This document shows, piece after piece, positions 1-64,000 of a stretch of 64,000 nt of DNA (position 1 is its first letter; every line of letters begins with the position of its first letter). The notes under the pieces are model-generated. The model was not told the DNA's origin and did no database searches. It was given only the letters and a program-made list of their open reading frames with translations. The stretch comes from Podarcis bocagei (Eukaryota), in assembly GCA_964188305.1 (NCBI GenBank), contig OZ076890.1; one strand, written 5' to 3'. A program made the translations under genes and the position numbers.

Positions 1-180
1 ACATGTTTAAAATAAAAAAGGACATGGTAAGCCACCCTAGTTTGAAGTTATAACATGGATAATGACAGGTGATGGCTAGTTGACAATTGATAAATGTTTA
101 GGGTAAAAGCTAGAGGTGTCTTGTATGAGCATCGTGTACTTCTGCTCATGCAACAGAACTTCACCATCTCCTCCTCCAGG

Positions 181-397
181 GAAGCAGGCAGAGGGTCTTC
201 TTGTCGGTAGCGCCCTCCCATCAGATGCCAAGGCAGTAAAGAAATACACAACATTTAGAAGACATCTGAACGCAGCCCTGTATTGGGAACATTTGACGTT
301 TTATTATGTTTTTATATTCTGCTGGAAGGGGAACCCAGCCAGATGGACAGGGCATAACTAATAAAATTACCACTGCTGCTACTACTACTACTACTAC
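181..397 (+). mobile_element. L2-type LINE 3' end fragment with (CTA)n tail
   Basis: Resembles the reverse complement of the L2 3' end at 25520-25745 (gcagaggg..ttct..ggtagcgccc...ttagaagacatctgaa.gcagccctgt). Confidence 0.7.
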
Positions 398-691
398 CCC
401 ACATTCCTCCAAATGCCACCTCTACCCCAACTCCACCCGGCCCTTCCCCAATTTCTCTTTTCTCTCCCCCACACCAGAGCATAAAAACTCTCTCATTCAC
501 ACACAGAGAGAGACCCTTCTCCCCACTCCCACAAATCATTTACTACAGACATGAGTCTGCTCCATTTTCTTCCTGCCCCTCGCCCCTGCCTTTGAGAAAC
601 AGCCAGTGAAAGCAAAGTGATGATGGACTAGGACAAATATAGTATAAAGAGATACCAGGTCAATTATACACCTCAGTTTACATACCATAGC

Positions 692-1663
692 TGTGGGTAA
701 GCAAATGGCACAGACTACACGTAATGTGTAAAACTAAATAAATTACAGTTTATTTTAAAATAACACTATGAACCGATGGTGATGTTAGCTTGTATGGTTA
801 CTGTATATTGAATTTTACTTACTTACTGTTCCTTTAACTCAGAATGATACACAATAAATTACTCTTTTTAAAAGAAGATACAGTACTTTGAGTTATTCCA
901 TTTCCCCCCGTATTTAAACCTAAATTTTCCTAAAGCACTCACACCCAGTTTGCACTCATCAACTAGACCCTTTTCACTGCCTATGCCCTGTTGCCTCTGG
1001 AGTCTCTCAAGCTTGATTTCTGCTGAAGTCTTTGCCTAGGTATAGCAACATCTCTTACTTCAGGCACTCAGCAACCCCACTGACTCTTGCCTTCAGAGTT
1101 CTTTTGAAGGTTGCCTCTTGGAATGCAAGCAGATCTCAGCTTCTGCCAATGATTTCAGCTCTTGGTTTGTCCCAGGTATCCCAAAACTTCTAAGCCTCAA
1201 TGTCCTCCACCTAGCTGCAGCTTCTCAGCTTAATCTTGAATCTTCTGTTGTCGTCTTCTGCTGCTTCTCTTCCACTCTCAAGGCACACTCTCAAGGCTGG
1301 ATACTTCCCATTTATATCCAAACAGGGTCTCCCTCCCACCAGTCATTTCAAATTTGGGTGAAATTCACCTCCTTCATCATGCCACAACTCTGGTTCAGCG
1401 GGTTGAGACAGAATGTCTACTTACTAAACCAGTTAGAACTTGCAAATATTCAGTCCACAGTGTCTGTCTATAAAAACAGAAACCTCCGTCTCAGAGCTTA
1501 TCTGCCACAAAGTAAAGTGGCAGTTAACTGAACATTGTAGCCACCTGCAGGCTCCCTCTGAGACTTTGTGTTTGTCACAGCTCACAGCAGTAAATCAAGA
1601 TAGTTATAGCCGATTAACCCTTTACATTCAACAGTGTGAATTCCCTTATACATTCCTTTGACA
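692..1663 (-). mobile_element. Possible solo LTR
   Basis: TG...CA termini; minus-strand TATAAA (~1311) and AATAAA (~749); no clear target-site duplication. Confidence 0.3.
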
Positions 1664-1831
1664 CAAAACATTACCTAAGAATAAAAAGTGATTCTTCACA
1701 TGGATTCCCCCCCCCTTTTTTGCGCAAAGACTGTTTACTTAGAAAGATTATGAGTTCAAAGAAAGAATAGAATTGCCCGAGATTGAGAAAGTAGACATCT
1801 TTGAGGTTTAGCTGGGAAGTAGATTTCTGCT

Positions 1832-2192
1832 GGGGGACGCGGGTGGCGCTGTGGGTTAAAGCCTCAGCGCCTAGGACTTGCCGATCGAAAGGTCGGCGGT
1901 TTGAATCCCTGCGGCGGGGTGCGCTCCCGTCGCTCGGTCCCAGCACCTGCCAACCTAGCAGTTCGAAAGCACCCTCTGGTGCAAGTAGATAAATAGGGAC
2001 CGCTTACTAGCGGGAAGGTAAACGGCGTTCTGTGTGCTGCGCTGGCTCGCCAGATGCAGCTTGTCACGCTGGCCACGTGACCCGGAAGTGTCTGCGGACA
2101 GCGCTGGCTCCCGGCCTATAGAGTGAGATGAGCGCACAACCCTAGAGTCTGTCAAGACTGGCCCATATGGGCAGGGGTACCTTTACCTTTAC
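1832..2192 (+). mobile_element. Sauria SINE, full length
   Basis: tRNA-like head with A/B boxes, (ACCTTT)n tail, 11-bp TSD TAGATTTCTGC (1820..1830 / 2193..2203). Confidence 0.92.
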
Positions 2193-3048
2193 TAGATTTC
2201 TGCCAGATTTGGTCTGATGAAGAAATATGAGAGCAACAGTAAGGGGAGCTTCAGAAATGGCATTTACTTGCTCATTTTTATGAACTATATAGGGAAGCAT
2301 GAAGATGGCTGAAACTGTATGCTAGGTGTGCATGTTTCTGTGTACTATTAGAAAAGTACAATGTTTGAAGTGGTACTGAATTGCTAGGAAGCAGTTGCAT
2401 CACAAGTACTGTATCTATTGTGGGCTTGTGTCAATGAAGCTCCTGGCTTCAGTTAGCAGAATAGGTGTGGGGCAACAGAAAATCTGTTCCAATTGGAACA
2501 AAGCTGTTTGCATTTCTGAAGAAAGTGAAAGTTGTCATTTTGACTAAAGTAAAATTTTCACAAAAATACTTGATCGGGAAAGGAGCAAACCAGGAGTGGT
2601 CCAATACCAAGCTCCTTAAGATTTTTCTAGAAACAAGAAGTCAAAATATTGGCAAACTGAAAATCCAAATCACACATTTCAAATTTAAAAATTGGTCTCA
2701 CACATCCTTGTTCATCTGAAGAGCTGCAGGCTCTCAATGGCTTAATTGTTCAAGAGGTGATCTTAGCTGATGACAGGAATGCAAGTTGACGTTGCCTCCC
2801 CTCTACCAATATTTGTTTGTGTTGTCTAACACCTGCAAGTTCATTAGAATGGCACCCAGGTATTATGAAACATGGAAGTTTCATAGATTGTGTTTTAAGT
2901 TTTTGTTTATGCTGAACTTGTTGAAGCTAGGCTGATCTGTAGGGTTGGTGAACAGGACATACTGGCAGTAGTTACATGGCTGTGTCATTACAAATGATAC
3001 AGGAATGGCACAACCTAACGGTTATGTTTTAGAACCTTAAAGGGCTGG

Positions 3049-3381
3049 GTAAAGGTAAAGGGACTCCTGACCATTAGGTCCAGTCGTGACCGACTCTGGG
3101 GTTGTGGCGCTCATCTTGCTTTATTGGCCGATGGAGCTGGCGTACAGCTTCCGGGTCATGTGGCCAGCATGACTAAGCCGCTTCTGATTAACCAGAGCAG
3201 CACACGGAAACGCCGTTTACCTTCCCGCTGGAGGGGTACCTATTTATCTACTTGCACTTTGATGTGCTTTCGAACTGCTAGGTTGGCAGGAGCAGGAACT
3301 GAGCAACAGGAGCTCACCGCCGACCTGCTGATTGGCAAGTCCTAGGCTCTGTGGTTTAACCCACAGCACCACCCACGTCCG
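3049..3381 (-). mobile_element. Sauria SINE (variant 3' end, internal deletion)
   Basis: Reverse complement of the same head and body; GGTAAAGGTAAAG tail; TSD AAAGGGCT (3039..3046 / 3383..3390). Confidence 0.9.
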
Positions 3382-3849
3382 CAAAGGGCTAGGAGACCAG
3401 CTCAAATTCAGTACTGTATTGGATTATTTGGGGGGGGGTGTTGCTCCACAGCTTAATATCTGCTGGGAAGAACATACAAGGAGGCCAAAGCTTTAGTACA
3501 GTGCACATTTGCCATTTTGATTAAGAAACATGTGTTGAGCATGGTTTAAGAATGCTGTACTGCAGGTCCTCTGATTTTGCCTCTTTCATTTTTTGGCCCA
3601 TCATTCCTCATACTTTATGGTTGCCTACCAAACCCCAGGCTAGCACAGTAGTGCTAGATGTTATAGGACCCTGGAAAATATCAGACTACACTCCTGTGCT
3701 AATGCAGTTCCAAGAACATCTGCATCTGATTTATTCAAATCTCTATAAGTTCATTACTTCCCTTTTGACCAAGGTTCATGAATAACATCCACAAGCCTTT
3801 CAGTAATATTTTGTCATGAAAGACTATAGGAAATACATGGACAGTAAGA

Positions 3850-4975
3850 TACAGATGAACGATGTTAAACAAGCAATAGCCAGTTTGTTTTTTTTATAAC
3901 ATTTTATTTGGTTTTCACAATAAAAAGGTTTAGACAAATGCAAAAAACGAAGACAATACAAAATTATAAAATACAAAAATACACACATTAAGCACAAAAA
4001 AAGAAAAAGGTACAGTTATAAAATACAAAAATACAGACATTTAACACAAAAAGAAAAAACAACACATATAAAAAGACAAAAATTCCCTCTTTCTTAGTTT
4101 CTCCTCTTTGATTAACTTATTTTCCTGACTTCCTCTCGTCTCCCATTTTTGTATCCCTTTTAAAAATTGGTTCAGCAAATTCATCTCCTGTAAGTCTATC
4201 TGTTACTGATCCAATCTTACGTTTTACCTTGTTGCTAAAACCCCTGCAATTCATTTCAATGTCCTCAGCATTCAAAAATTTTACAATATTTCTGCAAATA
4301 CATTTTAAATTTCCTCCAATCTTCTTCCACCGACTCTTCTCCCTGATCTCGGATTCTCCAGTCATTTCCGCCACAAGCAATAGCCAGTTTTAAAGCCCAC
4401 AAATCTCCAGGATCTGATGGTCTCTGAAGTGATTGGTGTTTTTTTTAAAGATTCAAGAACAACATATTATACAAAATCCCTTATTCCTGGTTCTGTTCGT
4501 GGATTATAGTAATTCCAGAAGGATTTGAATGATGTTCCTTCATAACTTCAGCTTTTTATTTAGAAACTTGACTGTAAAATATTTACTGCAATTAATGGCA
4601 ACTCATCTCAATAATATTATTTCAAACTCAGACCAGTCAAGATTTATAAAAGAGAGATAAATATAATAGCCAATCAAGGAAAGTATAGATTGAATAATAC
4701 ATAGTAGATGTGCAGAAACCCCTTGTGTATTTGTGCTTTGGATACATAGAAAGCATTTGATTGTGTTGAATGGCTTTTCTTGTGTGAGTGTTTAGAAGTT
4801 TCGAATGGGTCCCTTTTCTCTCAAGTCATTGCACTTTATACAGCCTTCTCCGTGGTGGTGCCTATGAATCACTTCAGCTCAGAACTATTCAAAATCTCCA
4901 GCATTACAAAGGTAGGTTGCTCTCTATCACCCTTGTTTGTTTTTGACCCTCAAACCATTATCTCAAAAAGTTGAA
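3850..4975 (+). mobile_element. Old degenerate L1/Tx1 reverse transcriptase fragment, interrupted by the insertion above
   Basis: Removing the insertion gives DVKQAIASFKAHKSPGSDGL, then remnants of PDQSxFIK, KAFDCVEW and GCSLSPLF. Confidence 0.7.
3887..4372 (-). mobile_element. 5'-truncated L1-clade LINE 3' end
   Basis: T-rich tail at left; 18-bp TSD ACAAGCAATAGCCAGTTT (3869..3886 / 4373..4390) at a TTTT/AA site. Confidence 0.75.
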
Positions 4976-5224
4976 CTTTAATTTTGTTAACAGGAAAGTT
5001 CAAGGAGATTAAAACCTGGGAGACCACTCCCCCTCCTCAAAAAGCAACTCTTCTCAAAGGCTATATAACTTGTTAGAAGATAATTTTATGACAGGTCTTG
5101 TTGGCCTCAAATCTATAAAGGAGAAATCACTGAAAAGAATAAACAATCTGCAACGAAACACAAAGAACACTATAAACCAATCTACAGTAATGCAAGATAT
5201 TCTTAAATTGTTCCAACAGTAGTA

Positions 5225-5465
5225 CGGTGGTACCTCGGGTTACATACGCTCCAGGTTACATATGCTTCAGGTTACAGACTCCGCTAACCCAGAAATAGTA
5301 CCCGGGTTAAGAACTTTGCTTCAGGATGAGAACAGAAATCGTGCAGCAGTGGCGCGGCAACAGTGGGAGGCCCCATTAGCTAAAGTGGTGCTTCAGGTTA
5401 AGAACAGTTTCAGGTTAAGAACGGACCTCCAGAACAAATTAAGTACATAACCAACAGTACCACTG
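5225..5465. mobile_element. Tc1/mariner (Tigger-like) MITE
   Basis: TA|C(A/G)GTGGTAC...GTACCACTG|TA; a second copy lies at 21076..21308. Confidence 0.85.
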
Positions 5466-5698
5466 TAGTAGTACCTGGATCGTCTTGTAAGGATGTTGTA
5501 AAGCAGGTCAGCGGAGTGCTGACGAGGATGTCGGATATGGTGACAATGTGCATTGGGGAAGCACTTTGGGATGGTGTTTTAGAGATTGAAACCAGTGCTT
5601 TTGGGGGGAGGGTACACAGTACTGGCACCTTTCCTCCCTCAAATGTTAAAAGTGTGGCACTTACTGTAACAACTTCATACCAGCACCTTATATATTAG

Positions 5699-5813
5699 TT
5701 CTCGAAGCTACCAACATGAGTTTGACCAAACTGCAGGAGGCAGTGGAAGAAGGGAGTGCCTGGCTTGCTCTTGTCCATGGGGTCACGAAGAGTCGGACAC
5801 AACTGAACAACAA

Positions 5814-5814
<1 letters not shown>
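5699..5814 (+). mobile_element. BovB/RTE LINE 3' end
   Basis: ...gtccatggggtcacgaagagtcggacacaactgaacaacaa, typical RTE-BovB terminus. Confidence 0.85.

Positions 5815-5815
<1 letters not shown>

Positions 5816-5848
<33 letters not shown>
5816..5848. repeat. (CA)n microsatellite
   Basis: Direct reading. Confidence 0.95.
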
Positions 5849-5849
<1 letters not shown>

Positions 5850-7479
5850 GTGCACTGATTAAAATTATTAAGTATTGGGTGGTTAAGTATTGGGTGGTTT
5901 AAGTTTTAATTGATTAAATATGCATATGAATTAAGCATTTTAAAGAAGGCAACCAAACATACATGTAGCAGCAAGCAGCATTTTGAAAGATGCCTTCCTT
6001 CTTGTATCGAGAGGAGAGTTGATGTCTCTCCTAAAGTGGTGACAGGCATCCATAGCTTTTCTCTGTTACTTGTGCTTAAACTATGTGGTATTTAATCAAT
6101 TAAATATCCTCTTTTCAATTAAAGTGGCCCATGTAATGAACAGAATCCTGCAACCCATGTAGAAAACTGAGCATATTTTGTAGGCCCTGCAAATTGTGAA
6201 CTAGAAAGCCACAGGATTTTTTTAGTCTAGACTTTGACAGGTCTGCTATATCACCTCTGAGTATTCTGCTGGCTATGACTTTTGCTATCTCTCCGGCATT
6301 GTGACTTGGAAATTGTAATGGGCGATAAGAATCAAGAAAATACTGGGTGTGTGCTGGATTCGAGCTAGCAGACAATTCTTTTTCTGTTGCCTTCTAGTTA
6401 AAATGAATTTTAGAATCTATGAAATTCAACTGTTACAACTTCCTTTCTAGATGCAATGATTTTTCACCATGGATGAGAAAACATTTAATTATTTTTTTTA
6501 AAAGGGACTTTCCTTCACACCAGTCGCCACTAAGTACCAACAATCAACTGCTCTTTTGATTTCTGAAGAGCAACTAGATTATGCAATGTGTAACATTCCA
6601 GTCCCTTGTTCTGCTTTTGAATGATCCATGCTTTTTAAAAATTGCAGCAGATAGCTTTAGAAGAGTTTACCTCATCATTTTGTTGGGCCCTTTTGTGGGG
6701 GAGAAGTCTTCACATGACCATTAATTTCCCTTCTGACATTTACTTTCTAATCACAGAGTCTCAAATTACTCTTATACAATCTTTGTACAAGAGTTTCTGA
6801 GTAGCCCTGATGATTCAAGAAGTACAGTTGTAAAATACAGTTTACTATAAAGACTATTTATTTAGGAAGACTGTTTATTTAGAAATACAATAATAAATAA
6901 GTCAGACTATTTATTTAGGAATTAATGTTATGTACATATACAGGTACATATAAATTAGGAGCCAGCAGTTCTAGATAACAGCAACTTACAGGTACAGGGA
7001 GTGAGAATGGGCAAATATTATTTGTTACATCTACCAGTGTTGGACTACCTTTGCAAAACAGCAAACATGAATTGCTTCCTATATGCTGCCTAAAGTTATG
7101 TGGCTTCTCCTTGTATACAATTATGTGTGAGAGACTGTTAAATTATAGCATAACACATTTGGAAAAGATCACGTAAATGTGCAAGTAGTAGTTAAGACAG
7201 GTTTGTGTTCAGCTCCTACCTTGCTAATTGTTTTCTTGGGATTATTTGGATTCTGTAGAAAGCTTTTCCAAATCTCCTTTATTACTGAAGTCATTGTTGC
7301 CAGCAGGAATAAGATTAAAGGTGCTTAAGTCTGTAGAGTTGTTTCTAATTTGTATATGTCATTTCAGTGGCATTTTAACAGAATTTTGTCTTGCCTCTTT
7401 CCCCTCCCTACTTCCCCATGGTACTGTGCTCAAGTTAGGTCTGAGAAGCAAAGCTATTGGAAGAAATTTCATTTTGTTC

Positions 7480-7993
7480 CCTAATTATTATGCTGGCACT
7501 TGGGAGATAATTTTTCCCTTCATGCACTGCCAATTAATATGCAAATGAGCTGATAAATATTTATATCATGATTTAAATTATGCAGGGAGCGCTTTCAGTG
7601 TACTCTGCAAATGAATTGTTCATGGACTTCAAAGTGCTGGCTGCTGTGCTTAACGAGGGGAGATTTGCATAAGGCCCTAATCAGGCGCATACTGATTAAG
7701 CTTCATTATGGAAACTGCCAGCTGCAATCTTTGTTTCTATTTTATTAAAAAAGGGGAACTTTTCATGCTTCAGTCGCCTTGACAATGTCAGACACAGCTA
7801 GTAGGAGAGACTAAAACTCTACAGAGCAACTGAAGTTTCTCTGTTCAGTTGAAGATTGCTATGGTGTAACTGAAGTTGTATTTCCTATCCCTACCCCTCC
7901 CTTTCTTCTGTTAAAAGTAGTAGTGTAGGTTTTTTATTTTAGAAATCCCCCCCCTTCCTTGGACTATCTGAATCTGCAGAGGACTGCACAGCA
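7480..7993 (+). promoter_or_regulatory. POU2F1: Putative POU2F1 L-promoter / 5' UTR with octamer sites
   Basis: ATGCAAAT 7539..7546, CTGCAAAT 7605..7612, ATTTGCAT 7663..7670; no recognisable repeats; directly upstream of exon 1L. Confidence 0.7.
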
Positions 7994-8021
7994 ATGCTGG
8001 ACTGCAGCGACTACATTCTAG
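7994..8021 (+). CDS. POU2F1: POU2F1 alternative first exon 1L, coding part ([10 protein letters not shown])
   Basis: gcaATGCTGGACTGCAGCGACTACATTCTAG|gtgggt. Matches the mammalian Oct-1L N-terminus (MLDCSDYVLD) and joins exon 2 in phase 1. Confidence 0.9.
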
Positions 8022-11000
8022 GTGGGTAGTACCAGTTCAACTGACTCTTGCAAGCGTGTAATATGGAAATAGTGGTTGTTGGATTGACTATGCAGTGGCA
8101 TAATCGCATATGCAAGACTAAGGGAGGCATTTATTTGAAAGGGTGAGGACTACCAGCGATGTGGTGGCAAGTGCCTCCTCCGTTCTTCATTTTTTTTCTG
8201 TGTTCAGGAAAATCTTGTTCTTTATTTTTGGATAGAATGGAGTTGTCCTTCAGTTTCAGTGTCGTCTAATGCAGAAGCTTTGATATTTCAATCTTAAAAA
8301 GCATTTGATTTTGGAAAGAAATAGGAACTTCATTTAATGTGTCTGTTTATGTAAAACTGCATAGGGGTGAGAGTCTTCTGCCATAACTTCCTGGCCTGAC
8401 CAGATCATTCTAAGTTGGGTATATTTGTGTGGGTGTAGGTGATATAAAGCCACACTGTTCAATGTTTAATAGGAAGCAAGCACTGCTAATATCACTGCTG
8501 ATACCGTTACAAGAAGTATTGCATATGGCTACTAGTGTTCTGGCAGTTGAAAAATATGCTTTTAAATTAATTTTGCAAATATGTTTTTAAGGTTTTGCAA
8601 ATTTTATCCTTTATCATCAGGCCTTAGAATTTTAAAAATCATAATCTAAGGATTTAGACTACGCTTACTTTAGAAATGTAAAATTTAATGTGATTTTTGC
8701 TTCAAGATACACAGCTTTTCCCTCCATATATGCCGCTTTTAACAATGCTGTATAGAGGAATCCTAGCAAATGACACCTTCATCTTAGTGTGAACAACAGT
8801 AGCTGAATTTAAAGGGTTTATCAGTTCTAAGAAATCCACCCTCCCCCTATATATTTTGAAATGCTGATAATTTTAATGCTGACTGGCCTTGATATCTGTT
8901 AAAATGCTAGTAAGAATGGATCTAGATTCTAGAAACTCATCAGGATGTGACCTCAGCACTGCACCTGGTGCTTTCAATCTATGCTTCAGTTTGCTGTGTG
9001 TACTTTAGATTATGGCAGTGTTTTAGTGTCATTGTTACAAATTAAGCCTTATGCTGCTTGTGAAAGAAAGGAGGAGGAAATGGCAGTCTCTATAAGAATT
9101 AAAGAGAAAATTTATTTGAACATCCACTAGCCAAATTAACTTGTAGATAGTAGATTTTGCCTATTTCATCACTAATCCATTCCTTGTGTTTTTGTGTGTG
9201 TGCTGCAGATCATTGAAATTAATTTACTGGATCAGATCAAGTTCCAGCTAATCTAGTATTTTGTTCTTAGCAATTGTCAACCACATGTGTTTGGATGTTG
9301 ACAAGCAGATCATCAGAGTAATAGCCTCTTCTGCTGCTTGTCCCTAGCACATGATATTCACAGGTATACTACCTCTGTCATGGAGGTTCAGTTTCACTGT
9401 TGTGACTAATAGCAATTCATGAGTCTGTCTTCCATGAATTTGTATAGTTCCTCTTCATATCATCTTAAACTAAAGGTTGCCGTTATATCTTGTGGTTGTG
9501 AAAAACTCTTGACAGGCTGACATATTGCACGCTGGCTGGGACCGATGGGATCTGTAGTCCAAAACATCTGGATGGCAACCAGGTTGGGAAGGCTGTCCTA
9601 GGCGATGGGATGAAATGTTTATCTTGTTTTGAAGCATGATTAGCATATTTAACAATACCTTCTTTAATGATACAACAAAAGAGGCATTAAATTTATTTTG
9701 CTTCCAAATATGAACCCATGGAGTATAACCCTTCTATGGTCACAACAGGGATAGCTCACGTCAATAAATCAGACTTTTAATCTCATGGTTCTGTGTTCGA
9801 GTCCCACATTGGTAGAAGATTCCTGCATTGGAGGAGGTTGGACTAGATGACCCTCATGGTCCCTTCCAGCTCTACAATTCTATGAACTTCTGACTATCCC
9901 TTACATATATCCAACATCTTTTAACTTACAAAGCCTCCAGTATAGCCTTATGAAACCAGCTCATTATTGCTGCTGTTTTTAAACATAGTATACTGTTGTT
10001 ATGTACCAATGCTTATTATGTACAAATTCTTAGCAGACAGATATGGAATAAAGCATTTTTGAAAGATGCCAAATGGACTCTAAAAAGAAATTGTACTGTG
10101 TGCTGTGGCACTGCGGAGGTTTTTAGCCTTCATATTTATAATGCAAGTATTTTCAATAAGAGTTGATGGCACATATGTACTCATTTTTTTTAAAAAAAAC
10201 TATTGATTACTTCATTACTCTTCCAGGTTGTAATCATCAAGAAGCTGATATTGTATAGGAAATGGAATTAATTAGCTTCAAATTAACCTTGCTCTCCTGT
10301 TGGAGAACTGCTGTATACTGGGGAATATCCAGGGATATGACTCCCTGTTATGCAAATAACTGCATGCATGATGCAACAGGAAAAGATTCTGCATTGTTGG
10401 TGGAGCAGTAGCTGCTGAAGTAATCTTTCCTACCTGCCTACTGTTTCTGAGGCTTGACTGGTGCAAATGTCTTTAAGAAATAGGATATGACAAATGGATT
10501 TCTTTTGCAGCACTTCTTAATAATACTTTCCCATCTATACTGTTACCCTAACCTCTGGCATATGTTTTAACTCTAGCATCAGCTAAATTGTAAAGAATGC
10601 AATAATGTATTCTTCACTGCCAAATTCCATTGTTAAATGCTTTTCTGTAAACATCAGTGATTTAGTTTCAACAGGTGAAATCTGACAATCGGAAATGTTG
10701 AAGGGGGTTCTTTCTGCTATTGCTAATTATGAGCAGAGCTGGGGAAATCCTCGATTGCTTGTTACATGGGGGAATATCTAAAAATTTGAAGTACTTTCTT
10801 GCCTGGATTATGGCTATAGTGTATTTAGGAAAGGCAACAAATTATTTTGACTATATTAATTTAGTCAGGTTTCTGGTGCTTAACTTTCTTTCCTCTTCTT
10901 TCGCTTTCCTCTTATAGTCCAGTCTTCTCTGGATTTGGTCGTTGCTCACAATTTTATTCTATTTTTTGGCATATTGGTTTGCTCATTCCCATGATCTGTT

Positions 11001-14000
11001 GCCATCTGCCACAATATATGTATTCATCTGTCTCACCACCTTTGTAGTTTTGGATCTGCCAGCCTTGCTAGTGAATATTTGCTGTAATTCTAATGTAGTA
11101 CCCCGTCTCCTTGTTTCTATTGATGGCTGTTCTTTTAGTATGGCAACTTAAATAGATTTTTTCTATAACTAACTACTATTTAACTCTAGTTTCTTCAGTA
11201 GCCTTTTAGAAAAGTCTGGGAGAATGTTCAAACCAGTTTAAGGTTGTGTGTTGTGAGATTTGTCATCCATTTTGATGTGAATAGTTAACTAGTGCACCAA
11301 AACTGGGAGCCATTACCTTTGTGAAAATTCATGATGTGAAAAAATCCACATAAACTGAGTCACAATCCAAGTGAGCATCCAAATACAGTGGTTATTCCTC
11401 TGCATTACTTTCAACAGGATGTGTATATCAGTTTGATGGCAGCTTTCACAACTGTGGTGCCCTCTTTTTCATGCTTAACCCCACCCCCAAATCACTCAGC
11501 AAGAGGTCAGGTGAACAATGGTTGTGAACAGGCACAGAAAATAGCTGCAAAAGAAAGGAAGGTGGTGCTTTTCATGAAACACCCCCCCCCCGAAAAGGTA
11601 ACTTTTACAACAAAAATTGAATTTTACAAAAATTAATTACAGTGTTCCAAGGGAGAAAATTAATTGAACGTTTTGTGTCCTATTTTTACAAAATATTCAA
11701 CAAGAGTCCACATGGGTTGTAGTAATTAAAAACTCAGAGGCTTATCCCAGTTGGAGAAGACCAAGAGTGGGTGGTATTCTGTAATGAGAATAAATCTGTT
11801 GGCATCAGCAATGGCTTTTTTTCAGTACCATACTAACAAGCATCAGTTTAGTTTCAAAAGGAGTTTGATACGACTATAACCAAAAGCACAGTGAATGATA
11901 AGACTAGGACCTGTCAAAATTGTTTTCAGTGGTTTAGATTATTTTTGCCGCTTATTATCAGCAGCCTTTCATCCCCCAGCCTCCATTTTTAAATCCTGTT
12001 TCAGAAGTCTTAACAGATAAGGTGGGTCTCTCCTTTTGCCAGAACTACGTCTTGTAAAGAGTTTATTGCTGTTACATTGCCTTTGTATTGCCATTGCACA
12101 GTGACATCACCATGCTGTTCCTGGTCTGATACAATGAATTATATATACCCTGAACACCATCATGCACCATCATATTCAGTTTAGCATAGTGATGTAATCA
12201 CATAGTGGTAGCATGGAAGTCTCATGGCAACATGCCTGTGTACTGTTTAGAAAAGGATCTAGCAGCACCACTGGAAACACCTATAGGGTGGGTGAGGAGA
12301 GGCAGATCAGAGGTCTAAGCAGAACTTTGGGAAATTTTATAAGAATTCAGACAAAAATTATGATAATAATCCAAATGAAATTTTAATACAATCCTTCAGG
12401 TTTGGACACTATTTTTTCTAAATGTAGCAAACATAATTGGTCTGTTTTTATGAAGCACCTCAAGTACGCCTTTTTCAATTAGCTTTTTGACTATATCCAA
12501 TATATAGTATTTTACAGTGATACATTGCTGTGTCCTAATTTCCTTTTGATATTTCAGGGTCCATACCCATCAGTTGAGTTTGGTCAGTTTATAGTGCCCC
12601 CTGTTCACCAATATAAAATGTTCTGTTTTGTGCTGTAAAGAGGACGGTGTGAGTAGGATTTTTAAAACCATATTTTCTGTTGCTTCTAATGCAGACTCAA
12701 GAATGAACACTCCGTCAGAAAGCAGTAAACCTGTAAAAATGGAGAGTGGTGATGGGGACACAGGTAAGAATAAAATAATGGTGTGATGAATTCATGGATT
12801 TGGAACGGACAATTTTATTCTGGTCTGGTTTTATAATACATTGAAGAATGGTATGTTACAGTAAAATCCTAACTGGGTCTTACTCCCGGGTAAGTTGGGT
12901 TAGGGTTGCAGCCTTAGTAGTGTTTTCTAAGTATATGAAACAGCACTTACTTCTTAGTTCTTTACTCAGTGTTTGTTTTGTATGGGACCTATACATTGGT
13001 ACTGTGTAAATGGGGACTAGTAATTATCATAGATACTGTGTCCTGGAGCCTCCAAGCAAAGAGCTGGCCTTAGCAGGTCCCCTTTTCATATTCTTTCTTA
13101 TCAAATCCCCATCTCTGAATTTTCTTCTTGCACTAGAGAGACTGTTCTATCTAGGAAGCAGTCAGCATTCTGTGACACTGGTCAGCCACTTCCTGGCACT
13201 TTTGTGTTGCTGATAGGGATGAAAACACCACTATCTATGGAGTAGAAGCTGGGTACAAGGAGCTACTGATCTGCTGTGACTTAAGGGCTAGATATTCCCA
13301 GTATCTTTTTTCCTAGTACAGCTACCAGGTACTCATACTGGTGTATCTGTGTTAGAGCTCCTGATGTTTTATTTTCCTTATGACTTCTTAATTGGCCCTT
13401 TCTTCAATATTGTAGTTGTCACAGCTCATTCATTAAGCAGGATACCTTCGTCTTCTTCCCTGGGGATCATGTAACCTTCTAAATATGAATAAATATACCC
13501 TGCCTCTTGACCCTAAATGAATTCAAGATGGTGATATGAAATTCTGTGGCTGCTTATGACCTTAACCTATCACAGAAGTGCATCCCAAAAAATTTTGTTG
13601 AAGACATTGGTGTCCTTTGAAATATAAAATGATTAGCTTTTACAGAAACTGACACAGTATTGAGGTGTTGTGATATGAGTTCATAAAGGGTAATATCTAC
13701 TTTCTGCAATTTCCATACATTTGGATGGGGCCCTAATTTTGTGTGCACATCTGTTACCATCGTTGAGTTTGCAGAGCCATCTGTTCTTGTATGTCCTCTC
13801 CATGCTTCCAGTTCTTTCTCACATTGTAACTCTGTCCCCTATTTCCGTTGAGCATACGGCATACCATTTTCCCCTGGATGACAGCCACTTTCTCATTTCA
13901 TAGTAATTCCATTTCAATGTGGTTTTTGCATTTTTAATCTTTTTGTACCAATACAGGCTAGATAAGAAAGATATTTTATTTTTATTTCATTAAATTTATG

Positions 14001-17000
14001 CACCACTTGATTGTGAAAAACGCTGAAAGCAGTTTACAAGAAGATATAAGTATTAGTTAATCTCTTTATGATACATTTGAAAACAGGTTTTACAGGTAGT
14101 TGGTTCATTGAGAAAATGTTATCCTTTTATAAATGAGTTTGCAGTAATTTTGTCTGTAGTTAACAACTGTGGTACTCCTTCATCCATTATCATAAACATT
14201 ATTTTTCAATATTCACATCCTGAGTAAAATGAACAAGAAGCCATGATTCCAGGAAAGCAGGCTCCCACCTCATTCTAACCTGTTTACTCACAAATATGTC
14301 TCACAATATTCTGTTGGACTTTCTTCCTGTGTGTTAGGATTACAATTTAAACATATTTATGATGAGGTCATTGGTGTTGCAGAAATACTTTCAACTGCAA
14401 GAATGATTGAATTGGGAAATAAATGTTGGTTGTTTGGGACTAATTTCCTGAAATGCACCACCACCACTGGTTAGGAGAAAATTTGTTTGAACATTTTTCT
14501 GGAATGATATTAATTCAAGAAAATTGTAGTTTTGAATTCAATCTACAGTGGTGCCTCGGAAGACGAAAAGAATCCATCCAGCTCTTCGTCTAGCGGTTTT
14601 TTTCGTCTTGTGAAGCAAGCCCATTGAAGGATTAGCGGATTAGCGCTATTAGGGGCTTTTAGAGGCTTTTAGCGGCTTATCTGCTGATCAGATCAGATCA
14701 GCTGATAAGCGGTTTAGCGCTTTTAGCGGCTTATCTGCTGATCAGATCAGCAGATCAGCGGCTTAGCGCTATTAGCGGCTTTTAGCTGCTTTTAGCGGCT
14801 TATCTGCTGATCGGATCAGCTGATAAGCGGCTTAGCGGCTTAGAAAAAGGGGGGGAAGGGGAAAAAAACCAGCAGGAACTCGCAAGACATTGTCGTCTTG
14901 CGAAGCAAGCCCATAGGAGATTCGTTTTGCGAAGCACCTCCAAAACGGAAAACTCTTTCGTCTAGCGAGTTTTCCGTCTTGCGAGGCATTCGTCTTGCGG
15001 GGCACCACTGTACTAATGCTCTCCTGGTTTGGTTTGAGTTTCTGTTAAGTATATGCTTAAGGCAAACAAATGTACATTGGTTTTTCTGCTTTTGTTATCT
15101 TGAAATATTTTGAGATTGGTTTGAGATTACAAATTGAACCTTCCCACTGGCCAAGTTAGCAATTTTATAAATATTGTTGAGAAAAGCCTTTTGATGTATT
15201 ACAAAGACTTGTAGTCCATACATTTAGCTGCTCCTGAATCATCCTAGGATTGGATGAACAATTGTCAACAATCACATATGGTGTTCACTTTGCATTTGTG
15301 ACAACTTTTTACATTCATTGAGAATGATATAGAAGATGCATATCTAGACATGACCAGCCCTAAATGTGAACTACATGAATATTTACAATCTAATTCTAGA
15401 GTTATTTTAGTGTACTCACTGTAGGGGGTTCTTTTAGGGAAGAACTACATGTCATAAGTGTCATGAGGCTGCTGTGCCTCCACCCCCCATAAGATATAGT
15501 ACAACATATGCCTTGCCCTCTTGTCATTACGTTGTGTGTGATCTTTGTACGGATGTTAACTAACAATGTGGAGTTGGAACAGAAAAATGCAGAGCAATAA
15601 CCTCAGAACAAGGGAGGTTGTTGTATTTGTTATGCAAGGTAGGAGGGAGGATTCAACCTAGCACTGCTGTTTTGGCAGCAGCCAATTTCTCCCTTAGTGC
15701 AGCTGCCTCTGCTCTGTTATAGTTTATATATTACTTCTGAAGCATTCAGTGCAGGGATGAGGAGGGGGGCCCTTCAGCTAGAGGATTGCATTCTGTTGTA
15801 GGCAGCCTTCTAGGGGCTACATGCCACTGGTGGACAGAAGGCAAAAGTGAGAAGTGCCCAGATACCACTATTACCTTTTTGCAGTAGGCTATGTCCAAGC
15901 CTTACAAAGTTGGAGGTTTGCACATAAACACAGACATTTTCCGTCCAGGCATGCAAAACCCACTATCGTAGATCAAGGTCATATTCCAGACAACTTGAAA
16001 GTACTTGAGGATAGTGCAAAATAAGGATTCGGCAGGGTCATGACATAAGAAATGTCCCAAGGGCCAGGTAGAGCCTGAGGGACAATATTTGGTCCCTGGG
16101 TCTGAAGTTCCCTGTCAGATATAGAAGCTGGAAGAGCTGGGTTTGGCTGCTGAAATCCCCCACCCCTAGTCTAGTGTAATGTAAGGCAGCCTGATTGGTC
16201 AGCAGATTATTCAGCTCTGAGAAATATATTTTCTCCTCCCTTCAGTCCTTGAAAGTATCACCACCATTGATGTTACTCGTTGAGTTGAATTGTGACTGAT
16301 TCATAACTTTCTACCCAGGCTCAAATAGACTGGGCTAGTAAGAATTAAGCTGCAAAAGGAGAGGGGGGAGAAAAGGTGGAAACATTGCTAAGTCTTTCCT
16401 TGAAATTAGCTGTAGAAGTATTATGGGACTAGGAAATGTTATTTCCCCTCTTTCCCCTACCTGTTTACCTGTTATTGTCCTAACTGGTACGAACACAGCT
16501 GAAAAGTTACATAATTGTTATGCATCCTTCTTTGATTTAAAGTGCCAATTGAAGTGTGAACATAGACACAATCTCTAGGACCAGTAGCAATGCCCTGATT
16601 ATAAAACTCCCTCCTTTCTCATATAAGGTTTGTGGAAACTCTGTTGAGGATTTTGCACCAGCTGAAGACTCAATTCTTCAGCAGATCGTTGTTCATTCTA
16701 TCTATATGTATTTTGCACTGATTTTAATGTAATCAATACTGGGGTGGCTTTGGCAATAAAGAACTGGTAATAGCCTATTTTATTTATTTAAAATATTTAT
16801 CTGGTAGCATTATGCAGGTTGAATTCTGCCCATGGGCCTTCAGTTACCAATCCCTAGTTCAATGGGGAAGCGAGAAGGTATACACAGGGCTTTTTTTCAG
16901 CCCAAACTGACCGGAAATCAGTTCCGGCCCCTCTCAGGTGGGCACCATTGTCATTATAAGAGAACAAGGGAGGCGTTCATGGTGAGTTGCTCTTTTTCTA

Positions 17001-20000
17001 GAGAAATAACACTGTGTATAATGTTGCTTTTACAGCTGTGTACTGTGTAGGAGAGATTTCAGCCAGTTTTCTAGAGCTGTTTGATATTATTTACCAAGGT
17101 TGTAAGAGCCAAGATGGTTCAATAAATTGTAGTTATCTTCTGGTGGCCATGATGGAAGATTGGCATTATGTCAATTTAACTGCCTTTTAGGTTGCATCCA
17201 CATGATTATGATTGCTGCTAGGAAAGCTTGGGGCTGTATTCAACTAAATCATTGCACTAGCAATGCTTCTAGCATAACCAGAAACCCCCTCCTCCACCTG
17301 CCCCTTCCCCAGATCTTCTCTGAAGAGTCAGGAGAACTCCCAAAATGGGGTGTGTGGGAGGAAATGGTAGTTAATTCTGTCAGGTAAGCAGCAATGTCCT
17401 AATTTAAATACAACCCCAAGTAGGTTATTCTTTTTATCTCCTAAAAGCAGCAGTCATCAATGGAGCAGGAACCCCCACATCATTGGACAACCACCACACA
17501 CAGCTTTCTAACTAGTAGTCTCAGAGCCTGTGGGATTCCAGAGGGGAAGACACTTTTTAGAATGTTGTGCAACACAAGGTTAGGTGAAAAGCTGTGGCTT
17601 AATACTTATTACTGGTCCTCCAGCTAGATCCAGTTCCCTTCCTCTTCTTTAGTAGGTCAAATGATAGAATTATAATTCTATACCAGTGACTGATACATTA
17701 AACTTCTAGGGTGATACCCTTAGCCCATTGTTTTCATAAGTTTACTCTGTGTATGACTTGGTTGGCTATTACCCCAGTCTTTGTTTCCATAGAATAATTC
17801 CACAGAGTTGTACTTTCTAAATCAGTGTAATTTAAAAACTGATTATTTAGCACATTAATACCAAGCATCACTAGTATGTCCTAATTCTTGAAATCATTGC
17901 AGTTTTTTATAGGCTCTGGCCAAATGTTCCTAAGGGAAATTCCCTGCTCGTTGCTCCGATATATTGCCATATATTTGGAAGGAGGAAGTGGACCTGCAAC
18001 AAAAATTGTTTCATTGCTGTCTGCAGCTATTCAGCATTCCAGTTATGCCTCTTTCCAGGATACTCTTTTGCATCCCACCAACCACCCAATTTTCTGTTCT
18101 CCCAACATTCAGCCAGTATCCTCTGCAGTATCCTGAGCATTTTCAGAACTCATTACACTGTCTTAGGGGGCAGGGGAATTTGAGTTCTCCCAAGTCTGTA
18201 AGTCGTCCTATGCATAGATGCATGAGGTCCAACACTCCGACAATTGAGATCACTATTATAATACATTATTACAATCAGATTTTTAATTTTTAAAAATGTT
18301 ATTAGTATCCTGGGTTTAAGGCATAGCAACTTACATAATATTGACTCTTCCTTTATCAAAACAAGCACAGTATGAAGCCAAATAATACAGTGAACAGGGT
18401 TTTTTAAAATAAACATACCTGGATGTGGACAAAGTGCATGGATTGGTCAGCATGACTGCTTGCACTCTGGACCTTTGCCCCTCTTGGCTGATAAAAACTA
18501 GCAGGGAGGGGACAGGGAGGTGATTCTTGCCTCCCTTTGAGAGGGTGTGGTCCCTGTCGACTTGAGGGAGACAGTGGTAAAACCACTTCTCCAGAAACCC
18601 TTCCTGGATTCAGAAATTACTGGTAGTTACTGGTCAGTTGCCACTACCCCTTCTTGGGCAAGGTTCTTGATCAGGTAGTCATAGATCAGGTCCAGGCACT
18701 CTTGGAGGAAACTGATTTTCTAGCTCCATTTCAATTGGGGTTTCTGCCCAGTTTCAACACAGAAACAGCTTTGGTTGCCCTGTATAATGACCTATGTCAG
18801 GAGAGAGACAGTGAATATGTTAATTCTTCTGAACCTCTCAGTGGCTTTAATAACATCGACCACGGTATCCTTCTGGAGCAGCTCTCTGAGTTTGGGGTGG
18901 ATGGCACCACCACTTTGTGGTGGTTTGGGTCCTACTAGAATAGTGTTTCCAGAAGGTAGTCCTTGGGGAGTGCTCTTTGGCCCTGTAGAGCCTTCAGTGC
19001 AGGATTCTCCAGGTTTTGATTTTATTCCATATGCTGTTTAACATCTACACAAGTGGGGTCATCAGAGTTTTGGAGTTCATTGTCAGCAATATGCTGATGA
19101 CACACAGCTGTACTTCTTTACAGGTGTAGCAGTGGATGTGCTGGACCATTGTATTGCCTCAATAATAGAGTGGATGAGAGCCAATAAACTGAAACTCTAT
19201 CTGGATTAGACTAAGGCACTGTTAGTGGGCAGTTCCATAGACTTGAGGGTGGGAGGTGACCTGCTCTTGTGTACATCTGGATCCATTGTGTCACTTGAGG
19301 CTCAGGTGACCTTGGTGGCGCAGAGTGCCTTCTATCCACTTTGGCTAGTGGCTCAGCTGTGCCCCTTTCTGGACAGGGATAGCCTGACTTCTGTCTCTGG
19401 TAACCTCTAGAATTGGAATAACAGTATTGGAACAAAACCCACCCTCCTCTTCCTTCTGAAGGCATGAGGTCGGATTACACCAGAGCTTACATATTGTCAT
19501 AGTCTATATCATTTATGTAGTGACAACATTCAATACTATTTTTGCTTCCATGCTGTCTCCGTCTTACATTGTTAGACATAAGCCAACCTTTTAGCTTTTC
19601 CCTGTCACATTTTGGATGATCCAGCATCATATTGAACTTAAGCTCAGCAATGCTAAATTCTTAATCTCTTTCCATTCCTCTTATCCTTTTCTCCCTTAAC
19701 CCCAGTGGTATTCTTTATTCATGTTCTTTTCAAGCCCGTAATTTGGGTGCCCATGTTAGATTTTGTTTTATCCTTTTCTTCCAGTATTTACTCTCATGCT
19801 AAACTTGTCATTTTCATCTTTATAACATTTCTAAATCTTTCTAATAGAGCCTTAGCCCCTTTTCTCTCCCCCCCCACACCATAACACGTGTCTTGATTCT
19901 ACTTGATTCTACATGTCTTGAAGGTACTGCCAGTTGATTGTTGAGCCCAGGGGGGCGATAAGGTGAAAAGGTGGTGACTTAGGTTTATTGGCCCTGAATT

Positions 20001-22767
20001 ACTGCTCTTGCTGACACGTAGATAAATTGGCAACAAAGGTGTGAATGAATCTACAGATTTTTCAGACTTGACTTTTGAGGGGAATTTTAATAGAATATAT
20101 CTTTCTTTGCATCCCCAGGCACACAGACAAATGGCCTGGACTTTCAGAAACAGACTGTGCCTGCCGCGGGGGCAATATCTACAGCCCAGGCCTTCCTTGG
20201 ACACCTTCATCAGGTAAATATTTGTTTCTTTTTATTCTGAAATTTGGAAGGTAATATAAATGGTTTCTCTCTCTCCGCACTATGTCGGCAAAACCAGAAA
20301 CAACAAAGTAGTGCAAGGTTGGTGTCTTCTTTTGGAAGTATGCATAGAGGCTACCAAAGCTTTAGAAAGAGCAGCAGTGTCTTCTATCTCAACATAAGAA
20401 AGGATGATTTACAGGCCCTCTGAGTAGGCCCACATTGCACAGTGTCTCATATGGCCATTTAGAGGTCTTTGTGACCTAAAACATAATTTCACAGTACATG
20501 GACATTTTTTGTACAACTGGATAATAGATGGGACCAGTTGACCGTATGGGACTAGTAGGCTACTTTCAATTGGGTTTCCAAAGAATCAAAGCTATCATTC
20601 TATGTGTCAACCTGTATGGTAGGCATATCTGGAAATAGAGCTTGTTTTCACCATTCTATGTCTGTATTTCTATTTTCTTCTGAGAAATGTGAATATTCTT
20701 ACCTAGGAGGAGCAAGAGCAATCCATTTCTTTAGAGCTGGAGTGAGAAACGTTTTTCAGCCCGAGGGCCATTTTCCCTTAATGGGGGTTGCATGTCATTG
20801 GCAAGTAGGCCTACAGGCAGATGTGGGTAGAGACAAAGTGGGTGGAGCAATTGATGGGACTCTTACCTTCACACAGCAGGCAACTTTCCAGCCACACAAA
20901 AGCCCGTGGTTTCACATCCACCCCACCCATTGACCAATATCATTCATTCTGGCAAACGAGAGGCATGGACAGACTTCATTATACATTATAGCCAGGCAAA
21001 AGCAGTTCAGGAGGCTGTAGGTAGGTTTGGGTATTTGTGGCCTGGGCAGAGTTCTGCAGTCCTTTCCTCAGAGTACAGTGGTACCTCTGGTTAAGAACTT
21101 AATTTGTTCCAGAGGTCCATTCTTAACCTGAAACTGTTCTTAACCTGAGGTACCACTTTAGCTAATGGGGCCCGCCACGCCACTGCCGGGCGATTTCTGT
21201 TCTCATCCTGAGGTAAAGTTCTTAACCCGAGGTCCTACTTCCGGATTAGTGGAGTCTGTAACCCAAAGTGTTTGTAACTCAAGGTGTTTGTAACCCGAGG
21301 TACTACTGTACTTGGAAGTATACATGCCTGCTGATTTCCTGACAAAACTTGAAAGCCATCTAATCTGAAAGGACTGTGACTAATGTGTTTTCTGTCTTAG
21401 ATTTTGACTCAATAAGAGTCTTTCAAGCTTGGGGAGGGAAGAGGGAAGCAACTGAGAATCCCAGCCCTTTGTCCACCTCCTCTGCCTACTCATTTGTCCA
21501 TCACAGCATCTACTGACATGGTAGAGGCAAGTTAGGTTTCCAAGTCCTGCTGCTTCTCCTCCCTAAACAAAACATTGTTTCCAGGCTCTGAGAAGCAGAT
21601 GAAAAATGTTTCCATTCCCCACCCATCTCAGGTGTTGCATTTGAAGTAGGGAAGAGCAGCTTACGTAGTGCTCTGTGTTGCCTCTTTCCCTTTTGAATCT
21701 GGTGCTTTGGGTTTTTGTTTTTGTTTTAGTGATGATGAGAAACATTGGTCCACCATAACCTTGGAGTTGCCTGAAGGAGGGGCATACCATTCTTCCCATA
21801 AGTTCCTGTTGTGGGTGTAGGCAGGTTTGTTGTCCCCAAATTGGTTTATACTCTTCTTCATAGGAATGAATGGCAGCCGTTTACGTATATACCCAGGCTA
21901 GGTAGCACATAACCACTAGGGAACATTGGACCTACTATGCCCTGAGAGAAAGCATCAAACAGGAAACCCAGGCCAAGAAGATAGTTGCATCTGCTCCCAA
22001 AGTCAGCTTGTGAATGTTTTGTACTGCTTGCTTATGTTTAATATCTTAAATTGCAAACCACCCTGGGCAGCTTGGTCAAAAGGCAGTATATAAATGCAAT
22101 AAATAAATACAGTAGAAAAGAACAGTATGAACTTATGGTTACCATGAAGGCGAAACACCACAGAGATAAAAACATGTTTCCTGCTAGTTCCAATGTCTTA
22201 AGAGGTCAGATATGATCCCTTATTAACCGACACCAAGACTTCAGCTTATCTGTACAATTTGAAGTCAGTAGGAACCATTTGAAGGCAGATCTAGCTATGT
22301 TCTACACATGTCAGGTGTGCCTTAATCACTTTCATATTGTGTTACTTGCATTTGGCATGGGGCTGCCTATGAAAAGTATTCAGAAATCAGTTGGTGCAAA
22401 ATGCCAAAGGTTTCCCCCCCACCCCAGGTAACTTCTGCTTTATTGGCTTCCAGTTCCTTTCAAAGCCCATTTTAAAAGTGCTGGTTATTGCATTAAGAGC
22501 CACTAATAAAGCCAGTGCTGTTTCATTGCACTTAGGTTTGAGTAGTGAAATATTTTTCTTCGCATCATTTAAAATTTATTTGCTGTGCTGCTTGATGCTG
22601 CTGTATAAATTGTGTGCTTTGTTATGTTGTTTCCATTGTTGCTGGTGGTGCTTAGCAGCCTTGGGGAATAAAAATAAATAAAAGAAAATATTTGCATAGT
22701 CTCACTCTTTCATCTTTCTATGCTTGCCTTGGTTCCTATAATGTTCCTTAATGTGGAGTGTGCTTGC

Positions 22768-22815
<48 letters not shown>

Positions 22816-25461
22816 AAGAGGAAAGTAGATAGGCTGGTGAATGGTGATGCCGACATGATGGCCGTAATATGCACAGACCAAGATGATAAAGGGTCTGGAA
22901 ACCTAGCTTTATGAGGAACAATTGAGGGAGTTGGGTATGTTTAGCCTGGTAAAGAGGAGACTGAGAGCAGATATGACAACTATCTTCAAATATATAAAGG
23001 AAGATGGAGTAAGATTGTTTTCCCCTGCTAAAGTGGTTAGGGCCCAAACAAATGGCTTCAAGTTACAAGAAATGAACTAAACATCAGGATAAACATTCTG
23101 ACAGTAGGAGCTGTTGGACAGTGGAACAGGCTTTTTCAGGAGGTGTTTGACTCTCCTTCCTTGGATATTTTTAAGCAGAAGTTGGGTGGTCATCTGTCAT
23201 GTATTATTCCTGCATCACAGGGGGTTGGAAGAGATAAACCTCAGGGTTCTTGCCAATTCTGCAGTTCTTTGATTCTATAACACTATTCATGCATGCCTTT
23301 CACATATCATTATCACTCATGCACAGTCCAACAGTTGACCCAATGGTTTGACCCTCTCGACCAAACATCTGCCTGTCAAGAGTGTACACCACCCTCTGCC
23401 CCTAATTCTTGCATGCTGACTAATTTTGAAACTTAAAAGGCCGTTTGTAAACCTTCTGTACCCCTGAGCAGCTAAACCCTGAGCAGCGTTTATGTCGAGC
23501 AGCTGAAGCTAGTCTCCTTATGGCCAATAGCTTATAGAGTTTTCGAAGTCAGCAACACATATTTACTGAAAGTTGTTCTATTTTCTCAAGCTTCTCTGAT
23601 TCAGCCACTACTTTTATTTAATACTTCGTTCATCTCTTTATCAAAAAATTCTAAAAGATAACATACAGCTGCCTTTGACTTTAGCATGCTATATTTCTTA
23701 AATCTCAAGTGCCAGGGTATAATGAATCTAGAACTTTGAAGTGGCTACTGTGTTTATATGTTCATCTTGAGTTGGCAGTTTCCCATGGTAAAACAAGCCA
23801 GAGTCACCTTATCATTCCATCCCTGTGCAGTATTTTTTATTTTTTTTATTTTGCAAGGCACTATTTACAGCAGAAAGTTTTTGCTTTGGAGCAACTTCAG
23901 CTCAGGCTTTGGTTAAAATGGGCTTTTAGGCCTTTGCAATCAGTACCTAAGAGGCCTTTGTTCATAAGCTTATGCTGCAAAAAGAGCTGAAAAGGCCAAA
24001 AACTGGTAGTTTATTAACCTAGCCAATTCTCTAAGACAGCTGTGCATGATGATGCTTTGGAAGCCTTTCTCTAATTAATATGGTTGCTATCTCAGAATAC
24101 TACAGGGCAGAAGATTAAACTGGATGTTGGCACTGGAGATAGGAGCTTTTTTGGAGACAAATTGCCTGCTTGGTGACAGATGGCATGTTGTAATCTTGTA
24201 GAATCCAAACCCAGAAATGTAGGAACCATTTGAAGACATGGCATAACACTTCCTTGTATTGTTATTCTGCCTAGGTTATGCAAAAGGTAGTGTTGAATTA
24301 GTACTGTGTCACAGCTCATGGAGTGCAGACTAACAACATATCTGTTTTGGAATACCTTTTCATAAAAGTTACATTCCTTTTTTCTCACTTGACTTTCACC
24401 TTCAATATCTGGATAAACTGTGGCTACTCCCAAAAGCTTTCTGTTTGTAAAAAACTGACACTCAAAGTTAAGATTCCACCTAAAGATTTTAAATGGAGCA
24501 GGATAGTTCAGATACCTTGCCAAACCATGGCTTGTCATGATGCCTGTAGCACCACCAGCCATCAATCCATGGTTTGTGAATGTCCACCAAACCAGGATTT
24601 TTGAAAGGTTCATATACTCTGGTTTCTCTTCAGATCGTATAAATCCTTTGCCTTTTACTAAAGGATCTTTGAAGAGACCACTGTTTGGATAATATCTGGG
24701 GATTCTTGGGAAAGGCAGGAGGAGAAAGTAACCCCAAATAATTGTTTGTCTGAACCTCTGGAATGCAAATTATCATTTGGAGTATAACCTATAGTTAGGG
24801 CAAACCATGTTCTGGCATTAGATCAGAATCAATCATTATATTTTAAAATTCTAATTATCTCAGTGGTCTTTGGTGTTTCGAAAACTAGAGATACTTTCTT
24901 TTTCAGCTATTTTACTTCTCTCCAGTTTTGTGTTTTTAATAGTACATCATTTTTATAGGTTCAGCTCCCTGGATCAAGTTTACAGGCTGCTGCCCAGTCT
25001 TTAAATGTACAGGTAAGTGCTTTTGCGTCTGCATCAACATTTTTTTCTTTCTACTTTTCTTTTTGCAGTACCAATGGGAGAGTTTGGCAGCCATTAACAA
25101 ATGTTGTTCAGTACAGAAGTCCTGTTTGACATTAAAAGATGTTTGAAAAACTCCCAAGAGTTAGAGCTGAAATAATTTGCTGCCAAGGAGTGTGGTGGAG
25201 TCTCCTTCTTTGGAGGTCTTTAAGCAGAGGCTTGACAACCATATGTCAGGAGTGCTCTGATGGTGTTTCCTGCTTGGCAGGGGGTTGGACTCGATGGCCC
25301 TTGTGGTCTCTTCCAACTCTATGATTCTATGATTCTAAGATGGTCAGCATGGCCTTACTTTAATCACTTCGGGTTTTTCTTTATAATAATAAAGATTTAT
25401 AGTTAAAATCTGAAATTGGTTGCTCTTCTGTTCTCTGCAAGATGCAGCTGACTGCTTAAGC

Positions 25462-25520
<59 letters not shown>

Positions 25521-28500
25521 TAATAAATTTATACCCTGTCAATCTAGCTGGGTTTCCCCAGCCACTCTGGGCTGCTTCCAACAAAATATTAAAATACAGT
25601 AATCCATCAAACAGTAAAAGCTTCCCTAAACAGGGCTGCCTTTAGATGTCTTTTAAAAGTCTGGTCGTTCTTGTTCTCTTTGACATCTGGTGGGAGGGCA
25701 TTCCACAGGGCGGGTGCCACTACCGAGAAAGCCCTCTGCCTGCTTCCCTGTAACTTGGCTTCTCGCAGTGTGGGAACTGTCAGAAACATACTGGGAGCCA
25801 TTGTAGGTCTTTCAAGACCGGTGTTATGTGGTCTCGGTGGCCTCTCCCAGTCACCAGTCTAGCTGCCGCATTCTGGATTAGTTGTAGTTTTCAGGTTACC
25901 TTCAAAGGTAGCCCCACATAGAGCGCATTGCAGTAGTCCAAGTGGGAGATAACCAGAGCATGCACCACTCTGGTGAGCAGTCCGTAGGCAGGTAGGATCT
26001 CAGCCTGTGTACAAGATGGAGCTGGTAAACAGCTGCCCTGGGCACAGAATTAACCTGTGCCTCCATGGACAGCTGCAAGTCCAAAATGACTCCCAGGCTG
26101 CGCACCTGGTCCTTCAGGGGCACAGTTACCCCATTCAGGACCAGGGAGTCCTCCACACCCGCCCGCCTCCTGTCCCCCCAAAACAGTACTTCTGTCTTGG
26201 CAGGATTCAAGCTCAATCTGTTAGCCACCATCCATCCTCCAACCGCCTCCAGACACTCACACAGGACCTTCACTGCCTTCACTGGTTCCGATTTGAATGA
26301 GAGGTAGAACTGGGTATCATCCGCATATTGATGAACACCCAGTCCAAACCCCCTGATGATCTCTCCCAGCAGCTGCATGGAGATGTTGAAAAGCATGGGG
26401 GAGAGGACAGACCCCTGAGGCACCCCACAAGTGAGAGCCCATGGATCTGAACTCTCATCCCCCACCACCACTTTTTGAACATGGTCCAAGAGGAAGGAGC
26501 GGAACCACTGTATAACAGTGCTTCCAGCTCCCAGCCCCTCTAGACAGTCCAGAAGGATGTTATGGTCAATGGTATCAAAAGCTGCTGAGAGATCCAGCAA
26601 AAGTAGGGAACAGCTCTCACCTTTTCCCTAGCTTGCCGGAGATCATCGCTCAGTGCGACCAAGGCAGTTTCAGTCCTATGATGAGGCCTGAGTCCCGACT
26701 GGAAGGTGTAGGATGCCTTAAAGCGTTATAATCTACTGCTTGCTGCCTTTCATTAAAATATTCAGGCAATGCATCAAAGGGGAAGGAAAATAGTATTATT
26801 GTGAAGTGGTGTCATTCTCTATGAGTGCTAAGGAACTAGGGTAGAGCATTCTTGAAACCCCCTAGAACATGCACCTAGTTACATATGATAATTTTGAAAG
26901 GAGGCGAGATAGTGACCTTCCTCTCTAAAAGAGAGAGGCTGAAAATTGCCTTGGTTGCCATGGCAAACTTTGAGTCCCTGAGAGAGATGTTGGCAAACAG
27001 GCTATATCTCCAGTGCAGAATGTTTACAGTCCTGTGCTGTAATTATCTCTCAATGACTGGCAGAATTAATCAGAGCCTCTATGTTAATTAGCCTGCTCTG
27101 CAGTCCCCAAAACAGGTGGTGGAAAATATGCAAATCTATGCAGAATTTTAATGTTCTGCATAAGCAGTTTTAATTACCATAAACCCCCTCTCCTTGTTTT
27201 TCCTTTTCATGTGCTTTCTCACTTGCATTTTTCCCTCATGGCTACAGTAATTTCATCTTTCATAAGATGGTTTTAAATAAATGAACTGTGTTTGCCTATA
27301 TAAATACCAAATTCTGTTTCTTGGAGACAAGATGTGTGGCGACTGTTTGTTTTTGTTCCTGGATGCAATTCAGCATCTAAGGTTTTTCAAGCTAGTACCT
27401 TGTTTAGTTTGAAATACTATGTTTATGAATTATTATAAAATGTATAAAAGAAAAATCTGCTGCACTAATCCAAAACTTGCATGCTGCTGATTACTGAGTT
27501 TCACATTGACTAGGAAAGGGGCAGTTTGGTACAGGTGTGTGCAGATCTGTCTGTAGTATGGCAATGACTGGGACAGCTTAGAAACTTTAAAGGCCGTGAC
27601 TTCAAATCAAGCACTAAATAGGAAATTTTCTTGAGCATATGTATATGTGTTTTGAGGGGGCAGAACTGGAGGTCCTCTGTCTCTCTCCAACTACAATCAA
27701 GCCCCTGTTTTTGTTAATGATTTGAAGTAACAGCAGCGTTTTTTTCTTCCATTCTGATACGTGGAAATATTGGCTTAGGGCTACAATACCAAATTAGCAT
27801 TTCTTCCTCCCACCTGTTATCTACAGTTACCTATGAAAACAAGTTGTTGAAATAAGCAGCTTTTTATCTTATGGATAACCAAAAATCTTGTTAATATCAT
27901 CCCTCCTCATATTACAATAAACTATGATAATGGCTGTGAGAGCCAGTGTGGTGTAGTGGTTAAGAGCAGTAGTCTCGTAATCTGGGGAACCGGGTTCGCG
28001 TCTCTGCTCCTCCACATGCAGCTGCTGGGTGACCTTGGGCCAGTCACACTTCTTTGAAGTCTCTCAGCCCCACTCACCTCACAGAGTGTTTGTTGTGGGG
28101 GAGGAAGGGAAAGGAGAATGTTAGCCGCTTTGAGACTCCTGAAGGGGAGTGAAAGGCGGGATATCAAATCCAAACTCTTCTTCTTCTTCTTTACATTGAT
28201 ACCCATTCTGTTCTACAAAAGCTTGTATATTTTCTTTCCTAGTCTAAACCTAATGAAGAATCTGGGGACAGTCAGCAGCCAAGCCAGCCTTCCCAGCAGC
28301 CTTCAGTACAGGCGGCCATACCCCAGACCCAGCTCATGCTGGCCGGAGGACAGATCACTGGGGTAAGATGAGTCCAAGTGAATTGTAATGAGCCACCAAC
28401 TCATGTTGTTGTATTAGACAGTGTAGATTGTTGCTTTATCATTCCAGGTGAATGTGGCCGGAGAAAATCTCCCTATTGGTTTGATGGGTCTCTCAGTGGC

Positions 28501-31500
28501 ACTTGATGCTGGGGATTATGGTATCCCAGTCCATGGACCTGTTTTCTTCTAGGCCTATATTGTCTGAGTTCAGCCTATCTGGAGAAATTGCCACATGTCT
28601 TGAGATTTGCTGGAGGAGACCTTGTGCTATGTGCCCATGCCATGAGAAAAGTTGTCTTCTGGAGCAAAAGTAGAACCCTCTCCATTGTAGCTTACCTTCT
28701 TTGAACTTTCTGTCTAGGGAGGCTCTGTTAATCCTTCCACCACTATCTTTTAGAAATCAGGTTGATATATTAGAAATTAGTTGATACAATTGTAGATGGG
28801 GAGTAGTTTTTAAATTCTGTAATTTTATTTTTGATATAGTGGTTATTGCTGTGTAATCTATCTGGAAAGTTGATATATACAATATGAAACCTACCATATC
28901 AGATGCTATTTCTCTACTTTGCTGATGAGTATAAGGGTGATTTTTAACACAGTATGTTGATTCAAGAAGTCAACAATTTATAGGGAATTTCTTCTTTTAG
29001 ATTAATTTAGGGGGGGGAGGGAGTGTTTATCTTGCTCCAGGGGTAGGCAACCTAAGGCCCATGGGCTGGATGCGGCCCAATCGCCTTCTCAATCCGGCCC
29101 GTGCACGGTCTGGGAATCAGTGTGTTTTTACCTGAGTAGAATGTGTGCTTTTATTTAAAATGTATCTCTGGGTTATTTGTGGAGCATAGGAATTCGTTCA
29201 TCTCCCCCCCCCCAAAAAAAAACAACAACAACAACACCACCACCATAGTCTAGCCCACCACATGGTCTGAGGGACGGTGGACCGGCCCATGGCTGAAAAA
29301 GGTTACTGACCCCTGTCTTGCTCCATATTTGCTTTCTTCTGTGACCTAGTCACAGTGAAGAGGGAAAAGAAGTTAGTATCGCTGTTACAATGTCTCAGTC
29401 ATATTTATGATCAACCATTATCATATTTATGATCAACCATTTTACCACAGTGCTATTGTTGATATAACCACACTCTTAAGTTTGCTGGAATTTCCTTTTC
29501 CATACACAAAATGAGGTTTAAATCCACCTATTAACAGTTCTCATTGGATGGAGAACTCTTTATGTAAGCTATCAGTGTTTCTTTCAATTGCAAAAAAAAA
29601 GTATGCTACAACAACTTGGGAGACTAAAAACTGATAAATCACTTCTGCTGTTTTCAAAATTTGAGACATGCAGTTAATCAGAGACTTTTCTCCCTGTATT
29701 ATTTATCTTTGAAAGGTATATGTAACATGTAAATCAAATGACACTGCTTTGAATTTAGTTCTATTTATAGACATATAGAAAACTGCTTTATACCAACTCA
29801 GAGCAGTGGTCTGTCTACCTTAGTATTGTCAATATTGACTGGCCGTGTTTTCTATTTATGCCAGATCCTTCGCCTTAAAGCTCTACAAATGGCTGTTTTC
29901 CATATGTAGTGGGCTTTTGCTGTAATCTGAATACAGTTTTTTTCATGGCTTTTACTTATAGCACTTTTGTATAAGCATACAGTAAAAATTAGTCCAAATA
30001 CATTAAATGTCATTTTGCCTAACTGCTCTTTGCTACATTGAAACTAGATCCAGGTCTTTGAAGGTAAGGGCTCTTTCTATACAGAAAGAGGGAAGAATAT
30101 TCATGTATCGAAGGGAGTCCAACGCCACCTGTTTCATAGAGATAATGTGTGTTTGGAAACCTGCAGAGATGTCAACCTACCAGCTCAATCCTATCAAAAC
30201 AAAAAGGCAGACGGAAGAGGGGGGTTGACTTGGAGGGGAACAAATGGTGCACATGTTCCTCAGCTATATCTTAAGGCATAATGGAAATGATGAAACATGC
30301 CAGGGATTCATGCTAATGTGAAGCAGCTGGAGTATTATCAGTTTGTTTGGTAACCACAGCCAGTATTGCTATTTCTCATTCATCTGGCTAATCGCTTCTG
30401 CTTCTGGTGGGTGTAAATTTCCTTTCAAAGCCTGTCAGTGATGGCTTGTTCTTTTGCTTGCTATTTCCTGTCAGTGCTGTTTCTTTCCATTGCTTGCTAG
30501 CTAATTACCTTTTTCGCATTAATATTGAAGCAGTGCCACAATAATGCAGTGGTCACAATGATACAATGCTTATGCCAGTACCATTTAGATGAGGTGAAAT
30601 ATAGGTTGATAGATTGGTTGATTTCTATCTTACCTGGAATAAACATCTGCTCCCTGCATACGGTGGCTTGTTTGAAGGCAACTGGTCAGAAATAAATAGC
30701 GATGGTTTGTAAAAGGGATGATGTTTCGTGCTATTAACTACTGTCCTAAAACTTGTTCCTAGCTCACGTTAACACCAGCCCAGCAGCAATTATTGATACA
30801 ACAGGCACAGGCACAGTTGCTGGCAGCTGCAGTGCAGCATTCAGCCAGTCAGCAGCACAATGCTGCAGGCGCCACCATCTCAGCTTCTGCTGCAACGCCC
30901 ATGACACAAATCCCTCTATCTCAACCGATACAAATTGCACAGGTGAGCTTTGTCTTTCGAACCATTGATCATGTTGGCCTGCCCTAATATGTCTCTTTTG
31001 TTACTCTTTTGTTCACAGTGCAACTGAATAAGGGCTCACAAGGCAGTGTTTTGAATACCTTGGCAACATAGGCTGCTTGGTCCTCTGATTTCCAAAGACC
31101 ACACATCCCTGTTACTGAAAGCTACAAGTTTCCTTTTATAAAATGCAGGCATGGCAACATTCAGGTCAAATAATCTGGCTCTTATAAACAGTTTTTACAT
31201 TTGAGCACTTGCTCTTTCCACTCCACTTGCTTTCCTCATTTCCTGATTTTTGCAAGCAACAATTTGGTGTGACATCCAAAGTGGGTAAATTAAAGTTTAT
31301 GCAAACCATTATTTTCCCATTCTGGTTTGGAGACAACCATGGTTTGAAATGAGTTTCTAATTCTGGTTTGGTAATAAAATGTAGTATTTCAAACCCAGAA
31401 ATGAGAGAGGACATTGAAGGGAGGTTGTGGGCACAAAGCTGTTCACAAGAACCAAACCATGATTCGGCTGTTAAATCTGAACGAGACTCACATATGCAGT

Positions 31501-33454
31501 TTGGTTCTTGATCCAACTCAGGACTTCATGGCAACCATGGGGTTGTTTCAAGTGATCATTGACCTGACACACAATGCAGAACACACTCCTGATTTGGTTT
31601 TTGCTCCTGGTGGTGAGGTTGGATGCCTAGAAATGAGGAGGTGTTTCTGTGCCCCTTTTGTCATCATCAGACCACTTCCTGGTGAAGCTTGAGCTGACAC
31701 CAGTTCCCCCCTGCAGGGGTGGAGGACCAATTAGGGTGGACCACTTAGGGATTCCTGAATGCTATAGGTATTTTCTGATGGGTGAAACAGGCAAACCTGC
31801 CAAGGCCCTCGTTTCACTGGGGAATGGTGAGATGTGGAGGGCCATAGATATGGTTCCTTCTGAGCATCCTCTCAAATGCTGTGTTAGAGCACATAATCAT
31901 GCCTACTTTGCAGTAGTGAAAGCAGCAAGGAGGGCCTACTTCACTGTCTCCATTGCACCATTGAATAACTACATAGCAGAGTTCTTCAGAGTGGTCTGTT
32001 GGCTCTGGACTCCTGTACTAGTGAATGGAGCTCAGGAGTCCCCAGGGACTTTTGCTTTCTAGACACTTTAGAGAATGAAGTCACTCACCTCCATAATGTG
32101 CTTGATTCCATGATTTATGCAGCTCCAAGTGAGATTTCCAGTCATCCACTAAGCCTTTTTGTGATATCAGTTTCAGTTTTTGCAGCCTGCCGACATAAAC
32201 AAGATGCTTGGAAGTATGCTCCAATTCGTGGGGGCAGACTACTGCCAGCATATATCTCCTTGTCTTTGGAATCTGCATTGGCTGCCAAGCTGCTTCCAGT
32301 CCAAGGAGCCAATACAGATTTCGGTACTAATGTATAAGGCCCTAAGCATCTCTGGACCAAATTATTTGAGAGACTGCCCTACCCTCCATATGCCCAGCAA
32401 GTTATTTCTTTGCAATTGGGGCTGTTCTTGAAACCCTAAAAATATCAGAAGTTCTAGCCATGACAATATGTTGCAGGGTTTTCAGTGTGACTGTTTGTGT
32501 AACAGGATCATTGTTGAGATACAGCAGGTGCCCTCTGTTTGTAATTTCCAGAAACAATTGAAGACATTCTTGTTTCAACAAGCTTTTCCAGCTGGGTGTG
32601 AGTAGGGATGGGAACTAGGTTTCTTGCCTATCTTTAGTTGATTTGTATATTGTTTTTATAAGTGAGATGGGCGCACAACCCTAGAGTCAGACACAACTGG
32701 CCCGTACGGGCAGGGGTACCTTTATATTGTTTTTAAGCCTATTCTTAGTGATTTTTAGTGTATGGTATGAATCACTTTGAGATGTATATGAAATCAATGT
32801 AAAGTTAAATTTCTTGGACTTGTATGCTGCACATTGCTAATGAATTTTTAATTATTTTATTTCTAGTTGCAAGTCTCCATGTGAACTCTGCTTTTGAGTG
32901 GCCTATAAGTATAGTTAATAATTCTGGTAGACCATGGTCACAAGGAGCAAAAATGAAAGTTGAGAGCCAGTGTAGTATTATAATTAAACCTGGGAGACCT
33001 GAGTTCAGTTACCTACTCATTGGGGTCACTTAGGACCACTTCCTTACCTGTCACCTTAATCTACCTTATAGGGTTGCTGATTGATATATATATATATATA
33101 TACACACATACATACATACACACATACAGTGGTGCCCCGCAAGACGAATGCCTCGCAAGACGGAAAACTCGCTAGACGAAAGAGTTTTCCGTTTTGGAGG
33201 TGCTTTGCAAAACGAATTTCCTATGGGCTTGCTTCGCAAGACGAAAATGTCTTGCGAGTTCCTGCTGGTTTTTTTTCCTCCTCCCCCCCCCCCTTTTTCT
33301 AAGCCGCTAAGCCACTTATCAGCTGATCCGATCAGCAGATAAGCCGCTAATAGCGCTAATCCGCTGATCCTTCAATGGGCTTGCTTCGCAAGACGAAAAA
33401 ACCGCTAGACGAAGAGAATCACAGAACGGATTCTTTTCGTCTTGCGAGGCACCA

Positions 33455-33506
<52 letters not shown>

Positions 33507-36500
33507 GAAGCCCGTCACTTTTTCCACTGCAAATTGGAGTACATGGACTTCATCAATCGCTTACAACAGAGCCCTGCTTAGCTTGTTTGGATTACTATTA
33601 TAAATACATTATCCAAATAATTGTTTGTTTTTATAGCCCTGTTCTTGAATAATTGATTCACTGACCTGATCTCCGTTTCAGACACATCATTATATTTAAC
33701 TGATTTTACACACACAACTCTAGCTGCGATCATTACAAGAAATCTTCTGTGAGAATATGAATAAATGGAATAAATGCTAGCAGGGTTTTTTCCTAACATT
33801 TATATAGTAGTGTTTATAGCTCTCTGTTCACCTACTGGTAAGGCAATTTACAGAGCTAATACAAATTATACCACATCCTGATAGATATAAGGTACATAAC
33901 AAAACACAATTTAGCATGCTGCGAGGAAATTGTTTTTCATTTTTCATAATATGTTCTTACCACTCAAGTTCTTGCTATCTCTTTTTTATCATGGTGGTAC
34001 AATGGGCTAGTGTTTTGAGTCTGCTGGCTTCTTACCAGACCTACAAAAGCCATCAAGTCAGTAGGATTCCGAGAGTTAATTCTCTGATGTGCGAAACATG
34101 GCCATAGATTGAGGTTGATTACTGCCCAGACACCATATTGTTCCATGTTTACTTCCCCTCCCATATGATGAACATGTCCCCCACATAAACAATTGTGGGA
34201 TCCACTTCTGTGGGTGGGGCAGACTAGGGTCAAGAGGAAGGAGATGGTATGTACTTTCTCTCACCACTGTTTTGTAGCTGCTGCTTGCCTGGAAGCGGAT
34301 GTATGAGAAAGCAAAGGCAGATTTCCAGTAGCATCCCTCTGCTTGTATGATGCAGCTGGCATAAAATTCCAGCAGGTCTCCTTATGAGCAGGGTTGATGA
34401 GCCTGGTGGGCTGTTGATGGCTGCACTAGTCATTTCCTACCAAAGCCCCCATCACCTGCGGAGGGCAGATACAAAAACTGAAGGAGCCTGGGGACAAGCA
34501 GAGCTCCGTGGCAGCCTAAAACTTCAACATTTGCTGATGCTAAAATTTTGTTTCTATTAGTGAAATTGATGATATGCTGAAAACCTCAAGAGGAGGACTA
34601 CATCCTTAAATCAATACTTTGCTGTTGTTCCTTTGCGTTAGCAACTTTATCCAGGTCATTCTATGATTCTATGAATTAGTATATGTTCATTTTTTATGTG
34701 CTATTAAATTCAGATGCCCTGTGTTTGCAGAGTAAGAATTTTGGATCACGATTCTTTTCCTAATGGGTTTGTTTTGCTTTTGAAGGGGAGGGAATGACTG
34801 TTTAAGTTTGAAAAACTCTTAATTCTGTTTTGCTTCTTCAAGGATTTGCAGCACCTGCAGCAGCTCCAACAACAGAATCTCAACCTGCAACAGTTTGTGT
34901 TGGTGCATCCAACAACCAACTTGCAACCAGCACAGTTCATCATCTCACAGACGCCGCAGGGGCAGCAGGGTGAGCAAGACGTTTACTAAAGGACTTAAGT
35001 TCTTTATAAAGATATTTTGTTGCAGGCAAACAAGCAACCAGATGTATTTAATACTCAGGCACGTAAATTTTAGGGAAGATGTTTGTTACTATAGAGTAGG
35101 GACCATCTGGGTGAATATATCCATCGCATGAGCAGAAGTCCAATAAGTATGCAGGCATGGCTTCTCTGGAATCCTTATCCTTTCCCTTCTTTAATATAGT
35201 ACTCTTTTCCCCCTTTTTTGACAAGTTTTGAAATAGTGAGTATACAGGACACCTCTTTTCCCTATATGCCTTTATTTGGGTTAAAACCTTAAGCTACAAA
35301 AATTCATTTTAAAAAATTCTGTCCCACTTTTTCTGCAATTGCTAGAGTGCTTCGAGTGTCATGATTGTAATGAACATAAGAAGAGTTCTTTTGGATCAGG
35401 CCAAAGACTCATCTAATCTAGCATCCTGTTCTTACAGTGGCCAACAAGATCCCTATGGGAAGCCCCTACGCAGGACCTGAGTGCAACAGCACTCTCCCTT
35501 CCTGCGATTCCCAGCAACTGATATTCAGAGGCATACTGCCTCCAACCGTAGAGTTAGAACATAGCCATCGTGGCTAGACGCCATTGATAGCCTGATCCTC
35601 CATGAATTTGTCTAATCCTCTTTTAAAGCCATCCAAGTTAGTGGCCATCACTACGTTTGTGGGAGCGAATACCATAGTTTAAACTATGCGCTATGTGAAG
35701 AAGTACTTTCTTTTGTCCTGAATCTTCCAACATTCAGCTTCATTGACTTCCCCTGAGTTCTAGTACTATAGGGAGAGTTTTCTGCCTGCCACTTTTTCCA
35801 TGACACACCTAATCTTATGCACCACTCTCACGTCCCCACTCCCACCACTCATCTTTCCCCCCTAAACTTAAAATCCCTTTATGTTTCCTCAGGGGAGTTA
35901 CTCCAACCCCATGATCACTTTAGTTCCCTCTTTTCTGAATTTTTTGTCCCAGCTGTGCAGTATCCTTTTTGAGGGGAGGTGACCAGAAACTGTACACAGT
36001 ATTCCAAGTGTAGTCTCCCCATATATTTGTTATAACAGCATTGTGATATTGGCAGTTAAATTTTCAGTCCCTTTCGTGATGATCCCTAACATGAAATTCG
36101 CCTCTTTCACAGCTGCCGCACACTGGGTCGGGTCAACATCTTCATCGAGTTACCCTCTACAACCTCAAGGTCTCATTCCTGGTCAGTCACTGCCATTTCA
36201 GACCCCATTAGCCTATATGTTAAATGAGGGGTAAAAATTTGCCCCAATGTGCATCATTTTACACTTGCTTACAATAAATTGCATTTGCCGTTTTACTGCT
36301 CTTTCACCCAGTTTGTAGAGATCCTTTTGGAGCTCAGCAATTTGGTATCGTCAGCAAACTTGGCTACCTCACTGTTCACCCCTAACTCCAGGTCATTAAA
36401 AAGTAAAAAGCAAAGGCCTCAATCCTAGTTGGCCTTCACTTTCTTCATCCTTGCATTGGGAGAACTGTCCATTTATTCCTACTCTGCTTTCTGTTTCTTA

Positions 36501-39500
36501 ACTAATTCCTGATCCATAAGAGGACTTCTCTTACTCCATGATAGCTAAGTTTATTCAGGAGTCTTGGGTGAGATACTTACCTGCAGCTTTTTGAAATTAT
36601 TAAGTCAACTTTTGAGGTAGTAAGACAGCATGTCAACTGGATCACCTCTTCCTATATGCTTGTTGATAAAAGAGAGAACTGTAATAACACAGGACTTGCC
36701 CTTGCAGAAACTATTCTGGTTCTGCTTCAGCAAGGCATAACAATTCTTTCCACCAGTTTTTGTGGAACAGATGTTAAGATAATTGACCTGCAGTTTCCCA
36801 GGAACCCCAACCCCACCCCAGATCCTTTTTTAAAAATCCACTGCCGAGTCCTCAGGTATGGAGGTTAATTGACAGTTTTCATATTTTTGTTATAAGTTCA
36901 GCAATTTCACATTTCAAAACTCTTGGGTGCCATCTGGACCAGATGATTTTTCAGTTTCTAATTTGTGAAAAAGACCTAGAACTTGTCACCACCATTTGCC
37001 TCACTTCTTCTTCTTCTTTTAAAAAAAAAAAACTCCATGCAAGTTTATTCAGGCACAGGTGTCTTCCCTACATCTTGCACAGTGAAGACAAATAATTGAT
37101 TCAGCTCCTCTGCAATCTCCTTTTACTCGTTTAGCACATATTTGGCTCTTTTGTCATCCAAAGGCCTGACTACCTCCCTATGCAGTCACCTGCTTTGAAT
37201 GTAATTAAATAATTTTTGTCAATCCTTGTTTTTATCATTTATTGGTTTCATTGGTTTATTATTTATTGGTCTGTCTGCCTTTCTTTTGGACTAGACTTCC
37301 ATTTTCTGAGGGAATCCTTCCTGCCTCTGATAGCTTCCTTGACTCTGCTCTTTACCACACCAGCATCTTAATGATCCTGGTGGTACCTTTCCAGATCTGT
37401 GGAATATATTCTAGCTAGGCTTCTATTATTGTGGCTTTGAACAACCCTGGGGATTCTGGAGAAACTTGTCCCTCTTGACTTTCACCTTCCATTTTACCAG
37501 TCACCTTATTTTGGCAAAGTTTCCTCCTTTGAAATAAAATGTGACTGTGTTGGATTTTCTTGGCAATTTAAATATATGTTGAATTTGATAGCACTGCGGT
37601 AATTGTTTCCAATCTGCTTAACACATATTCCACCTGGTCCTGAGTTTCGCTTAAGTTCTAAGTCTAGGGTTGCCACCCCTCTAGTTGGTACAATGACCAC
37701 CTGTTAGGAAACAGTCATTTAGGATATCTAGAAATTTTATTTCTTTTTTATTACTAGAAAATGCATGTAGCCCATTATATGCGTGGGTTACTGAAATTTC
37801 CCATTACTGTAGCATTTTCTCATTTGGATGCCTCCTTGATTTAATCCTTTATTTCAAGATTACCCTGGGCATTTTGGTCAGGGGGATCCTCAGTGCTAAA
37901 TTACTTTTGGGAGCTGTATAATGCCCCCCCCCCCCATTTCTGTGAAGGAACCTGCCCCTTTTGGGGTTTCTAGCTTGTTGGACTTGTGTTCTCTCTGTTA
38001 AACAGAGCAGCCTCAGTTCTAGACCATGTATAGAGTCTGTATCCAGAGATCATCATGTCCCACTGGCGCTCTCCATTCCACCAAGTTTCCATTATACCCA
38101 CTGTATCTATTCTGTCATCTAACTTAGCTTGTCTTCTAGCATTATCATATAAATACTTATACATAGTGTCTTCAGCACGTTTGTTACCCTACAGTTCTTC
38201 AAACCTTTGAATTGCTATCATGTGCCCCTTCACTCTCAATGCCTAGTTCTATCCCTCTCTCCTCTGAATACGGGTAACTTATGGACGTTTAACTTGTACG
38301 ATTTCAACTTTGCCCGGTTGAAGGCTGGTCAGTTGAAATCACACAAATTAAAAGCACAGAAGGCAGGAGCTTAAAAGTCTTTTTACACAGTGTTTTCCCA
38401 GTGCAGAAAGATCTTCTGAGCTGTAAGACTTGCTTACTGGTTTTTGGTAGATCTTGCAAGAGCTTCCCAGAGCCCAGAAGCAGTTCAGTTCCATTGGTTT
38501 TTTGGGAAATGATATACTTGAAATAGATTTCCTTCAGCAGACTTCTGCATAAAATACTAAGGAGCTATATGGTCTGTGCCCATAAGACACCATACTGCAG
38601 TAAATCAGTTTGATCAATAGCATTTATGTAATTTTTAAAATTCATGTCTCCTCTCTTTCAGGTCTCCTGCAAGCGCAGAATCTCTTAACGCAACTACCTC
38701 AGCAAAGCCAAGCCAACCTCCTGCAGTCTCAGCCAAGCATCACTTTCACTTCTCAGGTCAGTTTTCGATAAATTTTCTTATTCCTACTTGGTGGGGGTAG
38801 GATGAGAGAATTCAGGCCATGGTGCATAGCAAAAGTTGTCCATTTTATTATTCTAGAGAGACAATGAACTGGTGGCTACCTCTCACTTAAGAGATTGTTG
38901 ACATATTCTAAAAACCTTTGCACTTGCGCTGGAAAATGTTGAGCACAGTGTGTATGTGTCATGCTATATTTTACGTATCAAGAAATTACTGGAAAATGTA
39001 TTAACGCATCTGGAAAGCAGTGTCAGAATAACGCATCTAGCTACTGTCAGAATAGGAATTGTGCTTAGATGCAACTTCTGAACCAGTCCTAAGTCCACCT
39101 GATAACACTTTGTCACTTGCTAAAAAGCTTTATAGCAGAAAAGCCATAAACTCTTTCTGGAGCTGTTTTGGACTTTTGGGACTTTACTCTTCCCACTCAC
39201 CCCTTTGCTTTGTTCAGTCATTCTCTTTTTTGCATAGTGAGAATAATTGGGAGAAAGTGTACTTCATTCTTAAGCAGAAAAATTAAAGGATCAGGAGACA
39301 CCTTTGTTTTTATTGTCCTTTTAAAAGAATTGCTCTGTTGAATAAAATTTCCTTTGAGAATACTCTAGATTGCAATACCTATTTTAGAGTTGAATGTAAT
39401 TAAAATACAATGCGTATGCTAGAAAATAGTAGAGACTAGCATTTACCAAGAAAAGCCATACTTTTTTTCTTAACCATGCTTTTATTTCTATATGTTTTCT

Positions 39501-42500
39501 GACTTCACTCTTTGCTTTCTTATATTTCTTAGCAGCCAGCAACCCCAACACGCACAATAGCAGCGACCCCTATTCAGCCACTTCCACAGAGCCAGTCAAC
39601 ACCAAAGCGAATTGATACCCCCAGCTTGGAAGAGCCCAGTGATCTTGAGGAGCTTGAGCAATTTGCCAAGACTTTCAAACAAAGACGGATCAAACTTGGA
39701 TTCACTCAGGTAAAATGGAAGATTTAAGATCCCTTCACAATGGGTAAAATACCAGTGTTCAGATCTGGAAGGACAGGGTCTATATCACTTTTCCTAATTT
39801 ATCCTGACTTCTTATGTGGGCTTTTATTAGTGTCTGTGGAGGATTTGTGAATTTCCAAGTGAAATGCATTTTAATTAATGTCAAACAAACATAAGCCACC
39901 TTATACCGAGCCATACCATTGGTCCTTAAGTTCAGTATTGTCTGCATTGGCTACTAGCAGTTCTCCAAGATTACAGAAACGAGAACTCCCCTGTTCTACC
40001 TGGAGGTAGAAGGGATTTTGCATGCAAATCATGGTTGTACCATTGAACTACAGAGCTGCCACTTTGGATGGGTTCTGTACAGAAACCACTTTAGTTATCC
40101 AAATGGATTAGCTTTGCAAGGAGATCAAGGTGAGTTTGCCGCTACGAATTCTCCTGGACCTTTTGGAAGCTTTTGGTGCCATCATCCACAGCATCCTTTT
40201 GGACTGCCTGGCAGGGATGAGAGTGAATGGCACAGTTGTTTTATTACTACCTGGTGGGTCAGGTTCAGAAAGTGGTTCTGCAAGACTATGGCTCCACACC
40301 ATAGCATGTATTCTGTGGGGTTCCATAGGCTTCTAATTTGTCCCTCTGGCTACCACCGCATCACAGGTAGACAAACTGCTCCTCGTGCCTCTTAAAGCTG
40401 CCCCATTCCTCCATCCCATCAAAGTTCTTTCCTCTACTTCCCCCATTTTTTCCTTACTCACCTCCCCACGCCCACCCTTGGAGCAGAAATCTGAGAAGAA
40501 ATTGGTGGGCTGCTGCCTTGTGTGCATTGTACTGAAAAGAATACCTCTATACTTATTTGAGAACACCTCCATCAAATCTAGTGAGGTTTGATTCTAAATA
40601 GGGCTGAAGATCAGAGTTTCAGATGTGGTGAGTCCATGGCCTTCACTTTGTACGCAGAAGTAAATATCAGTGGTATAAAATTCTTTTTACAAGCTTAAGC
40701 TGGTGCACATGCTGTGATCCTCCTGGGCAAAGATAGCCTGACCACTTTTCTCTATGAGAAAAGTTATAACCAAAATGACCCATTGCAACACACTTTATGG
40801 GAGATGATATCTCATCAGTTCTAAAAGAGCTCTGTTGGTTCCTTATACATTTCTAAGCTTAGTGCTGAGCGTTGTAGCTATAAAGGGCTTTACAGGCTTT
40901 CTTAAGGACTGCCTACTCCTGTACAAACCTGTCCATTTCTGAGCTTACCTGGAGATGTCTTTCTTAAGGTTCCCCCACCTTTTGAGAAAAGCATGGTAGT
41001 AATTGAAGATTGGACTTTCCTTGTATTGACATAATATTTTGGGCTTATGAGATTTTTAAAGTGGTCTTGTGGGTCCATACATACAGAAAAGCAATGCTAG
41101 GAAAGGATCATCATCATTTTCCCAATAAAATCTGTTTGAGCAGACTTTAATGAGAATCAATTTATTTATGTTAAGCATATATGGATGATCCATGCTTCTG
41201 TAGCTTTTTCAGATGTATGCACTTCAAACTCCACTGAATGTATATCCTATGTGACAACCTAATCAATCTTTCCTTAACTGAGATGGGCAAAAATTCAATT
41301 GTGGATGGAAATTCATCTCCCCCCGCCCCCAAGTCAAAGGGGCACCTTGTACTTCTCTGTTTTGCAGCAAAACATTGTACCACTAGGATGACAAACAGCA
41401 TAGTATTTACTTAACAATTATATTGCACAAGCTATATACATAATTAGTTTTTAATGATAGTGATTGCTTAATTATGTGAGAGGATAGTAATTAGAAAACT
41501 GAAGTAATAAATGTTTAATTTATCAAAGTATGTGTGTGAGAGAGAATTATTTGCTGGTGGTACAGTAAGTTATTTTCAGATGCTTATAGATTTATTGTTC
41601 TGTCTTTCAGAAATAATTACTCGGTGCAGGTTTATATAGAAGACTAATAAACTAATTGCCTATTGCAGTTCAATTCTCAAGTTAAAAAAAAATCAAAAGA
41701 AGACTTTACAATTTAAAATAAATATCTAAAGTAGGAGATGAAGTAGTATGGTCATTAGACTCCTCATTGTATCCAAAGGTGGTGGATGTCCTACATAAAC
41801 AAAAATAATTCAGTTTGTTATCCCAGTTGTTTCCCAGCTGTTGTCAATTTGATCTGTCATGAGTTGTACATGAATTAAATGAGTTTATGTACTTGACCCT
41901 GATACTTTTTATGTGACTATATGCAGAGGCACTCATTCATTGAGCTGAGATCCCTTAACATTGGAAGAAAGTGCTTAACTTCACTTAACTGTTGGACTTG
42001 AAGGCCGTGGAAACTGATTTAGCCCTCTGTGTTGAGGCAGAATCCCTTAAACAGTTAAACCCCAGATCCCGAACACCTCCATTTCAGAACGTTTACGTTC
42101 TCAGACGTTTTTCAGAAGCCGAACGTCCGACATGGCTTCCACTGGGTGCAGGAAGTTCCTGCAACCGATTGGAAGCCGTGCCTAGGTTGTCAAACATTTC
42201 GGAAGCCAAATGGGCTTCCAGAATGGATTACATTCGACAACTGAGGTTTGACTGTACATAACACTTCACCAGGCCTCCTCACCAAACAGGGTGTGGGTCA
42301 GATACTTTGACCAAGCGCTAACTTTAAAACTTAGAAACAGTTCATTGCTAATCAAGTAATTGGCCTTTGAAGATGCAGAATTTGGTGCATTTGGTGACCT
42401 GTAGATAACATCTGTATTCCTTCTTGAGCAACACTTTTGCAAGATGGTCTATCTTATACCAATTTTAAAGCATGTGTTGGACATAAATTCGTCAAAAGGA

Positions 42501-45500
42501 CAGTTTAATTCAGTGGGAAGCTAGCATACGTCTATCAACAAGACGGAAGAAATCTGATTGTGTCTCCGTTGTATTTGTCAATAGCTTTGTAATGAGATTT
42601 ATTTTATTACATCTGTCCTATAGAAGTATATGTTGTTGAGCAACTTGTTTTATTCCCATCTTCTTTTCTTTCAACCATGCAGGGTGATGTTGGGCTCGCT
42701 ATGGGTAAACTCTATGGAAATGACTTCAGTCAAACTACTATCTCTCGCTTTGAAGCCTTGAACCTCAGCTTTAAGAACATGTGCAAGTTAAAACCACTTC
42801 TGGAAAAGTGGCTCAATGATGCAGGTGAGAATTTCCTTTAAAAATTCCTGAAATACCGCAGAACAACTCTGAATTTCGTAAAGATTTTTATTCCAATGCT
42901 CTTTGTGGTGGGGTTCAATTTTGTTATACTTACAACAGATATTTTCATTCTGTTCAGTCTGTTATGCAAGTGGAATAGATTGAAGAAGCATAAATAGTTA
43001 CTTACTTGAGCGGTCTTTCTGAAGCGTTTGTACGGCACTGGCTCTGATGTGAAAATAATTGCACATATGCAGTGTTTTTCAACCACATAATCATAAGCTT
43101 ACTCTGGCACTTTTTATTCTTAAGACCAAAAAAATGCTCAAAAATACATGAGCAAAACTATTGGCTGGTGCATATAAAAAGTTAGCGGCTAACCCTAAAT
43201 GTGGCCATGTGCAATTAGGTTTGATCAAACCTTTTCTCCTTCAGATCTTGAGAACTGACTTTCCATCTAAGCTGTATAGTATAGCTTTTTAAATAGCAAG
43301 TACTGTTAGTTTCAGTATTTCTGCTACATAGGACCCATAGGCTTAGATACTAGATGTCCCTTCCACAAATTGAAGGGCTCAGTCTGTTTGCAGAATGGCT
43401 TTCGATCCAATGGTAGTGATGCAATTCATCCTGTAGCCTGCCACACACCACCTCCCGCTCTGTTCTGGAGGGTGCCTCAACTTTCTTGAGCAGATTTGGA
43501 GGAGGGGAGGAACAGGGGGCTGCTGGGAGGAGGGATAATTGGTGAAACTTGATGGGAAGGTCCCATGAATGGATTTCTGCTCAAGGGAACTTGAGATCCA
43601 AGCCATAGAATTTTTGGATATTTGTTTGTTTGTATGCTACCTTTCAGGACTATACAGTGGTTCACATTATAAAGGAAATTAAATTACAATATGAAATACA
43701 CTATGTACAATAACTGCATGAAATACACAACGTACAAAACCAATAACCCGACATCGCATACAGCAAATGAATAAGGTCAGCAGAGGCAGCCTACAAACCC
43801 CTTAACTAAAGGCCTGGGATACATTTTTAACTGGTGCTAGAAACTAATTAAGGTGGGTGTCAGTCGGGTCTGTAAGGGAAGGGCATGCCACAATCATGGT
43901 ACCCTTATTGAGAACACCCTTAGTTATGGGAGTGTAGTCTGGCATCCTAGGTTGAGGTTGAGGGGCCATTACATGAGTTAATGTGTAGTTGTTTAACTGT
44001 GAGTGGTACCTTTTAAAAATATATTATTAGCATGCTTTAGTGACCTTGACTTGTGTTGACTGTTTTCAGAAAACCTCTCATCAGATTCAGCTCTCTCCAG
44101 CCCAAGTGCCCTGAATTCCCCAGGGCTGGGGATTGAGGGCTTGAACCGCAGGAGGAAGAAACGCACCAGCATAGAGACCAACATACGTGTGGCCTTAGAG
44201 AAGAGTTTCCTGGAGGTTAGTCGATCTGTTGCACTGTGTGCTACTCTAACGGCTGCTGAGTAGTTTCAGCATAGCATGAAATGATAAAATGGCATAAGAA
44301 CAATTAAATAACATTATAAAATACTATATTACCTGACACACTATGACTATATGAATCACTTCACCTTCTGTCCTTCCCATGTAAGAAGTAGAAGAGGAAC
44401 TGGTGCATCTTCCCTGCTATGAGAGAGATATTTCAGATGTATCTGCAACAATTATAGGTAGCTGCTGGCTTTCATTGTTGCAGCTTCCCTGTAAAATGGG
44501 AATTCACCCTGTGTCCAAACTATAACTGAGCTCTTCTCTTCAAATTACTACTCTTTCAGAACCAAAAGCCTACCTCGGAAGAGATCACCATGATAGCTGA
44601 CCAGCTGAACATGGAGAAAGAGGTGATCCGCGTTTGGTTCTGTAACCGGCGCCAGAAGGAGAAAAGGATTAACCCACCGAGTAGTGGTGGAACCAGCAGC
44701 TCGCCCATCAAAGCAATTTTCCCTTGCCCAACTTCATTGGTAAGAATTAACTTGAGTTATACCAGACTGGAAGAAATTAAAATCACTCCTATCCTCTTGG
44801 TAATGAGGTTAACATAATGCAGATTTCAAAATCTTAAGTTTTTATCTTCAGTGGTCACTGCTGTGTTCAGTACACCACCTATTGCTTCTACTTTGGTCCA
44901 TATTGAAGAAGACATCCTCCAGAGGGCTTTGAGTACTAAGCAAGACATGAATTGTTGCTGGATTGAGCTGAATGATTCACATGGGTGTTTGCGTTATACA
45001 TAGCTTAATGATTTTCTCACTACAAGTAGCACTGTAGCATAGTTCTAAGCTTCAATGAATAAAATTCCAAAGCTATATGATAGTATGTGTTTGCTAGCTT
45101 CTGTATTTATAGGTAAGTAGTAAACATTTAAATCTGATTTCTTTTCCTTTCTAAGAAAGCTTAGCTGTTTTGTTCTGACCTCTAGGTGGCAACCACACCA
45201 AGCCTTGTGACAAGCAGTGCAGCTACAACCCTGACTGTCAACCCTGTGCTCCCTCTAACCAGCGCGGCAGTAACTAGTTTGGCAGTCACAGGTAAGAGAA
45301 TATTCAGACTTCCTCAGCGCAGAAGTACTTGCTGTTACAAAGACTGAAATTTAGTGACCTATTATGTCAGAGAATCCCTAGAATCATTTGTATCCAGGGT
45401 TGTTTGTTAAGCAACAAGTTTTAATACACTCAGATCCAAGATAAACAGTGCCTTTTGGGTTCTGTTCACAATACTGTACTAACAGTGTCCATTGAGTTAA

Positions 45501-48122
45501 TCAGTCCTCTTTTCCTTACACTTTGGCGCATTGCCCTTTCATTCCATTGGAATGGTGTCTTTTGTTCTCTGTCTGTCTTGTAGTTTTAGATCTCTTCCAG
45601 GAGTATTAACTATTTTAGTCTGATTGAAACCATCCTTTCAGGCACCACAGAAACCATCCCCAACAACACAGCGACTGTGATTTCTACCGCACCCCCGGCT
45701 TCCTCAGCAGTGACATCACCCTCCCTGAGTCCCTCTCCCTCTGCCTCCGCTTCCACTTCTGAGGCATCGAGTGCCAGTGAGACCAGCACAACACAGACAA
45801 CCTCCACCCCCATGTCCTCAGCAATTGGGACCAGCCAGGTGATGGTAACTGCTTCTGGGTTGCAAACAGCAGCAGCGGCACTCCAAGGAGCTGCACAGTT
45901 GCCTGCAAATGCAAGTCTTGCTGCCATGGCAGCAGCAGCAGGACTAAATCCAGGCTTGATGGCATCCTCACAGTTTGCAGCTGGGTAGGTATCTGCCATT
46001 CATAAAATTTGCTTGCCATTTTAACTATCTAGCCTTCAGGCATCAGATGTCAATACACTGCACATTTAGTACCTTTACTTAAAAATAAGTGCTGTTTGAA
46101 AATAAAGATTGCCTTAATTCTTTCTTTTAATTCAGTAGTTCAGCCCATCAGAGATTATTGGCACTTTTCAGGTATAAAAATGTTTGGATGCAAGTTTTTA
46201 CATTTCTTGCCACTTTTAAGATCGATTTTAAAGAATGCAACCAGTCAATAATAAATCCTAGGTAGAAATGTTGCTGAAAGGATCTGCATCCGTTTTTGTG
46301 ATAAACAACGGGGGAAATTTGAATTTGACTTTTAAATTCTAATTCTGTGTCTAAGACTGCTCACCTGGAAAGTCGCTCTGTCTTCAGTTTGTTTTTGTTT
46401 CCTGTTTTGGGCTTGCAGAGGTGCCTTACTCAGTCTCAATCCAGGGACACTAGGCGGTGCTCTCAGCCCAGCTCTGATGAGTAACAGCACTCTGGCAACT
46501 ATTCAAGGTCAGTGGACTCTCACCAGTCTTCCCATGTCTCTTATGTTTGTGTTTTTCATAGGGTTCTTTCCCCCACAAAGAGAGAGAGAGAGAGAGAGAG
46601 AGGCTACAAATCCTAAACCTCCTTGCTTGGAAATGTCACATTGAAGAGACTTGCTTCTACATAAACATTTACCTTTATATATTCAAATCTCCATCAACCA
46701 CACATGCACACTTCACACTCATGACAATGAAGGGGTGACATATTTTATTCCAAACTCCTTTTGACATTCAGAGATAATAACTAGTCTGAGTAAAATCAGT
46801 ATATGAAAACACCCTTGTGAGGATTTTCACTTAGAAGCCTCCAGGGAAATGATCAACCTTCATACATCAGGATCCTCTCAGACCTTCTTTCAGGAATGAA
46901 TGCAACATAGTTGAAGGCTGTCACTCAAACACTTGTGAGTTCCTGATACATTGGTAAGAAACCTGAAGCATCAACTGCATGAATGCTATTGCCTCTTATC
47001 ACTTTATAGGAGGTGATAGTTCAGAGAGGCTGCCAACACAATTCCAGTGCCATGCTGAGACCAGAAAAACAGACTATTAAATCCTAACCTAGTCCTTGGG
47101 GATAAAATTTCACCCCAGTGCATTTTTTGAAAATCCAGTGCTGTGTAAATTCTGCAACAATGTAGTCCCATCTAAGACATTGTTGCCTGCACAGTCATAA
47201 ACAAACAAGTACATTTTATTCATAGCGATATGTAGCTCTTTTACAAAAGAAAAGTACATATATGTGCAAATGTTCTAGGTGTACAAAAATTCCTTTTATT
47301 AATATATTCATAATCAAGCACCTCATTTGTTTGCATATATTTCCCTCCACCAAACCAAGCTAGCAACTGATCAGGCTTTGCAAGTCAACAAAAAAGCCAG
47401 GCGGCAAACTGATCTACTCTTAATATGAAATGATTCTTCAAAGTGAACAGGTACTCCATGAATTAATTATCAGAGCACAGAAGGTGAATAATACACAATG
47501 GCTTAAGCATTCTTCAGGTGGTTGAAATCTGACTCCATATATCTTTATGCATGAGCCTTTATAATACTTTGATGCAGGGGTTGGGGACGTTTTTCAGCCC
47601 CAGGGCCTCATCCCCTCAAGGAGCCTTGTGAGGCCCACATGCCACTGGCATAAAAGTGGGCATAACAATGGATGTGACTTTTGCCTTTGTGCAGAGTGTG
47701 GAAAGTTCAAAGGTTTCAGTAGGTGCACACACTTAGCCATCGCATCTCTGCAACCAGGCATGTTTGCAGTTGAAGGATGAATTTCAGCTAGGCAAAAGCA
47801 CTCGAAAAGGGTGTGGAGCCGGGCTGGGGAGGGGTGTAGCCTGTGGGGAGGGGCATGGCACAGGGACAGGATGTGGCCAGGGGAGAGAGCCTCAAGGGAC
47901 ACGTAGAAAGGCTCCAAGAACTGCTTTTGGGCCCTGGGCCGTTTGGGCCATGGGTTCTCCATCCCTGCCTTAATGGGTCTTCACGGCACCTGCTTTTTCC
48001 TCTGTGGTGAAAATGGTGTATTTATCTGGATAATAAAATGGTCAGTTCTCAATCCTCAGTCACTCTGAATCCAATCCAGCTTTTCCTCCTGATGTTGAGA
48101 TGGCTTTGTTTACTATTTTTGG

Positions 48123-48165
<43 letters not shown>

Positions 48166-48562
48166 GCATCCGTTGGTAGTCAGAAGAAAAACTTCAGTGC
48201 TGCTGATGTGTGGGGCTGCGAATGCTGACATTTTCTTCTGCCCCTCTCTAGCTCTTGCATCTGGTGGCTCTCTTCCAATAACATCACTGGATGCAACTGG
48301 GAACTTGGTATTTGCCAATGCTGGAGGTACGCCGAACATCGTCACTGCCCCTCTGTTCCTGAACCCTCAGAACCTTTCACTGCTCACCAGCAACCCAGTT
48401 AGCTTGGTCTCTGCAGCTGCAGCCTCCGCAGGGGCCTCTGGACCAGTTGCCAGCCTTCATGCCACCTCCACCTCAGCAGAGTCTATCCAGAACTCTCTCT
48501 TCACCGTGGCCTCGGCCAGCGGGGCTGCCTCCACCACTACTACTGCCTCCAAGGCGCAGTGA
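7994..48562 (+). CDS. POU2F1: POU2F1 / Oct-1, spliced CDS of the 'L' isoform: join(7994..8021,12695..12763,20119..20213,24959..25012,28243..28362,30763..30942,34843..34969,38662..38756,39536..39709,42683..42824,44070..44215,44560..44739,45186..45291,45642..45984,46419..46507,48252..48562), 752 aa
   Basis: 16 exons, all GT-AG, phases join to 2259 nt with no internal stop. Contains POU-specific domain ([75 protein letters not shown]), POU homeodomain ([61 protein letters not shown]) and Oct-1 C-terminus ...TTTTASKAQ*. Confidence 0.97.
9747..9885 (+). mobile_element. Degenerate tRNA-derived SINE with CR1-type tail
   Basis: gatagctca...gttcgagtcccac head, then ttggactagatgaccctcatggtcccttccagctctacaattctatga. 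Confidence 0.7.
12695..12763 (+). CDS. POU2F1: POU2F1 exon 2 ([24 protein letters not shown])
   Basis: tgcag|ACTCAAGAATG...GACACAG|gtaag. Confidence 0.95.
14546..15010. mobile_element. Tc1/mariner MITE with internal tandem hairpin units
   Basis: TA|CAGTGGTGCC...GGCACCACTG|TA; a homologous inverted copy lies at 33127..33457. Confidence 0.9.
15752..16114. mobile_element. Degenerate hAT-like MITE
   Basis: CAGGG...CCCTG ends; internal similarity to 47575..47967 and ~20735..21050. Confidence 0.55.
16883..17015. mobile_element. Short non-autonomous DNA transposon remnant
   Basis: cagggcttttttt...gaaataacactg imperfect terminal inverted repeats. Confidence 0.5.
18610..19420 (+). mobile_element. 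Degenerate L2 LINE reverse transcriptase fragment
   Basis: [29 protein letters not shown] motifs with frameshifts. Confidence 0.85.
20119..20213 (+). CDS. POU2F1: POU2F1 exon 3 ([31 protein letters not shown])
   Basis: ccccag|GCACACAG...CATCAG|gtaaat. Confidence 0.95.
21076..21308. mobile_element. Tc1/mariner (Tigger-like) MITE, same family as 5225..5465, opposite orientation
   Basis: TA|CAGTGGTACCTC...GAGGTACTACTG|TA. Confidence 0.85.
22771..22812. repeat. (GT)21 microsatellite
   Basis: Direct reading. Confidence 0.95.
22875..23278 (+). mobile_element. CR1 LINE 3' fragment
   Basis: End of ORF2 (tatgaggaac..ttgagggagttgggtatgtttagcctgg..aagaggagactgag) and gattctat tail. Confidence 0.85.
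24959..25012 (+). CDS. POU2F1: POU2F1 exon 4 ([18 protein letters not shown])
   Basis: tttatag|GTTCAG...GTACAG|gtaagt. Confidence 0.95.
25180..25337 (+). mobile_element. CR1 LINE 3' end
   Basis: ggagtctccttctttggaggtctttaagcagaggcttgac...ccaactctatgattctatgattcta. Confidence 0.9.
25463..26706 (-). mobile_element. L2 LINE, 5'-truncated, with RT fragment (ORF 25902..26600) and (TTA)n tail
   Basis: [27 protein letters not shown] and QYADDTQ RT motifs; (TAA)n at 25463..25515; internal deletion near 25780. Confidence 0.93.
27938..28192 (+). mobile_element. Squam3-type tRNA SINE with (CTT)n tail
   Basis: GAGAGCCAGTGTGGTGTAGTGGTTAAGAGC head, gggttcg B box, CORE-like gggtgaccttgggccagtcac, ctcttcttcttctt tail. 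Confidence 0.85.
28243..28362 (+). CDS. POU2F1: POU2F1 exon 5 ([15 protein letters not shown]...GGQITG)
   Basis: ttcctag|TCTAAA...ACTGGG|gtaaga. Confidence 0.95.
29038..29315. mobile_element. hAT MITE
   Basis: CAGGGGT...ACCCCTG TIRs; perfect 8-bp TSD TCTTGCTC (29030..29037 / 29316..29323). Confidence 0.92.
30763..30942 (+). CDS. POU2F1: POU2F1 exon 6 ([18 protein letters not shown]...PIQIAQ)
   Basis: ttcctag|CTCACG...GCACAG|gtgagc; overlaps ORF 30793..30987. Confidence 0.95.
31480..32640 (+). mobile_element. Heavily deleted L2 LINE (endonuclease region through to 3' end)
   Basis: [18 protein letters not shown] and LHWLP motifs; 3' aaacaattgaagacattcttgtttcaacaagctttt. Confidence 0.75.
32661..32722 (+). 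mobile_element. 5'-truncated Sauria SINE tail inserted in the L2 3' region
   Basis: Matches 2122..2190; 13-bp TSD TATATTGTTTTTA (32646..32658 / 32723..32735). Confidence 0.85.
32962..33080 (+). mobile_element. Old MIR/CORE-like SINE remnant
   Basis: gagagccagtgtagt...ctgggagacctgagttcag...taatctaccttatagggttg. Confidence 0.55.
33127..33457. mobile_element. Tc1/mariner MITE (family of 14546..15010) flanked by (TA)n tracts
   Basis: TA|CAGTGGTGCC...GGCACCACTG|TA; (TA)n at ~33084..33102 and 33458..33504. Confidence 0.9.
34843..34969 (+). CDS. POU2F1: POU2F1 exon 7 ([43 protein letters not shown])
   Basis: ttcaag|GATTTG...CAGCAGG|gtgagc. Confidence 0.95.
35373..38170 (-). mobile_element. Degenerate CR1 LINE covering most of ORF2
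   Basis: 3' tail aacataagaa at left; ADD-type RT remnant (tcgtcagcaaa, ~36350); endonuclease start YLYDNARR...[18 protein letters not shown] at 37970..38164. Confidence 0.85.
38662..38756 (+). CDS. POU2F1: POU2F1 exon 8 ([31 protein letters not shown])
   Basis: tttcag|GTCTCCTG...TCTCAG|gtcagt. Confidence 0.95.
39536..39709 (+). CDS. POU2F1: POU2F1 exon 9 (PATPTR...start of POU-specific domain...LGFTQ); tandem acceptor allows a start at 39533
   Basis: ttag|cag|CCAGCA...ACTCAG|gtaaaa. Confidence 0.95.
40075..40330 (+). mobile_element. L2 reverse transcriptase remnant
   Basis: [21 protein letters not shown] motif. Confidence 0.6.
42052..42254. mobile_element. Tc1/mariner MITE (third family)
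   Basis: CAGTTAAACC...GGTTTGACTG|TA. Confidence 0.75.
42683..42824 (+). CDS. POU2F1: POU2F1 exon 10 (POU-specific domain GDVGLAMG...WLNDA)
   Basis: atgcag|GGTGAT...GATGCAG|gtgaga. Confidence 0.97.
44070..44215 (+). CDS. POU2F1: POU2F1 exon 11 (linker and homeodomain start, [34 protein letters not shown]...KSFLE)
   Basis: tttcag|AAAACC...CTGGAG|gttagt. Confidence 0.97.
44560..44739 (+). CDS. POU2F1: POU2F1 exon 12 (homeodomain, NQKPTSEE...[11 protein letters not shown]...PTSL)
   Basis: tttcag|AACCAA...TCATTG|gtaaga. Confidence 0.97.
45186..45291 (+). CDS. POU2F1: POU2F1 exon 13 ([36 protein letters not shown])
   Basis: ctctag|GTGGCA...GTCACAG|gtaaga. Confidence 0.95.
45642..45984 (+). CDS. 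POU2F1: POU2F1 exon 14 (Ser/Thr/Ala-rich, ...SQFAAG)
   Basis: tttcag|GCACCACAG...GCTGG|gtaggt; overlaps ORF 45677..45988. Confidence 0.93.
46419..46507 (+). CDS. POU2F1: POU2F1 exon 15 ([29 protein letters not shown])
   Basis: ttgcag|AGGTGCC...ATTCAAG|gtcagt. Confidence 0.95.
47575..47967. mobile_element. hAT MITE
   Basis: CAGGGG...TCCCTG; imperfect 8-bp TSD CTTTGATG / CCTTAATG. Confidence 0.75.
48126..48163. repeat. (GT)19 microsatellite in the last intron
   Basis: Direct reading. Confidence 0.95.
48252..48562 (+). CDS. POU2F1: POU2F1 last coding exon 16 ([17 protein letters not shown]...TTTTASKAQ*)
   Basis: ctctag|CTCTTGCA...CAGTGA; overlaps ORF 48173..48562. Confidence 0.96.
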
Positions 48563-48760
48563 GTTGGACTGAGCTGTGCTTACCCATAGCCTATTTTACT
48601 CTGCAGTGAGATGGGCTGCCAGCTGGGTTTACAAACTGCAAAATGTGATTGGTTTCCTCTCACCGTGTTGCTGGGGACAAGGGAGAGAAGGAAAAATACA
48701 AAAGGAAAAAAAACCAAGAAGAAGGATTTAAAACTGGGACAAACATTTGCCTAATTTTAT

Positions 48761-48766
48761 AATAAA
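48761..48766 (+). terminator. POU2F1: Candidate proximal poly(A) signal AATAAA
   Basis: ttttatAATAAAcactgtcttttc, ~200 nt after the stop codon. Confidence 0.45.
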
Positions 48767-48993
48767 CACTGTCTTTTCAGGATTGCTTCATTGACTGGAG
48801 AACTTTCTAACCAAAAATGTATAAAACAAAAAAGGACTACTTATCATTTCCAGCAGTATCAATGACAAGTTAAGGTGGGTTATCAACTCAAACGTAGGAA
48901 TGGGATTTCTTCTTTCTTTTTGATCTAAATATCTTTTTTTAATTATCATTTATTGGTCTGTTGTACAGGCCATAATGTCATACAAGGTGTTTA

Positions 48994-49130
48994 NNNNNNN
49001 NNNNNNNNNNNNNNNNNNNNNNNNNNNNNNNNNNNNNNNNNNNNNNNNNNNNNNNNNNNNNNNNNNNNNNNNNNNNNNNNNNNNNNNNNNNNNNNNNNNN
49101 NNNNNNNNNNNNNNNNNNNNNNNNNNNNNN
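48994..49130. other. Assembly gap (137 N)
   Basis: Run of n. Confidence 1.
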
Positions 49131-50099
49131 CTGCTCCTGGAACAGTTTCAGTGAGCTCCCATGCCACACAGAGGGAGGAGCAAAGAGAGGGAAGCATGTG
49201 AATTGCGAATGTTCTTTAGTTTCCTTTTCCCTGGCGGTATGTTTTTCGGGATTCTCTCAGAAGTGTTGGCGGCTAAGTGAACATACAGAGGGTAATGTGC
49301 AAAGATAGTCCATGCTTGTGAGATGGGCGCTCTGATTGGACAGCTGTTTGCTCAGCACACTTGGGCCAAATCTAGCTCTCATTTGCACGTCTTTGGCTCC
49401 TGTTGATGCCAAGGGAGGAAGGATTTGGCCCATAGGTTCTGTCTTCAGCATCTGTGCTGGCCACTGCCTTGTCTCATAATTGCATGGAAATGGCCACTTT
49501 ACAACTGGGAATATTTCTGTTATTTACTTTCTCAGGAGGCTGCCTGTATTGGTGATAATTCATATGCATTCGGTGAACCTTCCTACCAGCTGTTTGGCAT
49601 AGGATTTCTGAACGCTGCATTGGTTCATCTCTAAGAACTTACTTTTTCCAGTGTCTCCAATATGATTGTACTGAAAATGTTTTCAACTTAAAACATTTCT
49701 ATTCCAGAAGTAAACTAGGTCATGTGAACAAGTACTGTTTTATGCCAACACAGCAGAGCGTGCTCCATTCTAAATAGTTTGTAATGTTCTTTGACACTGT
49801 TCACTGCTCTGGAAAAAGTTGGTAAGGAATTCTCAGAAAGCTGACCAGCGTGCCGTGGAGAGTGTTGTCTTTCTGGTGAACACTGGCATGTTGCATGCGT
49901 CTTGCAATATTTCATGCTATTTCTGGGTGATGCTGCTGCTGCTAGATAGATCATTTATGGCAGTAATAAACACCTCTACTAGAGAGGGGGAAATGTTTCC
50001 AAGCAACGTAACAAGTGGTATGCGCAAACAGCTGCTGACAAATGAATGAGAGAGAGACTGAGGAGACAAAGATGAATTTAAATGTTATGCTGGTCTGAA

Positions 50100-50137
<38 letters not shown>

Positions 50138-51837
50138 AGAAGAGATTGGATGACTGCAATGTACTTGGAACTCTCCAATCTCTTTTTAAGGTGAATCGAA
50201 AAATATCTTCAAGAAGGAGGAGCTGCCCAGTTTTTCTTTTCACTAAGCCTGGGGAGAAGGGGAGTTCTAGCACTCATGTAATTATATTGCATTTCATGCC
50301 AAAGGTAATTATTTAACCTCTCATCACCTGATATCCTTTATCACCTGATATCATGATGGCAGTAACTTTATTCTCAATTCCTTCTCTGGCTGCTGATCCC
50401 AATTCAGAGAGCTGGCATTAATGCTCAACTAGCAGAAATCTTTGTCTCTTCTCGCATACCGTCATGCTGTTTGCTCTCTGTTCGTCTCTGAATTTCCAAC
50501 TTCCTGTTTCACAAGCTATTTAAAAATAATGAATTCTTCCTAAAACTTTAAAAACTTGTGAACTGTAAGCAGGGAAGTGAGCAAATGTCCGTCCACCGTC
50601 TTATGTGTGTTTGATTTTTTTTTAATGTTTTATTTTTTTAAAACTAAGCTTGAACCAAAGTCAATTTCTAGCAAGCTGCTGTACTAATGGACTAGTTTGT
50701 ATAAGTGCAGTTCAGATGCAGAGAGGTGATAGATGCTACTGACAATTTCTTTTCATTTTTTATTTTATATAAAAATTGCTGCTTGTTTTAATCTTTTTTG
50801 GGGGGTGGGGGTGGTCTTTTATATATCCTTGGGGCAGACAAAATCTCAACTTGATTATTATCTAATTTCCATGCTTTGGTGTGTAAATAGAATGGCAATG
50901 GCAGATGGTTACTAATTCAACTGTTCCCACATCCTCCTTAGCAGTTTGGCTCAATCTATATACTGTGGTGTGACTGTCTCCATGATTTCAGTCTCAGTTT
51001 AAAAATATAGGGCTATGAATAATACTGTGTGTTAAGGTTTTAAGTGGCCCATAGCAACAGCTTGGAGCAGTCAAATGTATGAAAGGATGGCAGAGGAGAG
51101 ACAGGTACCCACTATGTTGGTCTCAAGGCCATAGTGTTGACTAGTTTCTACCAAAGGAAATATCAATCCCATGGATTTTTTTTTTGATTTTTTTTTTGTC
51201 CATTGAAATTAGATCTATGTAACTTGTGTTTTTTGGCGCGCACACATCCATACGTATATATTTTAATAGAGGAGATGGTGATGACTTCTGAACTGTGGCA
51301 TTTATTTAGCTATGAATTTCAAACACCAAGGAGGAAATAAGCCCTTCATATTTATGTACAAAAAATAAAGAGAACACAGCCCTGTAAATCGCCCCAAAAC
51401 TCTCAAGGATTAAGAAAAGCTGTTTATTCAGTTGACTGGCTGCCTCTTCTTGGGTTCACTGTTTGCAGTTAGAGGACATGATGAATCTGGAACACTAATG
51501 TAGCTCAGATGATGGCCATAAAAATCTTGCTGTAGTATTCACAGTATTCTCATATTGTTGGTGTGAGCACCTTTAATCTTTATTTCTCTTAGATTCATGC
51601 CACTGCCACACTACTAGCAGATTTCACAGCAGGTTCTGGTGAAAGAAACTGGAAGCTAAAAACATGCAGCTAAAATGCTTTGGTTGAATTGTATTCATCC
51701 TACTTTACATATTCCATTCCTCATATCGCTCATACCTAATGCATTGATGCTTGTTCGCAGCAGCACAGAGATACCAGGATCTGAATAGCTGTCACTATTT
51801 TGTGTTGATCTTGGCTATATATTTCACATGGCCATAT

Positions 51838-51879
<42 letters not shown>

Positions 51880-51894
51880 CTTCCCATTCTAGAG

Positions 51895-51965
51895 CGGCCA
51901 GCCCCAACCTGGTGCCCTCCAGAGTACCATTCCCATCGGTCCTAGCTGTTCTGGAAGAAAGGCTG
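51895..51965. mobile_element. Very short hAT-like MITE in the 3' UTR, next to (CA)n at 51840..51876
   Basis: CGGCC...GGCTG ends; 8-bp TSD TTCTAGAG on both sides. Confidence 0.65.
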
Positions 51966-54618
51966 TTCTAGAGAGATAGATAGATAATCAGCTTCTGCAA
52001 TACACACTTCAACAGAAAATCAGATCCAGAGAATTGGAGAATCTGCTCTGGAACCTCACAGTTATAATACATTTCTTTTACCACAAAGCTACAAGGATAA
52101 TCACAAAAGTCATGAACGTTCTGGTATAGTGAAAATTTTCTGGTCACTACCAAGTGCAATTCCTGTAATCCAAAACAATGTGTGATACCTGTGTCCCTAA
52201 TATCCAGTACTAACCATTCTTCCATTACTGCATTAGTTGAACAAATTAATCCAGCATTCCAGTGTTCTAGAGATTGTTGATTTTATTTTCATTTTTTCAG
52301 TCATGGGTTATTAGGCTGTCATTTCATTTCACACAGTTTCAGATCTGTTTCATAGGCCAAAGTCTGAAACGTTTGCTTGCAAACTTGAGAGATTTCAGTA
52401 CACCTTTTATTACCAAAAAGGAAAGGAGTAGGTTAATCCTCATACCTGCAGTTTCCACAGTTGCAGGTTACTTACGAAAATGGTAGAGTTCAGTCCGTGT
52501 CCCTTTCAGATGAGTTGGAATGTTTCTATTGATTTTAGAGAAGCCAGAGTGCCAGAACCTTATTGGGTGCAAATACTACTTCCTTGAAAGGTGTGAAAAA
52601 TGGGGATATATTGAGCAGACAAACCATTGGCAGATGAGTTAAAACATCTATTCAATTTACCCTAAGTTGTGTGCACTTAGGGCCAGTGTGGACACTTTCT
52701 GTTGTAGGAGAGTTGTTCTTCCAGCTGAATACATAGCTTATCATACTGATGGACAAACTCGCAAGGTTCATAATTTCAAAGTAAAGTTGTTCTTCCACAC
52801 CTTTTTGAATCTGCCCATATATACCAATTTGCACATTACATATTCCCATGTATGAGGCTCACACATACGAGTAATGTCTGAATGTGCCCTTACTTTGCAG
52901 TGTGTGTGGATATAATAGACCGCTTCCTTTGTAAGGTTTGTGCTTATGAAGTGTTATAAATGTAAACTATGTGTGATACTCAACTATGCTTTACCCAGAG
53001 TAGGCCCATTGAAATTAATGGACCTAATGTAGTCGTTGTCCTTAATTTCAGTGCGTCTACTCTGCATAAAAATTAGTTGAGTACCACCCTATATCTCTAC
53101 ATTATTTTGCCATCTTGAGAATGTATAACTGCTCCATATATCTGTGTCAGGGTTGGTGGATGGGAGGTTAACCAATAATTCTGCAGGTCCAAGCAAGTCT
53201 TCCAGGCAGTCTAGCATCTCAACTTTCACTTGAGTGATAGATTGCTAAGACTGAAGAGCAAAGGCTGAGACAACGGTTATATAAGGTAGGGTGGAGTCTT
53301 ATTGGCTCTTTGGGTCACCTTATTATGACCATTTGTAGTGCCAGAGCAGCAGAGATCAGCCCAACTGTTCACTCTTCCTGCATGCTGCCCCAGTAGCACC
53401 GGCAGTAAGATGTCTGGGCCATGAATTAGTTTACCTTGGAGATAAGCAAGCATGCCTAATGTAGGAATTGTCATTAACCCAGGGCGCTCAGGACTACCAG
53501 TGCAGTGGATTACAACATATGACAGAAATGAGATGGAGACAATTTCTCATAAAAGGGAGGATCTGAAAAGTTTTTGCTGTTTTTCCCACCTGCCACCTAA
53601 ATATGCATGCCACGTGAATGTGAATGGACAGTGGTAATTTAATGTCACTTCCCCTGATGTATAGAGTTGGATCAGATGTAATACTCCCAATATCTTAACC
53701 CTGACTAAGGAAGGTGGGCTGCAGGATCCCTGCGTTCATGTTAACCATGGCTCAGGTGAGTGCCAGCACAGACATTAACCGTGTTTAAGGCTGACAGAAA
53801 GAGGGTAGGGAAATTGCAGTCCTACAACCTGCTCTGCACTAAGTCTGTACCTGCTCAGAAACATTACAATGTTGCTTTACAATGACATATTTATGTGAGT
53901 TACCAGAACCTTGATGCCTGAGCCTGTGTATAAACACGGCTAGGAAAAGCTACAAACGTGATGTTATAAAAATGGGTCGCCTGGGTGTCCTGTGATGGAA
54001 AAGCAGTTGTGAATGGTGAATCCATGCTATATTTTAAAAATAACTCCTAAGCTTCAATTGCCAAGGAAAATACCTGATAGGTTAAGTTTAGTTTTATGTT
54101 GATTGTCATCTAATACATTTTTACTGGATAAGTTCAACCAAAGATGTTATTGATTGAAGTTATAAAGGAAGAACAGAAGTACTTATTGCTGAATTTCCGG
54201 TGCCAGAAACCAGGCTTAAGAGTCCATTGTTGCCTTATCTCCTTCCCTTCCCTATTTCAGTTGTATATTACGTGGGGTTAGGTTGGTAATATCGTGCTTT
54301 AACTGTCTTTCTAATTGCTGTTCTAAAAACCTTGAAGAATGTAGGCTGCCCATTACAAGATAAAGCCTGTATTTTATTTGCTACCACAATGATGGCTTAT
54401 TTCAGTTACTGGATGTTGGGCTATACTGCAGCCTAAGCAAAGACGGGCTCTGATGCAGTGTTTGGCACCTGAGGTGGAGGGTTCATGTGATTTTTGCATG
54501 GGGCATTTATTTATGTTCAGGATCTGGTAGGAACTTTGTGAGACCACATTCAAAATGAAAATATTTGCATCAAATATTACATAGGAAGTGTGAGCACTGA
54601 ACAGATAACACATAGATT

Positions 54619-54650
54619 GATTCATTCATTCATTCATTCATTCATTCATT
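54619..54650. repeat. (ATTC)n tetranucleotide repeat
   Basis: Direct reading. Confidence 0.9.
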
Positions 54651-57600
54651 CTTGTAAGTGATAAGATGTGGGAAAATATCACTCAAGTCTTGCTTTATGA
54701 ACATTTTCCCCAATTTAAATGTAATCTTGCACTGGTTCCACTGTGGGGCCATACAGTTATGCTTGGGGTTTGAGCTGCAGGGGCAGTTAGCATCACAAGG
54801 ATGCAAAATCCACTAACTGACTTGATTAGTGTTTGGTATAATTAAAGCTTTTGCTATGGCCTTGTTGCTTTTGGAGCCACACAAGTGTAGCAGCTATATT
54901 TACCATAAAAGTTCCTTTATTAACCTTTCAGACGACACTTTTGTTACGTAGAATTATTTAACAATATCTTATCAATGCCTATATTTTTCAGTAACATAAT
55001 TTCTTGAAATGGAAGTGCACATTTAGGCAGATACATCATTTCATCATATTCGTGCTGTTAATGACCTTTTTAAAAAAACAATATCCCACGTAGAAGTCTC
55101 TCTTCTGCTTTGAACATGTAATCCTTTCTCTCTGACATTAGGAGTATGTTTATGCTCGATCTGTATGTGCCTACATGCACTTTTTAGAAGATGAATTCTA
55201 AAAGGGTTCTAGAGGTTCATAAATGTATATAGGTATAAACCATTATAGAGAAAACACTACCAAAGGAGAATCTGGCTGGCTGATTATGGTTATTCATCTC
55301 TAACCAAAACTTCTCAGGACTCGTTAGCCAATTTTTTTACAAAGTTACAATCTAATGTTTTTTAAGCAATACACTCTTTTAAGACATTCACCTGCAAAGT
55401 TCTTGCTCCATGCAGTTATTAGGCCAAGTCGAACTTGCCAGTAGGGAGCTTTTCTATTGGCTTAAGTGATAAAAGTTGGCTGAGATCCCTGAGCTTCTTG
55501 AATGGACTTTGATACCAAAGTCCGTGCCCTGTATGAACAGCTTCAGAAAAAAGGAATGCACCTGGAACTAGTGCCAATTTACCCAGAGTCTTCTTACTTT
55601 TGTGAGTGTTGTGGGATGGCGTACTGTCCAATTTGTAAACATTCACCCTCCCCAGTGTTGGCTTCATGTTTGGAAGGGCCCTTGAGCAAGAGCTCTTCCA
55701 TGGGTTCCTCCACCCTCCTCGGTCCCTCAGCAAATCTCCCTTATCACTGGAGCAGAACAAGGAGACTCTTGTCAGTAGAGGGCCTTGGACAGATGCCCAG
55801 CCATGCCAGTCCTCTCTGCCTTTTTCCTGTGTGCCCAAAACGTTTTCAGATTACACAAATTTAATCAAAAGGCATTTGATTAATAGTCAATGGAAAAATG
55901 AAACCTATATTTCATTTCCACTTTTCTAGGGAGACTTTCAAAAGTTTAAAATTCTTAATACAGACATCTATATAGATTGTGAAAGAAAACTTGAGCTATA
56001 TTGGACCTAGCATTGATTAGTTGCCGCAGCCTATCCCTAATACATTTCTGAATCGGTTTTGCAATGTTGAGTTCAGCCTCACTATCAACAGATCACATTA
56101 GTCTTTAATCCTCCTGGGATAATATGCAGGATGATAAGAGGTCTGTTCCACACATTTCACTTTCCTACATACAGATATAGCATCCTTTTAGGAAATTGCA
56201 TCATAATGTGCAGTGCCTGTTGCTATTTTATGCATAGACATTCTCTGTGAAGGCAAATTACAGTGTGTGAAGTGACTCTTGAGTCACACTGGAATTAAAT
56301 TAGCTTTATTCTCGAGAGAAAGAAAGGTCGTAGTCACACTGCCTGACATTGCTTTACTGCTATGACCTTTACTGACCTTTGTCCAAACATGCGGTATACA
56401 TGTAGTTGGGCTGAATGTTGGCATGAAGCATGCCAAATGTTTTTGACCCTAAGGAGCAAAATGAAGGCTTCTCCTCTGACATAACTTGGGAGTCTCCTTC
56501 CACCCCTTCTTGTCTCTCTTTCTGTAAGCAAGCATTGTTACAGGGTTGTAGGAACAATGCTTTTTGGTAGCAGCTGGCTTTCTGGCACCTTTTTTTTATA
56601 AAAAAAAATACCTCAGCATAGCTTTAGTATCATTTGCAGAATGGAAAATCGGGAGAGAGAAACTTTATAAATAATGGAAGTAATTCTAGCTGTAGAGTTT
56701 AGTTTTGAAGACCCTGACTTATGCTGTATGTATTTGCAGTTCTGTATTTAGGCTACAACTTTATAGGGTATGGGGTGGGGGCGGGAAGGAGAGAGAGTTA
56801 GCTGTGCTAGAAGGCAAATGTTGCTTGCAACGTCTTTTTCTACTTTGTCATTGGCTATCGTTGTCAACACGCTACATAACAGCAGACATAACTGAGTTGC
56901 TGTATTGCTTCCAGGGTCCTTCTAGGTGTGCATGACCTCTGCCTCCCTGCTTTCTTTCTATTGGCAACCCAAGGGCCTTGGTGGGGATGTAAATATTGAG
57001 CAAGTTTGTGTGCTTGGAGGGGGCATGCAAGGAGATGAATTAGCAACCCATTTTAGTCCACGTAGTTGCACTAGGGCTGCAGCTGGGCCAAGACTTTTAC
57101 ATTTGGAAAAGGAGGAGGATATTTGGGAGAACAAAGTGAAACAGTTCTTTTTATCCCTGCTTGTCTTGTTATTGAATGTAGTATGTGGTAATTAATTTAA
57201 TTTTCTAATAGCAATGCTAATCCTGTCTAGACCAAAAATAGCAGAAGAGAAACCAAACTAAATGCTAACCTGCTCCTAGTACCTAAGTATAGAGTACCTA
57301 AAAGGGATAAGATTCTGTGAGGCAGACTTCAGGAGAAAAGAGGCAATATTGGATGTGGGTTTCTTTTTATGGAAGGTTGAGTCATTTTTCTTTCACAGGA
57401 CATGGTTCAGATTTTGGATGGCATTCTTGGGAGACTTCATCTGCTTCCATCCTGACTCTGAAGCATCTCCTTTCTCTGATTGCAGAAAAATACAGAGTGT
57501 GTGTTTGTGTGAGGAAGTATATTTCCGGCGGTGGGAAAGGAAAACCTGAGCTTCAGCTGGAGGGGGAGAATTTCCAATGTTTTGATAGGAACCAAAGGTA

Positions 57601-60019
57601 TACTGCTTAGTTTTTGGCAGCTCTGCTGTTTTCAGGATGTCTTCGGCAAAAGATTGTGTGGTCTTAGAGGTTTGATTTGATGACTCTTGACTTGGAGGAT
57701 CTCCTCATGTGTTGGTTTTCCTACCTTCTTAATGCACAGGGTTGGTTTGGATACTTTTTCTGAGGACATACTGGAGGCAAGTTCTATTCTGGAGGCAAGT
57801 TCAACACCCAAGATCACAAGCAACTGTTGGACGTAGGGAAAACTTGGTTTTATTCTTAAAATATCAAAACTGCATTGTCCTCCGTTTCACATCATTTCAG
57901 AAGTCCTGTGGGTTTTCATAGTGGAAAACCTTGGAGACGTCTTTCTTTCCTCCCCGGAATAGCTTTGGGCATTGTCACATTACATGCTGTTGGCTTGATG
58001 AATTGCATCAGTCAAGCCTGACGTGTTCATGTGTGAAGCAAGGGAGAAGGTAAATATATATTAGTTGTCCAGCTATTCTTCCTCTGGAAATCAGCTGGGT
58101 TGCAGAACTTCCCTGGAAAGCTTTACTAATAGACTTATTGTTCTGACATTATGTAAAGTGGTATTAATATTGTGTGACTTTTCTAAGAGCTAGGTAGATT
58201 TATAAGTAGGTAATAGGGAAATGGAAAATGACTTCTCAAAGATAAGAGCACTTGGAACAAAAGATGTGGAAAACAAGGTGTGCTTTAAAAGAAAACAAAT
58301 CTGAGGAAGGAAATGAAACAACCAGTTGGGAGATGGGATCATGAGAGGAAGATCCTTAGTACTATGAGGAAGGTTGGAATGTCTCCCCTCTTCTGCCTTA
58401 TTTCTCTTTACCTCACTCAGGCGAAAATATGGGTTTAATAGTTTGTTGACGGCTCTTTCCCCAAACATTTCTGAAACTCTGATCTTTGTTCTCACCAAAA
58501 ATTCTCTGTTTTTACAATGTAGAACCCATCAAAATAAAAGCCTTCCTGAAGTATTTCTAGCAGAAATGTCTTTAACCCACCAGGGGGCTATAAGTGTAAA
58601 TGGTGAATGTTTCTGGCAAGAGTACCACAGGAATAGTGGTAAATATTAAGGAGTACAGATCTGTGTCAAATTAATATCTGCACAATACAAGCCATCCACC
58701 CTGGCCAACAGCCTTGGAACAAACACCTTTTGTCAGGGCTGGGCGGAAACTGTCACTTGTCCCATCTAATCCATGTTAGCACATTGGCATTTTCGATCCA
58801 GTTTCTGTATTTGAATTTGAGGAAGAAGCCACAGCAGATACCCATATACTGATTGGTAAGTTACTTCCATTTATTTGAACCTCCCTGGAGGAAGATATAG
58901 GCTTTTCTCTAAAATCCAGGAGATAAGAGGTCAGGTGCAAGTGCATTTGAGAGCATCACGGGACTCCGGCTGTTTTGCTTGTGCTCCCCTGGTCCCACCG
59001 TGTCGCTGTTCCATTTCCTTCTTCTGTGGTAGTGTCTAAGGCTAGGTGTGAGTAAGTGTCGGGTGTTTATCCGCCACAGGTACGGGAGCTGTCGTATACC
59101 TCATTTCTAACTCATAACTGAGTAACTTGCTTTAACTTTCTCCAAACCCTACAGAGTTGCCAAGACTGCCCTCCCTCCCTTGATTAACGTGGAACTCTGG
59201 CTTATAGCATCCTGTGACCTGCAACCTGGGGGGCGACCCCTTAAAGCCTCTGAATGTCGCTGCTTAAAAGCTACTGCAAACTGAGGGCAAATTGCAATCT
59301 TCTATTTCTTTTGGTTACCAGGGGTCCTCTCGTAGTCTGTGAATATCCATCTCCACTCCCAATCCGTGCATGAAACCTCCATGCTGCCTTCTCCCTCCCC
59401 CCTGGTGAGATGTCAGGGCTATAATGTACTGCAGGGTCAAGGCAGGACCCTGACGGCTCCTCGCAGCCAAGTGCTGCATGCATATTGCTCGCTACTTTTT
59501 AATTTTGTTTCTCTCATGCTCCTCCCATATTTAATTTCCTTCGTTTATTATTTGACAATCTTGTTCCTCCCCGTCCCCGCCTCTAGGCTGACCACAAGCT
59601 GCATCCCTGTCCCTTCTGCCATTTTACTTTGAATGTAGTTTTCCCACCCTTTGGAAAGAGAGGCTTTTCCAGGTCACGGTGCACTGCTATATGCCGAGGG
59701 GGGCGGGTTCTTTGTTTTGTTTTGTTCTTTTAGAAATTTCCAGCCAAAACCAAAGATTTCCTAATGATTGTATAAACTCAAAACAGACAAACAAACAAAC
59801 CAAAGACAAAAGGGGCGTCTTCAGCACCAATCATATTAAGATGGCTCGGTCCCATCCTGTGCTAACTTGCTTGGGAGACCAAGTTCTGTTTGACCTCCAC
59901 AAATCCAAAGGCACACAGCCATTGGGAGGGAGAGTTCAGTGGGGGAAAGTGATGGACTCCACAGATTGGTTGTGAAGCTGAAGACATTGGTGCATGACTG
60001 GCGGCTCTGGTGGGTGCTT

Positions 60020-60121
60020 TTAACCCTTTGGGAGCTGGGTGATATTAATACACGCTGAGGTGCACTTCTGAGCTCTCTCTCTCTCCCCCCCCCCCCCCGC
60101 CACTGCTTGGAAGAGGCTGTC
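60020..60121 (-). other. CD247: Homologue of the CD3-eta alternative terminal exon of CD247, antisense within the POU2F1 3' UTR (DSLFQAVAGGGGERERAQKCTSACINITQLPKG*)
   Basis: Minus strand ttttgcacaacag|GACAGCCTCTTCCAAGCAGTG...CCAAAGGGTTAA. The adjacent frame continues KSTHQSRQSCTNVFSFTTNLWSP. Both segments resemble the mouse CD3-eta tail as recalled. Confidence 0.7.
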
Positions 60122-61525
60122 CTGTTGTGCAAAATCTCTGAAAAAAATATGTTTTGTTTTTCTTTCTCTCCCCCCCCCCACTTCTTTTTTGTTCTTTAAT
60201 TATTTTTGCAGCACCACTGTGCAACTATGCATTGTATTTCTCAACCTTTTGTGCTAGGTAGGTAGATGCCTATGACTTTTTAAACTTTGGGGGAGGGGGG
60301 TTGCCAATGAAGGAACTTTTTACATGGATCTTTTAAATCTCAGTTGATTAGGGGGTGTTTGGTTCTAGGGTCATACAAGCTCTATCCCAAAGCAAAATCC
60401 AAATGTTAATAATATTAGCCTGATGCAGATACCAAAGATAATTTCTTTCCTGCAGAACCTTAGACTTGTGTATTAAGTACAATTACCCAGCACTTGCATT
60501 AGTCTAACCTCAGTAATTCCAAAGCTTAGATGTATATTTTGGTATATTTCTGGGATATTAAAAATGTCGTTTAAATTCTTGTTTGTTTCAGTGTAATGCT
60601 CTTAAAGTCATAGCATGGAGATAACTGAATTGTCTTATTCTTAGTAGTTTGAAATAATAGTATTTTTGTATGTTTTGGGTGTGTCAATGTATGTATTAAC
60701 ACAACAGTTTTCACTGCCTAGGTGTTCATAATTGAGAAAAAGTGTACATAATCTGTGATTTCCACCAGATTGTCGATTTAGATTGCATTTTCTCTGATTG
60801 CCATTCCCAACAGGGGGATCTTTATTCCTTTTTTTTTTAAAGAGACAGCATGCTTATAACAGTGAGATTGTACTTTTGCCCTCCCATAAAGGTCCAGTTC
60901 CCTGAAAACATCGTCCTTTAATTTTGAAAGGTGAGGCAAGACTCAAAGTGTAGCAATTGAATAACTAAAAGCACGGATATTACTATGCTAGGTATTTATG
61001 CTTTTTGTTTTTATAGTGTGGGGGAGGCATCTTGCCAAGAAAGCTATGGTTTGTGGAAATTGATTTATAAAATCCTGAGCTCTTCCTATGGCAACAAAGA
61101 GATATTTGTGTTGATTACAGAGCTTCCCTGTCGTCAACCATCAAGTTGGCTTATATCTTCCTCAGGCCTGCTAATGTGGTCAATTGTACAGCTTAATTTA
61201 CATGAACACTTTGTATCTAACTGTGATAAATATATTAAGATACAATGCATTCTTGCCTAACTTTAATTTTGAGAACTGTAAGGCCCTAATTTGAAACTGT
61301 GTGTGTCTCCAAAATGGAGATGAAAGGATGCTGTCTCTTTAAATATACCTTCTATTTTTTCCCTAGTGGCTGCCTACAGGTGGCTGTGGGCATTGAGAGA
61401 GACTGTGTAGATTATAGTGAATCAGGATGAAAATGGTAGATTTTGTGTAGATGCATTTGTCTGCTGTAATTTTTATATATATAAAACTTACTGTAACTGT
61501 ACAGTTCATTTCTGTTGTAAACATC

Positions 61526-61531
61526 ATTAAA
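61526..61531 (+). terminator. POU2F1: Candidate distal poly(A) signal ATTAAA
   Basis: Preceded by several TGTA motifs and followed by gtgtttt...tggtttgtggttttt; transposon remnants resume ~0.8 kb downstream. Confidence 0.6.
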
Positions 61532-62199
61532 CCATTTTTCCAAGTGTTTTAACATGCATGCACTGGTTTGTGGTTTTTGAACAAGTGAAAGGAAATGGCT
61601 GAAAAGAAATGGCAGAACCTTGTATTTCTGTTGTTTTAAACCTGACAATCCGGAGCTGAAGGATGTTCCTCCTTATTTTCTCCCAACTACAAATTACAAG
61701 ACATCTCAGGTTAGAAGACTCACATAATTGGACAGCAGAAACAGGTAAGCCTCTCAGTTCTGTTATTCTGCAGAAAATAAATATGCCAGATTTATTTTAA
61801 AAGCTTACACTACTTATGGCTTCCATGTTGAACAGGATGTGTTAAATTCTTTCAGTTAAGTAACCACCATGTGCAGGTTGTCTAACTAGCTCAACATCGT
61901 AATGCACATTTATTTAGTATTCTCTGCATTTGTGTCCTTGACAAGATAATTTGTTTATTGCTACAGGTGCATGTGTCATGCATACTACTTGTTTGGTCCT
62001 ACAATAGATATTGCTGCCCTTCTAAACTGTCCTAAAAGTCAGTGATGTGAGATCTGTGCACCCTTGTTTAGCTTTAAATCTTAAGGTTTTGTAGGACTTA
62101 TTGCTCCTTTTCATTAAGCTCTTTTTCCCCTTTTACTTTCCACTGCAACATGGCGCTATGAAGTTCAAACGAATCCAGAATAAGACCAGAAGAGGGAAA

Positions 62200-63912
62200 A
62201 GCAGGTATATTTAAGAAGCTTTTATTTAAAAATACACAAAACACATGGTTTCAGTTCTTTAGATAGAAAAGCATTTTCTTTGTTCTTTTCAACTTAATTT
62301 ATAGATTTAAAGCTCCAGAAGTGTATTTTTGAAAGATCAGATTTAGGCTGTGCACACCCCATACATTTAACCACCTCTGCCCAGTGCCGGATTTACATAT
62401 AGCCTAAAAAGAGCTATATAGCTTGGGGCCCTACTCTCTTGGAGGCCTCCAAAAAATTTAAAGGAAAAAACGATGTATATTTCCAATATATAAGATGAAC
62501 TGAAATACAATTGAGAAGATGTTTAACAATTACTTTGATAAAATACATATTTTGTTATGTGCAAATGGCTTTAGATACCTATTAGGTCCATAAATTACCA
62601 TATAGCATATATCCAACACAAAAAAGAGCGACAATTTGTTGTTGACAAAGGACAGCTGGACATACAAAGGGCCTCATCAAACCTAAATCCAGCCCAAGAA
62701 TTCTAGGATCTGTAGTTTAAGGGTGCTGGGAATTGCTCTGTAAGGGATAAACTACAGCTCCTGAGTTTGGGAAGTGGGTGTATGCAGCCTTAGTCCAGTA
62801 TGAGTTCTGATAAGCAGACTCTCACTTCCATTTTGCCGATAGAGATGTATGTGAACCCTTTTTGGATCAACCAGTCTGATAAGATGGGCAGAAGGAATAA
62901 AAATCCTCTATGAAACTAGGTAAGGGAAATAGATTCAAGGTATAAAATTCTCACAATAGGCATTTGCCTGGGAAAAAAGCATAATAGGCAGCTGTGACTT
63001 CCCACGTCCTAAGGCTACAACTCTAAACACACTATGGAGTAAATCCACTGGCTATTCCTTTGTGTAAACATGCTCCCCAGCTAATTCCCCCCTTGCTCCA
63101 CTGGTATTAAGCTTACTTAACCAGGACAGCAGCACCTGACAAGTTTGATCAGGATTCTGTCTTAACAGGAATTTGAAGCATCTACATTTAAAACAGGAGG
63201 TAATGTATTACTCATTTCAACCAACCATATATCCTGTGGAAGAAGAACCTACTTCTATTCTCTTAACTATGGGAACATACTGTCTGTGCCTGCCCATACT
63301 TCTCATGCAGCAGAAGTCAATTTTCATATTAAATCCCTTTAGCAGTGCATGTTTACTCAAAAGAATGCCCTACTGCACTCAGTCCAAGGTCAGTGGTGGT
63401 GCATGTTTTTGTATCTTGGCAAAAGAGTGTTTAAAAAGGTCCTTCGGGGCAGTGGTGATACACTGTATATCTCCTCCCCCAAACCCCAATTGCTATTTAT
63501 AAATAAAAACCCAAACCTATAACAAGAGGGGGGGGCAGTTAACCTGTTGGTGCTCAGAATTATCTGATGTTTTGGAACGAAATCCTTCCACATGAGCAAC
63601 ATTTTTAATGCACATTTAGCTTCAAAAAAACATCTTTCTCCAGAAAAGAAAAGGACTTTGAAATAGCCATCGCAACAGCTGGTCTTAAATTTTAACTGAG
63701 CAACAACATGGTGCCCAAGCTCTATAGCTATGTACACTTTGAAAGCTACAACTTGAAATTAGTTTTAAAAAGGAGCTTTGGTTTTTATGCTCATGTAAAA
63801 GTGGCATTTGTTGTAGAAGGCAACAGATTTCTGAACAGATCATCTTGAGAATGGTAATCAAGATTCCCCCTCGCCATGGAAATAGTTCTCCTCTTGCTAG
63901 ACTCAACTGTAG
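62200..63912 (-). other. CD247: Probable CD247 3' UTR
   Basis: Follows the TAG stop. First minus-strand AATAAA I found is at 62226..62221, with a pyrimidine-rich downstream tract; an ATTAAA alternative is at 63609..63604. Confidence 0.55.
62344..62792. mobile_element. Nested MITEs: a CAGTGCCGGATTTA...TAAATCCAGCCC element (62382..~62695) inside a TAGGCTGTGCACAC...GTGTATGCAGCCT element
   Basis: Two pairs of imperfect terminal inverted repeats. Confidence 0.6.
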
Positions 63913-63981
63913 CTAGTAAGGAGGTGGTAGGGGCTGCATTTGAAGGACATCGTATGTATCCTTCGTTGCTTTGCTGAGACC
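63913..63981 (-). CDS. CD247: CD247 (CD3 zeta / TCR zeta chain) last coding exon, GLSKATKDTYDVLQMQPLPPPY*
   Basis: Reverse complement tctttctttatcag|GGTCTCAGCAAAGCAACGAAGGATACATACGATGTCCTTCAAATGCAGCCCCTACCACCTCCTTACTAG. Matches mammalian [21 protein letters not shown] (second half of ITAM3). CD247 is the convergent neighbour of POU2F1 in mammals. Confidence 0.93.
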   Translation of the reverse strand, partial: GLSKATKDTYDVLQMQPLPPPY

Positions 63982-64000
63982 CTGATAAAGAAAGATGAGA

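What the first reader, a model, noticed from the sequence alone, without database searches (positions are those of the whole stretch)
59836..60140. CD3-eta-like alternative exon of CD247 preserved antisense inside the lizard Oct-1 3' UTR
Seen: on the minus strand, ...tttttttcagagattttgcacaacag|GAC AGC CTC TTC CAA GCA GTG begins at 60121 and reads DSLFQAVAGGGGERERAQKCTSACINITQLPKG* (stop 60022..60020). Read from its first base it is phase 0, like the zeta last exon at 63981, so it could replace that exon. One base out of frame the sequence continues KSTHQSRQSCTNVFSFTTNLWSP (ORF 59836..60132). A minus-strand AATAAA lies at 59549..59544. Known (recalled): mouse CD3-eta replaces zeta exon 8 with an exon reading DSHFQAV...ERE...PKGESTQQSSQSCASVFSIPTLWSP, which removes the last ITAM tyrosine. 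That exon is antisense to Oct-1 and is conserved among mammals in DNA more than in reading frame. Inference: the overlapping zeta/eta-Oct-1 sense-antisense unit and its acceptor predate the mammal-reptile split. Lizards may make a short eta-like chain, or the block may be conserved only as an Oct-1 UTR element. The 14-C run at 60085..60098 controls the frame: one base fewer would fuse DSLFQAV to the long C-terminal frame. I know of no description of this in reptiles, but cannot search.
Basis: partly seen in the sequence, partly recalled or inferred. Interest (0 to 1): 0.85.

Follow-up and report, generated by a model that had tools for sequence, protein, structure and literature searches.

The report
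CD3-eta-like block antisense to Oct-1
Downstream of the lizard CD3-zeta gene, on the strand opposite the Oct-1 gene's tail, lies a stretch that looks like the mouse "CD3-eta" alternative exon. Its reading frame is broken, so it is more likely a conserved non-coding Oct-1 element than a working lizard eta exon.

Summary
The G14 run, the minus-strand AATAAA, the phase-0 zeta last exon at 63981 and the Oct-1 C-terminal exon ending at 48562 are all present.

None of these features stands out from chance:
- The 60121 acceptor ranks at the 93rd percentile of AG sites (4.6 equal-or-better sites per kb per strand).
- A slightly better acceptor lies 16 nt upstream (exon start 60137) and opens a third frame.
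- The 119-codon open frame is marginal (about 5-7%).

No tool could supply a mouse, bird or other reptile sequence. That peptide finds this block as the best hit in the whole window (E 3e-6). It aligns colinearly over all 63 residues (z about 16), but only with about four frame changes.

My reading: the block is homologous to the mouse eta exon region, its DNA is conserved and its frame is not. It most likely sits in a long Oct-1 3' UTR. Lizard eta-like splicing is possible but unsupported. The earlier scan note on this window concerns only the PPPY zeta terminus.

The parts
59836..60140 (-). Eta-like block.
60122..60123 (-). AG of the candidate acceptor in front of GAC AGC (exon start 60121). 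In phase 0 it gives the frame A tail DSLFQAV...LPKG* (33 aa).
   Evidence: PWM score 5.9 bits, 93rd percentile
60138..60139 (-). AG of tttttttcag, the first AG after the T-rich tract (exon start 60137). In phase 0 it gives the frame C tail RFCTTGQPLPSSGGGGGGERESSEVHLSVY* (30 aa).
   Evidence: PWM score 7.0 bits, 96th percentile
60136..60137 (-). Second AG of cagag (exon start 60135). In phase 0 it opens frame B directly, giving a 100-aa tail that contains KSTHQSRQSCTNVFSFTTNLWSP.
   Evidence: PWM score 4.3 bits, 87th percentile
60073..60098 (-). G14 homopolymer (60085-60098) followed by (AG)6 (60073-60084). This is a length-unstable tract that sets the frame relation between DSLFQAV and what follows.
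60020..60022 (-). TAA stop that ends frame A after LPKG.
59839..60195 (-). Frame B, open for 119 codons from stop to stop. The listed ORF is 59836..60132.
59544..59549 (-). Minus-strand AATAAA downstream of the block. The sequence after it is A/G-rich, so the downstream element is poor.
63913..63981 (-). CD247 zeta-specific last coding exon, in phase 0: GLSKATKDTYDVLQMQPLPPPY*.
   Evidence: E 3e-5 to residues 144-163 of PDB CD3 zeta chains
62221..62226 (-). Best-looking poly(A) signal for the zeta mRNA: AATAAA with a U-rich downstream element.
   Evidence: inference
48252..48562 (+). POU2F1 (Oct-1) last coding exon, ending ...TTTTASKAQ*. The 3' UTR starts at 48563.
60557..60562 (+). Candidate Oct-1 poly(A) signal (ATTAAA with a U/GU-rich downstream element), located 3' of the block.
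   Evidence: inference
61526..61531 (+). Candidate distal Oct-1 poly(A) signal: ATTAAA with an upstream TGTA and a GU-rich downstream element.
   Evidence: inference

Best explanation
The block at about 59940-60140 is the lizard counterpart of the DNA that mice use as the CD3-eta-specific terminal exon (exon 9) of Cd247. It has kept its position, between the zeta last exon and the Oct-1 coding end and antisense to Oct-1. It has also kept much of its sequence, but not a continuous eta reading frame. Similarity that survives an ancient split without a preserved frame means the constraint is non-coding. The most likely source is the long 3' UTR of POU2F1/Oct-1 transcribed from the + strand, where the block would act as an mRNA regulatory segment. 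The mouse eta exon would then be an exonised antisense copy of a conserved Oct-1 UTR block. In the lizard the acceptor-like AGs and short ORFs are by-products, at most giving rare truncated zeta variants. What is shown: the sequence, the layout and the ordinary strength of the signals. What is inferred: homology (from a recalled mouse peptide), the extent of the UTR and the source of the constraint.
For: The layout is established. Oct-1 POU exons lie on the + strand and the Oct-1 C-terminus ends at 48562. The CD3 zeta last exon starts at 63981 on the - strand. A recalled mouse eta tail finds this block as the best hit in the whole 64 kb in six frames (60093..59953, E 3.4e-6), and the DSLFQAV part scores third. 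A frameshift-tolerant alignment scores 110 against 30.8 +/- 5.1 for shuffled peptides. It is colinear from the acceptor to the last residues, with frame changes near 60083, 60061, 60021 and 59948. Nothing points to coding use. The 60121 acceptor is at the 93rd percentile and is preceded by a slightly better AG at exon start 60137. The open frame is marginal at 4.8-6.7%. No Pfam family matched, and no protein with this tail was found in 5.8 billion clusters or 1.84 billion representatives. On the + strand, poly(A) hexamers between the stop and the block have poor downstream elements, whereas 60557 and 61526, beyond the block, have U/GU-rich ones. No interspersed repeats occur from 52 to 64 kb, unlike in the introns. 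Reference lists confirm that the mouse eta locus overlaps Oct-1 on the opposite strand (title of Ohno et al. 1994).
Against: No mouse, human, bird or other reptile sequence could be obtained from any tool. The extent of the Oct-1 3' UTR is inferred from hexamer context only, and a + strand AATAAA at 58533 could end the mRNA before the block. Two of the four frame changes sit next to length-unstable tracts (the G14/(AG)6 tract and a C5 run) and could be assembly errors. Frame B stays open for 119 codons and can be entered in phase 0 from the AG at 60137-60136. The protein searches were blind to long isoforms because of length limits and 50% clustering.
Confidence: 0.6

Rival explanations
1. The block is a working alternative terminal exon of lizard CD247. 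Read-through past the zeta poly(A) site, followed by splicing of exon 7 to one of the three clustered AGs, would give an eta-like chain that lacks the last ITAM tyrosine. The tail would be 30, 33 or 100 residues long depending on the AG used. Under this reading zeta/eta splicing predates the mammal-reptile split.
For: All three acceptors are compatible with phase 0, and each replaces the exon that carries DTYDVL. Frame B is open for 119 codons and carries the best-matching part of the recalled eta tail. The exact DSxFQAV match begins right after an AG. The mouse eta isoform is itself a minor product (from memory), so a weak acceptor is not disqualifying. A length error in the G14 run could hide a longer frame.
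Against: The acceptors are ordinary for this window, at the 87th to 96th percentile. The AG that gives DSLFQAV is the third AG after the T-rich tract. At least the frame changes at 60021 and 60061 are not at homopolymers. The nearest minus-strand AATAAA has a poor downstream element. No protein with such a tail was found. No transcript data were available.
Confidence: 0.2
2. The block is a conserved non-coding DNA element, such as an enhancer or insulator for CD247 or POU2F1, or part of another non-coding transcript. It lies outside the Oct-1 mRNA, and its resemblance to the eta exon is again a by-product.
For: The block sits in a 1.5-kb island richer in G+C, 0.47-0.52 against 0.34-0.40 in the flanks. 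A + strand AATAAA at 58533 could end Oct-1 before the block. Neither strand folds better than shuffles, with z +2.1 and 0.0.
Against: The 58533 site has a weak downstream element, while good sites lie beyond the block. [quoted passage not shown]
Confidence: 0.13
3. The resemblance is due to chance. The block is unconstrained intergenic DNA, and the similarity to the eta tail is an artefact of recall biased by the lizard sequence.
For: No tool-derived mouse sequence was available. Every single signal (AG, ORF, AATAAA) is at chance level.
Against: The recalled peptide has the right length for the published sizes.
Confidence: 0.07

Closest known systems
Mouse CD3-eta exon (exon 9 of Cd247), alternative to zeta exon 8 (Jin et al. 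1990; Clayton et al. 1991; citations seen; papers not held)
   Same: It lies downstream of the zeta-specific exon on the same strand. The phase-0 junction is followed by DSxFQAV. It shares the motifs ERE, PKG, STxQSxQSCxxVFS and LWSP in the same order. It would remove the distal tyrosine of the third ITAM.
   Different: In the assembly the motifs lie in three different frames. Frame A stops after 33 codons. Two other AGs lie closer to the T-rich tract. No transcript or protein evidence exists. The mouse comparison is from memory.
Cd247/Oct-1 convergent sense-antisense overlap in mouse (Ohno et al. 1994 EMBO J; Koyasu et al. 1994 EMBO J; titles seen; Lerner et al. 1993 from memory)
   Same: The two genes are arranged tail to tail, with the eta-like block between the Oct-1 stop codon and the zeta last exon, antisense to Oct-1.
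   Different: In the lizard, overlap of the actual transcripts is not shown. The best-looking poly(A) sites suggest that zeta mRNA (about 62200) and Oct-1 mRNA (about 61550) end without overlapping. Only an eta-type read-through transcript would overlap.
Human eta-like sequence without an eta protein (from memory: exon 9 DNA conserved, frame not)
   Same: DNA similarity persists without a continuous eta reading frame.
   Different: This was not tested here. Human sequence was not used.

Membership tests
CD3-eta-type alternative terminal exon of CD247 | Lies 3' of the zeta-specific exon on the CD247 strand | tested here: met
   The zeta last exon is at 63981-63913 (-) and the block at 60140-59836 (-), 3.8 kb downstream.
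CD3-eta-type alternative terminal exon of CD247 | 3' splice site compatible with the phase-0 end of exon 7 and stronger than background | tested here: inconclusive
   Phase 0 is compatible. The PWM score is 5.9 bits (93rd percentile, 4.6 such sites per kb per strand). A 7.0-bit AG lies 16 nt upstream. The true zeta acceptor scores 10.8. The PWM was recalled and is approximate.
CD3-eta-type alternative terminal exon of CD247 | Sequence homology to mouse Cd247 exon 9 | tested here: inconclusive
No database mouse sequence could be reached.
CD3-eta-type alternative terminal exon of CD247 | One continuous reading frame encoding the eta tail (about 63 residues) | tested here: not met
   Frame A stops after 33 codons. 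The motifs are spread over frames A, C, A, B and C. Caveat: two of the shifts adjoin length-unstable tracts (the G14/(AG)6 tract and a C5 run).
CD3-eta-type alternative terminal exon of CD247 | Spliced exon 7-to-exon 9 transcripts or protein | not testable with these tools
   No lizard RNA data were available. The protein searches found no such tail, but they are blind to it in part.
Conserved element of the POU2F1/Oct-1 3' UTR | Lies between the Oct-1 stop codon and the used poly(A) site on the + strand | tested here: inconclusive
   The stop is at 48562. Hexamers upstream of the block have poor downstream elements, and those at 60557 and 61526 have good ones. No 3'-end data were available.
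Conserved element of the POU2F1/Oct-1 3' UTR | Sequence conserved across amniotes beyond the limits of the eta coding part | not testable with these tools
   No vertebrate DNA could be reached. Scans of metagenome, genome and viral contigs gave only chance hits.

The most novel reading that the evidence does not exclude
Lizards really splice CD247 exon 7 to this block. One route is the AG at 60137-60136 into the 119-codon open frame. Another is the AG at 60123-60122, if the G-run is one base shorter than assembled. Either would make an eta-like CD3 zeta variant lacking the last ITAM tyrosine. Zeta/eta alternative splicing and its antisense coupling to Oct-1 would then be an ancestral amniote feature rather than a rodent peculiarity.
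Probability: 0.15. Interest if true: 0.55.

Novelty: new member of a known kind. Interest (0 to 1): 0.3.

Why it matters
If confirmed with real cross-species alignments, the block would show that the sequence used as the mouse CD3-eta exon is older than mammals. It would also show that the sequence is held in place by something other than eta coding. That supports the older view that eta is an exonised antisense piece of a conserved Oct-1 3' UTR. It also dates the tail-to-tail CD247/POU2F1 arrangement to before the mammal-reptile split. The result is a modest extension of a story known since the 1990s. It is probably already visible in whole-genome alignments, and it does not open a new question.

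Tried and rejected
- **Protein databases.** A search with the frame-B ORF found no candidates. The representative search gave only three tandem-repeat artefacts whose weak repeated hits add up; I rejected them as unrelated.
- **Cross-species DNA.** I looked for host contamination in public collections. The search for related loci on genome and viral contigs found nothing. Degenerate DNA patterns for QSC..VFS....LWSP with 12-nt and 9-nt spacing gave 0 and 10 metagenome hits and 2 bacterial hits. All are chance matches with no flanking similarity.
- **Literature.** Full-text search for eta peptide strings found nothing. The key papers (PMC51840, PMC53891, PMC394925, PMC394877) are not held. Searches for a reptile CD247/eta description or for a Cd247/Pou2f1 antisense pair gave nothing relevant.
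- **RNA families and structure.** Rfam gave no match. Folding gave z +2.1 and 0.0, so a structured RNA element is rejected.
- **Pfam.** Only a sub-threshold LAX hit appeared (E 0.07); I treated it as chance.
- **Earlier scan notes.** By sequence they returned nothing.
- **Query padding.** I did not pad a query with X to get round the length rule of the protein search.
Full report
**Observation.** The minus strand reads ...aaaacatatttttttcagagattttgcacaacag|GACAGCCTCTTCCAAGCAGTG, with the G of GAC at 60121.
- From 60121 (frame A) it reads DSLFQAVAGGGGERERAQKCTSACINITQLPKG, followed by TAA at 60022-60020.
- The ORF 59836..60132 (frame B) contains KSTHQSRQSCTNVFSFTTNLWSP.
- The G14 run lies at 60085-60098 and is followed by (AG)6. 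By coordinate arithmetic, one base fewer in that run would move DSLFQAV into frame B.
- The minus-strand AATAAA is at 59549-59544.

**Context.** The zeta-specific last exon follows tctttctttatcag at 63981 and reads GLSKATKDTYDVLQMQPLPPPY* in phase 0. It matches residues 144-163 of solved CD3 zeta chains at E 3e-5. The + strand carries POU-specific and POU-homeodomain exons at 39.6, 42.7, 44.1 and 44.6 kb. One of these exons matches Oct-1 structures at E 3e-27. The C-terminal ORF ends ...TTTTASKAQ* at 48562. The block therefore lies 11.3 kb 3' of the Oct-1 stop on the opposite strand, and 3.8 kb 3' of the zeta last exon on the same strand.

**Are the signals more than chance?** I scored every AG in the window with an approximate vertebrate acceptor matrix that I recalled from memory.

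| Site (first exon base) | Score (bits) | Percentile of all AG sites |
|---|---|---|
| 60121 (DSLFQAV) | 5.9 | 93rd |
| 60137 (tttttttcag) | 7.0 | 96th |
| 60135 (cagag) | 4.3 | 87th |
| 63981 (true zeta exon 8) | 10.8 | 99.7th |
| 48252 (Oct-1 last coding exon, + strand) | 8.45 | 98.2nd |

- Sites as good as 60121 occur 4.6 times per kb per strand.
- The AGs for 60137 and 60135 are the first two after the only T-rich tract, so they would normally be preferred over 60121.
- In phase 0 the three sites open three different frames:
  - 60137 gives RFCTTGQPLPSSGGGGGGERESSEVHLSVY* (frame C, 30 aa).
  - 60135 gives a 100-residue frame-B tail.
  - 60121 gives the 33-residue frame-A tail.
- Frame B is open for 119 codons, 60195..59839.
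- Only 4.8% of codon positions in the window lie in open stretches of at least 98 codons. Local dinucleotide shuffles reach 98 codons in a given frame 6.7% of the time. This is suggestive at best.
- A 33-codon opening is trivial, since 48% of positions lie in stretches that long.
- Poly(A) hexamers occur 1.7 times per kb per strand, and the one at 59549 has an A/G-rich, poor downstream region.

**Homology to the mouse eta exon.** I could not obtain a mouse, human, bird or other reptile sequence from any tool.
- The protein databases returned nothing related. The length rule and the 50% clustering make them partly blind to eta-type isoforms.
- Pattern scans of metagenome, bacterial-genome and viral collections, aimed at host contamination, gave only chance matches.
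- The original papers are cited in held reference lists but are not themselves held.

Its length fits the published 122 + 63 = 185 residues, also from memory.
- tblastn against the whole window puts its best hit at 60093..59953 in frame B (E 3.4e-6, 49% identity over 47 residues). The DSxFQAV...PKG part in frame A ranks third.
- A frameshift-tolerant alignment scores 110, against 30.8 +/- 5.1 for 300 shuffled peptides (z 15.7).
- The alignment is colinear from the first residue after the AG almost to the last residue.
- It follows the path A (DSLFQAVAGGGGE), C (ERESSEV), A (TSACINITQLPKG), B (KSTHQSRQSCTNVFSFTTNLWSPS), C (FPPLNSPSQ), with shifts near 60083, 60061, 60021 and 59948.
- If the recalled peptide is right, homology is beyond doubt and the eta frame is not kept in the lizard.
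- The shift near 60083 adjoins the G14/(AG)6 tract and the one near 59948 adjoins a C5 run, so these two could be assembly errors. The shifts at 60061 and 60021 are not at homopolymers.

**Interpretation.** Similarity that survives the mammal-reptile split without a preserved frame points to non-coding constraint. The obvious candidate is the long Oct-1 3' UTR on the + strand.
- The + strand hexamers between the stop and the block (48761, 49965, 51364, 54841, 56294, 58533) have weak downstream elements.
- The ATTAAA at 60557 has a U/GU-rich downstream region. The ATTAAA at 61526 also has a TGTA just upstream.
- On the minus strand, the AATAAA at 62226 looks like the zeta mRNA end.
- The two mature mRNAs would then end about 650 nt apart without overlapping. 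Only an eta-type read-through transcript would overlap Oct-1.
- The 52-64 kb interval has no intra-window repeats, unlike the introns.
- The block sits in an island richer in G+C.
- Neither strand folds better than shuffles, and Rfam finds nothing. A structured RNA is therefore unlikely, and an accessible protein- or microRNA-binding segment is more plausible. That last point is inference.

**Comparison with what is known.** In mouse, eta arises by splicing exon 7 to exon 9 instead of exon 8, and the eta locus overlaps Oct-1 on the opposite strand. The titles of Ohno et al. 1994 and Koyasu et al. 1994 say so. From memory, the human counterpart is conserved as DNA but makes no eta protein, which Lerner et al. 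1993 explained by the Oct-1 overlap. The lizard block matches that picture and extends it in time. It fails one defining feature of a working eta exon, the continuous frame, and its other features are inconclusive or untestable here. I found no description of it in reptiles in the searchable library. That library cannot be searched for the Greek letter eta and lacks the key journals.

**Verdict.**
- Best reading (0.6): a homologue of the eta-exon region kept as non-coding sequence, probably within the Oct-1 3' UTR.
- Real eta-like splicing: 0.2.
- A conserved DNA element outside the UTR: 0.13.
- Chance resemblance: 0.07.

This is a new member of a known kind, of modest interest.

Noticed in passing
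window 63913-63927 (-): The lizard CD3 zeta chain ends ...QPLPPPY*, which is a PPxY-type motif. Solved mammalian chains have ...ALPPR at this position (alignment). The scan had already noted this (s1-335582).
   Followed up: partly
window 48994-49130: There is a 137-base N run about 430 bases after the Oct-1 stop codon, inside the presumed 3' UTR.
   Followed up: no
window 25902-26600 (-) and 18654-18938 (+): ORFs that look like reverse transcriptase lie in Oct-1 introns; the longer one has a YADD motif. They are probably LINE fragments. Intra-window repeats are confined to 1-36 kb.
   Followed up: no
window 61526-61600 (+) and 62150-62226 (-): The best-looking poly(A) sites of Oct-1 (+) and CD3 zeta (-) face each other about 650 bases apart. 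On this prediction the main mRNAs of the two genes would not overlap.
   Followed up: partly
window 60127-60134 (-): TTTGCACA lies between the clustered AGs on the CD247 strand. From memory this is an 8-mer match to the miR-19 seed. A single 8-mer is within chance expectation.
   Followed up: no
window 51838-51878 and 22770-22812: Dinucleotide microsatellites are shared between the presumed 3' UTR and an intron.
   Followed up: no
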